Source: Patescibacteria group bacterium (GTDB lineage: Bacteria > Patescibacteriota > Minisyncoccia > Minisyncoccales > RBG-13-36-15). From it: DNA of 64,000 nt. Location: contig JACZRI010000003.1 in the NCBI GenBank assembly GCA_022574775.1, positions 34,308-98,307 on the forward strand, in the 5' to 3' direction. Position numbers and translations under genes: made by a program. The notes beneath the pieces are model-generated. The model was not told where the DNA came from. It saw only the letters and a list, made by a program, of their open reading frames with translations, and ran no database searches. Every line of letters begins with the position of its first letter. Position 1 is the stretch's first letter. Positions 1-64,000 of this stretch are shown here, one piece after another.

Positions 1-1
1 A

Positions 2-370
2 TTTCCCGATAGGTTTTTTAATTTTGGCGTAACTGAACCAAGCACGATGATAATCGCTGCTGGATTGGCATTATCTGGCTTTAAGCCATATGTATACAGT
101 ATGATAAATTTTGTAGTTTTTCGGTCTTATGAAATGGTGCGTAATGCTGTTTGCTTGCATGCAGCTAATGTGAAAATTATTGGAGTTAGGGGCAGCGAGA
201 AATACAAATTTTTAGGTTTTAGTCATAATCTTATTGTTGAGGATGAGGAAATAAAAGTTTTGGAACATCTACCCAATCTTGAGTCCTTTATTATAAAAAA
301 CCCAGAAGAGGTAAAAAGAATTGTTTTAGAATCATATAAAAGAAAGGGCCCAGTTTATATAAGACTTTGA
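2..370 (+). CDS. Transketolase-family protein, C-terminal part; the 5' end lies outside the window
   Basis: The open frame runs from the window edge. The motif GVTEPSTMIIAAGLALSG resembles the transketolase GIAEQHAV..AAGLA motif and is followed by a transketolase C-terminal-like fold. Confidence 0.55.
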   Translation, partial: FPDRFFNFGVTEPSTMIIAAGLALSGFKPYVYSMINFVVFRSYEMVRNAVCLHAANVKIIGVRGSEKYKFLGFSHNLIVEDEEIKVLEHLPNLESFIIKNPEEVKRIVLESYKRKGPVYIRL

Positions 371-373
371 AAT

Positions 374-1486
374 ATGAGCTATAAAGTTCCTTTTGTAAAT
401 TACCGTCTTCAATATAAAGAATTAAAACAAGAAATAAACAAGACCACACAGAGAGTCTTATCGCGTGGTGATTTGATTCTGAGAAAAGACGTAAAAGATT
501 TTGAAAAAAAGTTAGCTGATTTTGTAGGAGTGAAATATGCCGTAGGTTTGAATAGCGGCACCGATGGTCTCTTTTTGTCACTTTTGGCTGCAGGAATTGG
601 CAAAGGAGATGAAGTGATCACAGTTTCCCACACTTTCATAGCTTCCATAGCTCCAATAGTTCATGTTGGAGCCAAACCAATTTTAGTGGATGTTGGGGAT
701 GATTTTCTAATGGACTTAGATCAGGCAGAAGAAGTAATCACCAAAAAAACTAAGGCAATAATTCCAGTGTACTTAAACGGAAGAATGTGTGACATGGGAA
801 GACTTACAAATATTGCCAGGAAACATAATTTGATTGTGATTGAAGATGCAGCCCAAGCATTAGGAGCTTCTTTTAAAGATAAAATAGCAGGTTCTTTTGG
901 TTTTACTGGTTTTTTTAGTTTTTATCCTGCCAAAGTCCTTGGCTGTTTCGGGGATGGAGGGGCAGTGACAACTAATAATTCTAAAGTTGCCAATATCATT
1001 CGTCTTTTTCGAGACCACGGCCAAAAAACCAAAACCAAGATAACTTTCTATGGATGGAATTCTAGGTTAGATAATTTACAAGCGGCATTTTTAAATATGA
1101 AATTTAAATATCTAAAAAAATGGATAAAAAGGAGAAGAGATATTGCGAGGTTATACGGTAAAGGACTTTTTAAAATAGGGGAGTTGAAACTGCCCTTTTC
1201 TCCCGATTCAGATTCAAGGTTTTTTGATGTTTTCCAAAATTATGTTTTGCGGGCCCAAAGACGGAATGATTTTTTCGAATTTTTAAAGAAAAAAGGCATA
1301 GAAACCCTGGTTAAAGACCCCATTCCTCTTCATTGGCAAAAGGGACTTTTTCTTTCTCGCTTTCATCTTCCTTATACAGAACAACTGGCAAAAGAAGTTA
1401 TTTCTCTTCCTATGTATCCTGAGCTTACTGGCACGCAAATAGAGTATGTAATAGATTGTGTAAAAGATTTTTATTCAAATGATTAA
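374..1486 (+). CDS. DegT/DnrJ/EryC1/StrS-family PLP-dependent sugar aminotransferase
   Basis: The 370 aa product has EDAAQALGA and a glycine-rich PLP-lysine region, and it sits in a sugar-nucleotide cluster. Confidence 0.7.
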   Translation: MSYKVPFVNYRLQYKELKQEINKTTQRVLSRGDLILRKDVKDFEKKLADFVGVKYAVGLNSGTDGLFLSLLAAGIGKGDEVITVSHTFIASIAPIVHVGAKPILVDVGDDFLMDLDQAEEVITKKTKAIIPVYLNGRMCDMGRLTNIARKHNLIVIEDAAQALGASFKDKIAGSFGFTGFFSFYPAKVLGCFGDGGAVTTNNSKVANIIRLFRDHGQKTKTKITFYGWNSRLDNLQAAFLNMKFKYLKKWIKRRRDIARLYGKGLFKIGELKLPFSPDSDSRFFDVFQNYVLRAQRRNDFFEFLKKKGIETLVKDPIPLHWQKGLFLSRFHLPYTEQLAKEVISLPMYPELTGTQIEYVIDCVKDFYSND

Positions 1487-3314
1487 TTTTTTTCAACAAA
1501 ATAGAAAAGTTTTCTTCTTTTTCGGAGACGCTATTTTAATTATTATTGCTATTTATTTAGCATTTTTTTTAAGGTTTGACGGGAGAATTCCCAGCCAATA
1601 TTTTGAAGGAGTTTTCCAAGGGGCAATTGTTTTAGCTTTGATTTTTTCTTTACCTCTTTTCTATTTTTTTCGACTTTATTCTTTTTCTTGGGCTTATGTT
1701 AGTACCAGCGAATTAATATCTTTAGTCAAAGCCCTGATTATAAGTTTTTCTTTTTTCGGGGCTACTCTTTTAATTTTTGGAGATGAGCTGATTTTCCAAG
1801 GTTTTCCCCGTTCAATTCTTGTTATTGGTTATTTTTTAATATTTATCTTCAGCGGGACGATTCGTTTTTCAAAAAGAATTTATCTACAATTATTTAAAGC
1901 AAGCCCCAAAAGAGAAAAAGAGAGAATTTTAATTGCAGGAGCTGGCGATGCCGGAGAGCAAATTTTGAGAAATATTCAAGCGTTTAGAAACAGCCCTTAT
2001 TCTCCAATAGGTTTTGTAGACGATAGCGCGTCAAAAAAAGGAGTTTTAATTCATGGTTTAAAGGTCTTGGGGAAAATAAGCGATATTCCTTCTTTAGTAA
2101 AAGAAAAGAACATCGAAAGTTTAATCATTGCTTTTCCTACAGCAGGCACAAGAGCTATCCAAGAAGCAGTGGAGCAAGGGAGGAAAGCCGGGCTTCAGAA
2201 AATTAAAATTATACCGTCAATGGATGAGGTTCTTGAGGGCAAAATAGGGCTTGAAGGTTTAAGAGAAGTTCAAGTAGGGGATTTGCTGAGAAGAAAACCG
2301 CTTGCTCTAGATCAAAAATCAATCGAAAATTTTATTCAAAATAAAGTGATTTTAATTACGGGAGCTGCAGGCTCTATAGGTTCAGAACTCTGTCGCCAAG
2401 TTGCGAAATTTAATCCCTCTTCCCTGATTTTGTTAGATCAAGATGAAACCGGAATTTTTAATATTTCAGAGGAGTTAAAAAATAAATACACCCAATTAAA
2501 GTTTTTTTCAATAATTGCCGATATCCAAGATGCAGAAAAAATTAATAAAATTTTTAATCAATTCCTGCCTCATATTATCTTTCATGCAGCTGCCTATAAA
2601 CACGTACCCTTGATGGAAAAGAATCCTGATGAGGCAGTGAAGAATAATATTTTTGGGACAAAAACAGTTGCGGAGATTGCCCGAGAATCTGGCGTCGAAA
2701 AATTTATTTTCATTTCTACAGATAAGGCGGTAAATCCAACTTCAGTCATGGGTGCAACGAAGAGAATAGGGGAAATGATGTGCCAGATTTTAAATCGGAA
2801 AAATAGTACGAAATTTATTTCTGTCCGTTTTGGCAATGTTTTAGATAGTCGGGGAAGTGTGATCCCAATTTTTAGAGAACAAATAAAAAAGGGAGGGCCA
2901 GTAGAAGTGACGCATCCTGGAATGAAAAGGTATTTTATGCTTATTTCCGAAGCCTGCCTTTTAGTGATACAGGCCGGGATAATTGGCAAAGGAGGAGAAG
3001 TCTTTGTTTTAGATATGGGTAAACCCATTAAAATATTGGATTTGGCGAGAGAAATGATTCGATTTTCTGGGCTAGAGCCAGACAGAGATATTCCGATTGT
3101 ATTTACTGAACCCAGGCCTGGAGAAAGATTATTTGAAGAGATTTTTACTGCCAAAGAGAAAATTTTAGCCACTCAGAACCAAAAGATTTTTATAGCAAAA
3201 CTCCCAGCGATAGATGAAAAAAAACTAAATCGAGCTTTAAAACAATTAAAAGATGAAACCCAAAAAGTTGAAAAGGAATCAATAATAAAGACACTGAAAA
3301 TGGCCACCTCTTGA
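1479..3314 (+). CDS. Membrane-anchored polysaccharide biosynthesis protein (CapD/WbpM/PglF-like UDP-sugar 4,6-dehydratase)
   Basis: N-terminal TM helices are followed by an NAD-binding LITGAAGSIGSEL motif and a YKH catalytic region. Confidence 0.75.
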   Translation: MINFFQQNRKVFFFFGDAILIIIAIYLAFFLRFDGRIPSQYFEGVFQGAIVLALIFSLPLFYFFRLYSFSWAYVSTSELISLVKALIISFSFFGATLLIFGDELIFQGFPRSILVIGYFLIFIFSGTIRFSKRIYLQLFKASPKREKERILIAGAGDAGEQILRNIQAFRNSPYSPIGFVDDSASKKGVLIHGLKVLGKISDIPSLVKEKNIESLIIAFPTAGTRAIQEAVEQGRKAGLQKIKIIPSMDEVLEGKIGLEGLREVQVGDLLRRKPLALDQKSIENFIQNKVILITGAAGSIGSELCRQVAKFNPSSLILLDQDETGIFNISEELKNKYTQLKFFSIIADIQDAEKINKIFNQFLPHIIFHAAAYKHVPLMEKNPDEAVKNNIFGTKTVAEIARESGVEKFIFISTDKAVNPTSVMGATKRIGEMMCQILNRKNSTKFISVRFGNVLDSRGSVIPIFREQIKKGGPVEVTHPGMKRYFMLISEACLLVIQAGIIGKGGEVFVLDMGKPIKILDLAREMIRFSGLEPDRDIPIVFTEPRPGERLFEEIFTAKEKILATQNQKIFIAKLPAIDEKKLNRALKQLKDETQKVEKESIIKTLKMATS

Positions 3315-3392
3315 CATAATCATTTGATTTTGTTAATATCTAATCAGTGAGTGTGACCCTGAGAGCAATTGAAGGGCCATTCTAAAGTCGGC

Positions 3393-3426
3393 AAAAATCC
3401 TCTCTCGAGAGGATTTTTGCTTTTCC
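3393..3426 (+). terminator. Rho-independent terminator after the capD-like gene
   Basis: AAATCCTCTC-tcga-GAGAGGATTT stem followed by a TTTTGCTTTT run. Confidence 0.6.
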
Positions 3427-3743
3427 GAGAAGCATCAATACGCTAGATGCATTAATATATCAACAATAAAGTTAATATATGAATAGTGTTTTATAAATAA
3501 ATACGCGTAAATCTTGCCATGGCTTAATTTTGGCGTATGGATATAAATAAATAATAAATATAAATTAGGTTGTTTTTTGCTATATTGTTTTTATATCTAT
3601 TTATATTACTTAAAAAAAACAATTTGCTTTTTTGTGTGGATTATTTACAATATAATTGGCGGGAGGATAGCACTCACTAAAGACTTAGAATTGGAGTCAA
3701 CTCTCCCGCCTTTGCTTATTAGCTATTAGATTTTAGCGTTTAG

Positions 3744-4760
3744 GTGTTTAAGGATAAGGTATACAATAAGAAGATGAAAAAGACGAGTTTGCAAAAGTTA
3801 CTACCAGGTTTAAAGAGAAATGTTTTACTAAAAAACTATACTACTTTTAAAATTGGGGGTGCCGCCCAATTTTTTTTTGTTGCGAAAAATAAAAAAGATG
3901 TAATGAAAGCAGTCCAAACGTCCAAAAAATTAAAGCTTCCATTTTTTATTCTAGGAGAGGGAAGTAATTTGTTGATATCTGATAGGGGATTTAAAGGGTT
4001 AGTTGTCAAAATACGAAATACGAAATACGAGATACCCCGCACCAGAACAAGTTCGGTGCGGGGCAGGCAAAACATTCTGGTTTATGCAGAAGCTGGGGTT
4101 TCTTTCCCTGTTTTGGTTAAGGCAACGACTGAATTGGGATTGTCTGGATTAGAGTGGGCAGGTGGATTGCCAGGTACTCTAGGTGGAGCAATAAGGGGTA
4201 ATGCAGGAGCATTTAGAGGAGAAATAAAAGATGTTATTTTGGAAGTTGAAGCTTTGGATGAAAAAGGTAATTTAAAAACATTATCTCGAAAGCAATGTAA
4301 TTTTTCTTATCGATCCTCTATTTTTAAAAAAAATAACTGGATTGTTTTATCAACTGCGCTAAAACTGGGAAAAGGAAATAAAAAATTGATTCAGTCGATT
4401 GCAAAAAGTCATATAAGATATCGAGAAGAAAAACATCCACTTGAATATCCTAATGCCGGCAGTATTTTTAAAAACTGTGACCTCAAAAAAATTCCAAAAA
4501 GACTAAGAGCCAGTTTTAATAAAGTTGTAAAGACAGATCCATTTCCATTAATACCTTCGGCCCACCTTATTTCAGAAGCTGGATTGAAAGGATTAAGAGT
4601 TGGCCAGGCAGAAGTTTCAACCAAGCACCCAAATTATATTGTTAATCTGGGTAATACTACAGCAAAAGATGTAATAAAATTAATAAATTTAGTAAAGAAA
4701 GAAGTAAAAGATAAATTTGGAATAGTATTAGAAGAGGAAATAAAACTTGTAGGGTTTTAA
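3744..4760 (+). CDS. murB: UDP-N-acetylenolpyruvoylglucosamine reductase MurB (alternative start at 3774); carries a 36 nt in-frame palindromic insertion at 4036-4071
   Basis: NYTTFKIGG and GEGSNLLISD FAD-binding motifs plus a MurB C-terminal domain. The PRTRTSSVRGRQ segment has no counterpart in reference MurB alignments. Confidence 0.8.
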   Translation: MFKDKVYNKKMKKTSLQKLLPGLKRNVLLKNYTTFKIGGAAQFFFVAKNKKDVMKAVQTSKKLKLPFFILGEGSNLLISDRGFKGLVVKIRNTKYEIPRTRTSSVRGRQNILVYAEAGVSFPVLVKATTELGLSGLEWAGGLPGTLGGAIRGNAGAFRGEIKDVILEVEALDEKGNLKTLSRKQCNFSYRSSIFKKNNWIVLSTALKLGKGNKKLIQSIAKSHIRYREEKHPLEYPNAGSIFKNCDLKKIPKRLRASFNKVVKTDPFPLIPSAHLISEAGLKGLRVGQAEVSTKHPNYIVNLGNTTAKDVIKLINLVKKEVKDKFGIVLEEEIKLVGF

Positions 4761-4862
4761 ATTTTTATTTTTTTGATTTCTCTCTTGACCCCGCAGAGAA
4801 TTTTTTACCTTCTTGCAATCTGAGGTTTTTTATAAAAACTTTGTCGAAATTTTTCTAAGGGG

Positions 4863-4891
4863 TTGACATTGTTTCTTGAAATGAAATAATA
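4863..4891 (+). promoter_or_regulatory. Sigma70-like promoter P1 (TTGACA, 16 nt spacer, TGaAATAAT extended -10)
   Basis: TTGACA at 4863-4868 and TG-n-AATAAT at 4882-4890. The same promoter module is duplicated at 5120-5148. Confidence 0.45.
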
Positions 4892-4980
4892 AAGTAATAA
4901 AAATAGATTTTCATAAAAATTTTTCAAATAGCTGGTCGACTATTTGTTTCACTGCTCATAAAACCAATTTATTTTCAATT

Positions 4981-5070
4981 ATGGTAAAGAAAAAAGCAAA
5001 GAAAAAGAAGAAAAAGGCAGTAGTAAAGAAAAAAGCAACAAAGTCTAAAAAAAGAAAAAAAAGAAGATAA
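4981..5070 (+). CDS. Lys-rich 29 aa micro-ORF (MVKKKAKKKKKKAVVKKKATKSKKRKKRR) bracketed by promoter P1 and a terminator; could instead be an sRNA
   Basis: An open frame of 29 codons lies between a consensus-like promoter and an intrinsic terminator. No homolog was recognised. Confidence 0.25.
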   Translation: MVKKKAKKKKKKAVVKKKATKSKKRKKRR

Positions 5071-5081
5071 TATTTCTTTCA

Positions 5082-5114
5082 CCCCGTACCAGTTGGCGCG
5101 GGGTTTTTTTATTT
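5082..5114 (+). terminator. Rho-independent terminator
   Basis: CCCCGtaccagttggcgCGGGG hairpin followed by T9. Confidence 0.55.
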
Positions 5115-5119
5115 TTCCC

Positions 5120-5148
5120 TTGACACCGTTTTTAAAAATGAAATAATA
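5120..5148 (+). promoter_or_regulatory. Sigma70-like promoter P2, a duplicate of the P1 module, upstream of hpf
   Basis: TTGACA at 5120-5125, 16 nt spacer, TG-n-AATAAT. The sequence AAATGAAATAATAAA is shared with P1. Confidence 0.45.
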
Positions 5149-5171
5149 AAATAACTATTCGAAAAATTTTT

Positions 5172-5606
5172 ATGAAAATTATTATTAAAACGAAAAATAT
5201 CAAATTAACAAAAAATTCACAAAAATATATTAATGACAAAATAAATTCTTTGGAAAAGTTTTCCAGAATTTTCCAACAAAACCAAAAATATTTTTTCAAA
5301 AAAACAGGAATAGTAATCCGGATAGAGATTGGAAAAGAAACCCTGCATCATAAAAAAGGAAATATTTTTTTCGTAAAATGCCAAATGAAACTTCTTGATA
5401 AAATCTTGCGAGCAGAAGTTGTTTCAAAAAATTTGCGGGAGGCAGTAAATGAAGTCAAAAATATTTTACAAAAAGAATTAAAGCAGTCTAAAGAAAAATT
5501 AACTTCCAAAAATTTAAGAAAAGCAAGAATTTTAAAAAAATCTTTCCACCTTTCTTCTCAAGCTCGCTTTTGGAGAAAAGGTAGAATAAGAGAAGAAGGA
5601 ATATGA
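5172..5606 (+). CDS. hpf: Ribosome hibernation promoting factor / RaiA family protein
   Basis: The size, beta-alpha-beta-beta-beta-alpha pattern, and the (I/V)xIxxG...TLH motif are typical of HPF/YfiA. Confidence 0.55.
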   Translation: MKIIIKTKNIKLTKNSQKYINDKINSLEKFSRIFQQNQKYFFKKTGIVIRIEIGKETLHHKKGNIFFVKCQMKLLDKILRAEVVSKNLREAVNEVKNILQKELKQSKEKLTSKNLRKARILKKSFHLSSQARFWRKGRIREEGI

Positions 5607-6145
5607 TTCCATCAAAATTTTTCTTTACCAAAGGAGTTGGGATAGCGAAAGAAAAACTGAGTTCTTTTGAGTTAGCTTTAAGAGACGCTGATATTGAGCA
5701 GTATAATTTAGTTTCTGTTTCCAGCATTTTACCACCCGGCTGTAAAAAAATTTCAAGAGACAAGGGAATATCTATGTTAAAACCAGGCGAGATTGTGTTT
5801 TGTATTATGGCTAGAAATGAAACGAATGAACCCAATAGATTGTTAGGAGCTGCAGTTGGTTTTGCGCTACCTACTGGAGATAAAAATTATGGTTATCTTT
5901 CTGAACATCATTCTTTTGGCGAGACAGAGGGGAAAGCAGGAGATTATGCCGAAGACTTAGCAGCTTCTATGTTAGCTTCTACTCTTGGAATTAAATTTAA
6001 TCCTGATGATGCCTGGGATACTAGAAAGCAAGCCTTTCGGTTAGGCGGAAAGATAGTCTATACTTCTAATGTTACCCAAACTGCCAAAGCTAACAAAAAT
6101 GGCCTGTGGACTTCAGTCTTAGCGGCAGTCATTTTTATTCCCTAA
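5603..6145 (+). CDS. pdaD: Pyruvoyl-dependent arginine decarboxylase
   Basis: MIPSKFFFTKGVG..FELALRDA..SVSSILPPGC closely matches the PdaD N-terminus, including the serinolysis site. Confidence 0.8.
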   Translation: MIPSKFFFTKGVGIAKEKLSSFELALRDADIEQYNLVSVSSILPPGCKKISRDKGISMLKPGEIVFCIMARNETNEPNRLLGAAVGFALPTGDKNYGYLSEHHSFGETEGKAGDYAEDLAASMLASTLGIKFNPDDAWDTRKQAFRLGGKIVYTSNVTQTAKANKNGLWTSVLAAVIFIP

Positions 6146-6168
6146 GGCATTTGGACCATTTTTTTGCA

Positions 6169-7317
6169 ATGAACAATAAACTTTCAAAAAAAGAAAAACA
6201 TCTTGCCAAACTTGTTTCTGAATACGCAAAACTGAACCTAAAAGAGTATAAAAAAGTAAGGAATATTACTCAAAAATACAAGACAAAAAAAGTTGAGACC
6301 ATTGATGTTAATTCCAAAAGTGTTTCTGAACTTTTATCTGCGATGGCAAAAACAGGTTTTCAGGGCAGGAAGCTTGGTGAAGTAGTTGATGTTTGGGAAG
6401 AGATGATTAAGGACAAGAATATAACTATCATAATGGGGTATACGGGTTCTTTAAGCACAACAGGTCAGTGGAAGATAATAAATTGGCTGATAGAAAATAG
6501 ATATATAGATGTTTTGGTTTCGACAGGAGCCAACATCTCTGAAGAGATTGTAGAGGGTATGGGGTATCATTACTGGCAAGGAAGCCAGAATGCTGATGAT
6601 GCTAAGTTATTAGATAGCGATATTAACAGGTATTATGATATTTTTGGGGACGATGTAGAGTATCTGGACATGATAAACTTGATAGCTAAATTTATCATGA
6701 CCTGTAAAGAAGGCTATAATTATTCTACAATGGAATTCCTGCGCGACTTTGGCCTGTGGTTGAATAAGAGAAAAGTAGACAGTATTGTAGGGGTTGCTGC
6801 CAAAGCCAAAGTTCCTGTTTTCAGTCCTGCTTTGGTAGATTCAGCGTATGGAGATGCTGTATTGATAGCAAAGAGTAAGAACTTCGATTTAATACTTGAT
6901 CAGGCAAAAGATTATGTAGAATTCATGGGTCTGGCAAGAAAGGTAAAGGATATCGGAGTAATTTACATAGGCGGTGGCGTACCAAAAGACTTCATTCAAC
7001 TTTTAGCGGTATCTGCGCCTCTTGAATATTATGATAAAAAAATACCTGACAGATCTGGAGGCGTTTTTCGTCCTGCAACCAACGAATGGTTTTATCCTCA
7101 CAAGTATGCTATACAAATAACTACTGACAGTCCGCAATGGGGAGGCCTTTCGGGATGCACTTTCGAAGAAGCGAGCAGCTGGGGCAAAGAAGAACCAGGT
7201 GGCAAGAATGTAACGTGCTACTGCGATGCCACCATAGCCTTGCCGATTGTCACACATGCTTTGGCAGAAAGAATCAAAACAAAAAGAAAAGGTACTGATT
7301 TTTCCGACCTTTTTTAA
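6169..7317 (+). CDS. Deoxyhypusine synthase-like protein (DHS family)
   Basis: The GSLSTTG...LVSTGANISEE Rossmann-like DHS signature is present, and the gene sits between pdaD and speB. Confidence 0.65.
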   Translation: MNNKLSKKEKHLAKLVSEYAKLNLKEYKKVRNITQKYKTKKVETIDVNSKSVSELLSAMAKTGFQGRKLGEVVDVWEEMIKDKNITIIMGYTGSLSTTGQWKIINWLIENRYIDVLVSTGANISEEIVEGMGYHYWQGSQNADDAKLLDSDINRYYDIFGDDVEYLDMINLIAKFIMTCKEGYNYSTMEFLRDFGLWLNKRKVDSIVGVAAKAKVPVFSPALVDSAYGDAVLIAKSKNFDLILDQAKDYVEFMGLARKVKDIGVIYIGGGVPKDFIQLLAVSAPLEYYDKKIPDRSGGVFRPATNEWFYPHKYAIQITTDSPQWGGLSGCTFEEASSWGKEEPGGKNVTCYCDATIALPIVTHALAERIKTKRKGTDFSDLF

Positions 7318-7326
7318 AGAATAAAA

Positions 7327-8190
7327 ATGAAGAAACCTTCTTATCCAACTTTGGAGCCTTTCAATTTTCTTGGCCTAGAAAAGCAAGATTATGAAAAAGC
7401 AAAAGTAATAATTTTCCCAGTTCCTTATAGCTCAACCACGTATTGGAAATCAGAAACAAAAGATGGGCCAAGAGCAATCATTGAGGCTTCCAGGCACTTG
7501 GAGCTTTACGATTTAGAGCTAAAAAAAGATCCCTCCAGAATAGGGATTTTTACGTTGGAGCAATTAGAACCATCAAAAGATTCTCCTAAAGCGACCATAG
7601 CCAGAATAAAAAAAATAATAAAAGATCTGTTAAAAGATGGGAAATTCCCCCTGATGATAGGGGGGGAACATTCAATTACTAACGGAGCTATTCAAGCTTT
7701 CAAAGAAAAATTTTTAAACTTTTCTGTTTTGCACATTGATGCCCATACAGATTCGAGAGATGAATTTGAAGGAACAAAATGGCATCATGCTTGTGTAATG
7801 AGAAGGGCAAGGGATTTTAAGATTCCAGTAACGCAAGTTGGAATTCGAAGTATTTCAGAAGAAGAAGCAGAATATTTTAAAAAGAAAAAGATTAAGAGTA
7901 TTTTTTATTCCCCAAATCTTCCGCTTAATAAAATCATTGCCACTTTGAAAAAAAATGTATATATAACCTTTGATTTAGACGTTTTTGATCCTTCTATTAT
8001 GCCCTCTGTGGGAACCCCAGAGCCTGGAGGTCTTGGCTGGTATGAAACCTTAGATCTTATTAGAGCAATTGCGAAAAAAAGAAAAATAATCGGAGCAGAC
8101 GTAGTAGAACTTTGCCCAATTCCAGGAATTTCTGCCCCTGATTTTTTAGCAGCAAAACTGGTGTATAAAATCATAAGCTATATAGCGTAA
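7327..8190 (+). CDS. speB: Agmatinase (arginase/ureohydrolase family)
   Basis: GGEHSIT, DAHTDSRD and DLDVFDPS..PGG manganese-binding motifs. Confidence 0.8.
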   Translation: MKKPSYPTLEPFNFLGLEKQDYEKAKVIIFPVPYSSTTYWKSETKDGPRAIIEASRHLELYDLELKKDPSRIGIFTLEQLEPSKDSPKATIARIKKIIKDLLKDGKFPLMIGGEHSITNGAIQAFKEKFLNFSVLHIDAHTDSRDEFEGTKWHHACVMRRARDFKIPVTQVGIRSISEEEAEYFKKKKIKSIFYSPNLPLNKIIATLKKNVYITFDLDVFDPSIMPSVGTPEPGGLGWYETLDLIRAIAKKRKIIGADVVELCPIPGISAPDFLAAKLVYKIISYIA

Positions 8191-8410
8191 TACGCAATAA
8201 AACAACTTTAAATAATTATTTCAGCCTAATGCGCAGTAAGAAATCTGTGCTTTTTTCTTTTGAAAAATCGGCATCAGGTAAGAATCCAGGAGAATTTTAC
8301 CAATTAATAAAAGATGGCCAAGAGAGCAGTTGATATATTCAAGTTATGCTGTGGCTATTCATAGCCGGGACAAACTATAACATCTCCAGTTTTTTACGAG
8401 CATTAAACCC

Positions 8411-8439
8411 TTGACAGATAATTATTATGGTATTATAAT
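8411..8439 (+). promoter_or_regulatory. Perfect-consensus sigma70 promoter (TTGACA-17-TATAAT)
   Basis: TTGACA at 8411-8416, a 17 nt spacer and TATAAT at 8434-8439, lying 40 nt upstream of a strong SD (AAGGGAGG) and the ATG at 8481. Confidence 0.6.
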
Positions 8440-8480
8440 AAATATAGAAACTAGGAAAGGAAGAAGAAAGGGAGGTTGGA

Positions 8481-8929
8481 TGACAACGATAGGAGAGCTG
8501 GAAGGTGTACAGCCTGGCGGTACGGTAATCGTTTCGGGGCAAGGCTACATCATCGTGGAGGTGGACGAGTACAAGTTCGGCGACTTTAAGTGGCTGAACC
8601 TGGTCTCTCATCATCAAGACAGCGAAAGGCTGATTGTCTTTGAAATCGCAGAAGGCAAAGTGAGGCGCTGGGATGAGGTTAATCTCCCTGGCGCTACGGT
8701 GGATGACGAGACCCTCGAGTACAAAAGAGAGAAGTTCGAGCGAGACGTGACGGGTATTCCCCACGTTTCAACCCATACCGAAGAGGAAGATGAAGAAGGC
8801 GAAATTTCTTACTCGGTCCTGGATGCTGAGTCTGAAAACAAACTTTTCATAAAGGAGAATGATGACGGTGAAGTCACTGTCTACTTCTCCGAAGGAACGG
8901 TTCCTCTCGACGCCATCCGGGTTCTGTAA
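8481..8929 (+). CDS. Hypothetical acidic protein encoded in a GC-rich (about 50%) island; the frame opens upstream at 8411
   Basis: A strong RBS (AAGGGAGG, 7 nt, ATG) and a terminator hairpin downstream. Its composition is strongly atypical for this genome. Confidence 0.5.
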
Positions 8930-8975
8930 GGATGTGGTAAATTTGAGCTAACTCCTTGGAAATACTCTCCATAGA

Positions 8976-9012
8976 AAGGCTCTCTGGCTTCGGTCGGAGA
9001 GCCTTTTGTATT
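8976..9012 (+). terminator. Rho-independent terminator
   Basis: aGGCTCTC-loop-GAGAGCCt stem followed by TTTTGTATT. Confidence 0.6.
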
Positions 9013-9028
9013 ACAAATCTAGCCCAAA

Positions 9029-11551
9029 ATGTCCAGCTTTTTATTGGACGAAACGGAGAACTTTTTGTATAATAAAGTTCGTATGAAACTTTTGTCTAAG
9101 ATTTTTAAAGACCCAAATGATGCTTATCTAAAGAAATTACAGCCCGTGATCGAGAGTATAAACAACCTCGAAAGAGAATTCGAGGATTTTTCTAACGAGA
9201 AACTGAAAGAAAAAACTTTGGAATTAAAGGAGAGACTGAAGAAAGGAGAAACCTTAGACGACCTATTGCCAGAAGCTTTCGCTTTAGTGAGAGAAGCTGC
9301 GAAACGAACCCTTGACCAAAGGCATTTTGATGTCCAGTTGATTGGAGGAATTGTTTTGTATCAAGGAAAAGTAGCTGAAATGAAAACCGGTGAGGGAAAG
9401 ACTTTAGCAGCTACCCTGCCATTATATCTTAACGCTTTGGCGGAGAATGGATGTCATTTGGTTACTGTTAATGACTATTTGGCCAAAAGGGACACTGTGT
9501 GGATGGGTCAGATATACGAAGCTGTTGGCATTTCGGTTGGCTGTATTGTGCACGATGCAGCTTTTTTATATGATTTGAACTATCAGCAATCAACAGCGAA
9601 TGATCAACAATCACAAGATCAAGAACGAGATACCTTAGGTTCTTTTAAAGTTATTGAAAGTTATTTAAGGCCGGTTTCAAGGAAAGATGCATATACAGCG
9701 GATATTACTTACGGCACCAATAATGAATTTGGTTTTGATTATTTGCGAGACAATATGGCTTATGACTTATCACAACTGGCGCAGAGGGGCTTTCATTACG
9801 CGATTGTTGACGAGGTTGACTCAATTTTAATTGACGAAGCAAGGACGCCTCTTATTATTTCTGCTCCAGACAAAGAGGCTTCCAAAATGTACACAGAATT
9901 TTCTAGAATTACCCCAAATCTTAAAGAAAATTCTAATTATGTCATTGATGAGAAACAACGAGTGGTTACTTTGACTGAAGAAGGAATTGATAAAGTAGAG
10001 AAAATTTTAGGATTAGAGAATATATATCAGGAAAAGGGAATAAGATATCTGCATCATTTAGAACAAGCCATAAGGGCCGACTTTCTATTTAAGAGAGATA
10101 AAGATTATGTTGTGAAAGATGGCCAAGTGATTATTATAGACGAATTTACAGGAAGGTTGATGCCCGGAAGAAGGTGGTCAGGAGGGCTTCATCAGGCAAT
10201 TGAGGCAAAAGAAGGGGTGAATGTTCAGCCAGAGTCTCTGACATTAGCTTCCATTACCTTTCAAAACTATTTTAGGCTCTATAAGAAAATAGCCGGCATG
10301 ACAGGAACAGCTCTTACTTCAGCAGAAGAGCTTGATAAGGTATATGGTTTGGATGTAATTCCTATTCCTACTCATAAACCAATGGTCAGAGTTGACTCTC
10401 CAGACAAAGTGTATAAAACAGAAAAAGGAAAATTTAAAGCAATCATTCAGGAAATAAAAGAAAAACACCAGAAAGGCCAGCCCGTTTTGATTGGGACAAG
10501 GTCGGTTGAGAGGAATGAATATTTAGGAAAATTATTGGAAAAAGAAGGGGTTCCTCACCAGATTTTAAATGCAAAAAATCATGAAAGGGAGGGAGAAATT
10601 ATTGCCCAGACTGGAAAGTTGGGAACTGTGACTGTGGCTACGAATATGGCAGGAAGGGGCGTGGATATTATTCTGGGAGGTAATCCCCGAGACCTTGAGC
10701 TGAGTAGAAGGGTTATTGAGCTAGGTGGTCTCCATGTGGTTGGTACAGAAAGACATGAGGCAAGAAGAATAGATGATCAGCTTCGGGGCAGATCAGGGAG
10801 GCAGGGAGATCCAGGATCCAGTCAATTTTTTGTTTCCCTGGAAGATGAATTATTGAGAGTATTTGGAGGAGATAAGATTAAGTCCTTAATGGGTTTTTTA
10901 AAGATTCCTGAAGACCAGCCAATTGAAGCTAATATGATTTCTTCAGCTATTGAACAGGCCCAGTCAAAAATTGAAGGCTTTAATTTTGATGTCAGAAAGC
11001 ATGTCTTGGAATATGACGATGTTTTAAATAAGCACAGAGGAGTTATTTATAAAAAAAGGAGAGAAGTGCTGAAAAAATCCCAAATCTTAGATTCCAGAGA
11101 CCAAAATAGCTTGAAGTTTTACGTTTTGGAGATAGTGAAAAAACAAGGGTATACAGAAGAAGATTATACAAAAAAGGAAAAAGAGCTGGGAGAAAAGAAC
11201 ATGCGTCAGATTGAAAAAGTAGTGGTTTTGCGGACTTTAGATATGTTATGGATGGATCATCTGGAAAATATGGATAGCCTGAGAGATTCCGTGAGGCTGA
11301 GGGCTTACGGTCAGCAAGATCCTTTAATGGAATATAAAAACGAGGGCCACAAAATGTTCCAGAACCTTTTAAGGATAATGGAGTCGAGTATTGCGCACAC
11401 AATTTTTAAGGCGCAGATTGCTCAACAACCAGCTCAACCTTCTTTTGCTGTACAGTCAGGTTCTCCCACACCTAACTCTAAAAAAATCGGCAGAAACGAC
11501 CCTTGTCCTTGTGGTTCCGGGAAAAAATATAAAAAATGTCATGGGAAATAG
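9029..11551 (+). CDS. secA: Preprotein translocase ATPase SecA, with C-terminal zinc-binding tail CPCGSGKKYKKCHGK
   Basis: Walker A MKTGEGKT, DEVDSILIDEARTPLIIS, and the SecA C-terminal zinc finger. Confidence 0.95.
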   Translation: MSSFLLDETENFLYNKVRMKLLSKIFKDPNDAYLKKLQPVIESINNLEREFEDFSNEKLKEKTLELKERLKKGETLDDLLPEAFALVREAAKRTLDQRHFDVQLIGGIVLYQGKVAEMKTGEGKTLAATLPLYLNALAENGCHLVTVNDYLAKRDTVWMGQIYEAVGISVGCIVHDAAFLYDLNYQQSTANDQQSQDQERDTLGSFKVIESYLRPVSRKDAYTADITYGTNNEFGFDYLRDNMAYDLSQLAQRGFHYAIVDEVDSILIDEARTPLIISAPDKEASKMYTEFSRITPNLKENSNYVIDEKQRVVTLTEEGIDKVEKILGLENIYQEKGIRYLHHLEQAIRADFLFKRDKDYVVKDGQVIIIDEFTGRLMPGRRWSGGLHQAIEAKEGVNVQPESLTLASITFQNYFRLYKKIAGMTGTALTSAEELDKVYGLDVIPIPTHKPMVRVDSPDKVYKTEKGKFKAIIQEIKEKHQKGQPVLIGTRSVERNEYLGKLLEKEGVPHQILNAKNHEREGEIIAQTGKLGTVTVATNMAGRGVDIILGGNPRDLELSRRVIELGGLHVVGTERHEARRIDDQLRGRSGRQGDPGSSQFFVSLEDELLRVFGGDKIKSLMGFLKIPEDQPIEANMISSAIEQAQSKIEGFNFDVRKHVLEYDDVLNKHRGVIYKKRREVLKKSQILDSRDQNSLKFYVLEIVKKQGYTEEDYTKKEKELGEKNMRQIEKVVVLRTLDMLWMDHLENMDSLRDSVRLRAYGQQDPLMEYKNEGHKMFQNLLRIMESSIAHTIFKAQIAQQPAQPSFAVQSGSPTPNSKKIGRNDPCPCGSGKKYKKCHGK

Positions 11552-12032
11552 AAACCAATATCTGCACGAAGTAGTAATTACAGCAATTATTATAAAAGAT
11601 GGTAAATACCTTATTACAAGGCGTTCTCCGAACAAAAAAAGATTTCCCGGGATGTGGACGGTGCCTGGAGGAAAGATGGAAACAAGTGACTACCTTCAGT
11701 TATCGAAAGATACAGAACACTATTGGTACAATGTTCTCGAGCGGACATTACGGCGAGAGGTAAAGGAAGAAGTGGGAATTGATATTGATAATATTGAGTA
11801 TGTAACGAGTCTTGCAACTATTCATGATGATGGAAGCCCGTCTCTTGTGATATCATGTATGGCAGATTATGTCTCGGGCGATATCAAACTTCAGGAGAAA
11901 GAATCAGATCAATTTGCCTGGGTTGATTTGGAAGGAGCTAAAAAGTACAACCTTATTGACGGAATCTATGATGAGTTTGTAATGGTTGAGAATAAAAGGA
12001 AAGGCAAGAAAACGGAATGGAAAAGATTTTAG
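11541..12032 (+). CDS. NUDIX hydrolase
   Basis: The Nudix box GGKMEtsdy...REVKEEVGI is present. The start codon overlaps the secA stop. Confidence 0.6.
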   Translation: MGNRNQYLHEVVITAIIIKDGKYLITRRSPNKKRFPGMWTVPGGKMETSDYLQLSKDTEHYWYNVLERTLRREVKEEVGIDIDNIEYVTSLATIHDDGSPSLVISCMADYVSGDIKLQEKESDQFAWVDLEGAKKYNLIDGIYDEFVMVENKRKGKKTEWKRF

Positions 12033-12038
12033 AATAAT

Positions 12039-12554
12039 ATGCCAGCTGAAAAAATAAGCTTACAAAATGCAAAAGAAAATAAGTTATTCTATTTTGTTGC
12101 AAATGTGGTAGTATACCGGGAAAAAGATTCGCGTTGTTTAATTTTAAAGAGAAGCGAACATGAAATTGTCCATCCCGGGAAATACGGAGTCATAGGAGGG
12201 AAACTAGAGTGGAAAGATTTAGATTTAGAGAACCCCACACGCATTCATGGAGATGTTCTTGATTATGAAGCAGCTATTGAAAAGTTATTGGTCAGGGAAG
12301 CAAAAGAAGAAGCAGGGATAGAGATAGAGCCTCAGCTTCTTTACGTAAACAGTGTTGCTTTTATCAGGCCTGATGAAGTTCCTGTGGTAATGGTAAAATT
12401 TGCTGCAAAATATAAAGGAGGAGAAATAAAACTCCAGAGAGAAGCTTTTACCGATTATGCTTGGGTAAATGAAAATGAAGTAAAAAATTATAACTGCATA
12501 AAAGGCATCGCAGAAGAGATAGCAGCTACTATTAAAAAATTTCAATTAAAATAA
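12039..12554 (+). CDS. NUDIX hydrolase
   Basis: Nudix box GGKLEW...REAKEEAGIE. Confidence 0.65.
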   Translation: MPAEKISLQNAKENKLFYFVANVVVYREKDSRCLILKRSEHEIVHPGKYGVIGGKLEWKDLDLENPTRIHGDVLDYEAAIEKLLVREAKEEAGIEIEPQLLYVNSVAFIRPDEVPVVMVKFAAKYKGGEIKLQREAFTDYAWVNENEVKNYNCIKGIAEEIAATIKKFQLK

Positions 12555-12556
12555 AA

Positions 12557-13966
12557 ATGTCAAAGAAAAACCTCTATTTTAGTCTTGCCTCTGTTCTTAT
12601 TTTGTTTTTCTTGGCTGCGAATTTAAGTTATCCAAAATATTTTAATCAAGGGGTAGATTTCATTAATTCTAAATTCCAGATTCAGGATTCAAAACTCAGA
12701 ATCCCGCATTTTCCAGAGATTCCATTCAAGTTAGGACTGGACTTGCAGGGAGGAAGCCATCTTTTATATGAGGCTGACTTGTCACAAATAGATCCCAAAG
12801 AGCAAGATTCTGCGATGGATGGTTTGAGGGATGTGATTGAAAGACGGGTCAACCTTTTTGGGGTTGCTGAACCGGTTGTTCAGATTCAGGAAGTGGGGGG
12901 GAGACTTGGGCTAATTGTAGAATTGGCAGGGATAAAAAATGTCGGAGAAGCCATTGAGATGATCGGAGAGACCCCCTATCTTGAATTTAAGGAACAGAGG
13001 TCAGAGGGTGAGACACAAAAAATCCTTGATAAACAAAAAGAAGTTGAGGGCAAGACTTCCGAAGAATTTCAACAAATTTCTGATTGGCAGTTGGCCTTTG
13101 AAGATCCTTATTTTAAAGCCACCTCTTTAACCGGGAAATACCTAGAAAAAGCAGAACTTAATTTTGACCCGACTACAAATGAACCATTAGTGTCGCTTTC
13201 CTTTGACGATGAAGGTTCAAAAATTTTTGAAGAACTGACCTCAAGAAATATCGGAAAACCTCTTCCAGTTTATGTTGATCAATTCCTAATTTCTGCCCCG
13301 GTTGTACAGGGAACTATTTCAGGCGGAAGGGCCCAAATTACAGGTAACTTTACTATTAATACGGCAAAAGAGTTAGCTAGGAATCTTAATGCGGGAGCTC
13401 TTCCGGTTCCAATTAATTTAATCTCTCAACAGACAGTAGGGCCAATTCTTGGCAAGATATCTCTGGAAAGGAGTTTGCGGGCAGGAATTTTCGGATTTTC
13501 AGCTGTTATTCTCTTTATGATTCTTTTTTATCGGTTGCCCGGAGTTTTAGCCTCTATATCCCTGCTTATTTATCTGACTTTTATTTTAGCCATTTTTAAG
13601 TTAATTCCCGTAACTTTAACTTTAGCAGGCATCGCGGGCTTAATTTTGTCAATTGGAATGGCAGTTGACGCGAATATTTTAATTTTTTCCAGAATGCGGG
13701 AAGAATTAAAAGAAGGCAAAGGTTTTTTAATCAGCGTAGAGGAAGGATTTCGAAGGGCTTGGTCTTCCATAAGAGACGGAAATTTTACCACATTAATTGT
13801 GGCTTTAATTTTATTTGGTTTTGGTACGAGTTTCGTTAAAGGATTCGCTTTAGTTTTAAGCTTGGGAGTCATTGTAAGCATGCTTTCTGCAATTTTCATT
13901 ACAAAAAATCTTCTCAAACTGTTTGTCAATACAAGGTTTGAAAAAATAAGTTGGCTGTGGAAATAA
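12557..13966 (+). CDS. secD: Protein translocase subunit SecD
   Basis: Periplasmic domain followed by a 6-TM SecD/SecF region (LDLQGGSHLLYE, GIAG..LSIGMAVDANI). Confidence 0.85.
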   Translation: MSKKNLYFSLASVLILFFLAANLSYPKYFNQGVDFINSKFQIQDSKLRIPHFPEIPFKLGLDLQGGSHLLYEADLSQIDPKEQDSAMDGLRDVIERRVNLFGVAEPVVQIQEVGGRLGLIVELAGIKNVGEAIEMIGETPYLEFKEQRSEGETQKILDKQKEVEGKTSEEFQQISDWQLAFEDPYFKATSLTGKYLEKAELNFDPTTNEPLVSLSFDDEGSKIFEELTSRNIGKPLPVYVDQFLISAPVVQGTISGGRAQITGNFTINTAKELARNLNAGALPVPINLISQQTVGPILGKISLERSLRAGIFGFSAVILFMILFYRLPGVLASISLLIYLTFILAIFKLIPVTLTLAGIAGLILSIGMAVDANILIFSRMREELKEGKGFLISVEEGFRRAWSSIRDGNFTTLIVALILFGFGTSFVKGFALVLSLGVIVSMLSAIFITKNLLKLFVNTRFEKISWLWK

Positions 13967-13976
13967 TGAACTAATT

Positions 13977-14014
13977 TTATCCTTCGATAAACTCAGGACA
14001 CTTCGACTTGCTTG
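13977..14014. repeat. GC-rich palindromic repeat, family B (core ATCCTTCGAnAAnCTCAGGACACTTCGACTT), truncated copy between secD and secF
   Basis: 37 of 40 nt identical to 25962-26001. Related copies lie at 53343 and 63676. Confidence 0.6.
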
Positions 14015-14052
14015 TAGAAATTTACAGTTTTCAGCAACAAAATACAATAATT

Positions 14053-14946
14053 ATGAATTTCATTAGATATAGAAAAATTTATTACACTTTTTCTGGAATC
14101 CTTATTGCGGCAAGTCTCTTTGCTTTGTTTTTTTTCGGAGTTAACTTAGGAATTGATTTTACTGGAGGAAGCATCCTCGAAGTAGAATTTAATAACTCAA
14201 GACCATCTAACCAGAAAGTTCAAGAAGGATTGGCGAATCTTAATCTGGGATCTATCTATTTACAGACAACAGGTGAGAAAGGATTAATCTTGAGGCTGAA
14301 AACCATTGATGAAAGCGCCCATCAAGAGCTTATAGAAAGACTGAAAGAAGAAGGAGAATTTGCAGAGAAGCGATTTGAAGTGATAGGACCTGCTATCGGT
14401 CAGGAGCTACAGCAAAAAACTAAGACTCTAATAGCCCTTTCTCTGTTAGCTATAGTTTTGTATGTTGCGCTGTCTTTCAGAAGAATTTCTCGGCCTCTTC
14501 TTTCTTGGCACTACGGGCTGGTGACAGCTTTCGTTGCGCTTTTTCACAATATTTTAATTCCTTTAGGTGTCTTTTCTGTTTTAGGCGAGTTTTTAGAAAT
14601 TCAGATAACAATCCCTATCATTGTTGGTTTATTAACCGTTTTTGGTTATTCAATCAACGATACTATCGTTGTTTTTGATAGGATAAGAGAGAATCTTTTA
14701 AGAAGGAAAGGGATAACTTATGAAGACACGGTAAATCTAAGCTTGAACCAGACCTTTACCCGTTCTCTTAATACTTCCCTAACAACATTGTTTGTTTTGA
14801 TTTCTCTCTTCTTTTTCGGTGGTGAGAGCTTAAAATACTTTGCTTTAGTGCTGATTCTTGGGGTAACATTAGGAACTTATTCTTCAATATTTATTGCGAG
14901 CCCAATCTTAGTCAGTTGGCTTAATTTTAAACAGAAGAGAGGTTGA
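14053..14946 (+). CDS. secF: Protein translocase subunit SecF
   Basis: GIDFTGGS motif and SecF TM topology immediately after secD. The track ORF starts at 14008, but the likely start is MNFIRYRK. Confidence 0.85.
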   Translation: MNFIRYRKIYYTFSGILIAASLFALFFFGVNLGIDFTGGSILEVEFNNSRPSNQKVQEGLANLNLGSIYLQTTGEKGLILRLKTIDESAHQELIERLKEEGEFAEKRFEVIGPAIGQELQQKTKTLIALSLLAIVLYVALSFRRISRPLLSWHYGLVTAFVALFHNILIPLGVFSVLGEFLEIQITIPIIVGLLTVFGYSINDTIVVFDRIRENLLRRKGITYEDTVNLSLNQTFTRSLNTSLTTLFVLISLFFFGGESLKYFALVLILGVTLGTYSSIFIASPILVSWLNFKQKRG

Positions 14947-15004
14947 CTCTTCCTATGAAATCTGATATAAAAATGTAATATGATCCTTAAATATATTCAG
15001 GGTC

Positions 15005-16093
15005 ATGATGAGGATTTCGACTGAGCCCAGCCGAAGTTTCTATCGAACCATGAAAAACCATTTTAATTTCGCTAAAATATGCCAGGATTTTCTAAAAGAC
15101 CTTTCCGTTAGGCATAAAGAGGTAATTTTAAGGCGTTTTGGCTTTAAGTCTGGCAACAGGGAAACCTTGGAATTTATCGGGATGAACTACGGTATTACAA
15201 GAGAGAGGGTGCGTCAGATTGAAAAAGACAGTTTTATGAAAATGGAGCCAAAGATTAAAAAATATGAAAAAGTATTTACCTCTTTTGTGAACCATTTTAA
15301 GAAACACGGGGAGTTGAAGAGAGAAGATATTTTACTCTCTCAGTTAACAGACCCTCAATTTCATCCTCATCTCAACTTTCTCTTGTCATTACATTCACGG
15401 TTCTCTAGGTTTTCTGACAGCAAGGAATTTTATCCTCTCTGGACGATAAATAATAATTCTTTAAAATTGGCTCTGCAAGTCAACAATTTTTTAATTTCAA
15501 AATTTAAAGAAAAAGGAATACCTTTGCCTTTTCCAAAAGTTTTCGAGCTTTGTAAAAAAAACCCACTTGTGATAAAAAAGAATCTTAATTCTCCTGCTAT
15601 ATTGTCTTTTATTGAAGCCTCAAAGGGTATTGAGCAGGGAATGAACAACCTTTTTGGACTTAAGGGTTGGCCAGAAATTAACCCAAAAGGAGTAAAAGAT
15701 AAAGCTTTCTTAGTTCTGAAAAGAGAGAAAAAACCAGTTCATTTTAATACTATAGCTTCTCTCATTTCTAAATTACCATTACAGGAGGAACTTGAAGAAA
15801 AAAAAGAAGTTATCTCACAGACTGTCCATAATGAACTTATCAAGGATCCAAGGTTTGTGTTGGTTGGCAGAGGAATGTATGCTCTTCGCGAGTGGGGGTA
15901 TGAACCCGGAGTAGTCAAGGATATTATCGTCAGACTGTTAAAAGAAAAGGAAAGATCAATGACCAGAGAAGAAATTATTAAGAAAACTTTGCAGCAGAGA
16001 TTCGTTAAGGAGAGCACCATTTTATTCAATCTCCAAGACAAAGGATATTTTTTAAAGAATTCTGATGGAAAATATACTTTAAGAAAAATATAA
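15005..16093 (+). CDS. DNA-binding protein with an N-terminal sigma70 region-4-like HTH and C-terminal HARE-HTH-like segments
   Basis: The segment KEVILRRFGF...ETLEFIGMNYGITRERVRQIEKDSFMKM resembles sigma region 4. The motif GMYALREWGY resembles the HARE-HTH of the RNAP delta subunit. Confidence 0.45.
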   Translation: MMRISTEPSRSFYRTMKNHFNFAKICQDFLKDLSVRHKEVILRRFGFKSGNRETLEFIGMNYGITRERVRQIEKDSFMKMEPKIKKYEKVFTSFVNHFKKHGELKREDILLSQLTDPQFHPHLNFLLSLHSRFSRFSDSKEFYPLWTINNNSLKLALQVNNFLISKFKEKGIPLPFPKVFELCKKNPLVIKKNLNSPAILSFIEASKGIEQGMNNLFGLKGWPEINPKGVKDKAFLVLKREKKPVHFNTIASLISKLPLQEELEEKKEVISQTVHNELIKDPRFVLVGRGMYALREWGYEPGVVKDIIVRLLKEKERSMTREEIIKKTLQQRFVKESTILFNLQDKGYFLKNSDGKYTLRKI

Positions 16094-16094
16094 G

Positions 16095-17384
16095 ATGCCA
16101 TTCGAAGATCTTTTGCAGGTTTTAAAGCCGGAACAATTGGCTTTTATCTGGGATATCGTAAAAAATTGGATCTGGGTACCCTTAGCCATTTTGTTTTTTT
16201 ATTTAACTGTCACTTTATACCTCTTTTTGATTAGAGAAAGATGGCTTTCTAGGACGAAATGGATAACACTGGAGATTAAGATCCCCAAGGAGATTTTAAA
16301 GCCAATAAAGGCTATGGAAAACGTTTTCTCCAATCTTTGGGCAATTTATGATCCAGCCAATCCTCGGGAGAGGTGGCTGGAAGGGAAAGTTCCTCTTTCT
16401 ATCTCCTGTGAAATCGTAAGCATTGATGGAGAACCGCATTTTTATATCAGAGTGCCAATAAAATTTCAGCCCTTAGTGGAATCTGCAATTTATTCTCAGT
16501 ATGCTGATGTTGAAATTTCTGTAGTTGATGATTATACAAAATATGTGCCTTTGGATATTCCGAACAAAGATTGGGAAATGTGGGGAACAGACTATATTTT
16601 AAACAAACCCGATTCTTATCCGATTAAAACGCATCCTTTTTTTGAGTTAGAGAGAGAAATAAAAGAAGAAAAAAGGGTTGATCCGATGTCTTTTCTCTTA
16701 GAGGGATTATCAAAGCTTGGGCCGGGAGAACAGCTATGGGTTCAAATTACAGCCGTTCCTGTTACAAACTTAGAGAATAATTGGGTGAGCAGGGGAGAAA
16801 AAATCAGAGATAAATTAGCAAAGCGTATCTTACAGGACGCCCCCAAACCCTTAATACAAGAAGCAGCTGAAGTTTTAATCTCAGGCCCTCCTGTTCCTTC
16901 TGCAGAAAAAGAAATATTTCCTCCTGAGATGAGGCTTACTCCTGGGGAAAGGGATGTAATTGTGGGAGTGGAAAATAAAATTGGGAAACACGGTTTTGAA
17001 ACAAACATCAGATTTATTTATTTGGCAAAAAGAGATGTTTATTTTCCTCCAAATTTCAGATCTGTTATGGGGTTTTTTGCATCTTTTGCAACTCAGAATC
17101 TTAACGCCTTAAGACCTTGGACGAATACTATAACTAAAATTCATACTCTACTCTTTTGGTTTCTGGATAAGAGAAGGCTTTATATAAGAAAAAGAAGGAT
17201 GTTCAGGAACTATATAAGAAGATTCTCGCCTCTTTTTCCAAGGCGGGGTGGGACTTATGTTTTAAATATTGAAGAATTAGCCACTTTATTTCATTTCCCA
17301 AGCAAGATAGTAGCACCTGCCCCGACTCTTCCCAGAGTAGAAGTTAAAAAAAGAGAAGCCCCTCCTGGATTACCTACAGAATAA
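16095..17384 (+). CDS. Hypothetical protein with an N-terminal TM helix and a basic C-terminal region
   Basis: Hydrophobic N-terminus; no recognised family. It is immediately followed by a TraD/FtsK-like ATPase. Confidence 0.4.
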   Translation: MPFEDLLQVLKPEQLAFIWDIVKNWIWVPLAILFFYLTVTLYLFLIRERWLSRTKWITLEIKIPKEILKPIKAMENVFSNLWAIYDPANPRERWLEGKVPLSISCEIVSIDGEPHFYIRVPIKFQPLVESAIYSQYADVEISVVDDYTKYVPLDIPNKDWEMWGTDYILNKPDSYPIKTHPFFELEREIKEEKRVDPMSFLLEGLSKLGPGEQLWVQITAVPVTNLENNWVSRGEKIRDKLAKRILQDAPKPLIQEAAEVLISGPPVPSAEKEIFPPEMRLTPGERDVIVGVENKIGKHGFETNIRFIYLAKRDVYFPPNFRSVMGFFASFATQNLNALRPWTNTITKIHTLLFWFLDKRRLYIRKRRMFRNYIRRFSPLFPRRGGTYVLNIEELATLFHFPSKIVAPAPTLPRVEVKKREAPPGLPTE

Positions 17385-17616
17385 TCGCTAGTTGCAAGCC
17401 TTCAAAGTTCCCAATTGTTTCAGACCCCAGCGTTTTGGGGTAATCTACGTCCTCCCCGGTTTTTTAAGCGAATAGAAGGGAATAAAGAGATATCCTCAAA
17501 TACTTATTATTGCGTAGTTTAAATGAGAATAGAAGGCGGGGTCTAAGAGTTACTTTGAAAACTTACCCCTCGCTTAAAGGTTTCGTAATTCGCATAAATT
17601 CATAATTCATAAGAGT

Positions 17617-19227
17617 ATGAATAAAGAAATAACACTTTTTGCAGAAACTACTTTCAGGAATTTGAGAAAGAAGTTTGGAATTAAGCTTGATGATAGAAGG
17701 AGACATGTTTATATCATAGGAAAAACCGGGATGGGAAAAACCGTGTTGCTTGAAAATATGATAATTCAAGATATTCAGCAGGGCAAAGGAGTAGGTTTTG
17801 TTGATCCTCATGGGGAGGCTGCGGAAGGATTGCTTGATTTCATTCCCTCCAACAGGATTAATGATGTAATTTATTTTAACCCTGCTGATCTGGAACATCC
17901 CATCGCTTTTAATATTATGGAGAAAGTGGATGTTGAGCATCGTCATTTGGTCGCAGGAGGATTAATGGGAGTTTTTAAAAAAATCTGGCCAGACGTCTGG
18001 TCAGCAAGAATGGAATACATTTTGAATAATTGTATTTTGGCTCTTTTGGAATACCCGGACTCAACCTTACTCGGAGTAAACCGGATGTTGGCCGATCCTG
18101 ATTATCGAAAAAAAGTCGTGGAAAAAGTTACAGATCCTATGGTAAAATCATTCTGGCTTCAAGAGTTTGCTAGGTATACTCAACGCTACGAGGTGGAGGC
18201 AACAGCTGCTATCCAGAATAAAGTCGGACAATTCATTTCAGCTCCTTTAATCAGAAATATTATTGGCCAGGTCAAGTCCACACTTGATATGAGGGATATT
18301 ATGGATAAAGGCAAAATTTTAATTTTGAATTTATCCAAAGGAAGAATAGGAGAAGATAATTCTCGGTTATTGGGGGCTCTTTTAATAACTAAATTGCAGT
18401 TAGCTGCTATGTCCCGCGTAGATGTACCAGAGGATGAGCGAAGAGATTTTTTTCTTTATGTTGATGAATTTCAGAATTACGCAACAGAGTCTTTCGTTAA
18501 TATTTTATCTGAAGCAAGGAAATATAGATTGTCCTTGATTTTGGCTCATCAGTACATTACCCAGATGGAGGAAACAGTAAGAGACGCAGTATTTGGAAAC
18601 GTGGGAACTATTATCGCTTTTCGGGTGGGAGCAGAAGATGCAGAATTTTTAGAAAAAGAATTTGTTCCTGAATTTACTGCCCAGGATCTAGTTAATTTAG
18701 CCAAATATAATATTTATTTAAAGCTGATGATTGATGGAATAGCAGGCTCTCCATTTTCTGCAGGGACTTTTCCTCCTTTTCCAAAGCTAGAGCATTCAAA
18801 TAGAGAGAAAATTATCAAGGCATCTAGGGAGAGATATGGGACGAAAAAAGAATTGGTAGAAGAGAAAATTATCAGATGGACAGGTATTGTAAACTCACTT
18901 CCACCCACTTCCGCCCAGACTGTTCTTTACGATGCAAAATGCTCACAATGCGGGAAACAGACAAAGGTTGTTTTTCCTCCAGATGGAGTGAGGCCTACTT
19001 ATTGTAAATCCTGCCGGAATAAAATGAAAAAAAGTGAGGCGCAAAGAGAGAGTGGAGAAGCTTCTATTTCTTTTAAGGAAGCCTTGAAAAAAGAACCAAC
19101 CTCTTTTTCTCCCAGAAAATTAAACAGAGAACCTTTTAAGAAAAGAAAAAACGTTAATGTAGAGGAATTAAAGAAAACATTAGATGAAATCTTAGAAAAA
19201 AGAGAAAATAAAGATTCCCAACAATGA
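17617..19227 (+). CDS. FtsK-HerA superfamily ATPase, TraD/VirD4 (type IV coupling protein)-like, with a C-terminal Cys4 zinc ribbon
   Basis: Walker A YIIGKTGMGKT within H-x-YIIG...VDPHGE context, Walker B FFLYVDEFQNY, and CSQCG...CKSCRNK. Confidence 0.55.
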   Translation: MNKEITLFAETTFRNLRKKFGIKLDDRRRHVYIIGKTGMGKTVLLENMIIQDIQQGKGVGFVDPHGEAAEGLLDFIPSNRINDVIYFNPADLEHPIAFNIMEKVDVEHRHLVAGGLMGVFKKIWPDVWSARMEYILNNCILALLEYPDSTLLGVNRMLADPDYRKKVVEKVTDPMVKSFWLQEFARYTQRYEVEATAAIQNKVGQFISAPLIRNIIGQVKSTLDMRDIMDKGKILILNLSKGRIGEDNSRLLGALLITKLQLAAMSRVDVPEDERRDFFLYVDEFQNYATESFVNILSEARKYRLSLILAHQYITQMEETVRDAVFGNVGTIIAFRVGAEDAEFLEKEFVPEFTAQDLVNLAKYNIYLKLMIDGIAGSPFSAGTFPPFPKLEHSNREKIIKASRERYGTKKELVEEKIIRWTGIVNSLPPTSAQTVLYDAKCSQCGKQTKVVFPPDGVRPTYCKSCRNKMKKSEAQRESGEASISFKEALKKEPTSFSPRKLNREPFKKRKNVNVEELKKTLDEILEKRENKDSQQ

Positions 19228-20297
19228 AGGTACTTTCAGATTTTGGTTTTGAAAATAAAAAAGTTTTGATGAGATGTGATTTTGATGTTCCCCTCGATGA
19301 AAAGGGGAATATTTTAGATGACTTTAGAATTGAACGGTCAATTCCCACAATTGTATATTTAACGAAAAAGAATGCAAAACTTATTTTAATGTGCCATCTG
19401 AAAGGATTTGGCGACGAGATAGTGAGCGTAGCTCCAATCCAGAAGAGATTAGCGGAATACCTGGATTGCCCGGTAATAAAAGCTAAAAATTGTGTTGGCA
19501 AGGAAATTGAAGACTGGATTTCGAAAATGTCTCCAGGAGATATTTTGCTCTTGGAAAATTTAAGATTTTATGCAGGCGAGAAAGAAAACGATCAGGAATT
19601 TGCCAGGAATTTGGCAAAATTAGGAGATATTTATATTAATGATGCTTTTGCTACTTGCCACAGAAAGCATGCTTCAATTGTTGGAGTGCCAAAATATCTA
19701 CCATCGGCAGCAGGGTTGGTTTTAATGGAAGAGATAAGGATATTGTCTAAGATCAGGAAAAATCCAGTAAGACCCTTAATAGCAATAATGGGGGGTACCG
19801 TTCAGGAAAAAAAAGGATTAATGTTCGTGGAAAAGATGTCACAAATCGCAGATTTTGTTTTAGTCGGCGGCCTAATTAAAAAATCAATTGAAAAAGAGAA
19901 ATTTTCTTTTACCAGTCCTCAGAAAATTATCCTTCCAGTAAAAGAAGCTATGTCTGACTTTGATTTAGGGCCAGAAACCTTGAAAATTTTTAAAGAAAAA
20001 ATTTCTCAGGCAAAAACTATCTTTTGGTCGGGACCTGTGGGGAAGATTGAAGAAGAAAGATTTTCGAAAGGAACTATGGAAATTGCCCAGGCAATTATCA
20101 GCGCTTCGGCTTTCAAAGTAGCAGGAGGGGGAGCAACAATTGATTTTCTAAGAGACCATAATTTAGCTTCCAAATTTAATCATCTTTCCACGGGAGGGGG
20201 ATCTGCATTGGCTTTTTTAGCAGGGGAGAAATTGCCAGGTATTGCCGCCCTCGAAGAGGGCGAGCCTCGCTCAGTGAAACTGAGCGGGAAGCCTTAA
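19224..20297 (+). CDS. pgk: Phosphoglycerate kinase with an atypical C-terminal extension (EEGEPRSVKLSGKP) built from two GC-rich hairpins
   Basis: RCDFDVPLDE N-terminus, GGGA..DFL, and a ...GGGSALAFLAGEKLPGIAAL C-terminus. Confidence 0.9.
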   Translation: MKVLSDFGFENKKVLMRCDFDVPLDEKGNILDDFRIERSIPTIVYLTKKNAKLILMCHLKGFGDEIVSVAPIQKRLAEYLDCPVIKAKNCVGKEIEDWISKMSPGDILLLENLRFYAGEKENDQEFARNLAKLGDIYINDAFATCHRKHASIVGVPKYLPSAAGLVLMEEIRILSKIRKNPVRPLIAIMGGTVQEKKGLMFVEKMSQIADFVLVGGLIKKSIEKEKFSFTSPQKIILPVKEAMSDFDLGPETLKIFKEKISQAKTIFWSGPVGKIEEERFSKGTMEIAQAIISASAFKVAGGGATIDFLRDHNLASKFNHLSTGGGSALAFLAGEKLPGIAALEEGEPRSVKLSGKP

Positions 20298-20301
20298 AAT
20301 A

Positions 20302-20372
20302 ATCCGAATACCATCCGAATCGTATCCGAATGTCACTAATAAATTATTCGGGTCATTTGGATTTTATTCGTA
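20302..20372. promoter_or_regulatory. Helically phased repeat array ATCCGAAT x3 (11 bp period) plus inverted ATTCGG/ATTCGTA copies upstream of the DHH gene
   Basis: ATCCGAAT at 20302, 20313 and 20324. Inverted copies at 20346 and 20367. Confidence 0.45.
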
Positions 20373-20388
20373 GATTAGGATTACATTT

Positions 20389-21543
20389 ATGGAAATAAAA
20401 AACCTAAAAAAAGTAGCTGATAGGATTTTAAAGGCAGTAAAAAATAAGGAGAAAATAATTTTATATGGTGATGCCGATATGGATGGTATATCTTCGGTTA
20501 TTATTCTCAAAGAAACTTTGAAGAATCTGGGAGGGGGTGTAGCATCAGTTTATTTTCCAGACAGAGAGACTGAAGGGTATGGGTTAAATGAGGAGGCTTT
20601 GCATTTTTTAAAACCAATAGCCCCTGCTCTTTTAATTACTTTAGACTGCGGGATTGGGAATTTTGAGGAGACAAAATTAGCAAAAAAAATGGGGTTTGAA
20701 GTAATTATTGTTGATCACCATGTGGTTTTAGGGAAATTGCCAGAAAATGCAATTGTTGTGGACCTGAAACAGAAAGGAGATACTTATCCTTTTAAAGAAT
20801 TTGCCGCAACCGGTGTTACTTTTAAGCTTTGTCAATTGTTGCTGGGAGAAAAGTTAAGCGAGAACTTGAAAAATAATTTTTTAGAGTTGGTAGCTTTAGC
20901 AACTTTAGCAGATATGATGCCGGAGCAAGAAGAAAATAAAACATTTATTGAGGATGGATTAAAATCTCTGGAAACAACCTATCGGCCTGGACTGAAAGTT
21001 TTTTTTGAGATTGATACTATCAAGGATCTTCCTTCAACCCGTCAAATTGCCCAGAAAATTATTTCTGCTTTGAATATTCCTACTCCTAAGGACCATTTAA
21101 ATAAATCCTATGACTTATTGACCTGTTCTTCTTTTTCTATCGCAAAGAGTTTAGCCGAAGAGCTTTTGGATAAAGCAGAACAGAAAAAGGCCAGAGTAAG
21201 AGAGATTGTGCAGACAGTAGAAGAAAGGCTTTCCAATAAAGAAGAGCTTATCGTTTTTGAAGGGGATCCTTACTGGTCCATTATTTTATCTGGGACAGTC
21301 GCTTCAAAAATATGTTATACTTATCGTAAACCCACTTTTATTTTTAAAAAGAGAGAAAAAGAAAGCCAGGGGGCAGTAAGAGTGCCAAAAGGTTTAGATG
21401 CGGTGAAGGCAATGATGCACTGCAAGAAATTTTTAATTACCTTCGGGGGACATCCTCCGGCAGCCGGGTTTCGATTAGATAATAAAAACTTAGAGGAATT
21501 TAAAAAATGCCTGAATGACTATTTTAGCGAACACAAGAATTGA
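20389..21543 (+). CDS. DHH-family phosphoesterase (RecJ-like/NrnA-like)
   Basis: DHH motifs GDADMDGISS and IVDHH. Confidence 0.65.
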   Translation: MEIKNLKKVADRILKAVKNKEKIILYGDADMDGISSVIILKETLKNLGGGVASVYFPDRETEGYGLNEEALHFLKPIAPALLITLDCGIGNFEETKLAKKMGFEVIIVDHHVVLGKLPENAIVVDLKQKGDTYPFKEFAATGVTFKLCQLLLGEKLSENLKNNFLELVALATLADMMPEQEENKTFIEDGLKSLETTYRPGLKVFFEIDTIKDLPSTRQIAQKIISALNIPTPKDHLNKSYDLLTCSSFSIAKSLAEELLDKAEQKKARVREIVQTVEERLSNKEELIVFEGDPYWSIILSGTVASKICYTYRKPTFIFKKREKESQGAVRVPKGLDAVKAMMHCKKFLITFGGHPPAAGFRLDNKNLEEFKKCLNDYFSEHKN

Positions 21544-21554
21544 TGCGCAAATTT

Positions 21555-21598
21555 TATACGAATGCTATACGAACAAATTATTTGTATCATTCGTATGT
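21555..21598. promoter_or_regulatory. Repeat array TATACGAA x2 (11 bp period), a CAAATtATTTG palindrome, and an inverted ATTCGTAT
   Basis: TATACGAA at 21555 and 21566; ATTCGTAT at 21591. Confidence 0.45.
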
Positions 21599-21742
21599 TA
21601 TTAGCCCCAGAACCAATCCTCACTTCGTTCGAATGGTACGGGGCAAGCATTAATTATGGTTTAACTTGTTTGGAGTTTCCTATGCCCGCCCCGTATTTCC
21701 CGACTTGTCGGGATAGTACCGGGGTATATTAGTGTCGCGTTT

Positions 21743-23605
21743 ATGGGACAACAATCATATTATGGCATTGTAGGCAACGGAGAGACTTGTGCATTGATTT
21801 CTTCCACAGGGAGCATTGACTGGTTTTGTCTGCCTTCATTTGACGGGAATATGGTTTTTTCCAAAGCTCTGAATCCAAATTTAGGAGAGTCTTTTTATAT
21901 TGAGTTATTTGATGGAGAAGAGGGGATATTGCCAAAGAAATTTAGCCAAAGCTACATTAAAAACACGAATATTTTAGTAACAGAAATAGAGTATAAACCT
22001 GTAAAGCTGAAGGTTATTGATTTTATGCCGTGGAAAGGAATTTCAGAAAGCATTCGAGAAAAAAGATATCTGTTCCGTATATTAGAGGTTCAGAATAAAA
22101 CACAGCGAAGAAAAAGTATTAAAATAAGTTTATCAACAGAGAAAGGAGGCGAGATAAAAGAAAGAGGTTTTATTGAAGATAAGAATTTTGCGCTCGGGGT
22201 TTATATAGAAAAAAACACATTTGAATTAAAGCCAAAGGGTCATAAAGAAACATTCATTGTATTATCTTATGGAGAGACAAGGGCTAAGGCAGAATATCTA
22301 TTAAATAAGGCAAAACGAATAAATATAAGAGACGAATTGGCAAAGACTGAAAACTTCTGGAAAAATTGGTTAGCGAGAGGATATAAGATTTCCTTCAAAG
22401 ACAAAGATTATGAAGACATGTATTCTCGTTCTTTGCTGGTCTGCAAGCTTTTAACATACCTTGAAACGGGAGCTTTTCTTGCAGCCCCCACAGCATCTTT
22501 TCCAGTTACTCCAAGCACAGCCGAGAACTGGGATTACAGGTTTTGTTGGTTAAGAGACAGCTATTTTGTATCTCGTGCATTTCTTAAAACAGGCCACTAT
22601 GAAGAAGTGAGAGATCTATTAGAATTTTTCTACTCTATTCAAGAATCAGACGGGAGTTGGCTTCCATTATATACGATAAGCGGTAAGAAACTAAGAAAAG
22701 AGGTTGTAATAGAAGCGGAAGGAAAGATTATACGGATGGGCAATGCAGCTAAAAATCAGCTGCAGTTGGATAATGAAGGGAGCGTCTTACATACAACATA
22801 CCTCTACTATCTTTTTACTAAAGAAAAAAGTTTTCTTCGGGAATACTGGAAAAAAATCGTGAAGGCAGCTGACTGGATCTCAAAGAACTATCAAAGGCCA
22901 GAGAATGGATTATGGGAGTTGCGTGAGAAAGAGCATAGAAAAAAAGCGCAGTGGGTTTACGGAAAAGTTATGTGTTATGTAGGCTTGGAGTCAGCTATTA
23001 AGATTGGAGAAGTTTTGGAGAAAAAGTTAAGGCCAAAGTGGGAGATGGTAAAAAACAGCCTTAAAAATGATATCCTTAAAGAAGGGTGGTCTAATCAAAG
23101 AAAATCTTTTTTACAGCTCTACGATGCTGATTCTCAAATAGACATCTCTGTTCTTGCGATAGAGGATTACGGGCTTTTGAGTCCGCTCAATCCAAAGATA
23201 CGTAAAACCGTGCAACTCATAGAAGAAAAATTAGTAACAAAAGGTTTTGGAGTGAAGAGGTTTGAGGATGCAAATCTGCCATTCTACCTGCCAACCTTAT
23301 GGCTTGCCACTCACTATATAAGGGCTGGAGATAAAGAAAAAGCAAAGAAATATATAGCAGCTTGTATAAGGTCAAGCACTAATCTATATCTGTGCGCAGA
23401 ACATTTTGATCCTATCAAAGGTGAGCAGCATGGCAATTTCCCGCAGGCATTTAATCATTCAATGTTTGTGGAGACACTGCTTTGCCTAAAAGAAGAAAAG
23501 TATGCACTTAGATTTTTAAATGTCCTGAATATTCACTTTAAAACATTTTTGAGCTTTTTAAGTAAGGTGAAGCCAAAGAAAGGATTTTATCTCCGAAAAA
23601 AATGA
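21743..23605 (+). CDS. Glycoside hydrolase family 15 (glucoamylase/glucodextranase-like)
   Basis: N-terminal GIVGNGETCALISSTGSIDWFCLPSFD, and a C-terminal (alpha/alpha)6 domain with the WDYRFCWLRDS motif. Confidence 0.75.
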   Translation: MGQQSYYGIVGNGETCALISSTGSIDWFCLPSFDGNMVFSKALNPNLGESFYIELFDGEEGILPKKFSQSYIKNTNILVTEIEYKPVKLKVIDFMPWKGISESIREKRYLFRILEVQNKTQRRKSIKISLSTEKGGEIKERGFIEDKNFALGVYIEKNTFELKPKGHKETFIVLSYGETRAKAEYLLNKAKRINIRDELAKTENFWKNWLARGYKISFKDKDYEDMYSRSLLVCKLLTYLETGAFLAAPTASFPVTPSTAENWDYRFCWLRDSYFVSRAFLKTGHYEEVRDLLEFFYSIQESDGSWLPLYTISGKKLRKEVVIEAEGKIIRMGNAAKNQLQLDNEGSVLHTTYLYYLFTKEKSFLREYWKKIVKAADWISKNYQRPENGLWELREKEHRKKAQWVYGKVMCYVGLESAIKIGEVLEKKLRPKWEMVKNSLKNDILKEGWSNQRKSFLQLYDADSQIDISVLAIEDYGLLSPLNPKIRKTVQLIEEKLVTKGFGVKRFEDANLPFYLPTLWLATHYIRAGDKEKAKKYIAACIRSSTNLYLCAEHFDPIKGEQHGNFPQAFNHSMFVETLLCLKEEKYALRFLNVLNIHFKTFLSFLSKVKPKKGFYLRKK

Positions 23606-23629
23606 AAGGTGATTCCAATATACTGATGC

Positions 23630-23679
23630 ATACGAATTATATAAATAATTTATTCGCATCATTAAAACTTATTCGCATA
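23630..23679. promoter_or_regulatory. Repeat array ATACGAAT / ATTCGCAT x2 upstream of rnhA
   Basis: ATACGAAT at 23630; ATTCGCAT at 23652 and 23671, spaced 22 and 19 nt apart. Confidence 0.4.
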
Positions 23680-23690
23680 TTACCGATTTT

Positions 23691-24131
23691 ATGAAAAAAA
23701 TTCTCATTTATACTGACGGCGGCTCCAGAAGCAATCCTGGACCGGCAGCCATTGGAATTGTTTTTTGTAATGAAAAAGGCCAAAAGATTAAAGAATTTTC
23801 AGAATATCTGGGAGAAGCGACAAACAACGAAGCTGAATATCAAGCTGCTATTTTTGCTTTAAAAAAATTCAAAGCTCTTTTTTCAAAAAAATTAGCCAGT
23901 CGTGCAGAAATTGAATTAAAATCAGATTCAGAGCTTTTGGTGAATCAACTATTAGGAAAATATAAAATTGTGGATCCAAAAATTCAACCTCTTTTTTTAC
24001 AACTTTGGAATTTAACGCTTGATTTTAAAAAAGTCAAATTCAAATTTATTCCTAGAGAAAAAAACAAAGAGGCAGACCGTTTGGTCAACGAAGCCCTTGA
24101 TGGGGCATCCAAGACCCAAAAACTTCTCTAA
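23691..24131 (+). CDS. rnhA: Ribonuclease H (RNase HI-like)
   Basis: IYTDGGSRSNPGPAAIG..NNEAEYQA catalytic DEDD signature. Confidence 0.75.
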   Translation: MKKILIYTDGGSRSNPGPAAIGIVFCNEKGQKIKEFSEYLGEATNNEAEYQAAIFALKKFKALFSKKLASRAEIELKSDSELLVNQLLGKYKIVDPKIQPLFLQLWNLTLDFKKVKFKFIPREKNKEADRLVNEALDGASKTQKLL

Positions 24132-24149
24132 AAAACCATATAATAATTC

Positions 24150-25436
24150 ATGACAAACAAAAAATTACCACTTATTTTTCTGTTAGCCGTTATATTGTCT
24201 TTTGCCATATCTCCTTCTGCAGCCTTTGCTGTAAGCGATGAAGAATTATTTAATGAGTTACTTGATAAATTAATAGATGTTTCTTTAGCCCTTTCTTTGC
24301 TTCAACAACAAATCAATGACCTAATAAATTCCTCACAGCCTTTGCATCAACTGGCATTAGGCGCATACTTAAAAGATTTATTTGAAAGTAATGAGATTAT
24401 TTTAGACAAAGATGATTTTTTAGAACAAACGGAAAATCCTTATCTTAGTTTCGCGAAAATATTAAATTTAATTCCGTCTTCCTATAAGGTGGATAAGAGA
24501 ATAACTCAAAGGGAAGTTGATCAAATTTCAGAGCAGTTTCTTTTACTAAAAGACCGGCTACTTCTTGACGGACTTTACGGAAAAGTCGATATGCATGAGC
24601 ACTATCGATCTGGAGGCGATATAGAGAAATTTTTGAAAGCAGCCGGTAGTTTGGGAATTTCTAAAATTGTTTTTGTGCCAACAGGATTGGGTCCTGACAA
24701 TAAAGGCTATATATTTCATCAGAGCTTTCTCATTAGATATATTAAAAAATTATACCCAGAGAAAATTATTGCTTTTTGTACTATTGATGAAGCAGACCCA
24801 AAAGCAGCTGAAGTTTTTGAAGACTGCCTTAAAAACGGCGGGCAGGGTTTGAAACTTCTCGGCGGCCACCCAAGTTTTTATGACGAACCTTTTAATTCTG
24901 AAAATATGTACAAAGTGTATCAAAAAGCTGCTGAATATCAGGTGCCCATTTTGCTCCACGGAAGTATTATCAATGTCCCAGAAACAAAAAATCAACTTCA
25001 CCAAGTATATTCAGATTTTCCCGAAGTAACTTTCATCCATGCTCATTACTGTTCCGCAATTTTTAGAGGCATTAACCTTGATCAATGTGCAGAGTTTTTG
25101 GATAAATATCCTAATGTATATGTTGACCTCTCAATGGGAGGAGGCATTAAAAGATACCATCGTTATTTTAGAGAAGATTTGGCGAAAGTAAAAGATTTTA
25201 TTTTAACTTATCAGGACAGAATTTTATTTGGCTCAGATATTATTTTAGATCGTGCCACATACAAAGATTTTGATTTTATTTACGACAGAATTCAGTGCGA
25301 TCTTGATTTACACCAGAAAAAAGAATACACTTGCCCTTATGGAGAAAAGGATGTTTTACACCAGGGTTTTGATTTAGACCGAGATATTCTTAAAAAACTT
25401 TATTTTGAAAATCCAAAGAAAGCTTTTAATTTTTAA
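24150..25436 (+). CDS. Secreted metal-dependent amidohydrolase-family (TIM-barrel) protein
   Basis: Signal peptide. HEHY..., HAHY and D..L motifs suggest an amidohydrolase_2 fold. Confidence 0.45.
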   Translation: MTNKKLPLIFLLAVILSFAISPSAAFAVSDEELFNELLDKLIDVSLALSLLQQQINDLINSSQPLHQLALGAYLKDLFESNEIILDKDDFLEQTENPYLSFAKILNLIPSSYKVDKRITQREVDQISEQFLLLKDRLLLDGLYGKVDMHEHYRSGGDIEKFLKAAGSLGISKIVFVPTGLGPDNKGYIFHQSFLIRYIKKLYPEKIIAFCTIDEADPKAAEVFEDCLKNGGQGLKLLGGHPSFYDEPFNSENMYKVYQKAAEYQVPILLHGSIINVPETKNQLHQVYSDFPEVTFIHAHYCSAIFRGINLDQCAEFLDKYPNVYVDLSMGGGIKRYHRYFREDLAKVKDFILTYQDRILFGSDIILDRATYKDFDFIYDRIQCDLDLHQKKEYTCPYGEKDVLHQGFDLDRDILKKLYFENPKKAFNF

Positions 25437-25445
25437 CTATGGACA

Positions 25446-25476
25446 TATAAGAATTAAAAAACCCGCCGGTGAGGCG
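25446..25476 (+). terminator. Rho-independent terminator, possibly bidirectional with the rnpB 3' end
   Basis: CCCGCC-ggtga-GGCGGG hairpin followed by ATTTTT. Confidence 0.6.
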
Positions 25477-25477
25477 G

Positions 25478-25853
25478 GATTTTTAATGTCCTAGCAAGTC
25501 TATAAGCCGAATTCTGTATTTGTGTGATCATTTGTCTGGGCCCCGATTTACATCTGAGCTCAAGCGAACTACTCTTTCACAAAAATTCTAGATAAACCCA
25601 GAATTTCTGATTTGTTCTTGCACCCAATAAGGATTTAGCCGTTTCACTCCTACATTGCTGCAGGACTACTCCGACAATAGTCGGAGTGCTCAACCTTTCG
25701 GTTTCGCGCGTCTCTGTTCGCACCTCTAGTCTTACGACCGACGGCCGTTAACCGCTATATTTTTTGACCCCGATATCTATTCGGAGAAATGGTGTTCGGA
25801 CTTTCCTCCCCCTGTCATTGCTGGCAAGGAGTAATCACCCAACTTACTAGGAC
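25478..25853 (-). ncRNA. rnpB: RNase P RNA, bacterial type A
   Basis: The minus strand reads GGGGGAGGAAAGUCCGAACACC (P4 5' strand), GGAGUGAAACGGCU and ACAGAAUUCGGCUUAUAG (P4 3' strand). P1 pairs UCCUAGUAAGU with ACUUGCUAGGA, and the region is GC-enriched. Confidence 0.8.
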
Positions 25854-25961
25854 AATTATATTGTATCGATTTAGACAAAATTTGTCAAGCTTAAGAATTC
25901 TCATTTGAAAAAGATGTCAAAAAAGATTAAAATAAGTTATTCGTGTTGATACTAGATTAAA

Positions 25962-26046
25962 GTTATCCTTCGACAAGCTCAGGACACTTCGACTTACTTG
26001 CACTGAGCGAGGCCTGAGCAGAGCGAAGGACGAGTCGAAGTGTGAC
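25962..26046. repeat. Family B palindromic repeat, full composite copy immediately upstream of and overlapping the murJ start
   Basis: CCTTCGacaaGCTCAGG...CCTGAGCagagCGAAGG and ACACTTCGACT...AGTCGAAGTGT form interleaved inverted pairs. Confidence 0.6.
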
Positions 26047-27718
26047 TTTTCACAACATTTTTAATTCTCAAACAAAGAGTATCACTTTTGCTGCTTTCTT
26101 GATTGCGATTTCTTCAGGTATTAGCGGTGTTTTGGGTTTGATTCGTGATGGATTATTGGCAGGCCGTTTTGGAGTCTGGTCAGAAACTAATTCCTATTTT
26201 GCAGCTTTTAGGGTTAATGATTTCTTCTATAACCTTTTTATTATAGGAGGATTTGCCGTGGTCTTTTTACCTCTTTTTGCCGAATATTATTCAAAAGAGA
26301 GAGAAAAGACCTGGGAGATGGTAAGTCATGTTTTAAATTTTTTTTTATTTCTGCTAATTTTAGCTTCTTTGTTTATTTTTATCTTTGCTCCCCAACTGGT
26401 GAAAATCATAACTCCAGGATTTTCCTTTGAAGAAAAGAACCAAACAGCTTTTTTAATCAGGATAATGATTTTAAGCCCGATACTATTTGGTCTGTCAGCA
26501 ATTTTCTCAGGGATTTTACACTATTTTAACCGTTTTTTCATATATTCACTTGCTCCAGTTTTATATAATCTTGGGATTATTTTCGGTATTTTGTTTCTGT
26601 CTCCATCCTTCGGTATTATCGGGGTTAGTATGGGAGTTGTTCTGGGGGCCTCACTTCATTGGGCGGTGCAGATTCCATCTGTTTTAAATTGCGGTTTTAA
26701 ATACCGCCTTCTTCTCAACTTCAGATATCCTGCTATAAAAAAGATTTTTTATTTAGTTATACCTCGGCTTTTTGCAGTAACTTCACAGCAAATAAACCTA
26801 ATCGTGATTACAGCTATTGCTTCAACTATTAGTGGGGGCATTGCTATTTTTACTTTCGCAAACAATCTTCAGCATTTTCCAATCAGTCTTGTTGCGATTC
26901 CCTTTGCCATAGCTTCTTTCCCGTCTCTTTCCAGAAACTGGGCGGCAAATCAAAAGAAAGATTTCTTGGAAAACTTCTCTTTAATTTTCAGGCAAATTCT
27001 TTTTTTTATGGTTCCTCTTACTATTTTGCTCTTTATTCTGAGAGCTCAAGTAGTCAGGTTGGTCTTGGGAACTTTAGGGGATGGTAAGTTTGACTGGGTC
27101 GCAACACAATTGATAGCCGCTTCACTTGGACTTTTCTGTTTAGGGATTATAGCTTTTGCATTTATTCCTTATTTAGCCAGAACTTTCTTTTCTTTTCAGG
27201 ACACGAAAACCCCAACTTTCATTGCCATATCCACAGTTCTGCTTAATATTACTTTAAGTTTTTTGCTGGTTTGGCTTTTGGGGTTTCAGAATGCTTTTCA
27301 AGATTTCTTGGTAAAGATCCTCAAATTAGGAGGAATAGAAAATGTCACAGTTGTCGGACTGCCTCTTGCTCTTTCCATTGCTGTGACTTTCCAATTCTTT
27401 CTTCTTTTGTTTTTTCTCTACCGGAGAATTGGTGATTTTGGCGTAAAGAAAATATTTTCTTCTTTCGCGAGAATAATTTCTGCCAGCTTTCTGGCTGGAA
27501 TTACAACCTTTTTCGTCCTCCGTTTGGCAGCTTTTTTTGTTGAGACAGACAAGGTTCTGGGATTGCTCGCCCAGACGGTTATAGCAGCTTTTTCCGGGAT
27601 TCTTATTTATTTTATCTTGACTCTCGTTTTTAAATTTCCAGAGCTGAAAATTATCGTCAAGTCTTTTAAAAAGCAATTTAGAAAAGAGGTTACACCAGTT
27701 GAAACAGAGTCCTCCTAA
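26042..27718 (+). CDS. murJ: Lipid II flippase MurJ (MviN); GTG start
   Basis: GVLGLIRDGLLAGRFG N-terminal motif and a 14-TM MOP-superfamily profile. Confidence 0.8.
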   Translation: MTFHNIFNSQTKSITFAAFLIAISSGISGVLGLIRDGLLAGRFGVWSETNSYFAAFRVNDFFYNLFIIGGFAVVFLPLFAEYYSKEREKTWEMVSHVLNFFLFLLILASLFIFIFAPQLVKIITPGFSFEEKNQTAFLIRIMILSPILFGLSAIFSGILHYFNRFFIYSLAPVLYNLGIIFGILFLSPSFGIIGVSMGVVLGASLHWAVQIPSVLNCGFKYRLLLNFRYPAIKKIFYLVIPRLFAVTSQQINLIVITAIASTISGGIAIFTFANNLQHFPISLVAIPFAIASFPSLSRNWAANQKKDFLENFSLIFRQILFFMVPLTILLFILRAQVVRLVLGTLGDGKFDWVATQLIAASLGLFCLGIIAFAFIPYLARTFFSFQDTKTPTFIAISTVLLNITLSFLLVWLLGFQNAFQDFLVKILKLGGIENVTVVGLPLALSIAVTFQFFLLLFFLYRRIGDFGVKKIFSSFARIISASFLAGITTFFVLRLAAFFVETDKVLGLLAQTVIAAFSGILIYFILTLVFKFPELKIIVKSFKKQFRKEVTPVETESS

Positions 27719-27768
27719 ATTTTTTTCTTTCTTAAATTATGACTGGTAAACCTTAAAATTGTTACATT

Positions 27769-29607
27769 ATGGAAGAACGAAAGAACATAATAAATTTCTG
27801 TATTATTAGCCATATAGATCATGGAAAGTCAACTTTATCTGATCGTTTCTTGGAGCTTACAGGCACTGTTTCAAAAAAGAAAATGCGGCCCCAGTATTTG
27901 GATTTAATGGATCTGGAAAGAGAGAAAGGGATTACCATCAAAATGCAGCCAGTAAGGATGTCCTATACCTTAAACGCCAAACCCTATATTCTAAACCTTA
28001 TTGACACGCCGGGTCATGTTGATTTCTCGTATGAAGTTTCAAGATCCTTGGCTGCAGTTGAGGGCGCAATATTATTGGTTGATGCGACAAAGGGAATTCA
28101 GGCGCAGACTATACACAATTTAGAATTGGCGAAAAAACCCCGATACTATTCATCTTCTGCGGAGTTACGGGGCAGGCAAAATTTCGTAATCATTCCAGTT
28201 GTTAATAAGATTGATTCGTTGTATGCGCGAGTTGAAGAAGTAAAGGCGGAAATTTCCCAGGTTTTAAATGTTGAGGAACGGGAAATTTTATCTATTTCAG
28301 CGAAAAACGGCACCAATGTAGAAGAACTTCTCAAAGTTGTGATAGAAAAAATTCCAAAGCATACTGGCAGCGAGGATGCTCCTTTCAAAGCGCTCATTTT
28401 CGACTCTAAATATGATTCCTTCAAAGGAATAATCGCCTACATAAGAATTTTTGAAGGGAAGATTAAAACAGGAGAGCAGATTTATTTAATAGGAGGGAAG
28501 TCAAAGTCTATTGTGAAAGAGGTAGGGTATTTTAAGCCGGGTTTAACCCCGGCTTTAGAGCTTAAAGCCGGGGAGATCGGGTATTTGGCTACTGGCATTA
28601 AGGAGCCTGGAAGGGTAAGAGTGGGAGACACCATTACGAAATTAAATACTGCTGAAATTAAACCATTGCCGGGCTATAAGGAGCCGAAGCCTGTGGTTTT
28701 TGCCAGTTTATATCCTGAAAGCCCAGAGGATTTTGACCTTCTCAAAGAAAGTTTAAACAAATTAGAACTGTCCGACCCTTCTTTTACGTTTGAGCAAGAA
28801 GCAAAAGAGATGCTGGGAAGAGGGTATCTCTGTGGATTTTTAGGTTCGTTGCATGCTGAAATTGTGATTGAGAGGCTTCAAAGAGAATTTGGACTGCATT
28901 TGATAATTTCTCATCCTTCGGTGGTATATAAAATTATTGATAAAAAAGGAAAGGAAGTTTTAGTTTTTTCTCCTATTGATTGGCCCGATGTATCTTCAAT
29001 CCAAAATACTGAGGAACTCTGGGTGAAGTTAGAAATTATTGTTCCCAAAAAATATTTCGGCAAAATCTTCAAGGTTTTAGAAACAACTAAAGGAAAGCAT
29101 ATTGAGAACAAGTTTTTTGGGAAGGAGCAAGTCTTGTTGATTTATGAGGTTCCTTTGCGAGAAATAATAAAAGACTTTTACGACAAACTAAAAGGAGCTA
29201 CAGAGGGCTTTGCCTCAATGAATTATGAAATTTTAGGTTTTCGAAAGGCAGATTTGGTGAAGTTGGATATTTTGATTGCCGGCAAGAAGGAGAAGGCATT
29301 TTCTAAAATTATCCCCAAAGAAAATACTTTTTTGGAAGGCAGAAAGATTGTAAGCAAATTAAAAGAAGTCTTGCCTCCTCAACAATTTGCTTTACCATTG
29401 CAGGCTGTTATCTCCGGGAAAATTATTGCAAGAGAAACACTTTCTGCGAGAAGAAAGGATGTTCTGGCATCTATCTACGGCGGAGATTATACGCGAAAAA
29501 AGAAACTGTTGCAAAGACAAAAAAAAGGCAAGAAGAAACTAAAAGGGAGATCCTTGCCAATTAAGATCCCCCCCAAAGTGTTCTTAGAAATTTTCAAAAG
29601 CTCTTAG
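27769..29607 (+). CDS. lepA: Elongation factor 4 (LepA); carries a 42 nt in-frame palindromic insertion at 28139-28180
   Basis: G-domain motifs HIDHGKST, DTPGH and NKID plus the LepA C-terminal domain. The PRYYSSSAELRGRQ segment is absent from reference LepA between QT..N and NKID. Confidence 0.9.
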   Translation: MEERKNIINFCIISHIDHGKSTLSDRFLELTGTVSKKKMRPQYLDLMDLEREKGITIKMQPVRMSYTLNAKPYILNLIDTPGHVDFSYEVSRSLAAVEGAILLVDATKGIQAQTIHNLELAKKPRYYSSSAELRGRQNFVIIPVVNKIDSLYARVEEVKAEISQVLNVEEREILSISAKNGTNVEELLKVVIEKIPKHTGSEDAPFKALIFDSKYDSFKGIIAYIRIFEGKIKTGEQIYLIGGKSKSIVKEVGYFKPGLTPALELKAGEIGYLATGIKEPGRVRVGDTITKLNTAEIKPLPGYKEPKPVVFASLYPESPEDFDLLKESLNKLELSDPSFTFEQEAKEMLGRGYLCGFLGSLHAEIVIERLQREFGLHLIISHPSVVYKIIDKKGKEVLVFSPIDWPDVSSIQNTEELWVKLEIIVPKKYFGKIFKVLETTKGKHIENKFFGKEQVLLIYEVPLREIIKDFYDKLKGATEGFASMNYEILGFRKADLVKLDILIAGKKEKAFSKIIPKENTFLEGRKIVSKLKEVLPPQQFALPLQAVISGKIIARETLSARRKDVLASIYGGDYTRKKKLLQRQKKGKKKLKGRSLPIKIPPKVFLEIFKSS

Positions 29608-29636
29608 GAGCACAGGGTTCGAACCAGAATTAATTG

Positions 29637-29845
29637 AGCGGAGCGAATTCAGGCAAGATTCGAGGCGCGAGGAGCGATGCGATGCCGAAGTGCATCGTGA
29701 GCGATGAGCAACAAAGAAGCTTGCCTGAATTCGCTCCGCCCGAAGGGAAACTGAAAAATGGCTAATTTCTTTGTTGCTCCTCCTTGAAGTAGTTTCTAAC
29801 TACTCCTTTGTCGTCGCGTCGCGAAATTACCTCATTTTTCAGTTT
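29637..29845. repeat. Interleaved long inverted repeats in the lepA/mscS convergent intergenic region
   Basis: Stem A is 21/22 bp (29637-29657 with 29719-29739). Stem B is 13 bp (29700-29712 with 29767-29779). Stem C is 14 bp (29748-29761 with 29832-29845). Small hairpins GTAGTT-tcta-AACTAC and CGATGC-cgaagt-GCATCG are also present. Confidence 0.6.
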
Positions 29846-29891
29846 CTCAATCTGATTTTGGTTCAAATCCTGCGCTCTTAGTTCAAGATAG

Positions 29892-30734
29892 TTATTTTTT
29901 CCTCAATAAAACTTCAGTGTGAGGATAGGCGAATTCTACATCTTTTAATGACCGTACATTTTTAAATATTTCCTGAGTAATCAAGCTTCTTATTTCTTCT
30001 CTGGAAACAGCTGGAGTAAAATATCGAACTAAAACATCAACTCCAGATGCTTGGAACCAGATTCTCAGATATGGCTCTTTCATATTTTCTACGAAATTTT
30101 TAAGAACTTTTTTTGCAGCAAGACTTGCGATTTCTTTCGCTTTCTTAAGATTTGATTCAAAGGTTATCGCAAATTTCACTTCATCCAGAATAGTTTCGCC
30201 TGTCTTTGTATAATTGATTATATCCTCATCAAATAATTTTGCATTAGGGACTAAAATTATTCTTCCTGAATTTTCCTCAGCAGCTATTGTTCCTCCAATT
30301 TCTCCAATATGAATGTGGGTTAATGTTATATCCACTACATCACCTTTCGTTTGACCAATAATTATTCTATCTCCAATCTCAAAAGGCCGTTTAATAACCA
30401 TCATCAGCCAGGCAGCAATACCAGTAATTGGTCTTTGTAAGGCCCAACCTAGAGCAGCCGTTAAAAAACCTGCGGCTATTCCTATTCCAGCTAAAGAACC
30501 AGCATAAGATAGAAAAGCAAAAATTATTATTAAGAGAAAAATTAAATATTGAGCTGCCCGAAAGAAAATTTCAATATTGGAACGCTCTTTTTTTGTTTTG
30601 ACTCTCCGGAGGAATCCCCTTTTCGCTATTCTAAGAAGAAAATTAAAAAGCCAAAATAAAATTATAAAAGTTAAAACTGATCTCAGAATATTTACAACCA
30701 GTTCCAAATTGAGATTGTTAATAAAATCTGCCAT
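29892..30734 (-). CDS. Mechanosensitive ion channel, MscS family
   Basis: 3 TM helices followed by an MscS beta-domain (GDRIIIGQTKGDVVDITL). Confidence 0.75.
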   Translation of the reverse strand: MADFINNLNLELVVNILRSVLTFIILFWLFNFLLRIAKRGFLRRVKTKKERSNIEIFFRAAQYLIFLLIIIFAFLSYAGSLAGIGIAAGFLTAALGWALQRPITGIAAWLMMVIKRPFEIGDRIIIGQTKGDVVDITLTHIHIGEIGGTIAAEENSGRIILVPNAKLFDEDIINYTKTGETILDEVKFAITFESNLKKAKEIASLAAKKVLKNFVENMKEPYLRIWFQASGVDVLVRYFTPAVSREEIRSLITQEIFKNVRSLKDVEFAYPHTEVLLRKK

Positions 30735-30875
30735 TTTACTTTTTATATTCTTTTGCTAAAATCAATACGGAAGAAGAAAGAGAACCAGACTCAAAATTAT
30801 AATTACAACAAGAATAAGCCAGACTATTTTAAAAATTGGAATTTTCTTCATTGCTATATTGTACCAAAAATAACA

Positions 30876-31283
30876 ATGTTTAAAAAGAGCAAGCTTTCTT
30901 CATCTTTCAGAAGGAAAAAAGAAACTACTTTTTTCAAATCTATTCTTACTCCTATTCTTTCAGGGTTGATGATTTTTGCAGTAATCGGTTTTTTGGTTAT
31001 TACAAATTTTGAGCGGAATAAAAAAAGATCAGAACTTAATTTAAGGATTGAAAATTTGAAAAATGAAATAGAAATTTTAGAAAGAAAAAAGCAGGAGTTA
31101 TCAGCCGGCATCTCTCAAATCTCCACAGAGGAGTATTTAGAAAAAGAAGCCAGAGAAAAATTTAACCTGAAAAAACCAGGAGAGGAGTTAGTGGTAATTT
31201 TGTCTTCGGAGGAAAGCGAGGAAGAAGTGCCTGAAAAAAAGGAAGGCTTTTGGCAAAGATTTTTAGAAAAAATCGGTTTCTAA
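30876..31283 (+). CDS. ftsB: Cell-division protein FtsB/DivIC-like (septum formation initiator)
   Basis: A single TM helix, a coiled coil, and EEYLEKEAREKFNLKKPGEELVVI. Confidence 0.55.
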   Translation: MFKKSKLSSSFRRKKETTFFKSILTPILSGLMIFAVIGFLVITNFERNKKRSELNLRIENLKNEIEILERKKQELSAGISQISTEEYLEKEAREKFNLKKPGEELVVILSSEESEEEVPEKKEGFWQRFLEKIGF

Positions 31284-31285
31284 GT

Positions 31286-31356
31286 GCGGGATTAGTTGAG
31301 CGGTTCAACGTGACCTTCCCAAGGTTAAAACGCGGGTTCGACTCCCGTATCCCGCT
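31286..31356 (+). tRNA. tRNA-Gly (anticodon CCC); CCA not encoded
   Basis: Manual cloverleaf: acceptor GCGGGAT/ATCCCGC, D-stem GTTG/CAAC, anticodon stem TGACC/GGTTA with loop TTCCCAA, T-loop TTCGACT. Confidence 0.85.
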
Positions 31357-31370
31357 TAAGAAACTGATAT

Positions 31371-31442
31371 GCCAGTGTAGCTCAGCGGCAGAGCAGGGCT
31401 TTCGTAAAGCTCAGGTCGTCGGTTCGAGTCCGACCGCTGGCT
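31371..31442 (+). tRNA. tRNA-Thr (anticodon CGT); CCA not encoded
   Basis: Acceptor GCCAGTG/CGCTGGC, D-stem GCTC/GAGC, anticodon loop TTCGTAA, T-loop TTCGAGT. Confidence 0.85.
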
Positions 31443-31488
31443 CAATACAAAGATTGATTTTTAATACATTTCGTGTTAAAATAAAAAA

Positions 31489-32584
31489 ATGGAGAATCTT
31501 TTAGAAAAAATCGGCGAATTGTACAAAAAAATCCTTCATCTGGAGGACTGTCTTTGACTTAGCTAAAAAAAGAGATAGAATCGAGGCATTAGAGAAAGAG
31601 ACCCAAGAGTCTGATTTCTGGTCTGATAAAGGAAATGCAGTAAAAATAAGTCAGGAGTTAGCTGGCTTAAAGGGAGAGGTAGAAAAAATTGATGGTTTAA
31701 AAAAAGAATTAGAGCGCTTGAACTTATTGGTGAAAAAGGATAAGGATAAGGATCTGGATTTTACTAAAGACTTTCAAAGCCTGGAAAGAAAGATTAAAAG
31801 CGAGGAAATAATCAGTTTTTTTTCCGGGAGATATGATAAGAATTCAGCCACTTTATCAATTTTTGCCGGGGCTGGCGGGCAAGACAGCCAGGATTTCGCA
31901 ACTATGCTGCTTCGGATGTATGAAAGATACTGTCAGAGGAAAGGATTTGGAACAAAAATTTTACATCAATCATTTGGAGAAGGAGGAGGGCCGGAAGGAA
32001 GAATTGGAATAAAATCTGTTACTTTGGAAATTGAAGGGACTTTCGCTTTCGGGTTTTTAAAAAAAGAGTCAGGAGTGCACAGACTGGTGAGAATTTCTCC
32101 TTTTTCTACGAAAAAGCTTCGCCATACCTCTTTTGCCTTAGTTGAAGTTTTACCGGAGATAGGAAAAGAAGTAGAGGATGAAATAGAGATCAGACCTGAA
32201 GATTTAAGAACTGATTTTTATCGAGCTTCCGGCCCTGGCGGACAGCATGTCAACAAACGGGAAACTGCAGTTAGAATCACCCACTTGCCGACTGGAATTG
32301 TTGTTTCTTGCCAGTTAGAAAGACTGCAGGGAAAAAATCGGGAAAGAGCAATGAAGCAGCTGTATGCAAAACTTTATCAGTTAAAGGGAGAGGAACAGCA
32401 AAAAGAATTATCCAAAATAAAAGGGAAAGCGGTTTCTGCAAGCTGGGGAAATCAGATTAGATCTTATGTGCTGCATCCTTATAAACTGGTAAAAGACTTA
32501 AGAACGAATATAGAGACTTCCAATGTTGAGAGAATTTTCGATGGTTACTTGGACGAATTCATAGAAGCGGAGATAAAGACATGA
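31489..32584 (+). CDS. prfB: Peptide chain release factor 2 with a programmed +1 frameshift at CTT TGA C (31552-31558)
   Basis: The frame-0 peptide MENLLEKIGELYKKILHLEDCL ends at an in-frame TGA that is preceded by SD-like GGAGG. The +1 frame continues DLAKKRDRIEALE... through SGPGGQHVN and the RF2 domains. Confidence 0.85.
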
Positions 32585-33261
32585 TTAAGTTTCAAAACAT
32601 TACCAAAATCTATAATCATAACACCACCGCAGTTGATGATGTTTCTTTTGAGATAGACGGAAAAGAATTCGTCTCAATTGTTGGCCGTTCAGGGGCGGGA
32701 AAGACGACTTTACTTAAATTACTTTTGGCTGAAGAGAAACCAACGCGGGGGAAAATTTTTTTGGATAACCAAAATGTCCATAAAATAAAACCGGAAGAAC
32801 TTCCCCGACTAAGAAGGAGAATCGGAGTAATTTTCCAGGATTATAGGCTTTTGTCTTCAAAAAACGTTTATGAGAATGTAGCTTATGTCTTGGAAGTGAT
32901 AGGAGCGTCAGACCTTGAGATTTCACGGGACGTTCCCCAAGTTCTGGAGATTGTCGAACTGGCAGATAAGGCCCAGAATTTTTCTAAAGAACTTTCAGGG
33001 GGGGAGCGCCAGCGGGTAGCTATTGCGAGGGCTTTAATCCCAAGACCGGAAATTATTTTAGCTGATGAGCCGACAGGCAACCTAGATCCTTACCACACGA
33101 GGGAAGTTATGAACCTTTTATCAAGAATTAACGAGATGGGAACGACAATTATTTTAGCTACTCATAACAAAGAAGTGATTAATAATTTAGGAAAAAGAGT
33201 AATCACCCTTGAAAAAGGCAGATTAGTGAGAGACGACGAAAAGGGTAGATTTATACTTTAG
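32581..33261 (+). CDS. ftsE: Cell division ABC transporter ATP-binding protein FtsE
   Basis: Walker A GRSGAGKTT, the ABC signature LSGGERQR, and ftsX follows it. Confidence 0.85.
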   Translation: MIKFQNITKIYNHNTTAVDDVSFEIDGKEFVSIVGRSGAGKTTLLKLLLAEEKPTRGKIFLDNQNVHKIKPEELPRLRRRIGVIFQDYRLLSSKNVYENVAYVLEVIGASDLEISRDVPQVLEIVELADKAQNFSKELSGGERQRVAIARALIPRPEIILADEPTGNLDPYHTREVMNLLSRINEMGTTIILATHNKEVINNLGKRVITLEKGRLVRDDEKGRFIL

Positions 33262-33264
33262 ATT

Positions 33265-34173
33265 ATGTTAGTTGCGTTAAAAAGAATAATTCATTCTGGT
33301 TGGTTGAGTTTTAGAAGGCAAACAGCTTTATCTTTTGCGACGGTTTCCATTATGATGATGGCCATCTTTTTAATAACTTCTCTTTTTCTTTTGCAGGGAA
33401 TGACGAAATTTTTGATTGCTGATCTGCAAGATAAAGTTGATATTTCAGTTTATTTTAAAAAAGATTCTTCTGAAGAAGACATCTTAAGGGTAAAAGCTGA
33501 ATTATCTGAAAATCCAGAGATTAAAAATGTTGCTTATGTATCAAGGGAAGAGGCATTGGAAAAATTCATTGAAAGGCACAAAGAAGACCAAATTTTAATA
33601 GAATCTTTAGCTGAAGTTGGGGAAAACCCTTTGTTGGCTTCTTTGAATATTAAGGCTTGGCAGGCGAGTCAATATACGGCAATATCAATTTTTTTAGAGA
33701 AAGGGCCTTACCAAGAGCTTATTGAGAAGGTAGATTATTACCGGAATAAAGAAGTTATTGGGAGAATTTTTGAAATTTCTTCAAATATTAACTTAGCAGG
33801 TATTATTTTCAGTCTTATCTTAGGGTTTATTGCTATCGTAGTTGCTTTTAATACTACAAGATTGGCAATTTATAATTCCAGAGAAGAAATTTCCATAATG
33901 AGGCTTGTAGGAGCTTCTAGTTGGTTCGTGCGAGGGCCATTTATCGTTCAAGGAGTAATTGTTGGGGTGATTGCCACTCTTCTTACCGTTTTGGTTTTCA
34001 CTATCGGTGTTTTCTTTTTTAGTTCAAGAATTGATCTTTTCATCCCTGGTTTTAGTCTCTTTGGGTATTTCAAAGCGCATTTCTTTACCTTGCTTTTCAT
34101 CCAGCTTGCAACGGGTGTGGGTCTGGGGGTAATATCTAGCTGGATCGCAGTAAGGAAGTATTTGAAAGTATAA
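33265..34173 (+). CDS. ftsX: Cell division permease FtsX
   Basis: TM1, a periplasmic domain and 3 TM helices in the FtsX topology, directly downstream of ftsE. Confidence 0.8.
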   Translation: MLVALKRIIHSGWLSFRRQTALSFATVSIMMMAIFLITSLFLLQGMTKFLIADLQDKVDISVYFKKDSSEEDILRVKAELSENPEIKNVAYVSREEALEKFIERHKEDQILIESLAEVGENPLLASLNIKAWQASQYTAISIFLEKGPYQELIEKVDYYRNKEVIGRIFEISSNINLAGIIFSLILGFIAIVVAFNTTRLAIYNSREEISIMRLVGASSWFVRGPFIVQGVIVGVIATLLTVLVFTIGVFFFSSRIDLFIPGFSLFGYFKAHFFTLLFIQLATGVGLGVISSWIAVRKYLKV

Positions 34174-34259
34174 TATCCACCTCTTCGGCGGATGCACCGA
34201 TGAGGTGCATTGCGAGGTCGTCTAATGGCCCCGTGTACTATAAAAATTATATTTAGAGC

Positions 34260-34330
34260 TGGGAGGTCATCTAATGGTAGGATGCAGGCCTCTGGAGCCT
34301 GGCATGATGGTTCGAGTCCATCCCTCCCAG
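34260..34330 (+). tRNA. tRNA-Gln (anticodon CTG); CCA not encoded
   Basis: Acceptor TGGGAGG/CCTCCCA, anticodon stem CAGGC/GCCTG with loop CTCTGGA, T-arm GATGG-TTCGAGT-CCATC. Confidence 0.75.
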
Positions 34331-34446
34331 CTGTGGATATAATTTTAGTACGGGGTAAATAGGACTTGGTTCGCCTGCCCCGCTGTGCCTCCCCAGTAAC
34401 CTTGAGCATAGTTCGAGAGACCGAGAGGTGTTATTTACGAATTCTA

Positions 34447-34470
34447 AAATCGCCAAGAAGGCGGTTTTTT
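34447..34470 (+). terminator. Rho-independent terminator (member of a repeated terminator module)
   Basis: CGCCaagaaGGCG hairpin followed by T6. The same roughly 50 nt module recurs at 40872-40922, and its core at 46483-46508 and 44072-44128. Confidence 0.6.
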
Positions 34471-34547
34471 ATATTAAGATAGAATAATTAGAATCTCTGT
34501 GGAAAAATACACTTGACGCCAATTTCATATGAAATATAATTCATACT

Positions 34548-34850
34548 ATGAAGAGGACTATTCGTGAACCATACAAAATATTTTTTGAGACACTCGGGAA
34601 TAAAACGAGGTGGGATATTATCCATTTGCTTCAAAAAGGAAAACTTAATGTAACTGCTATTGTAAAAACTCTTGGCTATGAACAGAGTCTCATCTCTCAT
34701 CACTTAGGGCGGCTTGAAAGATGTGGTTTTGTAGGTGTTGAAATAAATAAGAAAGAACGCATTTATACCTTAAACAAAAAAACAATTAAGCCTCTTTTGA
34801 AACTTATGGACAAACATATAAACAGGTATTGTAAGAATCTTTGCCGATAA
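34548..34850 (+). CDS. ArsR/SmtB-family transcriptional regulator
   Basis: HTH segment TRWDIIHLLQKGKLNVTAIVKTLGYEQSLISHHLGRLERCGFV. Confidence 0.7.
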   Translation: MKRTIREPYKIFFETLGNKTRWDIIHLLQKGKLNVTAIVKTLGYEQSLISHHLGRLERCGFVGVEINKKERIYTLNKKTIKPLLKLMDKHINRYCKNLCR

Positions 34851-34854
34851 GTTA

Positions 34855-35829
34855 ATGGAGAGCGACCAACAAAAATCAAAACTTCTTCTCGCTCTAATCG
34901 GTTTTATTCTTTTGGTAATTATCATTGCCGGCCTTTTCTTTTTAGCATTAAGTACGGCAGGGGCGACAAGCTTAGTTCTTTCTTACGTTGCTGGCCTTTC
35001 AATGATTTTCTTGCCCTGCACCCTTCCTCTAGCATTTATCATTGTACCCTTAACAATGGGGCAAAAGCCAAAAAAAGGATTGATAATGGCGCTTCTTTTT
35101 GGCCTTGGCATCTCGATTACCTTAGCGTTCTATGGAGTTCTTACTGCAAGCGTCGGCTCATTTCTTGGAGTGGATAAGGCGACCCGCATTATGTTTACTA
35201 TAGCAGGATTTGCCGCACTCATTTTTGGTCTTTCAGAACTGAAGCTTATTAACTTTACCATGCCGGGGTTTTCTGGAGCCATGCCCTCTTGGATTCAACA
35301 AAGAAAAGATTATACCAAAATCTTTTTTATAGGTTTGTTTCTTGGCAATGCTGGTGTAGGGTGTCCCAACCCGGCATTCTATGTCTTGCTCACCTATATT
35401 GCATCAGTCGGCAATGTAATTACAGGCGGCTGGCTTGCTTTTATTCATGGTGTAGGGAGAGCAACACCTCTTGTTTTCCTTGCCATTTTAGGACTCCTTG
35501 GTATTAATTCTTTGAAATGGATTACCGAGAGGAAGGCATCGGTAGACAAAATTATGGGCTGGGGACTGGTGGGAGTAGGGTCGTTTATCTTGACCTACGG
35601 CATTATGGGAATGAATTGGTGGGAAGACGGCCCTATTCATAAAGCATGGAATGATTTTGTGTTCCGTATTGCGCCAAATCTTGCAGAACTTGAAGGGCAT
35701 GATCTTTTGGTACCGAGAGGATTTGTTGATGCTCCACTATGGGCTGGCTGGGCTTTCTTCTTGGGATTAGTAACACTGAGTATTGTTTGGTACAAGATGA
35801 GAAAAAAGACTGACCAAAACACCGTATGA
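34855..35829 (+). CDS. CcdA/DsbD-like thiol-disulfide transporter membrane protein
   Basis: Cys motifs inside TM helices (LPCTLPLAF and GVGCPNPA) follow the C-x-x-P pattern of CcdA/DsbD. It is a paralog of the gene at 38348-39502. Confidence 0.45.
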   Translation: MESDQQKSKLLLALIGFILLVIIIAGLFFLALSTAGATSLVLSYVAGLSMIFLPCTLPLAFIIVPLTMGQKPKKGLIMALLFGLGISITLAFYGVLTASVGSFLGVDKATRIMFTIAGFAALIFGLSELKLINFTMPGFSGAMPSWIQQRKDYTKIFFIGLFLGNAGVGCPNPAFYVLLTYIASVGNVITGGWLAFIHGVGRATPLVFLAILGLLGINSLKWITERKASVDKIMGWGLVGVGSFILTYGIMGMNWWEDGPIHKAWNDFVFRIAPNLAELEGHDLLVPRGFVDAPLWAGWAFFLGLVTLSIVWYKMRKKTDQNTV

Positions 35830-36080
35830 CATATTCTCCATCAACAAAGACGACATATATCCTTTGGGTTGTTGCCGGAATTGCAGTGTTCGCGCTTATT
35901 ATCATCCTTGGCTTCATATTTTACGGTTTTGTAGTACCGCAGGCGCAAGCCGTAAGCCAATTTGGTACTTTTGTGGTGCTCGGTTTCGTTTTTATAGCAG
36001 GGGTCGCTGCTTTCTTTTCTCTCTGTCCTTTTGCGGTATATTGCCTATTATCTCAACACGGAGACAGAAGAGCACAGTGA
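35826..36080 (+). CDS. Small 2-TM membrane protein
   Basis: Two hydrophobic helices; overlaps the stop of the upstream gene. Confidence 0.35.
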   Translation: MTYSPSTKTTYILWVVAGIAVFALIIILGFIFYGFVVPQAQAVSQFGTFVVLGFVFIAGVAAFFSLCPFAVYCLLSQHGDRRAQ

Positions 36081-36440
36081 AAATAAAACCAGCGAGAATA
36101 GAGCTAAATTGAGACACGCCTCAAACCGTTTAATTTCCCCTTGAAACCCAGGTTCTAGACCGAGGATGCCAGCCAGATACTCCGTATTATAATTTTCCTT
36201 TTATTTTTGAGATATTTTATTAGATTTATGGGTTCAGCACGGATAATTTTTTGGTCTTTTACCCAGAATCCATCCCAGAAAAAGCTAAGGTCAAAAACTT
36301 ACGCAGAACTCCTTGTCAGTTTTTATTTAATATCGCCATCACAATAAACGAAACAAATACCATAATTGGTAAATATTCTTCGATTAAATTTTGAATCTTA
36401 TAAATCATAGAATTAAAAGAATTTAAATCAAATTACCTTT

Positions 36441-37019
36441 ATGATATTTCAACAGATGCTGATGGGAGATATGCAAAACTTCACCTACATAATAGGCGAT
36501 GAGAAGGATAAGGTAGCTGCGGTTGTAGATGCCGGTGAGGATACTAATGAGATAATCAAAGCCGTAGAAAGTAAGGGCTTGAAGGTAATCTATGTTATCA
36601 GTACCCACTCTCACTTTGACCACGTTTGGGGCAATGAAAGTTTAGCTGGTAAGATCGGCGCTAAGATTATTGCACACAAGAATTTTCCTCATAGGAAGGA
36701 TGTTGGTGTGGATGAGGGTAATGTCATTGATGTAGGTAGTATTAAGATCAAAGTACTATATACTCCCGGTCATACTGAAGATGCTATTTGCCTTCTGGTT
36801 GATGGTAAGCTTATTACTGGTGATGTCCTTTTTGTTGGTAATTGTGGTAGGACTGATCTTCCTGGTGGTGATGTTGATAAGATGAGGGATAGTCTTAAGA
36901 GATTGATGGAATTGGATGATGGTATAGAAGTTTGGCCTGGGCATGATTATGCTGATAGGAAGTATTCTACTATTGGTAATGAGAAAAGGAGTAATGTTTG
37001 TTTTAAGGAGATTATTTGA
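36441..37019 (+). CDS. MBL-fold metallo-hydrolase (glyoxalase II / persulfide dioxygenase-like)
   Basis: THSHFDHVWG (HxHxDH) motif. Confidence 0.7.
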   Translation: MIFQQMLMGDMQNFTYIIGDEKDKVAAVVDAGEDTNEIIKAVESKGLKVIYVISTHSHFDHVWGNESLAGKIGAKIIAHKNFPHRKDVGVDEGNVIDVGSIKIKVLYTPGHTEDAICLLVDGKLITGDVLFVGNCGRTDLPGGDVDKMRDSLKRLMELDDGIEVWPGHDYADRKYSTIGNEKRSNVCFKEII

Positions 37020-37571
37020 AAAATATCAGCATTTACTAGATAGAAAATTATTAAAAAGGGTAAGAGATAAAGAAGAATTATCATTACGATCTGTTCTAGA
37101 AGGTGTAGAGACAGAGAAGAAAGAAAAATTAGATTCAAAAAATATACCATTTTGAGATACTTTTGAATTCAAATTTTCAAGCCTAAACTCTAAATCGTCC
37201 AGCTAAAAGAGTTTGAGCCGGTGTTTTAACCCCAAACCCCTCTATAAACCAAGTTCTAATACTGTACCATCCCCGCAGTCATTTAGGGCACCTGACCGAA
37301 ACCAGTCTCAAGCCACAAGAAAACCGCCTTGTCCAGGCGGCTTTCTTTTTACTTCTCAACACGCTTGTCTTATATTCTTCAACGAGATTCAACTGGTATC
37401 ATTCATTTCAGATCATGTGAATCTGAAAATACTACAGAGATTTCGGTATCCAGAAAGTCTTTAATCTATATAATATAGTTTCCGAATGCTACTCCCACGT
37501 TTCCCGTAGAGATAGTATTATTCGCTTTATTCTTATCGGTGCTATAATTAATAAGATAACAATTTATTGCT

Positions 37572-38003
37572 ATGCTTGATTCTATAGCTTTTCGTTTTCA
37601 AAAATTCGCGCCTCTCCTTTTACGATTTGGGCTCGCGACGGTGTTTCTGCTTTTTGGAGTGCAAAAACTCATAAATCCAAGCCAGACCACCGTAGAGATT
37701 CAATTGCTTTTAAACTTTGAGTTAGCTGATGCTGCCGCTCTAAGTTTTTATATGGGTTTGTTCGAAATACTAATTGCGCTGGCTTTTATAGTTGGATTGA
37801 AAGTCAGATTTTCTGCACTTGTTTCCAGCCTGCTAATTTCCATATTCTTCATTTCATTTCTTGTAAAATACGGTTTTTCCATTAGCCCCGACCTTTATCG
37901 AGATATAGGGCTCCTAGGAGCTTCTATGGCACTTTTCTTACTTGGTGCGGGACCCTGGAGTATAGATAGTTTGTTACGAAAAAAAGGATATGAATCCCGT
38001 TAG
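37572..38003 (+). CDS. DoxX-family membrane protein
   Basis: 4 TM helices in DoxX topology with a FGVQKL-like N-terminal motif. Confidence 0.6.
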   Translation: MLDSIAFRFQKFAPLLLRFGLATVFLLFGVQKLINPSQTTVEIQLLLNFELADAAALSFYMGLFEILIALAFIVGLKVRFSALVSSLLISIFFISFLVKYGFSISPDLYRDIGLLGASMALFLLGAGPWSIDSLLRKKGYESR

Positions 38004-38092
38004 AGATAACAAGATGTTTTACACTTATCTGACACAAAGCTCAAAAGACCATAAATGGTATAATACGAATATATAAAATTTATAGTGTTATT

Positions 38093-38311
38093 ATGACCAA
38101 AAAAGTTCAATTTTCTATAGAAGGCATGCATTGCGGTTCATGCGCTGCAGGAATAAAAATGGTCTTGGACAATACAGACGGAGTTTTAAGCGCTTCTGCA
38201 GATTGGGACAGCAAAAATGGCGAGGTTGAATATGACGAAGAAAAAATAAAGCTGGAGGATATCTTGAAGGCGATTGGGGAGCTTGGATATAAAGCGACCC
38301 CTAAAAGTTAA
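38093..38311 (+). CDS. Heavy-metal-associated (HMA) domain protein, CopZ-like metallochaperone
   Basis: GMHCGSCA metal-binding motif in a 72 aa ferredoxin-like fold. Confidence 0.75.
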   Translation: MTKKVQFSIEGMHCGSCAAGIKMVLDNTDGVLSASADWDSKNGEVEYDEEKIKLEDILKAIGELGYKATPKS

Positions 38312-38347
38312 TAATATATATTTTCTTTAGAAAAAAAATAAATATAT

Positions 38348-39502
38348 ATGAGTGATGAAATTCTTCAGGAGCAAAAGAACGAACTAAGCAACGATGAAGT
38401 GTCTCAAAAAAGAGGAGCTGGGCGTTTTATTTTTGCTTTGTTAACATTCTTCTTTCTCGCTGTTGTAATCGGAGGACTTTTTTGGATTTTTGCGTTAAGC
38501 CCGAGTTCTCCTGTAGGGTTTGGATGGTATCTTTTTGCGTTTGCTGCGGGGCTCTCAATGATTGTTTTGCCATGTACTCTGCCATTGGCATTTGTCATTG
38601 TTCCCATGGTGATTGGGAAAAGTTACGCGAAGGGTCTTGCGACTGCGTTAAGTTTTAGTATTGGGGTCGTGATAACTCTTAGTATGTATGGTATATTTGC
38701 CGCCTTACTTGGCAAGGCAGTATTTGGTTTTTCTGGTGGAAGCGGGGAGATGATTAAAAATATTTTCTATGCGCTTGCGGGAATATTTGCGATTGTCTTT
38801 GCTTTTGGAGAGCTCGGATTTTTAAAAGTGAGAATGCCAAGTTATTCGGGGGCAGTACCCGGATTTATTCAGAAACGTAAAGATATATTAAAGCCGCTGC
38901 TTCTCGGACTATTTTTGGGAAATATTGGTGTTGGTTGTCCTCATCCCGCAACTCCTATGATTTTAGGACAAATTGGCGTTGTAGGAGATGTGTTCTATGG
39001 CTGGCTTTTGTTCTTTGTTCATGCTATTGGAAGGGTAATTCCACTTTTGGTTCTCGCAATGTTTGGAATAATTGGAATTAATGCGACAAAAGCATTGGTT
39101 CGTCATAGAGTAACTATCGCAAAAACAACTGCTTGGGGAATGGTATTTGTTGGTGGTTTCCTCTTCACTCTTGGGTTCTTCGGTCATGATTGGTGGGTAA
39201 ATTCTGGCCAGCATACATTTTTTGAACAGATTGTTCAAGAAGAACGTTTTACCGGAATACTCAAAGGACGTTTAGACAGCGAGGTTATCCATGCCCATAG
39301 GATTGCAGATGGGAAAGGAATGTTCGGGGCGCCTCTTTGGCTCGGGAACTGGGTTTTAGTTGCCCTTTGGGTTCTGCCGATGTGGTGGTATTGGTTGCAG
39401 TCAGGGCGCAGAAAAAAAATGGGAGCACTTTTTGTGGCGATTACTATTTTGTTAGGTTTAATCTTTATTCGTATCTTGCCTAATTGGTTTCTTGGCTTAT
39501 GA
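38348..39502 (+). CDS. CcdA/DsbD-like membrane protein (paralog of 34855-35829) with a C-terminal extension
   Basis: Shares the LPCTLPLAFVIVP and GVGCPHPA motifs with its paralog. Confidence 0.45.
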   Translation: MSDEILQEQKNELSNDEVSQKRGAGRFIFALLTFFFLAVVIGGLFWIFALSPSSPVGFGWYLFAFAAGLSMIVLPCTLPLAFVIVPMVIGKSYAKGLATALSFSIGVVITLSMYGIFAALLGKAVFGFSGGSGEMIKNIFYALAGIFAIVFAFGELGFLKVRMPSYSGAVPGFIQKRKDILKPLLLGLFLGNIGVGCPHPATPMILGQIGVVGDVFYGWLLFFVHAIGRVIPLLVLAMFGIIGINATKALVRHRVTIAKTTAWGMVFVGGFLFTLGFFGHDWWVNSGQHTFFEQIVQEERFTGILKGRLDSEVIHAHRIADGKGMFGAPLWLGNWVLVALWVLPMWWYWLQSGRRKKMGALFVAITILLGLIFIRILPNWFLGL

Positions 39503-39618
39503 TAAATATTCGATAAAATAAAGATATTTTGAGAGTAGATATATAACCAAAAAATCGCAAAAACGGCGGTTTTTCTTGATTGTTTTGTCAAATCAAAAAA
39601 TTGAACTTTCAACATCTT

Positions 39619-40185
39619 ATGAAGAGGGAAATTATAATACATAATAAAACTGTTTCTTACATTCTTTGTAAAAGCAAGCGGGCGCGCAGGGTGAGGCTAG
39701 TTGTGCATTGTGATGGAAGTATAATTGTTACTACTCCCTATGATATTTCAGAAAATGTGGCAGAGAGATTTATCAAGGATAAGGCTAAATGGATTTTTAC
39801 TAAATTATCTTTCTTTAAGAAATATAACGGTAAACTGACATCAAAAAACCACACAGATTATTTAAAATATAGAGATAAAGTGCAAAGATTAGCTGAGGAT
39901 AGAGTGGAATATTTCAACGAAATTTATAATTTTAAATTTAATCGTATAAATATCAGAAACCAAAAGACCAGATGGGGGAGTTGTTCTAAGAAAAGAAATT
40001 TAAGCTTTAATTATAAAATACTATTTCTGCCTTCACATATCTTTGATTACATTATTACTCACGAACTATGCCATCTGAAAGAATTTAATCATTCGCGAAA
40101 GTTTTGGAATCTTGTTGCCGAAACGATTCCTAATTGTTCAGAGATCAAGAAGGATTTGAAGCGAAATGTTTTGAATTCTTATTAG
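39619..40185 (+). CDS. YgjP/DUF45-family metal-dependent hydrolase (SprT-like HExxH)
   Basis: WGSCSKKRNLSFNYKILFLP and the ITHELCHLKEFNHSRKFW motif. Confidence 0.65.
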   Translation: MKREIIIHNKTVSYILCKSKRARRVRLVVHCDGSIIVTTPYDISENVAERFIKDKAKWIFTKLSFFKKYNGKLTSKNHTDYLKYRDKVQRLAEDRVEYFNEIYNFKFNRINIRNQKTRWGSCSKKRNLSFNYKILFLPSHIFDYIITHELCHLKEFNHSRKFWNLVAETIPNCSEIKKDLKRNVLNSY

Positions 40186-40286
40186 AATATAAAAATATCT
40201 TTTTATAAGTTCTATTTTACGAGGCTTAGCCTCGTAAAGTTACTTAATCGCTAAGAATGCGATTTTTTGGTAGAATTAAATAAATT

Positions 40287-40868
40287 ATGAAAATATCAAA
40301 AGCAGAATTTATTAAAGGTGTTATCGGGGACGATTACGGTTTGGAAGACAATTTACCGCACATCGCTTTTTTTGGCCGTTCTAATGCGGGGAAATCAAGC
40401 GTGATTAACTCCTTAGTTGGCAAGAAAGATCTTGTAAAAACAAGCAAGATGCCAGGGAAAACACGTGAAGCGAATTTTTTCCGCATCAATGATTCTTTCT
40501 ATTTTGTGGATTTTCCCGGATATGGATATGCGAAGCGTTCGATATTAGAGCGCAACAAAATAATCAAAAGGATTTTTTGGTATGTGAAATTTTCCAATAC
40601 GAGGCCTAAAGCAGTTTTCTTAATTATTGACGCTAATGTCGGTTTGACTGCTCTTGATCGGGATATGATAAAAATTCTCGAGGCAAATAAACATCAAATT
40701 ATCATTATTGCAAACAAAATTGATAAATTGGCTAAAGGCGCTGCGGGAAAACAGCTTTCCTCAATCCAAAAAGAAGCGCGAGATATACTAGTTTTGGGAT
40801 ACTCGGCCAAAACAAACGAAGGAAAAGACGAATTAACTGAAAAAATTGCGGGTTTTGTAATAAAATAA
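40287..40868 (+). CDS. engB: Ribosome biogenesis GTP-binding protein EngB/YihA
   Basis: G1 GRSNAGKSS, G3 DFPGYGY, G4 NKID. Confidence 0.8.
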   Translation: MKISKAEFIKGVIGDDYGLEDNLPHIAFFGRSNAGKSSVINSLVGKKDLVKTSKMPGKTREANFFRINDSFYFVDFPGYGYAKRSILERNKIIKRIFWYVKFSNTRPKAVFLIIDANVGLTALDRDMIKILEANKHQIIIIANKIDKLAKGAAGKQLSSIQKEARDILVLGYSAKTNEGKDELTEKIAGFVIK

Positions 40869-40895
40869 GTCTGACCGAAACGCGTTATTTACGAA

Positions 40896-40930
40896 TTCTA
40901 AAATCACCAAGAAGGCGGTTTTCTTTTATT
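40896..40930 (+). terminator. Rho-independent terminator (repeat of the 34416-34468 module)
   Basis: CACCaagaaGGCGG hairpin followed by TTTTCTTTT. The upstream 30 nt are also shared with the 34416 copy. Confidence 0.55.
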
Positions 40931-40934
40931 AAAG

Positions 40935-41340
40935 AAAAGAGGGGAGCACGCCTGACTGACGCAACTCCCCTTGTTCGTTCGAAGACTCTGAGCACCTATT
41001 AAGAGAGGGCTATTTCACTGGCGACTTCACGGAAGCTGGCGCCCCCGCTTCATAGTCTCGCCCCTATTCTACACATTCTAAGAGGTGTTCCCTCCAACGG
41101 TATACTCCGCGAGTCAGAACCACTGGGAGGTTGAACCCAGCTCTCCCATCCATGTGGAGATTATCCCAACCAACGACTAGTCCTTTTTCCGAACGAACAT
41201 AGTTTTTTTATAACAATCCAAATAACGTGTCAATAGGGCAACAGAAAATCGTCAACCTGTCCGCCTGTGGAAGAAAAGCATGCCTCACACCGTCGAGTCA
41301 AACTCGACTGGTGCGGGGGTCCACGGCTACCAGTCGCTTA
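40935..41340. ncRNA. Candidate structured ncRNA in a GC-rich (about 50%) non-coding segment; identity unresolved
   Basis: 400 nt with no credible ORF, marked GC enrichment as seen for rnpB, and multiple GC hairpins (GGGGAGC...GCTCTCC, CTGGG-aggttgaa-CCCAG, GGTGCGGGGGTCCACGG). Confidence 0.3.
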
Positions 41341-41373
41341 GAAATTATGCTAAACTAAGTTTAGTGAAAAAAT

Positions 41374-41931
41374 ATGGTACTAACACAATCACAAACAAAA
41401 CTTCGTCTTGGAGATAAAGCTCCGGACTTTACCTTGCAAGGTATAGACGGCAAGAGATACTCTCTGTCAGATTTTGCTGACTCTGAAGGCTTTCTCCTCA
41501 TCTTTATATGCAATCACTGTCCATATGTGAAAGCAAAGATTGACGATATTGTAAAATTACATGAGCAATTTAAAGATAGGGTTGCTGTGGTAGGTGTTAA
41601 CAGCAATGACCCTGAATATCCTGGAGAGGGTATTGAAAACATGAAGAAATTTGCGCAGGAACGAAATATCACATTTCCCTATCTATTGGATGATACGCAG
41701 AAAGTTGCCAGGTCTTATGGCGCTACCTGTACTCCAGACCCGTTTCTTTTTGATAAAATGCAGCAATTGGTGTTTCATGGCAGAATAGATGATGCATTCA
41801 ATCCAGAAGATAAAGTGACTGAACGTACTATGGAAGACAACATTCAAAAGATGCTGAAGGGTGACAAAATAGACAGAGAACTTAAACCCTCAATGGGGTG
41901 TTCTATTAAATGGATTGAACCTGCCGCGTAA
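41374..41931 (+). CDS. Thioredoxin-fold redoxin (AhpC/TSA-like, CxxC)
   Basis: CNHCP active-site motif within the redoxin fold. Confidence 0.65.
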   Translation: MVLTQSQTKLRLGDKAPDFTLQGIDGKRYSLSDFADSEGFLLIFICNHCPYVKAKIDDIVKLHEQFKDRVAVVGVNSNDPEYPGEGIENMKKFAQERNITFPYLLDDTQKVARSYGATCTPDPFLFDKMQQLVFHGRIDDAFNPEDKVTERTMEDNIQKMLKGDKIDRELKPSMGCSIKWIEPAA

Positions 41932-41952
41932 GTTTGTTTTGGAATAATTGAC

Positions 41953-43113
41953 ATGCGCATCTCAAAAAAAGAAGCTTTACAATATCATAAGAAATACAGA
42001 GGGAAGATAGGGATTGTTGCAAAAACTTCAATTAAGACGAAAAAGGACTTGAGTTTAGCGTACACTCCTGGTGTTGCTTTTGTGTCTCAAGCTATAGCTG
42101 AGGATAAAAGTTTGGATAGGGTACTGACAAATAAAGGAAACAGCGTTGCCATTATTACTGACGGTACGGCTGTTTTAGGTTTGGGGGACATTGGGCCAGA
42201 AGCCGCCATTCCCGTAATGGAGGGGAAGGCAGCTATTTTTAAGTCCTTTGCCGGAATTGATGCTTATCCTATTTCTTTAGATGAAAAAGATCCAAAGAAG
42301 ATTATTGATATAGTAAAGGCATTGGCTCCCAACTATGCCGGAATTAATCTTGAGGATATTTCAGCTCCAAGATGTTTTGAAATAGAGCGCACGTTACAAA
42401 AAGAGCTTAAAATACCCGTGTTTCATGATGATCAGCACGGAGCTGCAATCATTATTCTAACAGCACTCATAAACGCGCTTTTAGTTGCAAAGAAGAAGTT
42501 TGAAAAGGTGCGTGTGGTTATAAACGGGGCTGGGGCAGCTGGTATTGCAACAACTCATCTTTTACTTGCTTATGGGGTAAAACACATAACTGTTGTTGAT
42601 AAACAAGGGGTTCTGCATAAAAAAGCAAAAGGCATGAACCGATACCAGGCTGAGGTGGCGCGATTAACCAATCCCAAAGTTAAAGGAGGGTTAAAAGAGG
42701 CGATAAAAGGGGCAGATGTGTTTATTGGTTTTTCGGTTGGAAACATTCTGTCAAAGAGCATGGTTACCTCCATGGCTCCAAAATCAATTGTATTTGCTGC
42801 AGCAAATCCAGTACCTGAAATTAGTCCAAAAGACGCAAAAGCAGCCGGTGCTTTTATTGTGGCAACCGGGCGATCTGATTATCCAAATCAGATAAACAAT
42901 GCACTTGTGTTTCCAGGTTTGTTTAAAGGATTGCTTGATGCGGGAGCTTCGAAGGTTACGCCAGAACCCATGATATGCGCTGCAACATGTCTTTCAGGAT
43001 TGATTAAAAAGCCAACTCCAAACAACATAGTTCCTTCTCTTTTTGACAAGCGGGTTGTTGAAACCGTTGCTTTTACCGTTCGGCAAGAAGGAGTGTGCGT
43101 GTGCAAGTATTAA
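41953..43113 (+). CDS. maeA: NAD(P)-dependent malic enzyme (short form)
   Basis: YTPGVA, GLGDIG and NGAGAAG Rossmann motifs. Confidence 0.8.
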   Translation: MRISKKEALQYHKKYRGKIGIVAKTSIKTKKDLSLAYTPGVAFVSQAIAEDKSLDRVLTNKGNSVAIITDGTAVLGLGDIGPEAAIPVMEGKAAIFKSFAGIDAYPISLDEKDPKKIIDIVKALAPNYAGINLEDISAPRCFEIERTLQKELKIPVFHDDQHGAAIIILTALINALLVAKKKFEKVRVVINGAGAAGIATTHLLLAYGVKHITVVDKQGVLHKKAKGMNRYQAEVARLTNPKVKGGLKEAIKGADVFIGFSVGNILSKSMVTSMAPKSIVFAAANPVPEISPKDAKAAGAFIVATGRSDYPNQINNALVFPGLFKGLLDAGASKVTPEPMICAATCLSGLIKKPTPNNIVPSLFDKRVVETVAFTVRQEGVCVCKY

Positions 43114-43324
43114 GAATGACTACTCTTTTCTCAGCGGTGCGTTTTTTACAATACGCAAGTCAAAACTTAATAATTATTTAGGAATTTTCTATTTTCTCTC
43201 CTCCTTTATTTCTATATCAAACAAGTAACCAAACAAGCTAACTTTAAAAAACGGCTTCTATAAGCCATTTTTATTTTATGCCGAAACCTGGGTATTTAAG
43301 CTCTCCAAATGATATAATGAATGT

Positions 43325-44035
43325 ATGGAGCATTTTTTCTTTTTTGGAGTTGCTTTTATTGCTGCAGTAATTGGGACTATAGCGGGCTTTGGTACAGCTA
43401 CTATTTTAACCCCGTTTAGTTCTTTGGTGATTGATATTAAGGTGGCCATTGTTTTGGTAGCCTTTTTTCATTTATTTAGGAATGTATCTACAATTTTTCT
43501 TTTTAAGAAAATAAATTGGGGGATTTTTTTAAAATTTGGTATCCCCAGTATTGGGGCTTCATTCCTTGGCGCCAAACTCATAACCACATTAGATACAGAA
43601 ACCGTAAAAGTTATTTTTGGTTTATTTTTGATCACTTTTGTTCTTTATTCCTTTACGAAAAAAGTCATTCAACTAAGACCAGTCAATTATGTTGCGTTTT
43701 CTGGCGGATTGAGTTCAGGATTTTTAGCGGGGCTTATTGGTACAGGCGGAGCCATTCGTTCACTTTTTTTGAATGCTTTTGGTTTACCCAAAAAAGTTTA
43801 TATAGCCACTTCCGCGATGATCGCCATTGTTATTGATTTAACTAGAATACCTGTGTATTTTGCAGGTGGGATTATTTTTGATAAAATTTATCTCTATTAT
43901 ATCCCAGCTTTAATTCTAATAGCTTTTTTCGGAGTTATAATCGGGAAAAAGATAGTCAAAAAAATACCAACCGAAACTTTTAGAAGAGTGGTGTTAATAG
44001 CCTTACTTTTGATTGGGCTAAAGTTAATATTTTGA
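43325..44035 (+). CDS. TauE/SafE (DUF81) family sulfite/anion exporter
   Basis: Duplicated 4-TM repeats, each with a G-rich motif (GTIAGFGTAT and GLIGTGGAI). Confidence 0.7.
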   Translation: MEHFFFFGVAFIAAVIGTIAGFGTATILTPFSSLVIDIKVAIVLVAFFHLFRNVSTIFLFKKINWGIFLKFGIPSIGASFLGAKLITTLDTETVKVIFGLFLITFVLYSFTKKVIQLRPVNYVAFSGGLSSGFLAGLIGTGGAIRSLFLNAFGLPKKVYIATSAMIAIVIDLTRIPVYFAGGIIFDKIYLYYIPALILIAFFGVIIGKKIVKKIPTETFRRVVLIALLLIGLKLIF

Positions 44036-44071
44036 ATTTAAATAAACCAAATATAAACTCATCTAATAAAA

Positions 44072-44128
44072 AAATCGCCAAGCCCTAAACCAGAACAAGT
44101 ACGGTTCAGGGTAAAAAGGCGGTTTTTT
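44072..44128 (+). terminator. Rho-independent terminator whose loop carries a nested 33 nt palindromic insertion (44083-44115)
   Basis: AAAATCGCCAAG[CCCTAAACC-AGAACAAGTAC-GGTTCAGGG-TAAA]AAGGCGGTTTTTTT. The flanks equal the intact terminator module found at 34447 and 46483. Confidence 0.55.
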
Positions 44129-44272
44129 TAGTAGAATTGTTTGATGAAAAAGAAGACTTTGATGGCCAGCTTGAAAAATTTCTTTATTTAGAACCTCTCT
44201 TTTTTTAATTTATAATTAGATAGAGTAGATAAAAAAAACTTCAACTAAGCCTGTGGATTTAAGTCTGGTATT

Positions 44273-45160
44273 TTAATTTTTGAGTTGGTTAATAATTTTG
44301 AATGTATCAGATTGGCGATTACTGGAATAAAACAAGATAATGACGACAGGCTCTTTGTTTATATTAAATAACGATGCTGATGTCTGTCTGGCTTCTGGCA
44401 GGTAGCCAGTTTTTCCGCCAATAAATTCAGGAAGAGCATAAAAATTATTTACATTTTGGAACTTGAGTAATCTTCCTGTTGGATCCGGAAGCCAAAAGTT
44501 ATTATTTTTGGTAATGCTTAAAATTTCTGCATGATTCTCGTGAATATAAGTTAAGAGTTTTGCTATGTCGGTGGCAGTAGAGCGGTTTGCGGGATTTAAT
44601 CCGTGGGGGTCAAAAAAAACAGTATTAGCCATATCGAGCTCTTTTGCTTTTTGATTCATCAGATCCAAAAAATTTCCCTTTCTTAAAAAATAAGTTAAAG
44701 ATTCAGCAGCATCATTTGTTGATTGAATAAGACTGGCTTGGAGAAGATTTTTTGCGCTAACATTTAAGCCTAGGAAAAGGGATGGGCTATATCCTAAAGG
44801 CTCAAGCATTTTTTCTGTTAAAGTTATTGTTTGGTCAGTATCAATATTTTCAAAAGCAACTACAGCGCTCATGAGCTTGGTAATAGAAGCAATGGGAAAG
44901 GGTTGATTAGCGTTTTTCTCTAAAACCACTGAATTATTAGAAAGGTTTACTGCCAAATATGATGCAGCTGTAATTTCTTGTTGTAAACGTAAATTTAAAA
45001 TCAGTGCTTGAAGATGTTGAATTTTTTGTTTGAGGACTTGTATTTGCTGGATTAATTTCATCCTTTCTGTCTGGTCGAAGGCTTTAGCTGTTTTAGAAGC
45101 AAAGGGTGAAAAAGCTAAAAGTAATGTACAAAATAGAAGACAAAAGATTTTGTATTGCAT
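44273..45160 (-). CDS. D-alanyl-D-alanine carboxypeptidase (peptidase S11, PBP5-like)
   Basis: Signal peptide, and SITK (SxxK), SxN and KTG-like motifs. Confidence 0.7.
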   Translation of the reverse strand: MQYKIFCLLFCTLLLAFSPFASKTAKAFDQTERMKLIQQIQVLKQKIQHLQALILNLRLQQEITAASYLAVNLSNNSVVLEKNANQPFPIASITKLMSAVVAFENIDTDQTITLTEKMLEPLGYSPSLFLGLNVSAKNLLQASLIQSTNDAAESLTYFLRKGNFLDLMNQKAKELDMANTVFFDPHGLNPANRSTATDIAKLLTYIHENHAEILSITKNNNFWLPDPTGRLLKFQNVNNFYALPEFIGGKTGYLPEARQTSASLFNINKEPVVIILFYSSNRQSDTFKIINQLKN

Positions 45161-45411
45161 ATCTAAAATATATTTTAATCCATCTTTATTTTACCAGAAT
45201 GATAAAATAATATAAGATTGCCAATCAGGCGGTTTTGCGTTTAAAAATCTATGCCTTAAATCCAGCGTGGTTCAAACGATTGACAAGATATTGTCTATAT
45301 GCTAATCTTACTAACGAGATAGTTGCCTAATAAAAATTTAGTCGAGTTTATTTGGGAAGCTAAACTTTAGGGTAAAACCTTAAAATACTAATAAGAATAA
45401 TTCATATAACT

Positions 45412-45612
45412 ATGGAAGGAACAATTAAAAACCTTACAGACAAAGGATTTGGATTTATTACCGTTGAAGGTGAAGATAAGGATTTATTTTTTCACAGCAA
45501 CGAGCTTGAAGGCGTGAAATATGAAGAGTTGAAGGTAGGCGATAAGGTTTCTTTTGAGAAAGCTGATTCTCCAAAAGGACCTAACGCAGTAAAAGTAAAT
45601 CGCATTCAATAA
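45412..45612 (+). CDS. csp: Cold-shock protein (CspA family)
   Basis: GTIKNLTDKGFGFI RNP1 motif and FFHSNEL. Confidence 0.9.
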   Translation: MEGTIKNLTDKGFGFITVEGEDKDLFFHSNELEGVKYEELKVGDKVSFEKADSPKGPNAVKVNRIQ

Positions 45613-45630
45613 AATCCGATTCAGCGATAT

Positions 45631-45667
45631 AAAAAACAAGCCCATCTCCGGGCTTGTTTTTTATATC
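45631..45667 (+). terminator. Rho-independent terminator after csp
   Basis: AACAAGCCC-atctcc-GGGCTTGTT hairpin followed by T6. Confidence 0.75.
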
Positions 45668-45856
45668 GTTAATCGCGCGTTTAATCCTTGTTTCTTTTTC
45701 AAAGAAGTTTTTTTCGCATTTTTGGATGTTTTTTCTCATATGTTCATTAATAATCCCTCTTTATCATCTCAAAAAACCGGCTTCATATCAATTCTTTTTA
45801 CTTAATCAAAAAACTTTTCGAGAGGTTATTGGAAAACAGGTATAAACCACTAATCT

Positions 45857-46219
45857 TTAATCTCGAGTATGCCAGTGAGCCCACGCAATAAACAGGGGCT
45901 GAAACGGCAACCTAACCAACAACGCCCACAGGGGTGTGCCCAAACCAGCGCCAGCAGAAGTTAAATGATAAATGTTGGCGGGAAATATTGCTATGAGTAA
46001 AAATATGATTCCCCAAGATGCCGGTTTTCGTAATTTTTTTGCCAAAAGAAGTATTCCAAGGAATATTTCTATGACCCCAGAAAGATATACTAACTCTAAA
46101 TGAAAAGGAATATAAGGTGGCATGATGACTAAATAAAATTCCGTTGATAGGAAATGATTCACACCATTAAAAATATAAAAGACCGACATTACATAAAGAC
46201 TGGCTTTTTTAAATTTCAT
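45857..46219 (-). CDS. Small integral membrane protein (DoxX-like)
   Basis: 4 predicted TM helices; family assignment is weak. Confidence 0.35.
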   Translation of the reverse strand: MKFKKASLYVMSVFYIFNGVNHFLSTEFYLVIMPPYIPFHLELVYLSGVIEIFLGILLLAKKLRKPASWGIIFLLIAIFPANIYHLTSAGAGLGTPLWALLVRLPFQPLFIAWAHWHTRD

Positions 46220-46482
46220 ACAAACTCGTTTTTAACTTATAAATATTAGATTAATCATATCACGGTTTGGATTTTTACTTGAACCATATGTCATTTCACG
46301 GCAGAACCATAATGAGATATTAAGCTAGGAGTTTCGGATCAATTAATTTCTCCTTTGCATCAGCTTCGTTAAACACGATCGTTTCTCATATCATCCTAAA
46401 AACAATCCGAGAGTTGCTTGCTCTGAATTTATTGAAGGGTTGTCTCGGGCCCGACTTTTTTTATAGCTTTTAACGAGATTTA

Positions 46483-46508
46483 AAAATCGCCAAGAAGGCG
46501 GTTTTTTG
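46483..46508 (+). terminator. Rho-independent terminator (same module as 34447)
   Basis: AAAATCGCCAAGAAGGCGGTTTTTTG. Confidence 0.6.
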
Positions 46509-46904
46509 TTTGGCAAAAAAGCAATTTTGTAATAGTGTTAATTTAATCGCACATCATAAATAGAAAGGAGGCATCTTATGGTTACTCTGGGAAAAATACA
46601 GATTCCAGAAACATTAAGGGAAGGAAATCAGTGTCCGGCATTGGACGGCGGAACGCTTGGTCTATTCCGGAGCTGAGGGGTGAAGTTGGGATGCAGTGTG
46701 CATCCTGAAATACACAGACGCCGACCGAGGCAACGGATAAGGAGAAAAAGCAGTTCCAAGAGCGACTAGAACAGTCCACAAGACCCTGCGTGTAGGGGTC
46801 AAACCCCGCCCGATTCAATACTTTGCAGTATGTCTGAAAAGAGCGGGTTATTTATTTACAAATTTTTTAGTATAATGATTAAAGGAGAGTGTATTTAATA
46901 AATA

Positions 46905-47219
46905 TTGACTATGGAAATATTTTGGTTGTTAGCTGGCCATTTTCTCGGGGATTTTGCATTCCAGGTTGAATGGATAAAGAGTGAGAAAGGGAAATCCTGG
47001 GAAATAAACGGCTACCACGCGATTGTGTACACAGCCACGGTTTTTGTAGTGGCTGGTATTGGTGATATTGCGTTGTCTCCTCTGGTGCTTGCGATACTTT
47101 TTACTTCCCATTTTCTCATTGATCCTTTCAAGGCAAGGTGGGGTATTATCAAGCATATTTGGATAGACCAAATTCTTCACATTGCAGTTCTTGCGGCAAT
47201 AGCCATATTTCTTTTGTAA
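46905..47219 (+). CDS. DUF3307-like membrane protein
   Basis: HFLGDFAFQ motif within the first TM helix. Confidence 0.4.
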   Translation: MTMEIFWLLAGHFLGDFAFQVEWIKSEKGKSWEINGYHAIVYTATVFVVAGIGDIALSPLVLAILFTSHFLIDPFKARWGIIKHIWIDQILHIAVLAAIAIFLL

Positions 47220-47249
47220 TAACTCAATATTTTTGTATAATTAATTTGT

Positions 47250-47444
47250 ATGAAAAGACTTTATAAGAGCAACAATAATAAGGTTTTTTTTGGTGTTATC
47301 GGAGGCATTGGAGAATATTTCAATATCGACCCTGTTATTTTGAGGATTATTTGGGTTGTAATAGTTATTTTTACGGCTTTTATTCCAGGTACCATTGCCT
47401 ATATGATTGCTATTTTTGTCATTCCTCATAGAACAAATCCTTAA
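47250..47444 (+). CDS. PspC-domain protein
   Basis: RLYKSNNNKVFFGVIGGIGEYFNIDPVILRIIWVV is the canonical PspC domain. Confidence 0.75.
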   Translation: MKRLYKSNNNKVFFGVIGGIGEYFNIDPVILRIIWVVIVIFTAFIPGTIAYMIAIFVIPHRTNP

Positions 47445-47493
47445 AGGTCGACATTCCCATAAAAGGAAATAATAATTCTAATCAGAGAATAAA

Positions 47494-47694
47494 ATGTTTT
47501 TCGGAATTATTCTTATTGTCGTGGGCGCGATTTTCCTTGCCCAGAATTTAAACCTCATTTCAGGCGATGTTTTGGGTACGTTGTGGCCGATTATTTTAAT
47601 TGCGCTCGGCGCAGGACTGTTGCTTAAAAAAAGAGGAAGTGGGCGTTGCTGGTGCTGCGCTTGGGTACATCGGGGGCGTAAAGAGTCTCAATAA
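47494..47694 (+). CDS. Small membrane protein (LiaF-like TM helix region) associated with PspC
   Basis: 2 TM helices and a Cys-rich tail. Confidence 0.35.
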   Translation: MFFGIILIVVGAIFLAQNLNLISGDVLGTLWPIILIALGAGLLLKKRGSGRCWCCAWVHRGRKESQ

Positions 47695-47709
47695 AGCACT
47701 TTCAGAAAA

Positions 47710-48225
47710 ATGAGAGATATTGTACATAGATTTTGGGTATGGTATGAAAGAAATCTTGTCCTGAATACCAGTATTGCAGCTGGTTTATTTTTATGGCAAT
47801 TGGTTCATCTTTTTTGGCTTTTTACGAACGTAGTTTTGCTGCGCCTCTTTGGAGAAAGTTATTTTAATCTTTCTGGGACCTGGGAATATGTGATTATTTT
47901 TGTTGATTATACAGAAATCCCAGCTATCTTAAGCGTTTCTTTACTCTATATCAATGACCTGAGAAAAGGTTTTCGCTGGAAGCCTGTCTGGTTTCTCCTT
48001 TTATTGAACTCCCAGTGGCTGCATCTCTTTTGGCTTACAGACGAATTTGTGGTCAGCCAGTTGATTGGTTCTGTCCGGAATCCTTTTTTACCTTTGTGGC
48101 TTGCCTGGATTGCTATTGGTGTTGATTATCTGGAATTGCCTGTCATGTACGATATCACAAAAAAGGCAATTGACGGGATTAAAAAAAAGCTGTCGAAACA
48201 AAAAAGCGCCCAAGGGAAATCCTGA
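47710..48225 (+). CDS. Hypothetical membrane protein
   Basis: Multiple TM helices; no recognised family. Confidence 0.35.
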   Translation: MRDIVHRFWVWYERNLVLNTSIAAGLFLWQLVHLFWLFTNVVLLRLFGESYFNLSGTWEYVIIFVDYTEIPAILSVSLLYINDLRKGFRWKPVWFLLLLNSQWLHLFWLTDEFVVSQLIGSVRNPFLPLWLAWIAIGVDYLELPVMYDITKKAIDGIKKKLSKQKSAQGKS

Positions 48226-48250
48226 GCGATCTTCGCTTTCCCTTTCTTAT

Positions 48251-48976
48251 TTAATTTTTCAAAATTATTTTCTTGAATCCTTCGGCAAATCTATATCCTT
48301 TTTTTTTGCCAACTCTTTTTGCCCATTCTTTAATTCTTTCCGTTGCTTCTTTCGAGACTTGGCTTTTGTGTAGCAACAAGGCTTTTATTTTTAAGTGAAT
48401 CGTTGAACTAATGTCAAGAAAAGTATCCTGTTCATCAAAGTTTATTAAATAGACTTTTTTGACTTTATGAGGTTTAAGTTTTTCTTTCTCATGGTTCGGG
48501 AATGTGAGGCGGTCGCGGGAGAGAGGATAAATTGAATCTAAAACTGCTTGGCCGCAAGCCCTGTGGTCAGGATGGTTGAGATACCCCCTTTTTTTGGAAT
48601 AAATCATAAGAGGATCCGTAGTAAAAACAATATCTGGGCGGACTTTTCTAATTATTCTTGTAACTTTTTCTTTTAGTTCAAGATTATTCTCCAACTCCCC
48701 ATCTTCGTGGCTCAAAAAGAATACCTTTTTTATTCCCAATACTTTGGCTGCTGCAAGTTGCTCCATTTTTCGAATTTTAACTAATTTTTTTTGAGTCATT
48801 TTTGGATCATCAGAGCCCTTGCTTCCATTCGTGCAGATTAAATAATAAGCCGTAGCTCCTTCTTTTACCCATTTGGCAACTGTACCCGAACAGCCAAAAT
48901 CTAAATCGTCAGGATGGGCTCCAACGGCCAGAATAATTTTTCTATTCATTGATTTTCTATATTTTTTTCCAATCAT
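48251..48976 (-). CDS. PIG-L/LmbE-family N-acetylglucosaminyl deacetylase
   Basis: AHPDDLDFGCSGT motif. Confidence 0.7.
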   Translation of the reverse strand: MIGKKYRKSMNRKIILAVGAHPDDLDFGCSGTVAKWVKEGATAYYLICTNGSKGSDDPKMTQKKLVKIRKMEQLAAAKVLGIKKVFFLSHEDGELENNLELKEKVTRIIRKVRPDIVFTTDPLMIYSKKRGYLNHPDHRACGQAVLDSIYPLSRDRLTFPNHEKEKLKPHKVKKVYLINFDEQDTFLDISSTIHLKIKALLLHKSQVSKEATERIKEWAKRVGKKKGYRFAEGFKKIILKN

Positions 48977-49056
48977 ACGAATATATTTTAAAATTTTTAT
49001 TCAACGACATAATGTTGCCATGGCGATATTATGTCGTTGAATACTCACACTTTTTC

Positions 49057-49656
49057 TTATTCAACTCTTCTTATATACTCGTGTGTCTCCGTGTTTATTT
49101 CGATGATATCTTCCTCTTTTATAAAGAGGGGAACATTTATTTTAGCTCCGGTTTCCAGGGTCACTTGTTTTTTTCCGGGCTGCGATCTCCCGCCTTTAAT
49201 ACCTGGCGGGGATTCTATGACCTTCAATTGGACTTTAACGGGCAGCGCGATATTGATCACCTTTTCTTTAAAAATTATTTGCTTAATGATTTGATTCGGC
49301 TTTAGAAAGCTGGTTTGTTCTCCAATTTGCTCCGATGTTAAATCAAATCTTTTACTTGGATCATCTTTTTTTGAAAAAAAATAGCGATGGCGGCTTGTCC
49401 CATCGGAGATTGAAGATTTTCTATCGAGGTGGGAGTATAGAAATTTTGCTTCAATTTTCGAAATATCCGCTTCGTGGAAAGTTTCTCCCTGGTGGAAATT
49501 TTTAGAAAAAACATTGCCGTTAATAAGATTCTTAATCTTGGTTTGAATAATAACCCTTCTTTGAGCCATTTTCAAAGGACGAGCCTCCAATATCTCGTAA
49601 GGTTCTTCGTCAAGAATAATTTTTACTCCTTTTTTTAAATTAGTATGAGTGAGCAC
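49057..49656 (-). CDS. efp: Elongation factor P; carries a 39 nt in-frame GC hairpin insertion (RKSSISDGTSRHR) at 49384-49422
   Basis: The KPGKG-equivalent N-terminal domain, a KOW-like fold, and OB domains II and III (PPGIKGG). The product is about 13 aa longer than typical EF-P between the FLYS and SEQIGE landmarks. Confidence 0.8.
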   Translation of the reverse strand: MLTHTNLKKGVKIILDEEPYEILEARPLKMAQRRVIIQTKIKNLINGNVFSKNFHQGETFHEADISKIEAKFLYSHLDRKSSISDGTSRHRYFFSKKDDPSKRFDLTSEQIGEQTSFLKPNQIIKQIIFKEKVINIALPVKVQLKVIESPPGIKGGRSQPGKKQVTLETGAKINVPLFIKEEDIIEINTETHEYIRRVE

Positions 49657-49657
49657 A

Positions 49658-50680
49658 TTACTTTAAAATAGTTCCTATAAAATCCGTGCGGCCTCTTAGA
49701 AAATCTTCAGAGGTTGTTGATTTTTTTCCTTCCAATTGCAATTCAGTGATTATAAGAAAATCTTTTCCTGTTTGAACTGCGATTTTGCTATCTGGGGCTA
49801 AAAAAGTTTTTCCAGGGCTCCCAAATGGTCCTTTGCTTGTCTGTTTTAAAACATTTACCTTCAAGATTTTTAATCTTAAGCATTTTTTTTCTTCACAATA
49901 AAGACAAAAACTTTCCGGCCATCCTTCAAAAGCCCTAACCTGTCTTTCAATTCCTATTGCTGGCATTTTCCAATCAATCTTCCCGTCTTCCCTTTTTAAA
50001 ATTTTTGAAAAAGTAACTTTTGAATTGTCTTGTGGAACTGGTTTTATATCGCCATTTATCCATTTCGGGATTGTTTCAACTAATAATTTTGCCCCCAAAT
50101 TCGCTAATTTATTTTCTAATTCTCTATAAGGAACCTTCAGGCTTTCTGCTTCATACTTCGTACTTGCAATTATTGGTCCGTGATCAATTTTTTCATCCAT
50201 TAAGATTATGGTTACTCCGGCTTCTTTGTCTCCAGCTAAAATTGTGTGTTGAACAGGCGATGGCCCCCGCCATCGAGGAAGTAAAGAGGGATGCAAATTT
50301 AAAGAGCCATATTTTGGAATTTCTAAGATTTCTTTGGGTAAAATTTCATTGTAGGCAGCAACAACTATTAAGTCTGGTTCATAGCCTTCAATTGTAAATT
50401 TATAATTCTTAATTTTTTCTGGTTGCAAAACAGGAATATTATATTTTTCCGCTAAAATTTTTACTGGTGGGGGAGTAAGAATTTTTTTTCTTCCTGCCGG
50501 TTTATCAGGGGCAGTGATAACGAAAACCGGTTGGAAAGGTCCATGCAAGGAGAGAGAAAAAGAGGACACATATGGAGAGAGAACAAAAGAAGGGATATAC
50601 TCAATAAGCTTTTTTAGGATAGTTGCTCCAAATTCCGGCGTTCCCAGAAAGATAATTTTTAGATTTGTTTTGTTTTTCAT
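49658..50680 (-). CDS. fmt: Methionyl-tRNA formyltransferase, with a CT-rich low-complexity insertion near the N-terminus
   Basis: IIFLGTPEFG, the SLLPRWRGPSP formyltransferase motif, and a C-terminal domain. Confidence 0.8.
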   Translation of the reverse strand: MKNKTNLKIIFLGTPEFGATILKKLIEYIPSFVLSPYVSSFSLSLHGPFQPVFVITAPDKPAGRKKILTPPPVKILAEKYNIPVLQPEKIKNYKFTIEGYEPDLIVVAAYNEILPKEILEIPKYGSLNLHPSLLPRWRGPSPVQHTILAGDKEAGVTIILMDEKIDHGPIIASTKYEAESLKVPYRELENKLANLGAKLLVETIPKWINGDIKPVPQDNSKVTFSKILKREDGKIDWKMPAIGIERQVRAFEGWPESFCLYCEEKKCLRLKILKVNVLKQTSKGPFGSPGKTFLAPDSKIAVQTGKDFLIITELQLEGKKSTTSEDFLRGRTDFIGTILK

Positions 50681-50684
50681 AGAG

Positions 50685-51158
50685 CTATTTCACAATTCTC
50701 CATTCAATTTCTTCTTCCTTGCCTGCGAATTCCAACCAACTGTTGCTTTCATCAATGACATACCATTTCCTCTTTGTTTCTGACCAGACCATTGGATTTC
50801 CCTGAAAATATGGTTTTTTTATAATTTCTTTTGGCTTCAACCTGTCCAATTCCAACCACTTTTTAAAGACAGTTTCAATTGCATAATCTAAATTTCGTGA
50901 TTTTGCCCATTCAGCAACTTTCGTAATTGCTTTTTTTGCTTTTCTTGCAGACCCTGCTAATTCTAAAAGCTGTTTTGCAGGTCTTGTAAATCTGGAATAA
51001 ATTATTTTTTTCTTTTTGGCGTCTTTTTTGATCAGATCCAAGGTCAACCCTTTGCTGTAAAAATAATGATTAACAATTTTTTGGATAGCAGTTTCCTCAC
51101 GCCTTTTTGCCAGAGATTTTTCCTTTCTTTTCACTTTTTCGCTTTTGGTTTTTGCCAT
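50685..51158 (-). CDS. Hypothetical highly basic protein
   Basis: Lys/Arg-rich N-terminus; the C-terminal YFQGNPMVWSETKRKWYVID has no recognised family. Confidence 0.35.
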   Translation of the reverse strand: MAKTKSEKVKRKEKSLAKRREETAIQKIVNHYFYSKGLTLDLIKKDAKKKKIIYSRFTRPAKQLLELAGSARKAKKAITKVAEWAKSRNLDYAIETVFKKWLELDRLKPKEIIKKPYFQGNPMVWSETKRKWYVIDESNSWLEFAGKEEEIEWRIVK

Positions 51159-51303
51159 TGCTATATATTAAAATAATAACCTATTTCAAGGTCATTTTAA
51201 AGAGGAGAACATCAATCTTCATTATCTGCTAAAATATAAAAAAACCATCATCGTTTGCCGATAATGGTTCTTTGGAGATTTTCTAAGAAAATCAAGCGCC
51301 AGT

Positions 51304-52167
51304 TTATTCTTCAAATTCTATCGCAATAGCGGTTGCCTCTCCGTGTTCTATATGCCTTTCTTTTTCTTTTTTCTCAAAATTTCTCGTTTCCTCTAAGATA
51401 CCCTTCAGGCTTCTTTGTTTATAGAGTGCTATCATTTCTTTTGCTAAGAATTCTTCATTTCCAGGATCAAGCAAAAGTGGCAATAAGCCATCACTGAAAA
51501 GTATTAAAAGTTTGAGATTTTCTAAAGGAATTATTAATCTTTGCCAGCATTTTTCAAATAGAGCTTGACCATTTAAAAGGCCATAACCTGTTGGCTGATT
51601 GATTTGATTGATATCTCGAAGCCGAAGACTAGAAAGGGGTTTGTGAAATTTTACCCAAGTTTCTCGACGATCTTGAATGCCCTCAGTTTGTTGAATGATT
51701 CTCCAAGTTTCCCGAATTTCTACCTCATGCAAAGAGGCTTGATTTTTGGTGAATCCTATTCTTCCTTTATTTGTAATCCAAATTGCGAAGCAATCACCTG
51801 CCTGGATGATATCTATGTTATTTTGGCTTAATCTTGCTACTACAATACAGGCTCCAGCGAGGAGATCTGCTCGATCTAAAGGGATACCGTGTTCAGATTG
51901 GATAATTCCAACTTGTTTATTGGCATGTAGGAGAATTTTCTCAAGGGTTTCATCATTGTTTGCCGAGTATAGAGCTTTAAGGATTTCTTGTCGGACCATT
52001 TGTCCGCCGCTCATTCCATTAAAAAGGGGCCGCTTCATTTCATGATGAAAAGGAGCGCTTAGTCCATCAATTACCCCAACGAGTGGTAGGTTTACACAAA
52101 GGCCATCTTCTTGGTCTTCAGCTGTTCCCTGGCTGTAAATCGTTTCAATCCTCTTAATATTTGACAT
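51304..52167 (-). CDS. PP2C-family Ser/Thr protein phosphatase-like protein
   Basis: VIDGLS, GDCFA and SDGLL motifs at the PP2C metal-binding positions. Confidence 0.45.
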   Translation of the reverse strand: MSNIKRIETIYSQGTAEDQEDGLCVNLPLVGVIDGLSAPFHHEMKRPLFNGMSGGQMVRQEILKALYSANNDETLEKILLHANKQVGIIQSEHGIPLDRADLLAGACIVVARLSQNNIDIIQAGDCFAIWITNKGRIGFTKNQASLHEVEIRETWRIIQQTEGIQDRRETWVKFHKPLSSLRLRDINQINQPTGYGLLNGQALFEKCWQRLIIPLENLKLLILFSDGLLPLLLDPGNEEFLAKEMIALYKQRSLKGILEETRNFEKKEKERHIEHGEATAIAIEFEE

Positions 52168-52274
52168 TCTTCACCTCCTTAGAAGTATTTACCGAAGTTA
52201 AAGAACTATTACTATATTACATATTTGAGTAGTTTTGTCAAGATTTAAATCTTTTCGAATTTGTGATATCTTAA

Positions 52275-52877
52275 ATGAAAATGAGAACAAAACACAGAAT
52301 CTTTATTGCTATTAATTTCCTTCCAGAAATAAAAAAGGAGTTCCTTTTTTATCAGAAGAAATGGGAAGATTTACCGGTTCGATGGACGAAAAAAGATAAT
52401 TTACACTTAACTTTGGTTTTTATCGGCTCTGTGGAGGATGAAGGTTTACTAAAAATCCTTGAAACTGCAAGGGAAGTAGCGAAAAATTCCCAACCTTTTT
52501 CAATACATTTTCAAAGAATTCTTCTTGGTCCGCCTGACAGAACTCCTCGAATGTTTTGGGTAGAAGGGGAAAAGAATCAAGATTTGAGTGTCTTAAAAAA
52601 TAATTTAGAAAAAGAATTGTCAGAGTTAAAATTAAGACGAGAGCTTCGAGAATTCAAAGTCCATATTACCATAGGAAGAATTAAAATATTAGAATGGCGC
52701 CAGCTTCAAAAGAAACCAAGAATTGAAGAAAAAATCTCCTTAACGGTATCGGTAAATTCTATTGAAGTTATGGAGAGTAAATTAAAACCAACTGGGCCGG
52801 ACTATTTTGTTTTAGAGTCAATCAAGCTTGGACCCCTTTCTTTTTCAAAAAAGAAAGGTGATCCCCCGGTACTATAA
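52275..52877 (+). CDS. thpR: RNA 2',3'-cyclic phosphodiesterase (ThpR/LigT, 2H family)
   Basis: Two H-x-T/S-x motifs (HLTLVF and HITIGR). Confidence 0.65.
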   Translation: MKMRTKHRIFIAINFLPEIKKEFLFYQKKWEDLPVRWTKKDNLHLTLVFIGSVEDEGLLKILETAREVAKNSQPFSIHFQRILLGPPDRTPRMFWVEGEKNQDLSVLKNNLEKELSELKLRRELREFKVHITIGRIKILEWRQLQKKPRIEEKISLTVSVNSIEVMESKLKPTGPDYFVLESIKLGPLSFSKKKGDPPVL

Positions 52878-53091
52878 ATCCTTTCGGATTTGAGTACGGG
52901 GCTAGAATACGAAATACATACGTTATTTTACAAGATGCTCGCCCCGTACCATGCGAACGCAGTGAGAATTGGTACTGGGGCAACCTCCAAAGAAAAAATA
53001 TAATGTTATCGCTCGCTCGGCGCCGGTAAGCCGTAGCTCGCGATATTTGTTCGAGACCTTTTTAAAAAAAGGTTCTCGAGCTCTCAAAATT

Positions 53092-54453
53092 ATGAAAAAG
53101 GTTCATTTCATTGGCATTGGAGGAATTGGGGTTTCTGCATTGGCCAGATTTTATTTGAAAAATGGGTGGGAAGTTTCAGGTTCTGATTTGGAAAGTTCAG
53201 AAACCATAACGGCGCTGGAAAAATTAGGAGTTAAAATTTTTGTCGGCAAACATAAAGTTAAAAACTTGAATCCTCAAGCTGATTTGGTTATTTACAGCCC
53301 AGCCATTAAATCGGACAATCCAGAGTTGCTGAAAGCTAAAAGCTATCCTTCGGCAAGCTCAGGATCCCGAGCAGCGTCGAGGGGTAAGTTGGAAGCTATC
53401 TCTTATCCTCAAGCTTTAGGCCAATTAACAAAGAAATATTTTACCATTGCTGTCTCTGGGACGCACGGAAAAAGCACAACCGTAGCCATGATTAGCCTGA
53501 TTTTAATAAAAGCAGGACTTGACCCAACTGTAATTTTAGGAACAAAACTTAAGGAATTCGGCAACAGCAATTTTCGAATGGGCAGCAAACTGCCAACTAC
53601 TAAATATAAACTGCCTTTTCTGGTGATTGAGGCTGATGAATGGGGAGCATCTTTTTTGTATTTTTGGCCAAAGATTATTGTTTTGACCAACATTGAGAAA
53701 GAACACCTCGATTATTATAAAAACTTAAACCATATTTTGAAAACTTATAAAAAATATATTTCCCATTTGCCAAAAACCGGCGTTTTGATAGCAAATAGAG
53801 ATGACCAAAATATAAAAAAAATTATAAGAAAAGAAAAAACGTCATTTTATTCTCTAAGCGATACGGAAGCAAAGAAATTAAAAAATATTTTGGAAGTTCC
53901 GGGAGTTCACAATATTTCTAATGCTCAAAGCGCCTTGACAACTGCCAGAGTTCTAAAAATCCCAGATAGGATCTCTTTTAAAGCTCTTTCAGAATATAAA
54001 GGAGCCTGGCGACGGTTTGAGATTTTTACTAAATATCTAGCAGCTCGGCCCTATACCTTAATTTCAGATTATGCTCATCATCCAACAGAGATAAAAGCTA
54101 CCCTTCAAGCCGCCAGAGAAAAATTTAAGGGAAGAAAAATATGGGCTGTTTTCCAGCCCCATCAATATCAAAGAACATATTATTTTTTTAAAGATTTCGT
54201 TAGAGCTTTTGATTTGGCAGACGAAATTATCTTAACTGAAATTTATCAGGTTACAGGAAGAGAGGAAAGAAAAATTTTAAGAAAAGTCAGCGCTAGAAAA
54301 TTAGCAGTAGATATTAGAAAAAGAAGGAAAAAAGTCCACTTTGTTAAAGATTTTGAGAAAATCCCAAAATTTATTAAAACAAGAGTCAAAGGAAAAGATG
54401 TTGTTTTAGTAATGGGAGCAGGAGACATTTATAAGATAATCGACTTTTTATAA
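53092..54453 (+). CDS. murC: UDP-N-acetylmuramate--L-alanine ligase MurC; carries an in-frame GC palindromic insertion at about 53343-53384 (SASSGSRAASRGK)
   Basis: IHFIGIGGIGVSALA, GTHGKSTT, and the Mur ligase middle and C-terminal domains. The track ORF extends upstream to 52969, but the likely start is MKKVHFIG. Confidence 0.8.
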   Translation: MKKVHFIGIGGIGVSALARFYLKNGWEVSGSDLESSETITALEKLGVKIFVGKHKVKNLNPQADLVIYSPAIKSDNPELLKAKSYPSASSGSRAASRGKLEAISYPQALGQLTKKYFTIAVSGTHGKSTTVAMISLILIKAGLDPTVILGTKLKEFGNSNFRMGSKLPTTKYKLPFLVIEADEWGASFLYFWPKIIVLTNIEKEHLDYYKNLNHILKTYKKYISHLPKTGVLIANRDDQNIKKIIRKEKTSFYSLSDTEAKKLKNILEVPGVHNISNAQSALTTARVLKIPDRISFKALSEYKGAWRRFEIFTKYLAARPYTLISDYAHHPTEIKATLQAAREKFKGRKIWAVFQPHQYQRTYYFFKDFVRAFDLADEIILTEIYQVTGREERKILRKVSARKLAVDIRKRRKKVHFVKDFEKIPKFIKTRVKGKDVVLVMGAGDIYKIIDFL

Positions 54454-54971
54454 ATGTCGCCTGCTAGGTATTGACAGACCTTGGTAATAAAGAGAAAATA
54501 GAATAAAGGTTATAAGTTGTAAATTCGCCACGTATTTTATGTCAACTGCAGTCTTGGGGATAGTTGTGGCAGTGGTGGTGATCGCAATCGTGGGTTATTT
54601 CCTGGTAAGAAAGAAGGGAAAGAAATCTTCCCAGGGACCGGAAACACCCTCATCTCCACCTTTTCAGCCGCCAACGTCCTAAATAAAAACTAAGCACTAA
54701 GCATTACGAACTAACAACTATTTTATGGATTGGCCATTAATTATTTTTGTTTTGGCAGTTATTAGCATTTCTCTTGGTTATTGGTGGTATCGCCGAAAGA
54801 ACAATAGAATTCCTCCTTCCACAGAAAGCTGAAGCTAAGTTGAATCTTTTAAGCTATTAGAAAGCAGTGAATTTCTGCTTTTTTGTTTTGGAAAATAAGT
54901 AGGCTTGCATTTTTTAATTTATCAGTTATTATGTGTATAGTTCTTACTATGCTTTTTCAAGGAGGGATAAT

Positions 54972-55430
54972 ATGGGAGTGTATACGGTGGAACGAGAAAT
55001 TCCAGTGCCTGATGGTCCTCACGTTTGGCTTAATCTAAATCAGCTGATTAATGGAGTTATCGCAGAGTCTGATTTCCGAGAAGGATTTGTCATAATTCAA
55101 ACAAAACATACAACTACTGGCCTGTTGATCAATGAAGATGAAAGAGGATTTAAGAATGATTTACTTCGCCGCTTAACGAAAATGGTTCCTGATGATGAAT
55201 ATTATGAACATGATGATTTTACGAAGAGGACAGAAAACATTGGTCCTGACGAAAGGAAGAATGCAGTAAGTCATATCAGAGCTTCCTTTTTACAGACATC
55301 TCTGTCTCCTATAATCTTTAAAAACCGTCAGCTGCAACTTGGAACTTGGCAATCAGTTTTATTTGTCGACTTTGATCCTAATGGAAGGCCATCTAGAAAT
55401 CTCGTTGTCCAGATTCATGGAGAAAAGTAA
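54972..55430 (+). CDS. yjbQ: YjbQ/UPF0047 family protein (secondary thiamine-phosphate synthase-like)
   Basis: HTTTGLLINEDE...LGTWQSVLFVDFD signature. Confidence 0.7.
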   Translation: MGVYTVEREIPVPDGPHVWLNLNQLINGVIAESDFREGFVIIQTKHTTTGLLINEDERGFKNDLLRRLTKMVPDDEYYEHDDFTKRTENIGPDERKNAVSHIRASFLQTSLSPIIFKNRQLQLGTWQSVLFVDFDPNGRPSRNLVVQIHGEK

Positions 55431-55534
55431 TATGCCTGTCGGCTAAAAGAGAGAACCTTTACGTTCTCTCTCTTTTTTTACAAGCTCTTATTCCTATTTG
55501 TTCAATAAATTGCTAAAATAAAATAACATAGAGT

Positions 55535-57082
55535 ATGCAAAAGAAACTACTTCTTGTAAATAAAAAAGATAAAGTTATAGGAACCGAGACAAAGGAAAAA
55601 TGCCATGATGGCAGGGGAATTTTGCATAGAGCTTTTTCTATTTTAATTCTGAATAACAAAAATCAAGTCCTTCTTTCAAAAAGAAGTAAATTTAAAAGAC
55701 TTTGGCCATTATATTGGGATAACACCTGCTCAAGCCATCTCCTTAAAGGTGAAGGCTATGAGTCGGCTGGCAGAAAGAGGTTAAAAGAGGAGTTCGGTTT
55801 TAACAATTCTCTTAAATTAATAGATAAGTTCCAATACCAGGCTCCATATAAAAATGTAGGTTCAGAGAATGAATTGTGCGCTTTGTTAGTAGGAAAATAC
55901 GATGAAGAAAAGATTAAACCTGATAAAAGAGAAATCGCCGCATGGAAATGGATGGATTTTTCAAAGCTTCAAAAAAGCATGAAAAAGAACCCCAAAAAAT
56001 ACACCCCTTGGTTTAAAATCGGCGTGAAACGTTTAAAAAAGGAAATTTTGTCTAATGAGCAAGATAAAGAAAAATTAAATTCAATTTTGACCGAATTGAC
56101 AAAGAAGGTAGATCCAGTGATTAAAAAAACTCTTATTTCCGGAGTTGATAAAAAATTCCAAAAAGTTGTAAGTTATCAAATTACAACTGGCGGAAAGAGA
56201 CTAAGGCCGGCTTTAGCCATAATTTGCTGCAGAATGCTTGGAGGACGGCTAAAAGATGTTCTGTATGCGGCAGCAGGCCTAGAAATACTGCATAATTACA
56301 CCTTAATCATTGATGATGTTATTGATAAAAGCACTCTCCGAAGAGGAAAACCAACTACTTGGTCCAAATTTGGGAAATCTGTTGCTGAATGCGTTGGTGT
56401 ATATTATTCAGCAGCTATTTTCCAAGCGGCAAACAAATCAAAAGCGCCGGTTTTAATATCCGAATTTTTTGCCAAGACTATTAAAATAATTATTGATGGA
56501 GAAATTTTAGATATTTTATTTGAGCAATCTGGCAGAAGTGACGAGCCCTACGTTATGAAGAATAGATACCGCGAAATAAGAAAGAAAGATTATTTTAAAA
56601 TGATTGGCAAGAAAACAGCGTCTTTACTGCAAACCAGCTGTGAGGTAGGCGGAATTTGCGCTGGAGCCAAAGAGAAGGAACTAACAGTTTTAAGAAAATA
56701 TGGGTTTAACATAGGAATGGCTTTTCAGATCACAGATGATATTTTAGACATTTTTGGTGAAGAGAAAAAATTTAGGAAAAAAATTGGGAGAGATATAATA
56801 GAAAGCAAAAAAGGGAATATTGTTATCCTTTTGACACTAAAAGAGCTAAACTCCGCTGATAGGAATAAATTTTTAAAAATAATGAAAAAGGATAAAATTA
56901 GCAAAAAAGATGTTAGAGAGGCAATGATATTGATTGAAAAAACAGACAGTAGGCAAAAGGCTTATCAATTAGGAGAGGGCTTTACAGAAGAGGCTAAAAA
57001 AGATTTGAAAGCTCTGCCGCAAAACAAATGGAATGAAATGTTGAGAATTTTGGCTGATTTTACCCTTGAAAGAGAAAAATAA
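55535..57082 (+). CDS. Fusion protein: type-1 isopentenyl-diphosphate isomerase (NUDIX fold) fused to a polyprenyl diphosphate synthase (GGPPS/FPPS-like)
   Basis: The N-terminus has HRAFSILIL...WPLYWDNTCSSH and the IDI Nudix-like box. The C-terminus has the first DDxxD (LIIDDVIDKS) and the second (FQITDDILD). Confidence 0.7.
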   Translation: MQKKLLLVNKKDKVIGTETKEKCHDGRGILHRAFSILILNNKNQVLLSKRSKFKRLWPLYWDNTCSSHLLKGEGYESAGRKRLKEEFGFNNSLKLIDKFQYQAPYKNVGSENELCALLVGKYDEEKIKPDKREIAAWKWMDFSKLQKSMKKNPKKYTPWFKIGVKRLKKEILSNEQDKEKLNSILTELTKKVDPVIKKTLISGVDKKFQKVVSYQITTGGKRLRPALAIICCRMLGGRLKDVLYAAAGLEILHNYTLIIDDVIDKSTLRRGKPTTWSKFGKSVAECVGVYYSAAIFQAANKSKAPVLISEFFAKTIKIIIDGEILDILFEQSGRSDEPYVMKNRYREIRKKDYFKMIGKKTASLLQTSCEVGGICAGAKEKELTVLRKYGFNIGMAFQITDDILDIFGEEKKFRKKIGRDIIESKKGNIVILLTLKELNSADRNKFLKIMKKDKISKKDVREAMILIEKTDSRQKAYQLGEGFTEEAKKDLKALPQNKWNEMLRILADFTLEREK

Positions 57083-57542
57083 AATAAAGCAACTTAAAAT
57101 GGAGAGAAATAATAAAGAAAGTAAGAATTTAGAGTACGAAGATTTTTTGAATTTAGGAGTAGCTGTTAATAATAGAGGCGAAGTTCTGTTGATTCGTTGG
57201 GTTGAACCGGAAGTCGGAAAAGATGGCTCTGTTTTGACTTGGGCTTTTCCTGGCAGTGGGCAACGATTAAACGAGACGCGGGAAGAATGCGTCAAGAGAG
57301 GTATATTAGCGAAAACCGGTTATGATGTTGAATCGATTAAGCAAATATCTTTACGGTCTCATCCTCAATTCCCAGTATTTATTGTTTATCATCTCTGTAG
57401 ATTAGTCTCTCCCGAACAGGTTGCCAAACCCAATAAATCTCACGAGGTGGCAGAGATTAGATGGGTTAAGCTGGAAGAAATTAAGAATCTAATTAAAACA
57501 GATATTGACCCTAAGGTCAGTCGAGAACTCGGTTTACGTTGA
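57066..57542 (+). CDS. NUDIX hydrolase (alternative start at 57099)
   Basis: Nudix box GQRLNETREECVKRGILAKTG. Confidence 0.6.
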   Translation: MKEKNKIKQLKMERNNKESKNLEYEDFLNLGVAVNNRGEVLLIRWVEPEVGKDGSVLTWAFPGSGQRLNETREECVKRGILAKTGYDVESIKQISLRSHPQFPVFIVYHLCRLVSPEQVAKPNKSHEVAEIRWVKLEEIKNLIKTDIDPKVSRELGLR

Positions 57543-57700
57543 TTCTTAGAATAATATAGTGAATTTCCCGCGCAGCTTCACTGTACGGTTTTTTGTTTGT
57601 CTTGAGACAAGAAGAGATACTAAGCACCAAAGGGGTTCTTGATTAAACGAAATTTAATAGCATGTTTTCGAAAAAGAAATTTTTATGAGAACTAAAAATT

Positions 57701-58585
57701 CTACGTTTCCACAGAATCTATACTTAAAACAGTTTTGATAATGAGGTTAGTGATATCAATATTCGATGCTTTTCGATTGATCGTGTTTGTGAGATAAAGT
57801 TTCGAATATATTTGCTTAATTTTTGAGATACCGGGAGGAAAGACACCGTGGGCCACCAATGCGATAATTCTTTTTGCCTTGGATTTTTTGGCAATTTCAT
57901 AAAACTTCAAAAGAGTGCCTCCGGTTTTAATCATATCGTCAACCACTCCAACTGTTTTTCCGTCCAGATCGATTCTGGGAAAAGCCATCTTTACTTGATA
58001 GGAGTTTATTCTTTCTTTTTTCATTCCTGGAATTTTAGTTCGCCTTTCTCCTCCTATATCCGGCGATAAAAACAAGATATGTTTTCCGAAATTCTTTTTC
58101 GCCATTTTGATTAACAGTGGAACTGCTGAAATGTATGATATTGGGTACTTTTTAGTCCATTGCCGCCCGTGGAAATGGGCATCGATAATGTAGATTTTCT
58201 TCACTCCGTAATAGTGCGCGAGCTTTTCGATTAAATTTTCTGCAACATTAGTTTCTCCAACTTCCAAAACTTGATCTTGCATACCGTAAGGAAAATAAGT
58301 AAAGAACACCTCTGGTTTTACATTATTGTCTCTTAAGATTTGTAGGATTAATTCCAGCTCAATCAGTCCTTCATTCGGTTTTGGCGCTCCTGAATGGAGA
58401 ACAATCACCTTTCTGTTTTGTAAATTTTTTGCTTTAACAATCTTCATATAAATTTCTCCATCAGGAAAGTATCTCTTTCCTTCCATATTTAAATCCGGAA
58501 GATGAACTTCAATATCTTTTGTTTTCGCTTTGAGGCGTTTTGCCAAATGTTTCGCAGAGGAGGTTGGAATAAGAATAGTTTTCAT
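57701..58585 (-). CDS. prs: Ribose-phosphate pyrophosphokinase (PRPP synthetase)
   Basis: PRPP-binding loop VGVVDDMIKTGGTL and a Prs N-terminal domain. Confidence 0.8.
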   Translation of the reverse strand: MKTILIPTSSAKHLAKRLKAKTKDIEVHLPDLNMEGKRYFPDGEIYMKIVKAKNLQNRKVIVLHSGAPKPNEGLIELELILQILRDNNVKPEVFFTYFPYGMQDQVLEVGETNVAENLIEKLAHYYGVKKIYIIDAHFHGRQWTKKYPISYISAVPLLIKMAKKNFGKHILFLSPDIGGERRTKIPGMKKERINSYQVKMAFPRIDLDGKTVGVVDDMIKTGGTLLKFYEIAKKSKAKRIIALVAHGVFPPGISKIKQIYSKLYLTNTINRKASNIDITNLIIKTVLSIDSVET

Positions 58586-58642
58586 ACTATTTATTTTAGA
58601 ACAGAAATTTTACAAAATCAAAAAATATGATAAGCTTTAAAT

Positions 58643-59359
58643 ATGGAGGTGATTCCGGCCATTGATATCATTTCAGGTAAATGCGTAAGGTTAACGAGAG
58701 GGGATTATCAGTTAAAAAAGATTTATAACGATACTCCAATTAAGACAGCCAGACGTTTTGAAAGGGCCGGGTTCAGGAGATTACATCTTATAGATTTAGA
58801 AGGGGCAAGGGAGGGAAAAATAAAAAATTGGAAAAGCATAAAAAATATCGCAGAGAATACCAACCTTTTATTGCAAGTTGGCGGTGGCATTCATTCACAA
58901 GGAGATATAAAAACACTTTTTGACTTAGGGGTAGATAGAGTAATTTTAGGAACAGTTGCTATTAAGGAGTCTCAAAAACTGAAAAAGTTCTTAAAAAAAT
59001 TTGGAAACGAGAAAATTGCTGTTGCAGTTGATATAAGGAAAAACAAAATTTGCTACCGAGGTTGGCGAAAAGAGAAGAAAATTACTCTCCGTACATTCTT
59101 AAAGAGTTTGATTCGATTGGGAATAAAAACCGCTATTGTCACTGATATTGAGCGGGATGGCATGCTCAGAGGCCCGAACTTCTCCCTTTACAAGACACTG
59201 ATAAAGACCTTCTCAAATTTAGAAATAATCGCCTCGGGAGGAATAAGAACAAAGGAAGATTTGCAAAAACTTTCCAAAATTGGACTTTCTGGAGCAGTCG
59301 TGGGAAAAGCAATATATGAAAAGAAAATCCTGCTCAAGAATCTTAAAGCCTTTCTATGA
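58643..59359 (+). CDS. hisA: ProFAR isomerase HisA
   Basis: VIPAIDIISGKCVRL, the (beta/alpha)8 HisA/HisF fold, and a GG..SGAVVG phosphate-binding end. Confidence 0.8.
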   Translation: MEVIPAIDIISGKCVRLTRGDYQLKKIYNDTPIKTARRFERAGFRRLHLIDLEGAREGKIKNWKSIKNIAENTNLLLQVGGGIHSQGDIKTLFDLGVDRVILGTVAIKESQKLKKFLKKFGNEKIAVAVDIRKNKICYRGWRKEKKITLRTFLKSLIRLGIKTAIVTDIERDGMLRGPNFSLYKTLIKTFSNLEIIASGGIRTKEDLQKLSKIGLSGAVVGKAIYEKKILLKNLKAFL

Positions 59360-59952
59360 TCATTATCATTAACTATGGAATGGGAAACCTTAGGTCTCTC
59401 GCTAACGCTTTCCAGTTTTTAGGGGAAAAGGTAAAAATAATTGATAACCCAAAAGAAATCGAAAGGGCCCAAAAGATCGTATTTCCCGGTGTGGGGCATT
59501 TTGGGGAAGCAATGAGAAGTCTAAAAACAAGAAAGATTGATGGAGCGATTCAAACGCGTATTCATAAAGGAATTCCTTTTTTGGGTATCTGTCTGGGACT
59601 TCAGTTATTATTGGAAGAAAGCGAAGAGGCGCCAGGAGTGAAGGGCTTCGGAGTCTTTAAAGGAAAAGTTTTGAAATTTCAAAAAGTGAAAATTCCTCAA
59701 ATTGGCTGGAATCAAATAAAAATTCAAAGGAAAACGAAAATTCTTAAAGGTATTCAAGATAAAAGCTTCGTTTATTTTATGCACAGTTTTTATGTTAAAC
59801 CTTCAGATAAAAAGATTATAGTTTCGCAAACTCATTATGGAAAAGATTTCTGTTCAACTATTGAATCAGAAAATATCTTTGGAGTTCAGTTTCATCCCGA
59901 AAAAAGTGGAGCGGTTGGACTCCAAATTCTAAGAAATTTTATTAAACTTTAA
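59356..59952 (+). CDS. hisH: Imidazole glycerol phosphate synthase glutaminase subunit HisH
   Basis: Class I GATase with the GICLGLQ catalytic Cys and a FHPEKS His-Glu end. Confidence 0.8.
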   Translation: MIIIINYGMGNLRSLANAFQFLGEKVKIIDNPKEIERAQKIVFPGVGHFGEAMRSLKTRKIDGAIQTRIHKGIPFLGICLGLQLLLEESEEAPGVKGFGVFKGKVLKFQKVKIPQIGWNQIKIQRKTKILKGIQDKSFVYFMHSFYVKPSDKKIIVSQTHYGKDFCSTIESENIFGVQFHPEKSGAVGLQILRNFIKL

Positions 59953-60731
59953 TGTTAACCAGAAGAATAATACCTTGTTTAGATTGTGATTTGGGCATAA
60001 AAGGAGGAAGAGTGGTTAAAGGAATAAAATTTAAAAAAATAAGATATGCTGGTCTTCCATGGGAATTGGCTGAAAGGTATTATAAAGAAGGAGCCGATGA
60101 AATTGTCTTTTTAGATATTACTGCTTCTTATGAAAAAAGGGCGACAATGATAGAAATTGTCGAGAAGACTTGCCAAAGAGTGTTTATTCCAATTACGGTT
60201 GGAGGCGGAATTAAAAACATTGAAGATGCTCAAAAATTATTTAAGGCAGGAGCCGATAAAATCTCGATTAACACAGCTGCAATCCAAAGGCCTAAATTGG
60301 TTCAAGAATTAAGTAAAGCTTTCGGCTCTCAAGCAGTAGTAGTGGCAATTGACGCTAAAAGAAGATATAAAAAAGGAAGATGCTGGTTTGAGTGTTCAAT
60401 TTATGGGGGTAGAAAATTTACTGGAGTTGATGCTATTTTCTGGGCAAAAAAGGCAGCTAAACTGGGGGCTGGGGAAATTCTTTTAACGAGCATGGACAGA
60501 GATGGGACAAAACAAGGCTTTGATTTAGAACTCAATAAAAAAACTTCAGAAGCAATTTCCATTCCAGTCATTGCTTCGGGAGGAGTGGGAGAAAAAAGAC
60601 ATTTCCTCGAAGTTTTCAAAAAAACCAAAGTTAATGCCGCTTTGGCTGCCGGAACTCTGCATTTTAACAAAATATCAATACCAGAACTAAAAAAATATCT
60701 CAAAAGTAAAGGAATTAATGTAAGAGTATGA
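59952..60731 (+). CDS. hisF: Imidazole glycerol phosphate synthase cyclase subunit HisF
   Basis: RIIPCLD, DELVFLDI-like and SGGVG motifs. Confidence 0.85.
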   Translation: MLTRRIIPCLDCDLGIKGGRVVKGIKFKKIRYAGLPWELAERYYKEGADEIVFLDITASYEKRATMIEIVEKTCQRVFIPITVGGGIKNIEDAQKLFKAGADKISINTAAIQRPKLVQELSKAFGSQAVVVAIDAKRRYKKGRCWFECSIYGGRKFTGVDAIFWAKKAAKLGAGEILLTSMDRDGTKQGFDLELNKKTSEAISIPVIASGGVGEKRHFLEVFKKTKVNAALAAGTLHFNKISIPELKKYLKSKGINVRV

Positions 60732-61054
60732 AAAATTTAACAAAGAATCTTGACTGGAAAAAATTAAATGGTTTAATTCCGGTAATTGCCCAGGATTTTA
60801 AAACAGAAAAAGTTTTAATGCTCGGTTTTATGAATAGAGAAGCTCTAAAGAAAACTTTAAAAGAAGGAAAAATTACTTATTTCAGTCGGGTAAGAAAAAA
60901 ACTCTGGACAAAAGGAGAAACCTCTGGGCATTTCTTGCAAACTAAAGCAATTTGGGTTGATTGCGATAATGATACTCTTTTAATTAGGGTGAAAGCACAG
61001 GGTAATGTTTGTCACACCGGTCATAAAAGCTGTTTTTATAGGAAAATTCTATGA
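60728..61054 (+). CDS. hisI: Phosphoribosyl-AMP cyclohydrolase HisI (no fused HisE)
   Basis: LIPVIAQD...SRVRKKLWTKGETSGH...DCDNDTLLIRV. Confidence 0.8.
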   Translation: MKNLTKNLDWKKLNGLIPVIAQDFKTEKVLMLGFMNREALKKTLKEGKITYFSRVRKKLWTKGETSGHFLQTKAIWVDCDNDTLLIRVKAQGNVCHTGHKSCFYRKIL

Positions 61055-61935
61055 AAAAAGAAAAGAAAATAAAAATAGGAATTCCAACCAGATTTTTACT
61101 TCTACCAACTTTAACAATTTTTAGAGCTGCAGGTTACAATCTCGAAGTTGATGAGAAAACCTTTCAAGTAAAAATTGATGATCCAGAAATCGAATGTTTT
61201 CCGGGAAGAACGCGAGAAATAGCTGAAAGAGTGGGAGATGGTATTCTGGATGCTGGAATTTCAAGGAAAGATAGAGTTTTGGCAAGTGGGGTCAAAGTCC
61301 GTGAAATTTGCGACTTAGATTATAACAGAACGGAGACCTGGGAAAAGGGAAAAATTGTTTTAGTTGTGCCAAAGACCTCAAAGATTAAAACCTTGAAGGA
61401 TCTCAATGGGAAAACAATCATTACTAGATTTCCTGAAATTACGAAAAAATTTTTAAAAAGGCATAAAGTCTCAGCCAAGATTGAAACTTCTGATACTCCA
61501 AACGAGTTTCAGATAGGCAAATTAGTTGATGCAGGAGTCGAATTTACTTTGACCGGCAGCACTTTGGCGGCTAACAATCTAAAACCTCTGGCAGTTTTAA
61601 TGGAAACTTCGGCAATTTTTATTGCTAATGAAAAATCCCTTAAAGATAAATGGAAAAGAGAAAAGATAGAAAACTTAGCGATTTTACTTAAGGGAGCAAG
61701 GTTGGCTCAAGAAATGGCAGGATTGATGCTTCATGCCTCAAATAAAATGATGGAAGAAGTTCTTGAGATTTTACCAGCCCTGAAAAAACCAACCGTAACT
61801 CAATTAAGAGGTGAAAACTGGTTTGATGTTCTTACCGTTGCAAATAAAAAAGAGATAAGAAAAATTATTCCAAGACTTAAAAAAATTGGCTGTACCGACA
61901 TCATTGAATTTCCTTTAAATAAAGTTGTAATCTAA
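61051..61935 (+). CDS. hisG: ATP phosphoribosyltransferase HisG (long form), copy 1
   Basis: KIGIPTRF, DAGISRKD and the LTGSTL PRPP-binding region, plus a C-terminal regulatory domain. Confidence 0.7.
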   Translation: MKKEKKIKIGIPTRFLLLPTLTIFRAAGYNLEVDEKTFQVKIDDPEIECFPGRTREIAERVGDGILDAGISRKDRVLASGVKVREICDLDYNRTETWEKGKIVLVVPKTSKIKTLKDLNGKTIITRFPEITKKFLKRHKVSAKIETSDTPNEFQIGKLVDAGVEFTLTGSTLAANNLKPLAVLMETSAIFIANEKSLKDKWKREKIENLAILLKGARLAQEMAGLMLHASNKMMEEVLEILPALKKPTVTQLRGENWFDVLTVANKKEIRKIIPRLKKIGCTDIIEFPLNKVVI

Positions 61936-61941
61936 ATATAT

Positions 61942-62817
61942 ATGGCTTTGAAACTAAAACTTGGAATTCCCAAAGGATCGCTTCAAAATTATACTTTAAA
62001 AATATTTAAGGAAGCTGGATTTAATATTGATATCCCTGAAAGGGGGTATTTTTTAAAAATTGATGATCCGGAAATTGACTGCTTTTTATTGAGACCCCAG
62101 GAAATCCCGAAATATATTGAAAAAAGAAAATTAGATTTAGGCATCAGCGGCGATGATTGGATTTTAGAGTCAAGGGCAAAAGTAATTGAGGTTTGTGACT
62201 TGAAATACGCGAAACAAGAAATGAAAAAGGTCAAATGGGTTTTAGCAGTTCCTGAAAATTCAAAAATAAAATCTATAAAAGATCTTGAAGGAAAAATCAT
62301 TTCCACGGAAATAGTTAATTTGGTAAAAGACTATTTAAGAAAAAATAAAGTTAAGGCCAAGGTTGAATTCTCCTGGGGGGCGGCCGAGATAAAACCTCCA
62401 AGGTTTGCTGACGCCATTGTTGATATCACCGAAACCGGGGCTTCTCTCAAAGCTCATAATTTAAAAATTCTAGATACAATTTTGGTAAGTTCAACAAAAC
62501 TAATCACGAATAAGGAAGCTTGGAAAAATAAATGGAAAATAAAAAAAATAAAAGATCTGGCTCTTTTACTTCAAGGGGCTGTTCGAGGCGAAGGGGCAGT
62601 AAGTTTAATAATGCATGTTCCCGGGGAGAAATTAAACAGAATTTTAAAAGTTTTACCAAAATTAAAATCGCCGACTGTCAGGAAAACCGCTGGTCAAAAT
62701 TGGTATGATGTTATAATTTCTTGCAAAGAGGAAGAGGCTAGAGAATTAATTCCAAAGTTAAAAAGAATGGGCGGTCAAGGGATTGTTGAATTCCCAATAA
62801 TTAAACTGGTGCCGTAA
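61942..62817 (+). CDS. hisG: ATP phosphoribosyltransferase HisG paralog, copy 2 (tandem duplicate)
   Basis: Same architecture as copy 1: LGIPKGSL, LGISGDDW and TETGASL. Confidence 0.7.
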   Translation: MALKLKLGIPKGSLQNYTLKIFKEAGFNIDIPERGYFLKIDDPEIDCFLLRPQEIPKYIEKRKLDLGISGDDWILESRAKVIEVCDLKYAKQEMKKVKWVLAVPENSKIKSIKDLEGKIISTEIVNLVKDYLRKNKVKAKVEFSWGAAEIKPPRFADAIVDITETGASLKAHNLKILDTILVSSTKLITNKEAWKNKWKIKKIKDLALLLQGAVRGEGAVSLIMHVPGEKLNRILKVLPKLKSPTVRKTAGQNWYDVIISCKEEEARELIPKLKRMGGQGIVEFPIIKLVP

Positions 62818-62967
62818 TTCCCAAACAGGATAGATATCATCTCGATTTTCTGCTTTTTAATTCCTAAAAACTTGACCGAAAGTAAGATAATATACTATGC
62901 TTGAGATAGTACATAAGAGCTCAATTCGGATAAATGGATAGCTTAGACACTAGAAAGGAGGCATATA

Positions 62968-63642
62968 ATGGAAAGCATTGCAAGCCGAACTAGCAGCCAG
63001 GAGCTCAGCCGGGAGATAATGGGGAATAACTTCTTGGGAGTTGAAGAGGTTGTTGAACACTTCGGCATTTCTTTAGTCCAAGAGGAACTGGCTAAGATAG
63101 CAGAGGTTCCTTTCTTTGAGGCGACACTTCAAGAATGTAAGGATTCTCATGTCCTTTTCCTGGGTGTTCCTGTAAATAGAGTAGGAAATCCTCTGACTGT
63201 TAATTATTTCCGTGATATGTTTCCTGCTGACAGTCCTCGTTTTTGGGCATATCAAGATTCTCGGTATGACCGGGAGAGGTTTGCCACCGAGGAAACCTGT
63301 GAGCTTCGTTGGTATCTCCTCAGGAAATCTATCCTTGATGAAAGTAGGCCTTTGGATTATAAAGAACAAAATTACCTCCTGCAGGAGAATGAATATCGTG
63401 AGCGGGCCATTGTCTATATTTTTTGCGAGCTCTTGATGTTTAGGGCGAGAAGCGAATTACTCTTTAAGGACGATTGGGTTTGGTGTACGGATGTTGATTC
63501 TGACGGCAGCCAGGTTCGTGTCGGCCGGCCCCTCGTTTCGGAGGGCCTCTATGTTAGCCTTGGATTTGGCGGCCACTATGTTCACCATCCTCTCGGCCTC
63601 ATTCCCGCCCGGAAGGAAGTCCGATCGAATTTCAAAGATTGA
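62968..63642 (+). CDS. Hypothetical protein encoded in a GC-enriched segment, with a strong SD leader identical to the one at 46565
   Basis: An open frame of 224 aa preceded by AGAAAGGAGGCAT-ataATG. Composition is atypical and no family was recognised. Confidence 0.5.
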   Translation: MESIASRTSSQELSREIMGNNFLGVEEVVEHFGISLVQEELAKIAEVPFFEATLQECKDSHVLFLGVPVNRVGNPLTVNYFRDMFPADSPRFWAYQDSRYDRERFATEETCELRWYLLRKSILDESRPLDYKEQNYLLQENEYRERAIVYIFCELLMFRARSELLFKDDWVWCTDVDSDGSQVRVGRPLVSEGLYVSLGFGGHYVHHPLGLIPARKEVRSNFKD

Positions 63643-63675
63643 CCACCTGTCTCTTTTTTAAGCTCTTGCCCACTC

Positions 63676-63790
63676 GATCCTTCAACAAAGTTCAGGGTCG
63701 CCCTGAGTTAAATCGAAGGGCGATAAACTCAGGGTAACCCTGAGTCCTTCGGTCCTGAATTCAGGGTTGAAGGATAAAGTCGAAGGATTT
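63676..63790. repeat. Cluster of degenerate family B palindromic repeats (CCTTCg/CGAAGG and CTCAGGG/CCCTGAG arms)
   Basis: Several hairpins, for example CCTTCaacaaaGTTCAGGG-tcg-CCCTGAGttaaatCGAAGG and ACTCAGGG-taa-CCCTGAGT. Confidence 0.55.
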
Positions 63791-63791
63791 A

Positions 63792-63830
63792 AGCCCTGCC
63801 TTGTAAATAGCGATGGCAGGGTTTTTTGTT
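63792..63830 (+). terminator. Rho-independent terminator
   Basis: CCCTGCC-loop-GGCAGGG hairpin followed by T6. Confidence 0.65.
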
Positions 63831-63869
63831 TGTCTTGAGACAGAAAAGATAGTAAAATATAGGAAAGCT

Positions 63870-64000
63870 ATGGTAATAGAAAAAATTCTACGTACAATTT
63901 GGAGGGAGTTTATTTATGGGGGGCATTTCCAATCATTGGGAGCAGCAAGTATTGTTTTTGTTTCGGCTATTTTATTGAAAATTCAAATCACTTGGGATGT
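63870..64000 (+). CDS. Partial ORF, hydrophobic (3' end outside the window)
   Basis: ATG at 63870, open to the window edge (MVIEKILRTIWREFIYGGHF...). It is not in the supplied track because no stop lies within the window. Confidence 0.25.
   Translation, partial: MVIEKILRTIWREFIYGGHFQSLGAASIVFVSAILLKIQITWD

Follow-up and report, generated by a model that had tools for sequence, protein, structure and literature searches.

A probable REP-like miniature hairpin element in frame in murB of a Patescibacteria bacterium and its relatives in several phyla

The murB gene, encoding UDP-N-acetylenolpyruvoylglucosamine reductase, occupies positions 3774-4760 on the plus strand of the window, the 64,000-nucleotide stretch of a Patescibacteria group bacterium that is analysed here. 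Its product contains the Pfam domains FAD_binding_4 and MurB_C, and PDB structures of MurB match it at an E-value of 1e-50. Within this reading frame lies an inserted element of 33 nt (CCCCGCACCAGAACAAGTTCGGTGCGGGGCAGG, 4035-4067, plus strand) with the codons for PRTRTSSVRGR. It has no counterpart in the closest ortholog, which is 87% identical (P0002/L040). The 328-aa MurB protein was found as identical records from the NCBI, ENA and Logan assemblies, which rules out an assembly artefact.

The element is laid out as CCCCGCACC-A-GAAC-AA-GTTC-GGTGCGGGG-CAGG. A preliminary description had proposed a GC-rich palindromic element of 36 nt from position 4036. The sequence is present, palindromic, GC-rich and in frame, but it starts one base earlier, at 4035, and comparison with the empty ortholog reduces the inserted DNA to 33 nt. 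Over the 36 nt, the murB frame reads CCC CGC ACC AGA ACA AGT TCG GTG CGG GGC AGG CAA, that is PRTRTSSVRGRQ. The GC content of this segment (24/36 = 67%) stands out, as proposed, against 32-35% in the surrounding windows of 2 kb.

The empty site of L040, in which the gene order is conserved, reads GAGATA-CGA-AACAC, and the filled site of the window reads GAGATA-(33 nt)-CAA-AACAT. The element thus entered murB at the DNA level by a clean insertion which left no target-site duplication and kept the frame. The following CAA (Q, 4068-4070, plus strand) stands at a host codon position which is CGA/R in the empty ortholog and Q, R or K in others. The expected indel relative to orthologs therefore exists, with a size of 11 residues rather than 12. 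Solved MurB structures lack the inserted residues. AlphaFold2 gives a pLDDT of about 54 at residues 91-100 and below 50 at residues 92-96, and in the model the 11 extra residues form a loop of low confidence which joins two strands of the FAD-binding domain; this agrees with the loop position considered at the outset.

At the nucleotide level, the 5′ arm CCCCGCACC (4035-4043) and the 3′ arm GGTGCGGGG (4055-4063) form the outer stem of 9 bp that had already been recognized. A bulged A (4044) separates it from an inner stem of 3-4 bp, GAAC/GTTC (4045-4048 with 4051-4054), which is closed by an AA loop (4049-4050). The 3′ tag CAGG (4064-4067) is unpaired; its family consensus is CARG, usually followed by C. 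The hairpin has a minimum free energy of -20.8 kcal/mol (z = -5.1) and 0/200 shuffles were equally stable. In copies from other genomes, all four inner pairs covary; double changes occur at 6 of 13 pairs and the observed covariation was reached by 0/500 shuffles. The innermost covarying pair leaves a loop of 2 nt, which is possible for DNA mini-hairpins and not for RNA. Among the matches listed, pair 6 is C·A in 46 copies, C-G in 27, T-A in 22 and T·G in 1. The covariation, together with this asymmetry (46 C·A against a single T·G), indicates that the structure matters on one strand.

Could the insert be an ancient, vertically inherited loop of MurB, its hairpin arising by chance or as a gene-specific signal for mRNA stability or pausing, and its absence reflecting loss? 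Several orthologs of 60-78% identity carry an insert at the same position with an RG(K/R)Q ending, 4 of the 6 members of the window's clade in the MurB tree contain an insert, and compensatory changes maintain the stem. However, the inserts of the window and of L041 share 91% identity, against only 68% for the remainder of murB. Filled sites, including the L041 carrier, are nested among empty orthologs in the tree, and at least four gains or many precise losses are needed. These two observations indicate that the element does not evolve with its host gene; vertical descent would moreover require repeated, perfectly precise deletions at the empty sites. The same hairpin also occurs in unrelated genes, in three phases, in intergenic DNA and in many phyla, and the C·A state, the commonest at pair 6 on the mRNA-sense strand, argues against selection for mRNA folding. 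Inheritance of an old loop is thus already largely refuted and we regard it as highly improbable. The preliminary description had named ancestral residues in close orthologs, with no such hairpin elsewhere at the DNA level, as the contrary outcome; the residues are not ancestral in close orthologs, and at the DNA level the hairpin is found again in many places. The patchy filling of the murB site in distant orthologs points to a hot spot for insertion. A metagenome scan for close murB relatives yielded mostly sequences of at most 63% identity, with few informative sites.

The murB insert is one copy of a family. Its members are imperfect GC-rich hairpins with a CCCCG/CGGGG clamp, a freely variable interior and an unpaired 3′ CARG tag. 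The window contains 5 matches to the pattern CCCCG-N15-30-CGGGG where 0.08 are expected (0/100 shuffles reach 5), and about nine clamp-type members were identified in the 64 kb. A second in-frame member of 39 nt lies in lepA (PRYYSSSAELRGR, 28138-28176, plus strand), with a decayed inner stem. As stated initially, the lepA insert (28138-28179) shares its termini (CCCCG...CGGGGCAGGCAA) and its phase with the murB insert. The lepA junction is filled in two lineages, L166 having a different insert there, and empty in another (AAAAAA^CAG; AAAAAA^CAGAAC in L167), again without target duplication. The murB and lepA junctions have therefore each been filled in more than one lineage.

Between genes, the family forms two tail-to-tail inverted doublets, at 21.6 and 52.9 kb, with spacers of about 32-37 nt that are not conserved. 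The first pairs an intergenic member on the plus strand (21605-21647, CCCCAGAACC...GGTACGGGG-CAAG) with an intergenic member on the minus strand (21685-21724, CCCCGGTACTAT...ATACGGGG-CGGG). In the second, a plus-strand member lying over the stop codon of a ligT-like gene (52864-52905, CCCCGGTACTAT...GTACGGGG-CTAG, then AGAATACGAAATAC) faces a minus-strand intergenic member (52938-52980) which is 89% identical to that at 21605-21647.

Other copies are related to terminators and tRNAs. At 5082-5103 (plus strand), a hairpin with the same stem, CCCCGTACC-AGTT-GGCGCGGGG, is followed by a T run; it is terminator-like and has no tag. At 44083-44111 (plus strand), a diverged copy, CCCTAAACC-AGAACAAGTAC-GGTTCAGGG, sits in the loop of an intrinsic-terminator hairpin, AAAATCGCCAAG^AAGGCGGTTTT, which recurs without the insert at 34446, 40900 and 46483. 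The shared loop AGAACAAGTAC, the compensatory stem changes and the terminator context had been noticed before; the stem shows two double (compensatory) changes plus one mismatch. A family-type outer stem (CCCCGTGTACTATAAAAATTATAT ... ATATAATTTTAGTACGGGG, 34229-34355, plus strand) encloses tRNA-Gln (34260-34331), which itself follows the tRNA 5′ fragment GAGGTCGTCTAATGG. Extended stems flank tRNAs in related genomes as well. Rfam matches in the window comprise RNase P, three tRNAs and a weak, unrelated, sub-threshold match to RF02596 (37206-37273, E 0.43). No Rfam family matched the hairpins of the window, at gathering thresholds or at E-values up to 1, and a known RNA family is thus ruled out. 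The GC-rich non-coding stretch at 40925-41350 was also considered as a structured RNA and discarded (fold z-score of only -1.8).

The terminator-like copies (5082-5103 with its T run, 44083 inside a terminator) raise the question of a functional host signal, that is an intrinsic terminator module (also for antisense termination within genes), a DNA-uptake sequence or the site of a conserved protein. Antisense to A-rich coding DNA, the element would read as a hairpin followed by a U-rich tract, with G·U tolerated there, and a conserved binding partner could account for the likeness of the hairpins from different phyla. Yet terminators need neither a fixed stem sequence nor a CARG tag, and intergenic copies are not preferentially oriented relative to the 3′ ends of adjacent genes. 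Uptake sequences build up through point mutations, unlike the clean 33-nt insertion in murB, and a signal that is required would hardly be expected to be present in some close relatives and absent from others in an essential gene. We give this explanation only the slightest chance.

Many genomes and phyla contain members of the family, inside genes as well as in intergenic DNA. A scan of GTDB species-representative genomes found at least 119 loci, with elements of 27-51 nt. Among the matches listed, the hairpin is present in many CPR classes, often as an identical 35-mer (Saccharibacteria, Uhr-, Sung-, Doudna- and Parcubacteria), and lineage-specific variants occur in Omnitrophota and Planctomycetota. 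IMG/VR viral contigs contained no exact match to the hairpin, and we rejected a phage-borne element on this ground. Full-text literature searches found no description of the hairpin. The first impression of an element undescribed for this lineage is contradicted neither by these searches nor by Rfam, but the lineage is too narrow a frame for a family which spans several phyla. The preliminary description did not cover this multi-phylum distribution, the recurrent use of the murB site or the heptamer array that adjoins it.

Housekeeping genes harbour about 40% of the sampled copies, in any of the three phases. At least 20 such hosts were identified in other genomes, among them genes for RecG, PurL, ProRS, IleRS, TrpRS, CysRS, MurC, MurF, PBP2, GatA and MiaB. 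Among the matches listed, 27 of 28 copies spanned by open reading frames are free of stop codons and have lengths which are multiples of three, against 36 of 68 (53%) multiples of three elsewhere; 23 stand in sense and 4 in antisense orientation. Peptides read in sense are hydrophilic, with GRAVY values of -1.7, -0.5 and -1.5; those read in antisense have values of -0.65, +0.5 and +0.5. Intergenic copies show no orientation bias relative to neighbouring genes. Selection in genes would thus seem to keep multiples of three, mostly in the orientation that encodes hydrophilic residues. Apparent frame-breaking copies proved to be gene junctions such as hypD/hypE and ABC ATPase/permease (L101, L104, L140, L145) or an assembly gap (L138). 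The split metK of L043, a candidate effect of the element, is due to a poly-A frameshift.

These data also bear on a different possibility, in which the element would be an intervening sequence removed after transcription, as a mini-intron or by excision and religation of the RNase III type, leaving MurB without extra residues. In its favour, the stem holds the two junctions side by side, a tRNA lies within family-type stems (34229-34355) and extended stems border tRNAs in related genomes, a layout reminiscent of processing stems, and the rRNAs of CPR bacteria carry excised insertions. But removal would free both length and phase, in conflict with the stop-free multiples of three; the copies that seemed to break the frame have other causes, and the orientation filter matches peptide hydrophilicity. 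We know of no bacterial mRNA splicing system for such hairpins, and we consider post-transcriptional removal very improbable. We rather infer that the murB insert passes into mRNA and protein, adding 11 hydrophilic residues that would be tolerated rather than useful.

The tag and the strand give further clues to the way of insertion. Among the 96 copies in the matches listed, the tag is CAGG in 56, CAAG in 31, CGGG in 5, CGAG in 3 and AAAG in 1. The next base is C in 10 of 11 unascertained copies. A strict preference for a CA target after the element was dismissed, since it was imposed by the scan pattern and the unascertained copies show the following C only. A C·A at pair 6 on the strand with the tag at its 3′ end corresponds to G·T on the strand with the tag at its 5′ end, and tolerance of the wobble pair favours folding of the latter. 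In conflict with this clue, intergenic copies in the matches listed have the tag-3′ strand on the G-rich strand in a ratio of 30:14. By this skew, the tag-3′ strand falls on the lagging-strand template, the same place as the active strand of IS608-type elements.

Among known systems, REPs (repetitive extragenic palindromes) and REPINs, which RAYT (TnpA-REP) HUH/Y1 transposases mobilise, are the closest in anatomy. They combine a GC-rich imperfect hairpin of 20-40 nt with a short unpaired end tag in many dispersed copies, and the present hairpin (29 nt plus a 4-nt tag, about nine copies in 64 kb) has this size and repetition. The inverted doublets and the terminator-like position of some copies are further shared traits, as is insertion without target duplication, seen at the filled and empty sites of murB and lepA and in the uninterrupted phase of arrays. 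Single-strand HUH transposition is not known to leave a target duplication. Earlier work describes the tag-hairpin anatomy with doublets (PMC3733652, PMC3116915), a REPIN/RAYT mechanism with single-strand DNA intermediates (PMC3116915, PMC6006769) and occasional intragenic REP copies (PMC3733652). Two tags only, GTAG and CGTC, define the REP superfamilies (PMC3733652). The family differs by its CARG tag (CYTG on the other strand; CAGG in 56 and CAAG in 31 of 96), by the large share of copies in genes (about 40%) where REPs are mainly extragenic, by its association with heptamer arrays and tRNA 5′ fragments, and by a sequence that spans several phyla where REP families are normally specific to a species or genus.

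The preliminary description had likened the element to Rickettsia palindromic elements (RPEs). The behaviour supports this, as palindromes stand in frame, and are apparently tolerated, in many unrelated and often essential genes, here murB and lepA in the window and at least 20 housekeeping hosts elsewhere; in size and anatomy, the hairpin is closer to REPs. RPEs occur in a small AT-rich genome, are apparently tolerated through their location in surface regions and, as first described, measured about 150 bp and were confined to Rickettsia (PMC10969869). RPE-4 and RPE-6 have been equated with CGTC-type REPs (PMC3733652). Compared by description only, the present element is a single hairpin of 27-51 nt found in CPR/Patescibacteria, Omnitrophota and Planctomycetota. 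It resembles MITEs in being non-autonomous, with inverted termini and a variable interior. MITEs leave target-site duplications made by DDE transposases. They measure 70-300 bp with terminal repeats of 15-30 bp (PMC3733652) and can form in-frame fusions (PMC10969869). The murB element, with arms of 9 bp, a total of 33 nt (27-51 nt in the family) and no duplication, falls outside this class. The mobile GC clusters of yeast mitochondrial DNA can be mentioned as an analogy only, being organellar and of other sequences. They are short GC-rich palindromes that spread in a very AT-rich genome and can sit in frame in the coding gene var1.

The search for a mobilising enzyme covered the window and the neighbourhoods of the copies. 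No transposase was found in the 64-kb window. A phmmer search with E. coli RayT against all open reading frames of about 1.4 Mb of DNA yielded two RAYT-like genes in CPR loci, L094 (E 1e-6) and L162, the latter having an NHIHVL motif. The hairpins on either side of these two genes are of a different kind from the CCCCG/CARG family, which speaks against them as its mobilisers. No RAYT gene flanked by family hairpins, the REPtron arrangement of REP systems, was seen in this DNA. An all-against-all BLAST of 1214 open reading frames from element loci showed housekeeping clusters only and pointed to no recurrent neighbour as mobiliser. An Avd-like four-helix-bundle cluster was set aside, being present at 2 loci (L150, L095). 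A third apparent member of that cluster (L055) is an artefact of translated hairpins.

Taken together, a mobile, REP-like insertion that stays in the coding frame is very likely. The complete proposal, a non-autonomous REP-like selfish element inserted at the DNA level and translated, is in our judgement probable. Spread would proceed via a single-stranded hairpin intermediate and a structure-specific enzyme, perhaps in the manner of HUH/Y1 transposases (RAYT, or the ‘peel and paste’ of IS200-IS605). Such a RAYT-like single-strand DNA mechanism is quite possible, though short of probable: neither the window nor the flanks of the two RAYT-like genes connect the family with a mobilising gene, near-identical hairpins across phyla are hard to reconcile with a co-evolving private transposase, and direct repeats of 30-40 nt of host sequence around some copies (tRNA 5′ fragments, LigA, L055) are not predicted by peel-and-paste. 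Another mechanism, or a conserved host factor, may instead lie behind the near-identity across phyla.

Selfish hairpins inside genes had been known from intragenic REPs and RPEs, which passed for peculiarities of a few genomes. In the present data, one hairpin of ~33 nt stands in loops of MurB, LepA, aminoacyl-tRNA synthetases, Mur ligases, RecG, PurL and other proteins in several uncultivated phyla with tiny genomes. In CPR proteomes and alignments, it is a recurrent and datable origin of indels in proteins and of spurious ‘low-complexity’ peptides; it can also serve to mark hot spots of insertion and to trace horizontal exchange among CPR, Omnitrophota and Planctomycetota. For annotators, GC-rich islands in AT-rich CPR genes are to be read as insertions and not as conserved motifs. 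The mechanistic question is what moves a 33-nt hairpin cleanly across phyla without duplication.

The sites of insertion bear on this question. Directly 5′ of the murB insert lies a heptamer tandem array (AAATACG x3 + AGATAC, 4009-4035, plus strand) encoding KIRNTKYEI, for which TRF reports a period of 7 and 3.9 copies. Orthologs of murB have perfect arrays of different heptamers at the same spot, with or without the hairpin. Copies of the family are about 17-fold enriched beside 7-nt arrays (6/96 against 7/1920), for period 7 only, and in L062, L067 and L153 the phase of the array continues across the element. Insertions are also found in the terminator loop and, at 8 or more loci, in the D-loops of tRNA 5′ fragments that precede intact tRNAs. 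These contexts may resemble those of the Nostoc punctiforme small dispersed repeats (SDR4-6) that Elhai et al. 2008 (Genome Res 18:1484) reportedly described. The latter are mobile repeats of 21-27 nt, with no known transposase, which are said to occur beside tandem heptamers and hairpins and generally where the sequence is structured or repeated. The phylum and the sequence are others, and in-frame occupation of housekeeping genes is salient in the present family.

For an element of this cyanobacterial type, no private HUH transposase would be at work. Template switching, an RNA-mediated route or another unconventional process would place its copies in targets that are structured or repetitive, namely heptamer arrays, hairpin loops and tRNA D-loops; the same process would make or homogenise heptamer arrays and the 30-40-nt host duplications. 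The long direct repeats around some copies, the near-identity across phyla and the lack of a cognate RAYT in about 1.4 Mb are in line with it. On the other side, array-adjacent copies are a minority (90/96 lie outside arrays at a strict threshold), the murB array does not lengthen the protein and shows no simple footprint ladder, and neither an RNA intermediate nor a reverse transcriptase was seen. The sole Pfam match in the window related to reverse transcriptases is RVT_3, alongside RNase_H, in a 146-aa product that we read as a probable RNase H from its domains. We regard this explanation as rather unlikely next to the REP-like selfish element.

A speculative extension, unlikely as a whole, would treat the 27-50-nt CCCCG-clamp/CARG hairpins as one ultra-small mobile element of CPR, Omnitrophota and Planctomycetota, which spreads without a private RAYT and targets structured or repetitive single strands such as heptamer arrays, hairpin loops and tRNA D-loops. 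Such an element would reshape essential proteins in frame and give rise to pseudo-tRNA leaders, and it could have a causal part in how coding heptamer arrays, e.g. that of murB, are born or homogenised. A separate idea, the murB array as a ladder of 7-bp excision footprints, was rejected, as the array leaves MurB no longer than other MurBs.

In murB (3774-4760, + strand; Pfam domains FAD_binding_4 and MurB_C), the preliminary description placed a GC-rich, in-frame palindromic element of 36 nt at 4036-4071. The segment is present but starts at 4035. Read in the murB frame from CCC CGC ACC to GGC AGG CAA, it encodes PRTRTSSVRGRQ. Its GC content was rightly noted as unusual: 24 of its 36 nucleotides (67%) are G or C, against 32-41% in 2-kb windows of this AT-rich stretch. 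Folding yields the proposed 9-bp stem, followed by a bulged A and a short inner stem, with a minimum free energy of -20.8 kcal/mol (z = -5.1); none of 200 dinucleotide shuffles was equally stable. The clamp CCCCG-N15-30-CGGGG occurs five times in the window where 0.08 occurrences are expected. An assembly artefact was rejected because the identical protein is on record from three independent sources.

Comparison with 26 close MurB homologues defines the insertion at the nucleotide level. The nearest, P0002 (87% identity, conserved gene order), reads ...YEI-R-NTYLY... where the window protein reads ...YEI-PRTRTSSVRGRQ-NILVY.... In the DNA, the empty site GAGATA-CGA-AACAC corresponds to GAGATA-[CCCCG...CAGG]-CAA-AACAT, the filled site being longer by exactly 33 nt, with no duplicated flank in this comparison. 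The postulated indel is thus an insertion, but of 33 rather than 36 nt, as the final CAA stands at the position of a host codon. In an AlphaFold2 model of the protein (mean pLDDT 85), residues 88-99 form a loop between two β-strands, where pLDDT values are low (about 54 over residues 91-100, under 50 over 92-96). In solved MurB structures, 9-10 residues are missing at the insert point.

Occupied sites are scattered over a neighbour-joining tree of MurB from which the insert columns had been removed beforehand. The insert is found in four of the six members of the window's clade, the carrier P0008 is nested among five empty orthologues, the carrier P0014 is likewise placed among empty ones, and one clade has a short decayed insert, PLDSARGKQ. 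Between the window and P0008, the inserts are 91% identical (30/33), compared with 68% for the rest of murB and 71.5% for 200 flanking nucleotides. The murB insert of another locus, L043, has the same termini as that of the window and a different interior. For lepA, the insert junction AAAAAA^CA is occupied at precisely the same place in L166, an orthologue of 66% identity, by a different, composite insert, and is empty in an orthologue of 76% identity. Such a pattern calls for four or more independent gains or for numerous losses, each perfectly precise; both sites, in murB and in lepA, are hot spots. An ancient loop specific to MurB, the reading to which the carriers within the window's clade might lend themselves, is largely excluded. 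LepA orthologues of the window clade harbor at least eight distinct small inserts, patchily distributed over different sites; such decoration is therefore common in these genomes. These inserts are rich in R/G/S/A/P. A second LepA insert site is common to P0122 and P0186 (SLNERRASRGG / SSNERMVRGGG), and one insert resembles a translated heptamer array (NSKSQIPNSKSQNSLEIRNSDLEI).

Within the window, the lepA insert (28138-28176, followed by CAA) shares termini and reading phase with the murB insert, as had been stated. Two intergenic tail-to-tail doublets pair 21605-21647(+) with 21685-21724(-) and 52864-52905(+) with 52938-52980(-). A terminator-like hairpin at 5082-5103 has the family stem and no tag, and a family-type stem surrounds tRNA-Gln (34229-34355). 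The copy announced at 44083 proved to be a diverged one (44083-44111) nested in the loop of a terminator hairpin which recurs uninterrupted elsewhere in the window. Two features are invariant: an unpaired 3′ CARG tag and the CCCCG/CGGGG clamp, which in most cases is lengthened to CCCCGYAC(C)/(G)GTRCGGGG. What lies inside ranges from a loop of 4 nt to nested hairpins. The recurring intrinsic-terminator module AAAATCGCCAAGAAGGCGGTTTT is found at 34446-34474, 39550-39574, 40900-40928, 45214-45242 and 46483-46511, some copies having an extra conserved 25-nt 5′ extension (34419, 40873); the hairpin element interrupts the copy at 44073-44127. Two further regions, 40925-41350 and 45905-46817, are GC-rich, without long ORFs or Rfam matches. 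The former is only slightly more stable than its shuffles (z -1.8); in it, CGCCCCCGC and GGTGCGGGGG are separated by about 270 nt and could represent a clamp of the family type enclosing a larger cargo.

A search reaching beyond the genome itself, a scan of one genome per GTDB species with the pattern CCCCGYACC-N4-30-GGTRCGGGGMRRGCA, retrieved at least 119 loci; the family recurs at the DNA level in other genomes. Since the pattern prescribed most stem positions as well as the bases following the tag, and matches were considered as listed, copy numbers, taxonomic range and target preference are lower bounds or partly imposed. Among the matches listed, about 23 lie in GC-rich genomes (>60% GC), mostly of actinomycetes, and are probably due to chance. 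The remaining 96 come from many CPR classes (Saccharibacteria, Uhr-, Kerfeld-, Doudna-, Sung-, Giovannoni- and Falkowbacteria, Microgenomates, Parcubacteria), Omnitrophota, Planctomycetota and a few other MAGs. Errors in MAG binning may have misplaced some of the matches (L079 and L100 have identical flanks under different taxon names). Planctomycetota copies show a flank of their own, GAATGA|CCCCG. The family is not confined to a single lineage. The loop of the murB copy, AGAACAAGTTC, recurs exactly in at least 12 copies, and in the variants AGAGCAAGCTC, AAAGCAAGCTT and ACAATAAATTG the inner stem is altered on both sides. Across 16 distinct copies, double changes affect 6 of 13 pairs; this covariation exceeds that of all 500 shuffles and collapsed once partners were slid. 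No Rfam family matches the hairpin, and no exact match to the element was found in a viral contig collection.

Long open frames contain about 40 of the 96 listed copies, with each of the three phases represented, although these genic calls are ORF-based and crude. The phases yield the peptides PRTRTSSVRGRQ, (S/T)PHQNKFGAGQA and PAPEQVRYGAGK. Judged from their translations, the hosts would be recognisable housekeeping proteins, which we take to be RecG, PurL, ProRS, IleRS, TrpRS, CysRS, MurC, MurF, PBP2, GatA, MiaB, the CCA-adding enzyme, HypF, Rpe and EtfB. Among the matches listed, 27 of 28 ORF-spanned copies have lengths that are multiples of three (27, 33, 36, 39, 51 nt) compared with 36 of 68 elsewhere, and ORF copies are sense in 23 cases versus 4 antisense; for intergenic copies among these matches, no orientation preference relative to neighbouring genes was found. 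The sense-frame peptides are hydrophilic (GRAVY -1.7, -0.5, -1.5), whereas, of the three antisense frames, two encode hydrophobic peptides with many Cys and Trp residues. Apparent frame-breaking copies turned out, on inspection, to be gene junctions or an assembly gap. These observations agree with insertion at the DNA level, in both orientations, and later selection acting on the protein product, and we infer that family copies are translated. The in-frame lengths, the orientation, the peptide pattern and the lack of true frame-breaks argue against removal from the mRNA; the reading as an intron-like sequence is largely excluded, as is that of a host signal. In L138 (LigA; reverse complement, 4190-4350), about 36 nt of downstream coding sequence are duplicated before the element (QKLRGKTFVLTGV), an arrangement made uncertain by an N run (assembly gap) between the duplicated copy and the element. 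At L043:13100-13170, metK is called as two genes owing to a frameshift in an A11 run, to which the hairpin family is unrelated.

It is well supported that the element is a miniature, non-autonomous, REP-like selfish hairpin, cleanly inserted at the DNA level and in the murB frame, which survives inside genes only if it keeps the frame and encodes a hydrophilic peptide. The kind is already known from two established cases, REPs lying within genes (PMC3733652) and Rickettsia palindromic elements inserted in frame (PMC10969869); like the latter, the family hairpin sits in frame inside genes. The claim that it was undescribed held in the literature search: no description of the family, its tag or its CPR/Omnitrophota/Planctomycetota spread was found in published full text, nor one of the reuse of the same murB and lepA junctions. 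Interest would rise sharply if the mobilising mechanism were new or the link to coding heptamer arrays causal.

Several features bear on that mechanism. In the listed copies, pair 6 of the stem is C·A in 46, C-G in 27, T-A in 22 and T·G in 1. In its most frequent form, the two bases are mismatched on the tag-3′ (mRNA-sense) strand but make a G·T wobble on the opposite one, an asymmetry by which one particular single strand of the element appears to be under structural constraint. The innermost covarying pair encloses a 2-nt loop; such loops are tolerated by DNA mini-hairpins and not by RNA hairpins. Among the matches listed, the tag-3′ strand of intergenic copies lies on the G-rich strand in a ratio of 30:14 (p = 0.02). 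No target duplication was seen in any filled/empty comparison (murB, lepA). Together with the unpaired tag and the inverted doublets, these features favour recognition of the single-strand hairpin by an HUH/Y1-type enzyme, which would act as in REP/RAYT and IS200/IS605 systems (PMC3116915, PMC6006769); this is the best available model. It is weakened by the failure to find an enzyme, the non-canonical tag, sequence identity across phyla and long host duplications. The window and its flanks contain no transposase genes, and the tag CARG differs from the recognised REP tags GTAG and CGTC (PMC3733652). RAYT-like genes occur in two CPR loci, bracketed by hairpins of other families. The RAYT/IS200-like HUH genes lie in L162 (minus strand, reverse-complement 5150-5990) and at L094:5487-6175; that of L162 is bracketed by its own repeats GCGGCGGAGTC...GACTCCGCCGC, a REPtron-like arrangement of a different repeat family.

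The main rival to the HUH/Y1 model is copying by some unconventional process that would be directed to structured or repetitive targets, as reportedly proposed by Elhai et al. in 2008 for the very small dispersed repeats of Nostoc. Copies are enriched beside tandem heptamers (6 of 96 listed versus 7 of 1920 random positions), for period 7 only, and the array phase continues across the element in L062, L067 and L153. The murB stretch directly 5′ of the insert (4009-4035) is itself a heptamer array. Other heptamers occupy this spot elsewhere: perfect (AAATTCG)x4 in L004:2906-3000, perfect (AAACTAC)x4 in L005:10193-10290 and units AGAATAC/AAAATAC in L043:3631-3741; a further array lies at L040:10235-10303. 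The array encodes the MurB strand KI(R/Q)N(T/S)K(Y/F)(E/K)I with a 7-nt unit that differs by lineage (AAATACG in the window) at constant protein length, and looks like concerted evolution of a non-triplet microsatellite in an essential gene.

Structured targets are also met at tRNA genes. In at least eight loci (L051, L054, L060, L076, L092, L109, L129, L065; in the window, 34207-34233 and 34356-34385), the element sits in the D-loop of a tRNA 5′ fragment (acceptor strand plus D-arm), with the intact same tRNA 20-100 nt downstream. The tRNAs are Asp, Asn, Thr, Val and Gln, and the intact ones have long complementary acceptor-stem extensions on their flanks. The fragments may be pseudo-tRNA leaders, by-products of insertion duplication or processing signals. 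Direct repeats of host DNA, 30-40 nt long, flank some other copies. L055 (reverse complement, 4130-4330) has a direct tandem of four family hairpins in which every tag is followed immediately by the next CCCCG; a host direct repeat of about 40 nt lies on both sides.

L150:4340-4870 and L095 (reverse complement, 6290-6750) contain small genes between inverted heptamer arrays (AAAATCC ... GGATTTT; AATTAAA ... TTTAATT). From their translation, we take the products to be four-helix-bundle proteins of the 23S-rRNA-IVS-protein / Avd-like type; L150 has a family hairpin some 150 nt upstream. Finally, a second GC-rich repeat family, with core TTATCCTTCGRCAAGCTCAGGA and a peptide of the type ‘SFDKLR’, has copies at 53325-53396, 13943-14014 and 25929-26040. 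The first is in frame in a MurC-like ligase gene (53092-54453; YPSASSGSRAASRGK) and flanked by the direct repeat AAGCTATC, possibly a target duplication of 7-8 bp; the others are located where secD meets secF and in the interval between RNase P RNA and murJ.

Follow-up and report, generated by a model that had tools for sequence, protein, structure and literature searches.

Six co-directional genes lie in the window (the whole stretch of 64,000 nt that was analysed), and short repeats stand ahead of the first of them, a TraD/VirD4-like gene, and between pgk and a DHH/DHHA1 gene (site 1), between the DHH gene and a GH15 gene (site 2) and between the GH15 gene and an RNase H gene (site 3; Table 1). 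Scanning of the 7.8-kb stretch occupied by the six genes detected neither a strong sigma-70 promoter nor a strong terminator between them; the sole convincing terminator that was flagged follows the stretch, at 25462-25478, and no array site was flagged as an intrinsic terminator (a G+C-rich stem, then a T run). The genes are presumably co-transcribed across the sites. Only two genes for DNA-binding proteins were found in the window, an ArsR-family gene (34548) and a sigma-70 region 4/HARE-HTH gene (15005), and neither was associated with arrays elsewhere.

Table 1. Repeat features and gene context (positions within the window)
Feature	Position	Strand	Basis
Solo four-heptad module, TTTCGTA ATTCGCA taa ATTCATA ATTCATA	17581..17611	+	sequence reading
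Six co-directional genes: TraD-like, pgk, DHH, GH15, RNase H, amidohydrolase	17617..25436	+	gene context
Site 1, stop-proximal (mirror) arm: three ATCCGAAT, 11 bp apart (starts 20302, 20313, 20324)	20302..20331	+	sequence reading and repeat scan
Site 1, loop, 14 nt, GTCACTAATAAATT	20332..20345	+	sequence reading; homologous to the site 2 and site 3 loops
Site 1, start-proximal arm: ATTCGGG, ATTTGGA, ATTCGTA, ATTAGGA (starts 20346, 20355, 20366, 20374)	20346..20380	+	sequence reading
Site 2, palindromic element: ATACGAAT (21556) gct ATACGAAC (21567), 14-nt loop, ATTCGTAT (21589)	21556..21596	-	sequence reading and inverted repeat I2
Site 3, single mirror unit ATACGAAT	23630..23637	+	sequence reading; 24 nt past the GH15 stop codon
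Site 3, loop, 14 nt, TATATAAATAATTT	23638..23651	+	sequence reading
Site 3, start-proximal arm: ATTCGCA at 23652 and 23671	23652..23685	+	sequence reading and direct repeat D7

Repeat sites in the window

The original prediction had described these repeats as mixed direct and inverted copies in helically phased arrays. Every sequence quoted in it was present where it had been placed; the repeats are real, and direct and inverted copies do occur together at the sites. Intergenic DNA of the window (9,439 nt) held 11 matches to ATNCGAAT/ATTCGNAT where 1.8 were expected, a number reached in none of 400 Markov simulations, and nine of the 11 fell at four consecutive gene boundaries. At least three matches were present in two intergenic regions (simulated mean 0.005) and at least two in three (simulated mean 0.06). 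Across the whole window ATNCGAAT was not enriched, with 14 matches against 10.9 expected, or 185 against 211 when one mismatch was allowed; a motif frequency equal to expectation, which had been named as evidence against the prediction, was thus found for the window as a whole, whereas intergenic DNA departed far from it. The whole-window counts are what one would expect of an AT-rich octamer that clusters by chance in intergenic DNA that is itself AT-rich, but clusters of three or more almost never arose in simulation and the architecture is common to more than 120 loci elsewhere, so that the intergenic simulations and a metagenome scan with the exact pattern (below) rule this explanation out for all practical purposes.

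The module ahead of the TraD-like gene is a complete set of four heptads, in which ATTCGCAT at 17588 is followed by two copies of ATTCATA, and its last heptad stops 5 nt short of the ATG (17617). It was the second-best match in the window (E=0.18) of an HMM built from canonical modules, the best being site 2 (E=0.1), and canonical modules occupy the equivalent position at the TraD-like gene of four relatives. At site 1, the mirror arm has a period of exactly 11 bp, begins 4 nt past the pgk stop codon and is predicted to base-pair with the right arm when the sense strand folds; the heptads of the right arm start 9, 11 and 8 nt apart, matching the 8, 10-11 and 7 nt of the family template, and a gap of 8 nt separates the arm from the DHH start codon (ATG, 20389). 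Site 1 is identical in a near-identical assembly, the only such second assembly, and orthologous arrays precede the DHH gene at four other loci. Site 2 directs a two-heptad arm towards the DHH stop codon, and the GH15 start lies 146 nt away. At site 3, the two copies of ATTCGCAT (23652 and 23671) are 19 nt apart, which is the template distance from heptad 1 to heptad 3, with the positions of heptads 2 and 4 decayed; the RNase H start codon (ATG, 23691) follows the arm after 5 nt.

Two regularities had escaped the original prediction: the completeness of the solo module, and the spacing of the innermost inverted pair, which is exactly 14 nt at each of the three palindromic sites. Their loops are homologous (GTCACTAATAAATT, TATATAAATAATTT and GATACAAATAATTT, the last being the reverse complement of the site 2 loop), indicating that site 2 is inverted relative to sites 1 and 3. 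On the sense strand, folding energies of -25.4 kcal/mol (z = -3.45 against shuffled sequence) and -13.8 kcal/mol (z = -4.0) were predicted for the whole of site 1 and for site 2, respectively. Judged by their sequence, the four sites are local, somewhat decayed or diverged copies of one dispersed heptad-repeat module. Neither the window sites nor the canonical elements of five further loci had an Rfam match, only miRNA-hairpin noise far below threshold being returned.

A dispersed family of four-heptad modules

The metagenome scan, whose exact pattern required three perfect heptads and whose matches were placed relative to genes with crude gene calls, gave matches in at least 120 stretches, with at least 130 distinct arrays among the matches listed. 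These follow the template ATTCGTA-T-ATTCGTA-N3/4-ATTCGTA-ATTCGTA-G, often preceded by its mirror image and a loop, and all four window sites fit it, which supports their reading as instances of one repeated cis-element. Helical phasing holds in that this genome's copies have the 11-bp period, but not for the family, in which heptads start 8, 10-11 and 7 nt apart. In the family alignment, conservation was confined to the heptads; flanks, spacers and loops carried no information, the spacers of the two arms were not complementary (8 of 39 positions matched, against 33% expected), and the loop between the arms ranged from 5 to 66 nt. Members of the family occur at more than 120 unrelated loci, in Patescibacteria as well as in some Bacteroidota, including the cultured Bernardetia, where a pure tandem of four ATTCGTA also occurs.

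Several classes of dispersed repeat were considered. Iterons, one form the original prediction had allowed, are direct repeats of 17-22 bp at a replication origin, beside rep or dnaA and an AT-rich unwinding region; the units here are 7-8 bp, lie between pgk, DHH, GH15 and rnhA and at more than 120 unrelated loci, and have no replication context, and iterons were rejected. REP sequences are individually palindromic units, and MITEs have terminal inverted repeats, a conserved interior and a target-site duplication. The present elements resemble both (and BIMEs) in being dispersed, intergenic inverted pairs between co-directional genes with similar copies within a genome, but their arms are sets of direct repeats and their unit is conserved across phyla. 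REP/BIME and MITE assignments were rejected since loops differ in length and sequence within a single locus (L083) and the spacers are not complementary; no target-site duplication or transposase was seen at the elements. [quoted passage not shown] No Nop-domain match was obtained among the 30 window proteins scanned.

The arrays could instead be largely neutral or selfish, produced by slippage or duplication that favours 7-nt units and persisting with little or no function in tolerant short intergenic spacers. Exact tandem arrays of at least three copies are far more frequent at period 7 (35) than at periods 6, 8 and 9 (8, 4 and 2, respectively), and those of period 7 use many different units, so that part of the pattern may be mutational. 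The presence of an array also differs between close relatives, and copies within one genome share spacers or loops (the window loops, the arms of L083); Mrazek et al. 2007, in so far as it is summarised in PMC4679880, points the same way. Against this, the same heptad and 8/10-11/7 architecture is kept across two phyla, in genomes whose DHH proteins share only 28-75% identity, and related genomes carry modules at matching genes (DHH, TraD-like, secF). Given also the orientation bias, the narrow start-codon distance and the enrichment of ribosomal-protein genes described below, we regard a neutral origin of the whole family as unlikely.

Position relative to genes and start codons

Modules commonly end 5-9 nt ahead of a start codon; from the last heptad, the distance in family arrays is most often 5 nt and varies between 3 and 13 nt, and three of the four window sites lie at 5, 8 and 5 nt. 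Solo arrays, those with no mirror arm, are aimed at the start codon in 22 cases versus 5 (p=0.0015), and gaps between co-directional genes contain 24 sense versus 8 antisense arrays (p=0.007). The bias, of about 3-4 to 1, is not absolute, and an opposite-orientation heptad lies nearby in about three quarters of arrays. Between co-directional genes, the space from stop codon to start codon can be filled by a full palindrome, as in five of about 12 such gaps in L083. In other genomes, 94 Pfam families were represented among the 58 proteins encoded downstream of matches listed, the module standing ahead of highly diverse housekeeping genes; ribosomal proteins were enriched (10 of 58, binomial p about 0.004), and arrays occur inside ribosomal-protein operons and beyond (L29|S17, L10|L7/L12, secY|adk). 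After one pilin gene there is a long array of 4+13 heptads.

These placements bear on the proposal of operators for one DNA-binding protein governing a local regulon. The downstream genes are incoherent as a set, and no regulator gene, ribbon-helix-helix proteins included, recurs beside the module in the window or at the array loci. The window sites lie at cistron boundaries in a stretch with no strong promoter or terminator, solo arrays are aimed at start codons, and arrays elsewhere lie downstream of promoters (TTGTCA...TTAAAAT in one case), inside ribosomal-protein operons and in 3' untranslated regions, such as that following the pilin stop codon, ahead of a terminator. A classical operator array for a local transcription factor is therefore not supported, and the sites are most probably not binding sites of a local regulator. 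What stands of the proposal is that, since the conserved unit is the short repeat itself, recognition heptad by heptad by a single factor is plausible.

The element is most likely transcribed, acting at translation start or on intercistronic RNA. In the full form of this reading, which we favour tentatively and with confidence a little short of even, the module would be transcribed within a polycistronic or leader RNA and act after transcription, through the heptads that abut the start codon. The sense-strand AUUCGUA heptads would form a mostly unstructured platform adjoining the start codon, to be read heptad by heptad by a putative RNA-binding factor or by the ribosome itself, and this reading would set translation of the cistron in lineages that do not use Shine-Dalgarno pairing. 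Where present, the mirror arm would base-pair with the platform, and the resulting intercistronic hairpin may mask the platform, uncouple adjacent cistrons or stabilise the upstream message. The arrays would probably arise and change via slippage and local duplication favouring 7-nt units.

Solo modules are predicted to be almost unstructured as RNA, and window sites 1 and 2 fold better on the sense strand than shuffled sequence. Shine-Dalgarno tetramers were at background in both sets of loci (12% versus 14% in the control, and 10% versus 10%), with no Shine-Dalgarno signal in the sampled lineages. Across 42 full elements, hairpin stability showed no sense-strand bias (18 versus 24, p=0.26), and G-U-compatible and A-C mismatches in the arms were about equally frequent; nothing thus marks the hairpin as an RNA structure over a DNA palindrome. 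Action on RNA is also harder to reconcile with the inversion of site 2 and its distance of 146 nt to the following start codon, with a Bacteroidia array that runs over its own ATG, a misfit to fixed Shine-Dalgarno-like spacing, and with the opposite-orientation heptads, which would be expected also from a binder of double-stranded DNA.

Such a binder need not be local. The omega repressor of pSM19035 and MetJ read contiguous arrays of 7-8-bp units, direct and inverted, one unit at a time, at defined promoters that lie beside their own genes. A heptad-binding protein of this kind (for example, ribbon-helix-helix), acting on each double-stranded unit as a global repressor, roadblock or organiser, would account for close packing in both orientations, for arms that are about equally conserved and share the same most variable position, for fold stability with no strand asymmetry, for freely varying spacers and for the 11-bp period of the window copies. 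However, the arrays differ from omega and MetJ arrays in having no promoter overlap and no cognate gene, in spanning more than 120 unrelated loci and in their start-codon orientation. They keep no consistent place with respect to canonical promoters, lying upstream or downstream of them, between cistrons or 3' of genes; the three intergenic sites of the window have no strong promoter, the inter-arm loop varies from 5 to 66 nt, and solo arrays abut the start codons at which they are aimed. Even with arms that show no strand asymmetry, DNA binding is the less economical reading, and we hold global operator arrays to be improbable.

A further alternative is that the 33-nt array is itself a promoter, used by an unusual holoenzyme or activator to produce leaderless or very short-leader mRNAs. 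Counted from the start codon, the array covers about -40 to -6, with a modal distance of 5 nt, TATAAT-N6-ATG leaderless promoters are in use in these genomes, and no other promoter is apparent at the window sites. Yet no hexamer of the module resembles a -10 element (A at -11, T at -7), there is no conserved -35 upstream, and the 3-13 nt spread of distances differs from the sharp N6 peak of real leaderless promoters. Mirror arms would, moreover, fire antisense into the upstream gene, the pilin array runs directly into its terminator, and at three loci a canonical promoter lies upstream of the array; a promoter function is accordingly very doubtful.

Relation to other heptanucleotide repeats

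Heptanucleotide repeats near start codons have reportedly been noted since 1990, as STRR, whose sequences are said to be given by Mazel et al. of that year. Heptanucleotide arrays by start codons were noted again in 2015, as direct repeats of TAACTGA in marine Beggiatoaceae, some Cyanobacteria and Bacteroidetes, with no mechanism established (MacGregor 2015, PMC4679880). [quoted passage not shown] The ATTCGTA family shares the 7-nt unit in at least two direct copies (at all four window sites and across the family), the intergenic, forward location a few nt from the start codon (three of four window sites; 22:5 and 24:8 in the family), the lack of a Shine-Dalgarno signal, the incoherence of downstream genes and the placement in ribosomal-protein operons. 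It differs in the sequence of its unit, making it a different family of the same class, in arranging its heptads as a fixed module of four with spacers of 1 nt and 3-4 nt, where the TAACTGA copies are purely tandem, in usually having a mirror-image arm, where one inverted repeat was found among 170 TAACTGA sets in BOGUAY (PMC4679880), and in a host range that takes in Patescibacteria. The ATTCGTA unit is absent from the text and supplement of PMC4679880. In Bernardetia, the TAACTGA repeat, as (CTGATAA)5, shares one intergenic region with (ATTCGTA)4.

Cyanobacterial STRR include 7-bp hairpin repeats between hupS and hupL that are conserved across genera and for which roles in transcript stability or translational coupling have been proposed (PMC2670836), and heptamer repeats of Nostoc change reporter output (bioRxiv 10.1101/2022.06.06.494920). 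Sites 1-3 and the 42 full elements similarly consist of 7-bp repeats able to form hairpins between genes that are presumably co-transcribed; STRR differ in their units (CCCCAGT and others) and phylum, and have no described fixed four-unit module or start-codon abutment. A short motif repeated in a leader, with its last copy at the ribosome-binding region, is also the mode of CsrA (GGA sites) and TRAP ((G/U)AG repeats). The ATTCGTA arrays share the repeated short motif by the start, and the 4+13-heptad pilin array resembles sponge RNAs, but the family uses another motif, has no known protein partner and carries a complementary arm in cis for which CsrA and TRAP leaders offer no counterpart.

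The ATTCGTA arrays therefore belong to a class of signal known with other seven-base units and still unexplained, of which the ATTCGTA unit is a new variant. To this class the family adds a sharply defined, strongly conserved four-heptad module at more than 120 loci, and a new host phylum, Patescibacteria, with few recognisable regulators and, in the sampled lineages, no Shine-Dalgarno signal. As a broader and rather improbable conjecture, the module might be a translation signal independent of Shine-Dalgarno pairing, recognised either directly by the ribosome or by a dedicated RNA-binding protein that may itself be horizontally mobile. It would serve selected cistrons, often highly expressed ones, in phyla poor in Shine-Dalgarno sequences (Patescibacteria, Bacteroidota), and the mirror arm would be its built-in mask. 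The occurrence of the family in a cultured member of the Bacteroidota, Bernardetia sp. Wsw4-3y2, opens it to experiment. If the module does set translation of chosen cistrons, this would account for the independent expression of operon-internal genes where Shine-Dalgarno pairing is not used, and would allow better annotation of gene starts and operons in the genomes of candidate phyla.

Repeat sites and genes of the window

All of the repeats quoted in the original prediction were found where it had placed them. The observation is borne out in intergenic DNA. Over the entire window the octamer ATNCGAAT shows no enrichment (14 observed versus 10.9 expected); within the 9.4 kb of intergenic sequence 11 copies were observed versus 1.8 expected, none of 400 simulations gave 11, and two intergenic regions carry three copies each, versus a simulated mean of 0.005. 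At the three palindromic sites (sites 1-3), the inner inverted pair is held at a constant 14-nt separation and the loops are homologous, with the orientation reversed at site 2. The window comes from a metagenome contig of 155.7 kb, and its nearest relatives are MAGs of Patescibacteria / Candidatus Nealsonbacteria; a 10-kb upstream extension of the contig yielded no further sites. A scan of 17617-25436 revealed no strong sigma-70-type promoter and no strong terminator, the earliest good terminator in the window scan lying beyond the amidohydrolase gene, and sites 1-3 are therefore most simply regarded as intercistronic.

Features of the window and related loci (L numbers are loci fetched from other genomes or metagenome contigs)
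Feature	Position	Strand or remark
(AAATACG)3 within murB	4009-4029	
Lysine-rich ORF	4981-5070	
Third motif	5082; 21636-21695; 34348; 52894-52949	
Second dispersed element	13979-14007; 25965-26044	related stretch ~63690-63790
Sigma-70 region 4/HARE-HTH gene	15005-16093	
TraD site	17581-17611	ahead of TraD-like gene
TraD/VirD4-like ATPase gene	start 17617	+
pgk	start 19224	+
Site 1	20302-20380	between pgk and DHH gene
DHH/DHHA1 phosphoesterase gene	start 20389	+
Site 2	21556-21596	between DHH and GH15 genes
GH15 hydrolase gene	start 21743	+
Site 3	23630-23685	between GH15 and RNase H genes
RNase H gene	start 23691	+
Amidohydrolase gene	start 24150	+
Earliest good terminator	25462-25478	
RNase P RNA, then murJ	3' of amidohydrolase gene	RNase P RNA on opposite strand
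Arrays ahead of DHH gene	L004, L010, L038, L047	
Arrays ahead of TraD-like gene	L005, L008, L019, L065	
Arrays ahead of secF	L009, L065	
Array ahead of murJ	L004	
Other tandem heptamer arrays	L034, several positions, e.g. 7080-7150; L087 12691-12753	
Bernardetia two-repeat spacer	L212 2410-2535	NZ_CP147018.1 ~425,300-425,420

Other elements were also seen in the window. A second dispersed element, ATCCTTCGA(C/T)AA(G/A)CTCAGGACACTTCGAC...GTCGAAGTGTG, folds into a long hairpin, with the GTG/TTG start of the next gene (secF, murJ) on its 3' strand, and in L010 it also occurs 3' of the DHH gene; a third motif, GTACGGGGC...GCCCCGTAC, forms hairpins in several intergenic regions, one of them between site 2 and the start codon of the GH15 gene. 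Within the murB reading frame, three tandem AAATACG heptamers, close kin of the TACGAAT unit, span 21 nt and so stay in frame. A short ORF for an extremely lysine-rich peptide (MVKKKAKKKKKKAVVKKKATKSKKRKKRR), flanked by two TTGACA-type promoters, lies upstream of a hibernation-factor-like gene at 5172, and a gene for a protein with both sigma-70 region 4 and a HARE-HTH domain keeps its synteny in relatives, where a DUF8128 gene and then the TraD-like one come after it.

A family of ATTCGTA modules

Comparison of the DHH-gene surroundings in 72 related genomes revealed tandem ATTCGTA arrays directly ahead of start codons. When metagenome contigs were scanned with the exact pattern ATTCGTATATTCGTA-N0-12-ATTCGTA, which requires three perfect heptads, at least 120 stretches matched; among the matches listed there are at least 130 distinct arrays, with the four-heptad template ATTCGTA-T-ATTCGTA-N3/4-ATTCGTA-ATTCGTA-G, and no sequence outside the heptads is conserved among them. 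At least one third of these listed arrays carry upstream, across a loop of 5-66 nt, the mirror-image module CTACGAAT TACGAAT N3-4 TACGAAT ATACGAAT. The arrays are exclusively intergenic, occur about once per 5-60 kb, and vary in presence among close relatives. Most array-bearing contigs look like Patescibacteria; the urocanase of L081/L086 is 85-88% identical to Bacteroidia MAG proteins, and in a related Bacteroidia contig a module overlaps an ATG. A scan of viral contigs did not find the module, only (ATTCGTAT)n octamer microsatellites; at the ends of two high-GC IMG/VR contigs (L200 and L202) these are long (at least 16 copies), adjoin GC-rich repeats and may be terminal repeats, and they are unrelated to the ATTCGTA module.

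Set against the template, the TraD site (TTTCGTA ATTCGCA taa ATTCATA ATTCATA) is a complete module lacking a mirror arm and stops 5 nt short of the ATG; in the right arm of site 1 successive heptads start 9, 11 and 8 nt from one another, with an ATG 8 nt past the end of the arm, and site 3 retains heptads 1 and 3, 19 nt apart, with the ATG 5 nt past the end. A hidden Markov model trained on 43 strict modules scored the window no more than marginally: its top two matches there were sites of the original prediction (E=0.1 and 0.18), and the C/G variant of site 1 kept that site from being detected; family membership therefore rests on architecture and orthologous position rather than on score. 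The window sites are diverged members of the ATTCGTA family.

No Rfam family matches the module, and searches of the literature with the heptad strings returned nothing relevant. TIGR-Tas arrays were considered and rejected, and T-loop/tRNA mimicry, DNA-uptake sequences, invertons and integron attC sites were dropped on the intergenic-only distribution and density of the arrays or on architecture.

Arrays at start codons and how they might be read

With genes called simply as longest ORFs, the distance from last heptad to start codon among the matches listed has a mode of 5 nt and is mostly 3-13 nt. Listed arrays without a partner arm face a start codon in 22 cases versus 5 facing away (p=0.0015), and in co-directional gaps they lie on the sense strand in 24 cases versus 8 (p=0.007); full palindromes span the stop-to-start gap of co-directional neighbours, as in 5 of about 12 sizeable gaps in L083. 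The 58 start-adjacent downstream proteins among the matches listed hit 94 Pfam families, none dominant, and include GAPDH, adenylate kinase, GroES, ClpB, UvrA, LigA and DnaE, as well as pilins, PilC, RecJ/DHH, XseB and IF-1. Ribosomal proteins make up 10 of the 58, an enrichment of about three-fold (p ~0.004). A recurrent regulator was sought downstream of the arrays and in the window, and none was found. These genes are not a regulon as usually understood, still less the local one that had been proposed. What stands of the original interpretation is that a single cis-element is repeated here and that a single factor plausibly reads it; its iteron and classical-operator readings did not hold up.

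We tentatively favour, at a little under an even chance and on the grounds of position, orientation and context, a mechanism in which the heptads would be transcribed to form an RNA platform at the start codon, which the mirror arm, where present, could mask. The arrays are biased in orientation, abut start codons and lie in contexts that would all be transcribed: inside universally conserved operons (L29|S17, L10|L7/L12, secY|adk), downstream of canonical promoters (at murJ in L004, and also in L106 and L093) and, in L127, as 4+13 heptads between a pilin stop codon and the pilin-gene terminator. That the array is itself a promoter fits poorly, as the module has neither a -10-like hexamer nor a conserved -35, array-to-ATG distances are broad whereas real leaderless promoters of the same genomes show a sharp TATAAT-N6-ATG peak, transcription from mirror arms would run into the genes upstream, and in L127 the array leads directly into a terminator. 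Hand comparison with sigma-70, ECF-type, sigma-54 and phage-type promoter geometries gave no fit.

An RNA platform also accords with the sense-strand folding of sites 1 and 2 (-25.4 kcal/mol, z = -3.45, and -13.8 kcal/mol, z = -4.0), with the near absence of structure in solo modules folded as RNA, and with the lack of a Shine-Dalgarno signal in these lineages (12% versus 14% control, 10% versus 10%). Across the window and loci L004-L195, Shine-Dalgarno tetramers ahead of start codons show no excess over a control window, and TATAAT-like hexamers peak sharply exactly 6 nt ahead of ATG, e.g. at an ArsR-family gene at 34548, which suggests that these Patescibacteria commonly make leaderless mRNAs. 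The 16S rRNA 3' end, sought for pairing of AUUCGUA with the rRNA tail, was not present in ~2 Mb of loci.

Among 42 full elements the sense-strand hairpin was the stabler in 18 versus 24 for the antisense (p=0.26), no G-U versus A-C asymmetry marking a sense-strand hairpin was detected, spacers showed no complementarity between arms and are often unequal in length, and both arms vary most at the same heptad position; these results speak against an RNA or are neutral. What is conserved is thus the heptad and not the helix, which points to recognition unit by unit, by a protein or by the ribosome; a protein that binds double-stranded DNA is a possible reader too.

Relation to known heptamer repeats

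Heptamer repeats at the starts of genes are a known but still unexplained class, and the window sites are diverged copies of a family newly delineated within it. TAACTGA direct repeats of Beggiatoaceae, Cyanobacteria and Bacteroidetes (MacGregor 2015, PMC4679880), for which S1, Csp or CsrA-like proteins are the proposed readers, resemble ATTCGTA arrays in their forward orientation a few nucleotides from start codons without ribosome-binding sites, in their diverse downstream genes and in their placement inside ribosomal-protein operons (PMC4679880); the ATTCGTA family differs in its fixed four-heptad module, its frequent mirror arm and hosts that include Patescibacteria. In Cyanobacteria, STRR repeats of 7 bp give rise to hairpins in the hupS-hupL spacer (PMC2670836), and loss of the heptamer repeats upstream of Nostoc recO alters reporter output (bioRxiv 10.1101/2022.06.06.494920). 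In the cultured Bernardetia sp. Wsw4-3y2, two different heptamer families are found together in a single 125-nt intercistronic spacer: (ATTCGTA)4 / (TACGAAT)4 abuts the stop codon of lipB, and the published TAACTGA repeat, as (CTGATAA)5, abuts the next ATG.

Among the long simple repeats of prokaryotes, those with heptanucleotide units are the most frequent according to Mrazek 2007, as cited in PMC4679880. In the fetched loci, exact tandem arrays with three or more copies number 35 for period 7, with many different units, versus 8, 4 and 2 for periods 6, 8 and 9. Some Patescibacteria contigs, L034 and L087 among them, abound in other tandem heptamers, and examples include AAGTACG x3 facing ACTTCCG x3 and CTTGTAA x9. 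Beyond ATTCGTA, heptamer arrays in general seem to characterise the Patescibacteria phylum.

Follow-up and report, generated by a model that had tools for sequence, protein, structure and literature searches.

What is the composite repeat that runs into the start codon of murJ, and does it supply the translation initiation region of this gene or occlude it? The repeat was found in a window of 64,000 nucleotides (the window being the whole stretch of DNA that was analysed), with a GC content of 32–42%. The MurJ homologues of this locus are labelled Patescibacteria group or Candidatus Nealsonbacteria. The following features define the locus:

26042–27718, plus strand: murJ coding sequence, with a GTG start at 26042–26044; the "AC" of codon 2 matches the 3' end of the element, AGTGT-GAC
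25905–25933, plus strand: promoter-like site for murJ, TTGAAA-17-TAAAAT (10 of 12 positions; consensus matches only)
25963–26046, plus strand: composite (mosaic) element; an nhmmer search with a five-copy profile gives 98 bits at 25958–26051

The GTG at 26042–26044 is the sole possible start of murJ, because an in-frame TGA (26015–26017) precedes it and no ATG, GTG or TTG lies between them. About 40 MurJ homologues have the same first residue, in the sequence M(N/T)FxxIFNSQTK. This speaks against a start further downstream, a doubt raised in the first-pass annotation of this DNA. The gene for the class A RNase P RNA, rnpB (25487–25850, minus strand), is divergent from murJ. The spacer between the two is 191 nt long and holds two divergent promoter-like sites: the one listed above and, for rnpB, TTGACA-17-TACAAT. 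By eye, the murJ site is kept in the relatives L003, L004 and L005. Its position, judged from consensus matches only, would place the element within the murJ 5' leader; in other words, the element would form the 3' part of the untranslated leader and continue through the GTG and two nucleotides of codon 2.

The first-pass annotation had described two interleaved inverted-repeat pairs at 25962–26046, with the murJ GTG inside the last arm. Both pairs were located exactly there. Arm A is CCTTCGacaaGCTCAGG at 25967–25983 and arm A' is CCTGAGCagagCGAAGG at 26013–26029; arm B is ACACTTCGACT at 25984–25994 and B', its perfect 11-nt complement, is at 26033–26043, where it overlaps the GTG. The order A-B-A'-B' is interleaved. 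A search for the complement of arm B gave three matches in the window versus 0.37 expected. When parsed against the consensus described below, the element resolves into four full or half copies of a hairpin unit of ~27 nt, arranged as a mosaic, and the interleaved arms are the stems of these units:

25966–25984, plus strand: unit U1, a canonical hairpin with the stem TCCT/AGGA and the loop TCGACAAGCTC at 25970–25980
25985–26000, plus strand: half unit U2 (CACT-TCGAC...), carrying arm B (25984–25994)
26001–26042, plus strand: inverted unit U3, with the stem CACT/AGTG and the loop GAGC...GTCGA, as parsed against the unit consensus
26013–26029, plus strand: nested inverted unit U4, which is arm A' (CCT-GAGCAGAGCGA-AGG), in the loop of U3

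U1 is an exact match to the cross-phylum consensus, and the covariance model of the unit finds it at 25962–25988 (29.7 bits, E = 7e-6). The stem type of U2, ACACT/AGTGT with a GAC tail, also occurs in unrelated genomes. The loop of U3 is enlarged by U4, and the 3' stem of U3 is arm B' (26033–26043). U4 includes the in-frame stop TGA at 26015–26017 and part of a Shine-Dalgarno (SD)-like GAAGGA at 26025–26030. The end of the element, AGTGT-GAC, is a standard 3' stem and tail of the unit, and it takes in the GTG together with bases 1 and 2 of codon 2.

The unit itself is ~27 nt long (24–27) and is made up of a variable 5-bp stem, the invariant 11-nt loop and a 3' GA(C) tail. It was searched for with the pattern TATCCTTCGNNAANCTCAGGA, which has 18 fixed bases, in one genome per GTDB species (596 Gb). 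The unit occurs in at least 120 genome stretches, versus ~17 expected by chance. Among the matches listed, more than 15 phyla are represented, isolates included: Chloroflexota, Bacteroidota, Alpha-, Gamma- and Deltaproteobacteria, Patescibacteria, Dependentiae, Omnitrophota, Cloacimonadota, Leptospiraceae, Nitrospirota and others. The three free positions of the pattern are A, C and G in 85–89% of the matches listed, and therefore the consensus is exactly the murJ copy. The exact 19-mer is also present in 90 viral contigs (IMG/VR).

In the fetched DNA, the 11-mer TCGAYARRCTC is directly flanked by complementary stems that differ from copy to copy: CCT/AGG, GGT/ACC, GCT/AGC, TCT/AGA, ACT/AGT and GTT/AAC. 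In a set of 140 bystander units, which had not been selected by the scans, 81.9% of the stem cells are paired versus 60.1% in shuffles, and all five stem pairs vary on both sides. The covariation score of these stems is 0.59 versus 0.22 (0 of 500 shuffles), and the slid controls give 0.14 or less. In other words, the unit family is cross-phylum with covarying stems and is not specific to one lineage. The 3' tail GA(C/G/A) is conserved without a pairing partner; the bases on the other flank of the unit are not conserved. Dimers and mosaics of the unit occur in the window and in other genomes. Units are found in frame in TypA/BipA (four Parcubacteria), RecA, a P-type ATPase, MurC and other long ORFs, and one lies inside the RNase P RNA of the relative L229, in the P15–P17 region. 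No Rfam family reaches threshold for the unit, and no paper with its motif strings was found in the searchable literature.

Several other origins of the unit were considered and set aside. A sequencing-adapter or assembly artefact is ruled out by the presence of the same sequences in independent assemblies and in isolate genomes. The anticodon arm of tRNA-Thr(CGU) at 31399–31415 matches the core with three mismatches; this was treated as a coincidence, as the unit is unable to fold like an anticodon arm. A resemblance of GCTCAGGATGAACG to the 5' end of 16S rRNA was dropped because this flank varies between copies. A search for a co-occurring gene by ORF clustering at ~210 motif-bearing loci was swamped by high-GC shadow ORFs and related prophages. 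Wobble pairs were uninformative as to the strand of action: G.U and A.C are balanced in the unit family, and in the mosaic as well.

In the window, the covariance model detects three significant plus-strand copies, at 25962, 13976 and 53342, with E values from 7e-6 to 2e-3. The copies away from murJ, together with a weaker one, are as follows:

13977–14014, plus strand: remnant of a metK-leader mosaic (U1 and half of U2), 24.7 bits; the order in relatives is secD-[mosaic]-metK-secF
14015–14052, plus strand: relic of the metK stop (TAG, 14015–14017) and of the metK-secF spacer (alignment by eye)
53347–53385, plus strand: in-frame hairpin copy of 39 nt in murC, a unit plus a partial inverted unit, 21.2 bits
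63697–63724, minus strand: weak inverted unit (CCCT-GAGTTAAATCGA-AGGG), 14.8 bits, E = 0.1

The murC copy encodes 13 codons, PSASSGSRAASRG, and is a simple hairpin without an unpaired tag at its end. The insert is clean against solved MurC structures and 40 close homologues: it is confined to the window and two relatives (93% and 86% identity), and 37 of the 40 homologues lack it. At this site, the hairpin of the relative with 86% identity is also 39 nt long but differs in sequence. A target-site duplication was at first suggested by an 8-nt direct repeat, AAGCTATC, and by a TA...TA flank; the homologue alignment shows a clean 39-nt insert and no duplication of the target. The weak inverted unit belongs to a degenerate cluster of unit halves at 63690–63790, whose predicted fold has z = -5.5. 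The murC copy and this cluster had been missed in the first-pass annotation.

Taken by numbers, there are three to four units in the 64 kb of the window and three in the 98 kb that were scanned from relatives; each genome fragment has a single mosaic. So low a copy number in the stretches covered is unlike classical REPs, which have tens to thousands of copies per genome. The repeat is not confined to the window, a possibility raised in the first-pass annotation: the mosaic exists in relatives, and the unit in many phyla. The full mosaic, on the other hand, is specific to this Patescibacteria lineage.

The first 37–38 nt of the element recur between secD and secF, at 13977/13978–14014, with three mismatches, as had been noticed at first pass, and such a match was seen in 0 of 100 shuffles. 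This stretch had been taken for a truncated copy in its own right. The gene order in relatives, secA-secD-metK-secF...rnpB-murJ, is the ancestral one and gives it another meaning. The secD gene (12557–13966) is 94.7% identical to that of the relative L233, which has SecD Pfam hits, and the product of secF (14053–14946) has its first 11 residues in common with L233 SecF (Sec_GG/SecD_SecF_C Pfam hits). metK is missing between secD and secF in the window and in L005. In L218, L229 and L230, the spacer between secD and metK is taken up by the mosaic, whose end is the GTG start of metK. In L218 this leader consists of the mosaic and an extra nested hairpin, and it ends in ...CGAAGGACAAGTTGAAGT-GTG-AAA AAT TTT; about 50 MetK homologues start with MKNFLFTSES, and therefore this GTG is the metK start. 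It should be mentioned that several metK database entries are called 10 codons short.

In the window, the 38-nt copy is followed by TAGAAATTTACAGTTTTCAGC..., which corresponds in L233 to the stop codon of metK and the spacer up to secF: positions 14015–14052 were aligned by eye with L233 5140–5187, ...tatttgTAGaaatttgcagctttcagc.... From this alignment, a deletion between two TTG microhomologies took the 3' half of the mosaic and the entire metK. The secD-secF copy is then the leftover of a metK leader and not an independent truncated repeat. L233, the closest relative, itself has metK with an ATG and without the mosaic, so the leader alleles differ even between close relatives. The metK leaders of L231, L232 and L234 likewise carry other sequences and no mosaic, and their start codon is ATG.

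The same association is observed at murJ. The mosaic is present at this gene only in the window and in its 93% relative L003, where U1 carries a nested insertion of 33 nt. murJ has no mosaic in L004, L005, L218 and L229, and there it starts with ATG, reading ATG AAT TTT. The change in the mosaic-bearing lineage was from ATG-AAT to GTG-ACT. In the genomes compared, both genes have GTG with the element and ATG without it. murJ is also the only gene with a GTG start among the 42 window genes whose starts were correctly read; the other 41 have ATG. It is therefore most likely that the repeat does supply the murJ initiation region, which the first-pass annotation had put forward as one of two possibilities. 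In the alignment of the relatives, the murJ copy substitutes for native leader sequence instead of inserting into it.

The mosaic copies are 80–94% identical between genomes. The murJ copy of the window and the metK copy of L229 are 91.5% identical; between the same two genomes, RNase P RNA is 79% identical and the SecD proteins 71%. The third codon positions of metK are 53–57% identical among L218, L229 and L230. For a non-coding leader to surpass an essential ribozyme in conservation fits recent copying, transfer or homogenisation better than vertical descent under constraint. A vehicle for such spread was searched for. Mosaic-specific strings gave 0 matches in viral contigs. The mosaic-specific junction gave 0 in the metagenome scan, though L003, a JGI metagenome contig, fits the pattern, and the MurJ-based metagenome scan covered 11 loci only. 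Pfam searches found no RAYT/IS200-like or other transposase or recombinase domain in 30 window ORFs, and no RAYT/IS200-like domain in the tables for 16–38 kb of the window and for the relatives. The window and fetched flanks gave no sign of a transposition intermediate, a duplicated target or a gene for mobilisation.

The first-pass annotation had proposed folding the element. As RNA, the 85 nt give a stable predicted structure of -30.8 kcal/mol, with z = -2.7 against shuffles, on either strand. In the predicted folds, 26024–26030 pairs with 25966–25972, so that the SD-like GAAGGA (26025–26030) is bound by UCCUUC; the GUG is 12 nt beyond GAAGGA. A long A/A' hairpin of approximately -30 kcal/mol is predicted in every mosaic-bearing leader. 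Across five mosaic copies, 96% of the proposed pairs are retained, which reflects sequence conservation. The changes in these pairs are one compensatory G-C to A-U (in L218), five G.U and five A.C; the G.U and A.C changes are equal in number, so neither RNA nor DNA is indicated as the level of action. SD-like tetramers occur upstream of 8 of 44 window genes versus a background of 20%, that is, without enrichment, and a "supplied SD" may therefore be irrelevant. Most gene leaders in the window are AT-rich. Against this background, the combination of a GC-rich hairpin with GTG should, by the folding model, lower the initiation of murJ.

We consider it reasonably probable that the feature is REP-like, probably mobile DNA that was co-opted as a start-codon-bearing leader cassette. 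The mosaic DNA was probably selfish or near-neutral and would have been recruited afterwards. The murJ copy might be derived from the metK-leader cassette by gene conversion or template switching, in which the microhomologies TTAT and TGA could have been used; the native murJ leader would thereby have been overwritten, with no insertion. The units would spread by a copy-and-paste process acting in trans, because no transposase is nearby. In the murJ mRNA, the leader hairpin (~-30 kcal/mol), with GAAGGA paired to UCCUUC just 5' of the weak GTG, may lower or reshape initiation. A more far-reaching version is tentative, and we regard it as rather doubtful: the 24–27-nt hairpin with the invariant loop TCGACAAGCTC would be an unrecognised, pan-bacterial and very small kind of mobile DNA, kept uniform by a conserved trans-acting machinery and entering essential genes in frame as well as structural RNA genes. 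In this Patescibacteria lineage, four such units would form a portable start cassette that overwrites leaders and starts (ATG to GTG) and moves between genes and related genomes.

Alternatively, the mosaic may be so well conserved in the metK leader owing to a function under selection. The mosaic would then be a dedicated cis-regulatory leader RNA of metK (a translational operator, a thermosensor or a new riboswitch, for example for SAM) that was accidentally duplicated to murJ, with the ribosome-binding region hidden in a hairpin or an H-type pseudoknot. SAM-II/V and SAM/SAH riboswitches have an interleaved-arm topology, and the arms of the mosaic resemble them in this respect. The mosaic is found in the metK leader of at least three divergent genomes, besides the remnant in the window, and its conservation greatly exceeds that of synonymous sites; no predicted fold leaves GAAGGA unpaired, and L218 has its one compensatory pair. 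However, the mosaic is absent from the metK leaders of four relatives (L231–L234), its building block is a generic repeat unit also present in coding regions and in other phyla, and a conservation exceeding that of RNase P RNA points to transfer over constraint. In L003 and L218, the pseudoknot arm B/B' has mismatches that were not repaired; of G.U and A.C changes there are five each. Rfam, with all SAM classes included, gives no match at E ≤ 10 in 25900–26100 and none at E ≤ 1 in the metK loci of L230, L231 and L232; murJ, moreover, has no link to SAM. We therefore regard a dedicated leader RNA as unlikely.

It is quite improbable, in our estimation, that the element has a REP-type role for the host, as a 3' stabiliser or processing barrier for secD or as a site for a nucleoid or topology protein, with only an incidental overlap of the start codon. 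Roles of REPs in mRNA stability and supercoiling have been summarised (PMC3733652); like REPs, the element stands directly after the secD stop within the operon in relatives, and its hairpins are stable on both strands. At murJ, though, no cistron precedes the element on its strand, rnpB being divergent, and the copies in the stretches covered are too few for a genome-wide architectural role. The GTG/ATG correlation at murJ and metK also means that the overlap with start codons is not incidental. A common origin of the parts might be denied altogether, the arms and the second copy being random GC-rich palindromes: the window has many GC-rich islands, and the 6-letter words of the element are not over-represented in it. 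This has next to no probability and is refuted by the 37-nt match with three mismatches that was not reached in the shuffles, by five homologous full copies in other genomes at E ≤ 1e-24 and by the covariance-model matches.

The preferred reading, that of a co-opted REP-like leader cassette, has several implications. Even candidate-phyla-radiation genomes of ~1 Mb bear active or recently active palindromic repeats. Through such repeats, leaders and start codons are rewritten and essential cell-wall enzymes acquire additional peptide loops; here the element accounts for a rare GTG start and for the scar of a gene loss. Annotators gain a model by which inserts that stem from repeats, and starts that were called wrongly, can be recognised. 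The occurrence of a 27-nt hairpin, its loop invariant, in more than 15 phyla and in phage contigs also raises the question of how tiny elements spread and stay uniform.

Among known systems, MITEs are 70–300 bp long, have terminal inverted repeats that match an IS, and produce target duplications. The element resembles MITEs such as Correia, ERIC and RUP in being a small non-coding repeat near genes that joins transcripts and control regions. It differs in that it has neither target duplication nor terminal inverted repeats matching an IS, no IS being found, and in that its units are of 24–27 nt. The first-pass annotation had called the repeat REP/MITE-like; the REP-like part of this name, a composite palindromic repeat, stands, and the MITE part does not.

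The small dispersed repeats (SDR) of heterocystous cyanobacteria, said to have been described by Elhai and co-workers, are reportedly non-coding units of 21–27 nt. They are also said to form hairpins with compensatory changes, to show nested insertions and to be present or absent between close relatives. By description, the present family is similar: inserts of 24–27 nt, covarying stems, nested insertions (L003 and L218) and a patchy presence in relatives. To our knowledge, SDRs have been described only in cyanobacteria, and we know of no indication that they are common to several phyla.

The consensus of Rfam RF02901, AaHKsRNA41 (Aggregatibacter sRNA 41), holds an inverted unit pair, GCUGAgCUUGcCGAAGC ... 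UUCGgCAAGcUCAgC, and therefore one copy or more in other DNA bears the annotation of a transcribed sRNA. This family differs in that it reaches 31–36 bits, against a gathering score of 97, and does so in repeat dimers of other genomes only; it has no match in the window.

REPINs are inverted doublets of a short palindrome that form a long hairpin and have been proposed to be non-autonomous mobile DNA mobilised by RAYTs (Bertels & Rainey 2011, PMC3116915). The family shares this build with them, the doublets again being inverted and able to form a long hairpin. It differs in that its unit is without a GTAG head, in that the 64-kb window and fetched flanks contain no RAYT/IS200-like gene, and in copy number, which is tens at most versus hundreds for REPINs.

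Repeats of this type had been held at first pass to be not generally reported for reduced AT-rich genomes. This goes too far: the RPEs of Rickettsia and the repeats of Wolbachia are well-known examples, and RPE-4 and RPE-6 of Rickettsia are themselves CGTC REPs (PMC3733652). The likeness to these repeats lies in palindromic repeats of a reduced AT-rich genome that are found in frame in essential genes and at N-termini. In-frame insertion in functional protein genes, as in RPEs, is seen in murC here and in typA, recA and a P-type ATPase elsewhere. By description only, the differences are another host phylum, shorter units (inserts of 24–39 nt) and an element that donates the start codon.

The closest comparison is with REP/BIME repeats of the CGTC superfamily, which occur in several phyla as short hairpin units, single, as inverted dimers and as mosaics (PMC3733652). 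The ~27-nt unit is likewise a short (20–40 bp) repeated stem-loop with inverted dimers and mosaics. No dedicated transposase is known for CGTC REPs, and in-frame intragenic copies of them are found, often in replication and repair genes (PMC3733652); the present unit also has in-frame intragenic copies and no transposase nearby. Its tail GAC/GAG/GAA reads GTC/CTC/TTC on the other strand, near the CGTC/TGTC/CCTC tags, and U1 reads TGTC-CT on that strand. Many unit stems begin with AT. The motif strings of the unit are absent from Di Nocera et al. 2013 and its supplements (PMC3733652). The described CGTC families 1–4 have stems of 8–9 bp, loops of 4–5 nt and a CCA tail (PMC3733652), whereas in the unit the stem has 5 bp and the invariant loop 11 nt, a CCA tail is lacking, and the copy number in the stretches covered is low. 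In summary, the element is REP-like palindromic DNA, distinct from the CGTC families described so far, that has probably been recruited as a leader bearing the start codon.

In the window, metK is absent from between secD and secF (13967-14052), and the same holds for a relative (L005, 1496-1498); metK lies between these two genes in the relatives L218 and L229-L234. The spacer between secD and metK is not always occupied by the 85-nt mosaic of hairpin units. In two relatives it is filled by a different GC-rich palindromic mosaic of about 190 nt:
L231, about 290-476, palindromic mosaic in the secD-metK spacer
L232, about 290-465, palindromic mosaic in the secD-metK spacer
Therefore, repeats have repeatedly landed or been exchanged in the metK leader.

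Five MetK database entries (P0241, P0242, P0253, P0254, and P0256) were called from an internal ATG, giving 372 residues vs 382. For P0241, which is 98% identical to the MetK of L218, and for P0242, which corresponds to L230, the fetched or matching DNA places the true start at the GTG within the mosaic. For P0256, which corresponds to L231/L232, an ATG is found at the upstream position, without the mosaic.

All 41 correctly read genes of the window other than murJ start with ATG. Motifs resembling the Shine-Dalgarno sequence occur upstream of the window genes at background frequency (44 gene starts). In many of the genes, a TAxAAT box precedes the ATG by 5-10 nt; this suggests that their transcripts are leaderless or have very short leaders.

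Repeat hairpins are also found inside genes. One lies within murC of the window, the start of which is at about 53092:
53347-53385, in-frame 39-nt hairpin insert PSASSGSRAASRG in murC
This insert is restricted to relatives that are at least 86% identical. Another, different 39-nt hairpin is located at the same murC site in an 86% identical relative (L216), and inserts of the KLQTTNYKLQ type occupy this site of MurC in further relatives. This loop of MurC is thus an insertion hot spot for repeats. The RNase P RNA genes of two relatives contain repeat hairpins as well:
L229, gene at 19202-19612 on the minus strand, with a canonical unit within the P15-P17 region
L004, about 765-1300, about 170 nt of additional GC-rich hairpins
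The hairpins of L004 have a related loop, T(C/A)CGCTAAAGCT(A/T)C.

Other repeats were observed in the window. A second hairpin family (4031-4063 and 44080-44111) has a conserved 13-nt loop, CAGAACAAGT(T/A)CG, and stems that are complementary yet differ between the copies (CCCCGCAC/GTGCGGGG vs CCCTAAAC/GTTCAGGG). Two copies of a 47-nt repeat, each individually a GC-rich hairpin, are oppositely oriented and 89% complementary to each other; the first follows a DHH-family gene and the second is immediately upstream of murC (21604-21650 and 52935-52981). Downstream of lepA is a near-perfect GC-rich palindrome of 117 nt (29638-29754; GCGGAGCGAATTCAGGCAAG...CTTGCCTGAATTCGCTCCGC). A three-copy family (34419-34468, 40873-40922, and 46456-46505) ends in a terminator-like hairpin, AAAATCGCCAAGAAGGCGGTTTT, preceded in two of the three copies by GTTATTTACGAATTCTAAAATC. 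TACGAAT/ATTCGTA words also fill leaders that lack the 85-nt element, namely those of murJ in L004 and of metK in L233. The anticodon arm and variable loop of tRNA-Thr CGU (31399-31415) resemble the core of the unit, from which they differ at 3 of 17 positions; this likeness was judged to be coincidental.

No paper containing the loop string TCGACAAGCTC was found in the searchable literature. Beyond the window, the unit of about 27 nt, with this invariant loop, a covarying stem, and a GA(C/G/A) tail, was found in more than 15 phyla among the matches listed (genome loci L006-L125) and in 90 viral contigs (L126-L215). In other bacteria, single units of about 24 nt are in frame within conserved genes:
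L063, L076, L104, and L113, unit in typA
L112, unit in recA
L117, unit in a P-type ATPase gene
The position of the typA unit is identical in four Parcubacteria species (…AKNTAIF-YPSASSGR-AVTKINIVDTPGH).
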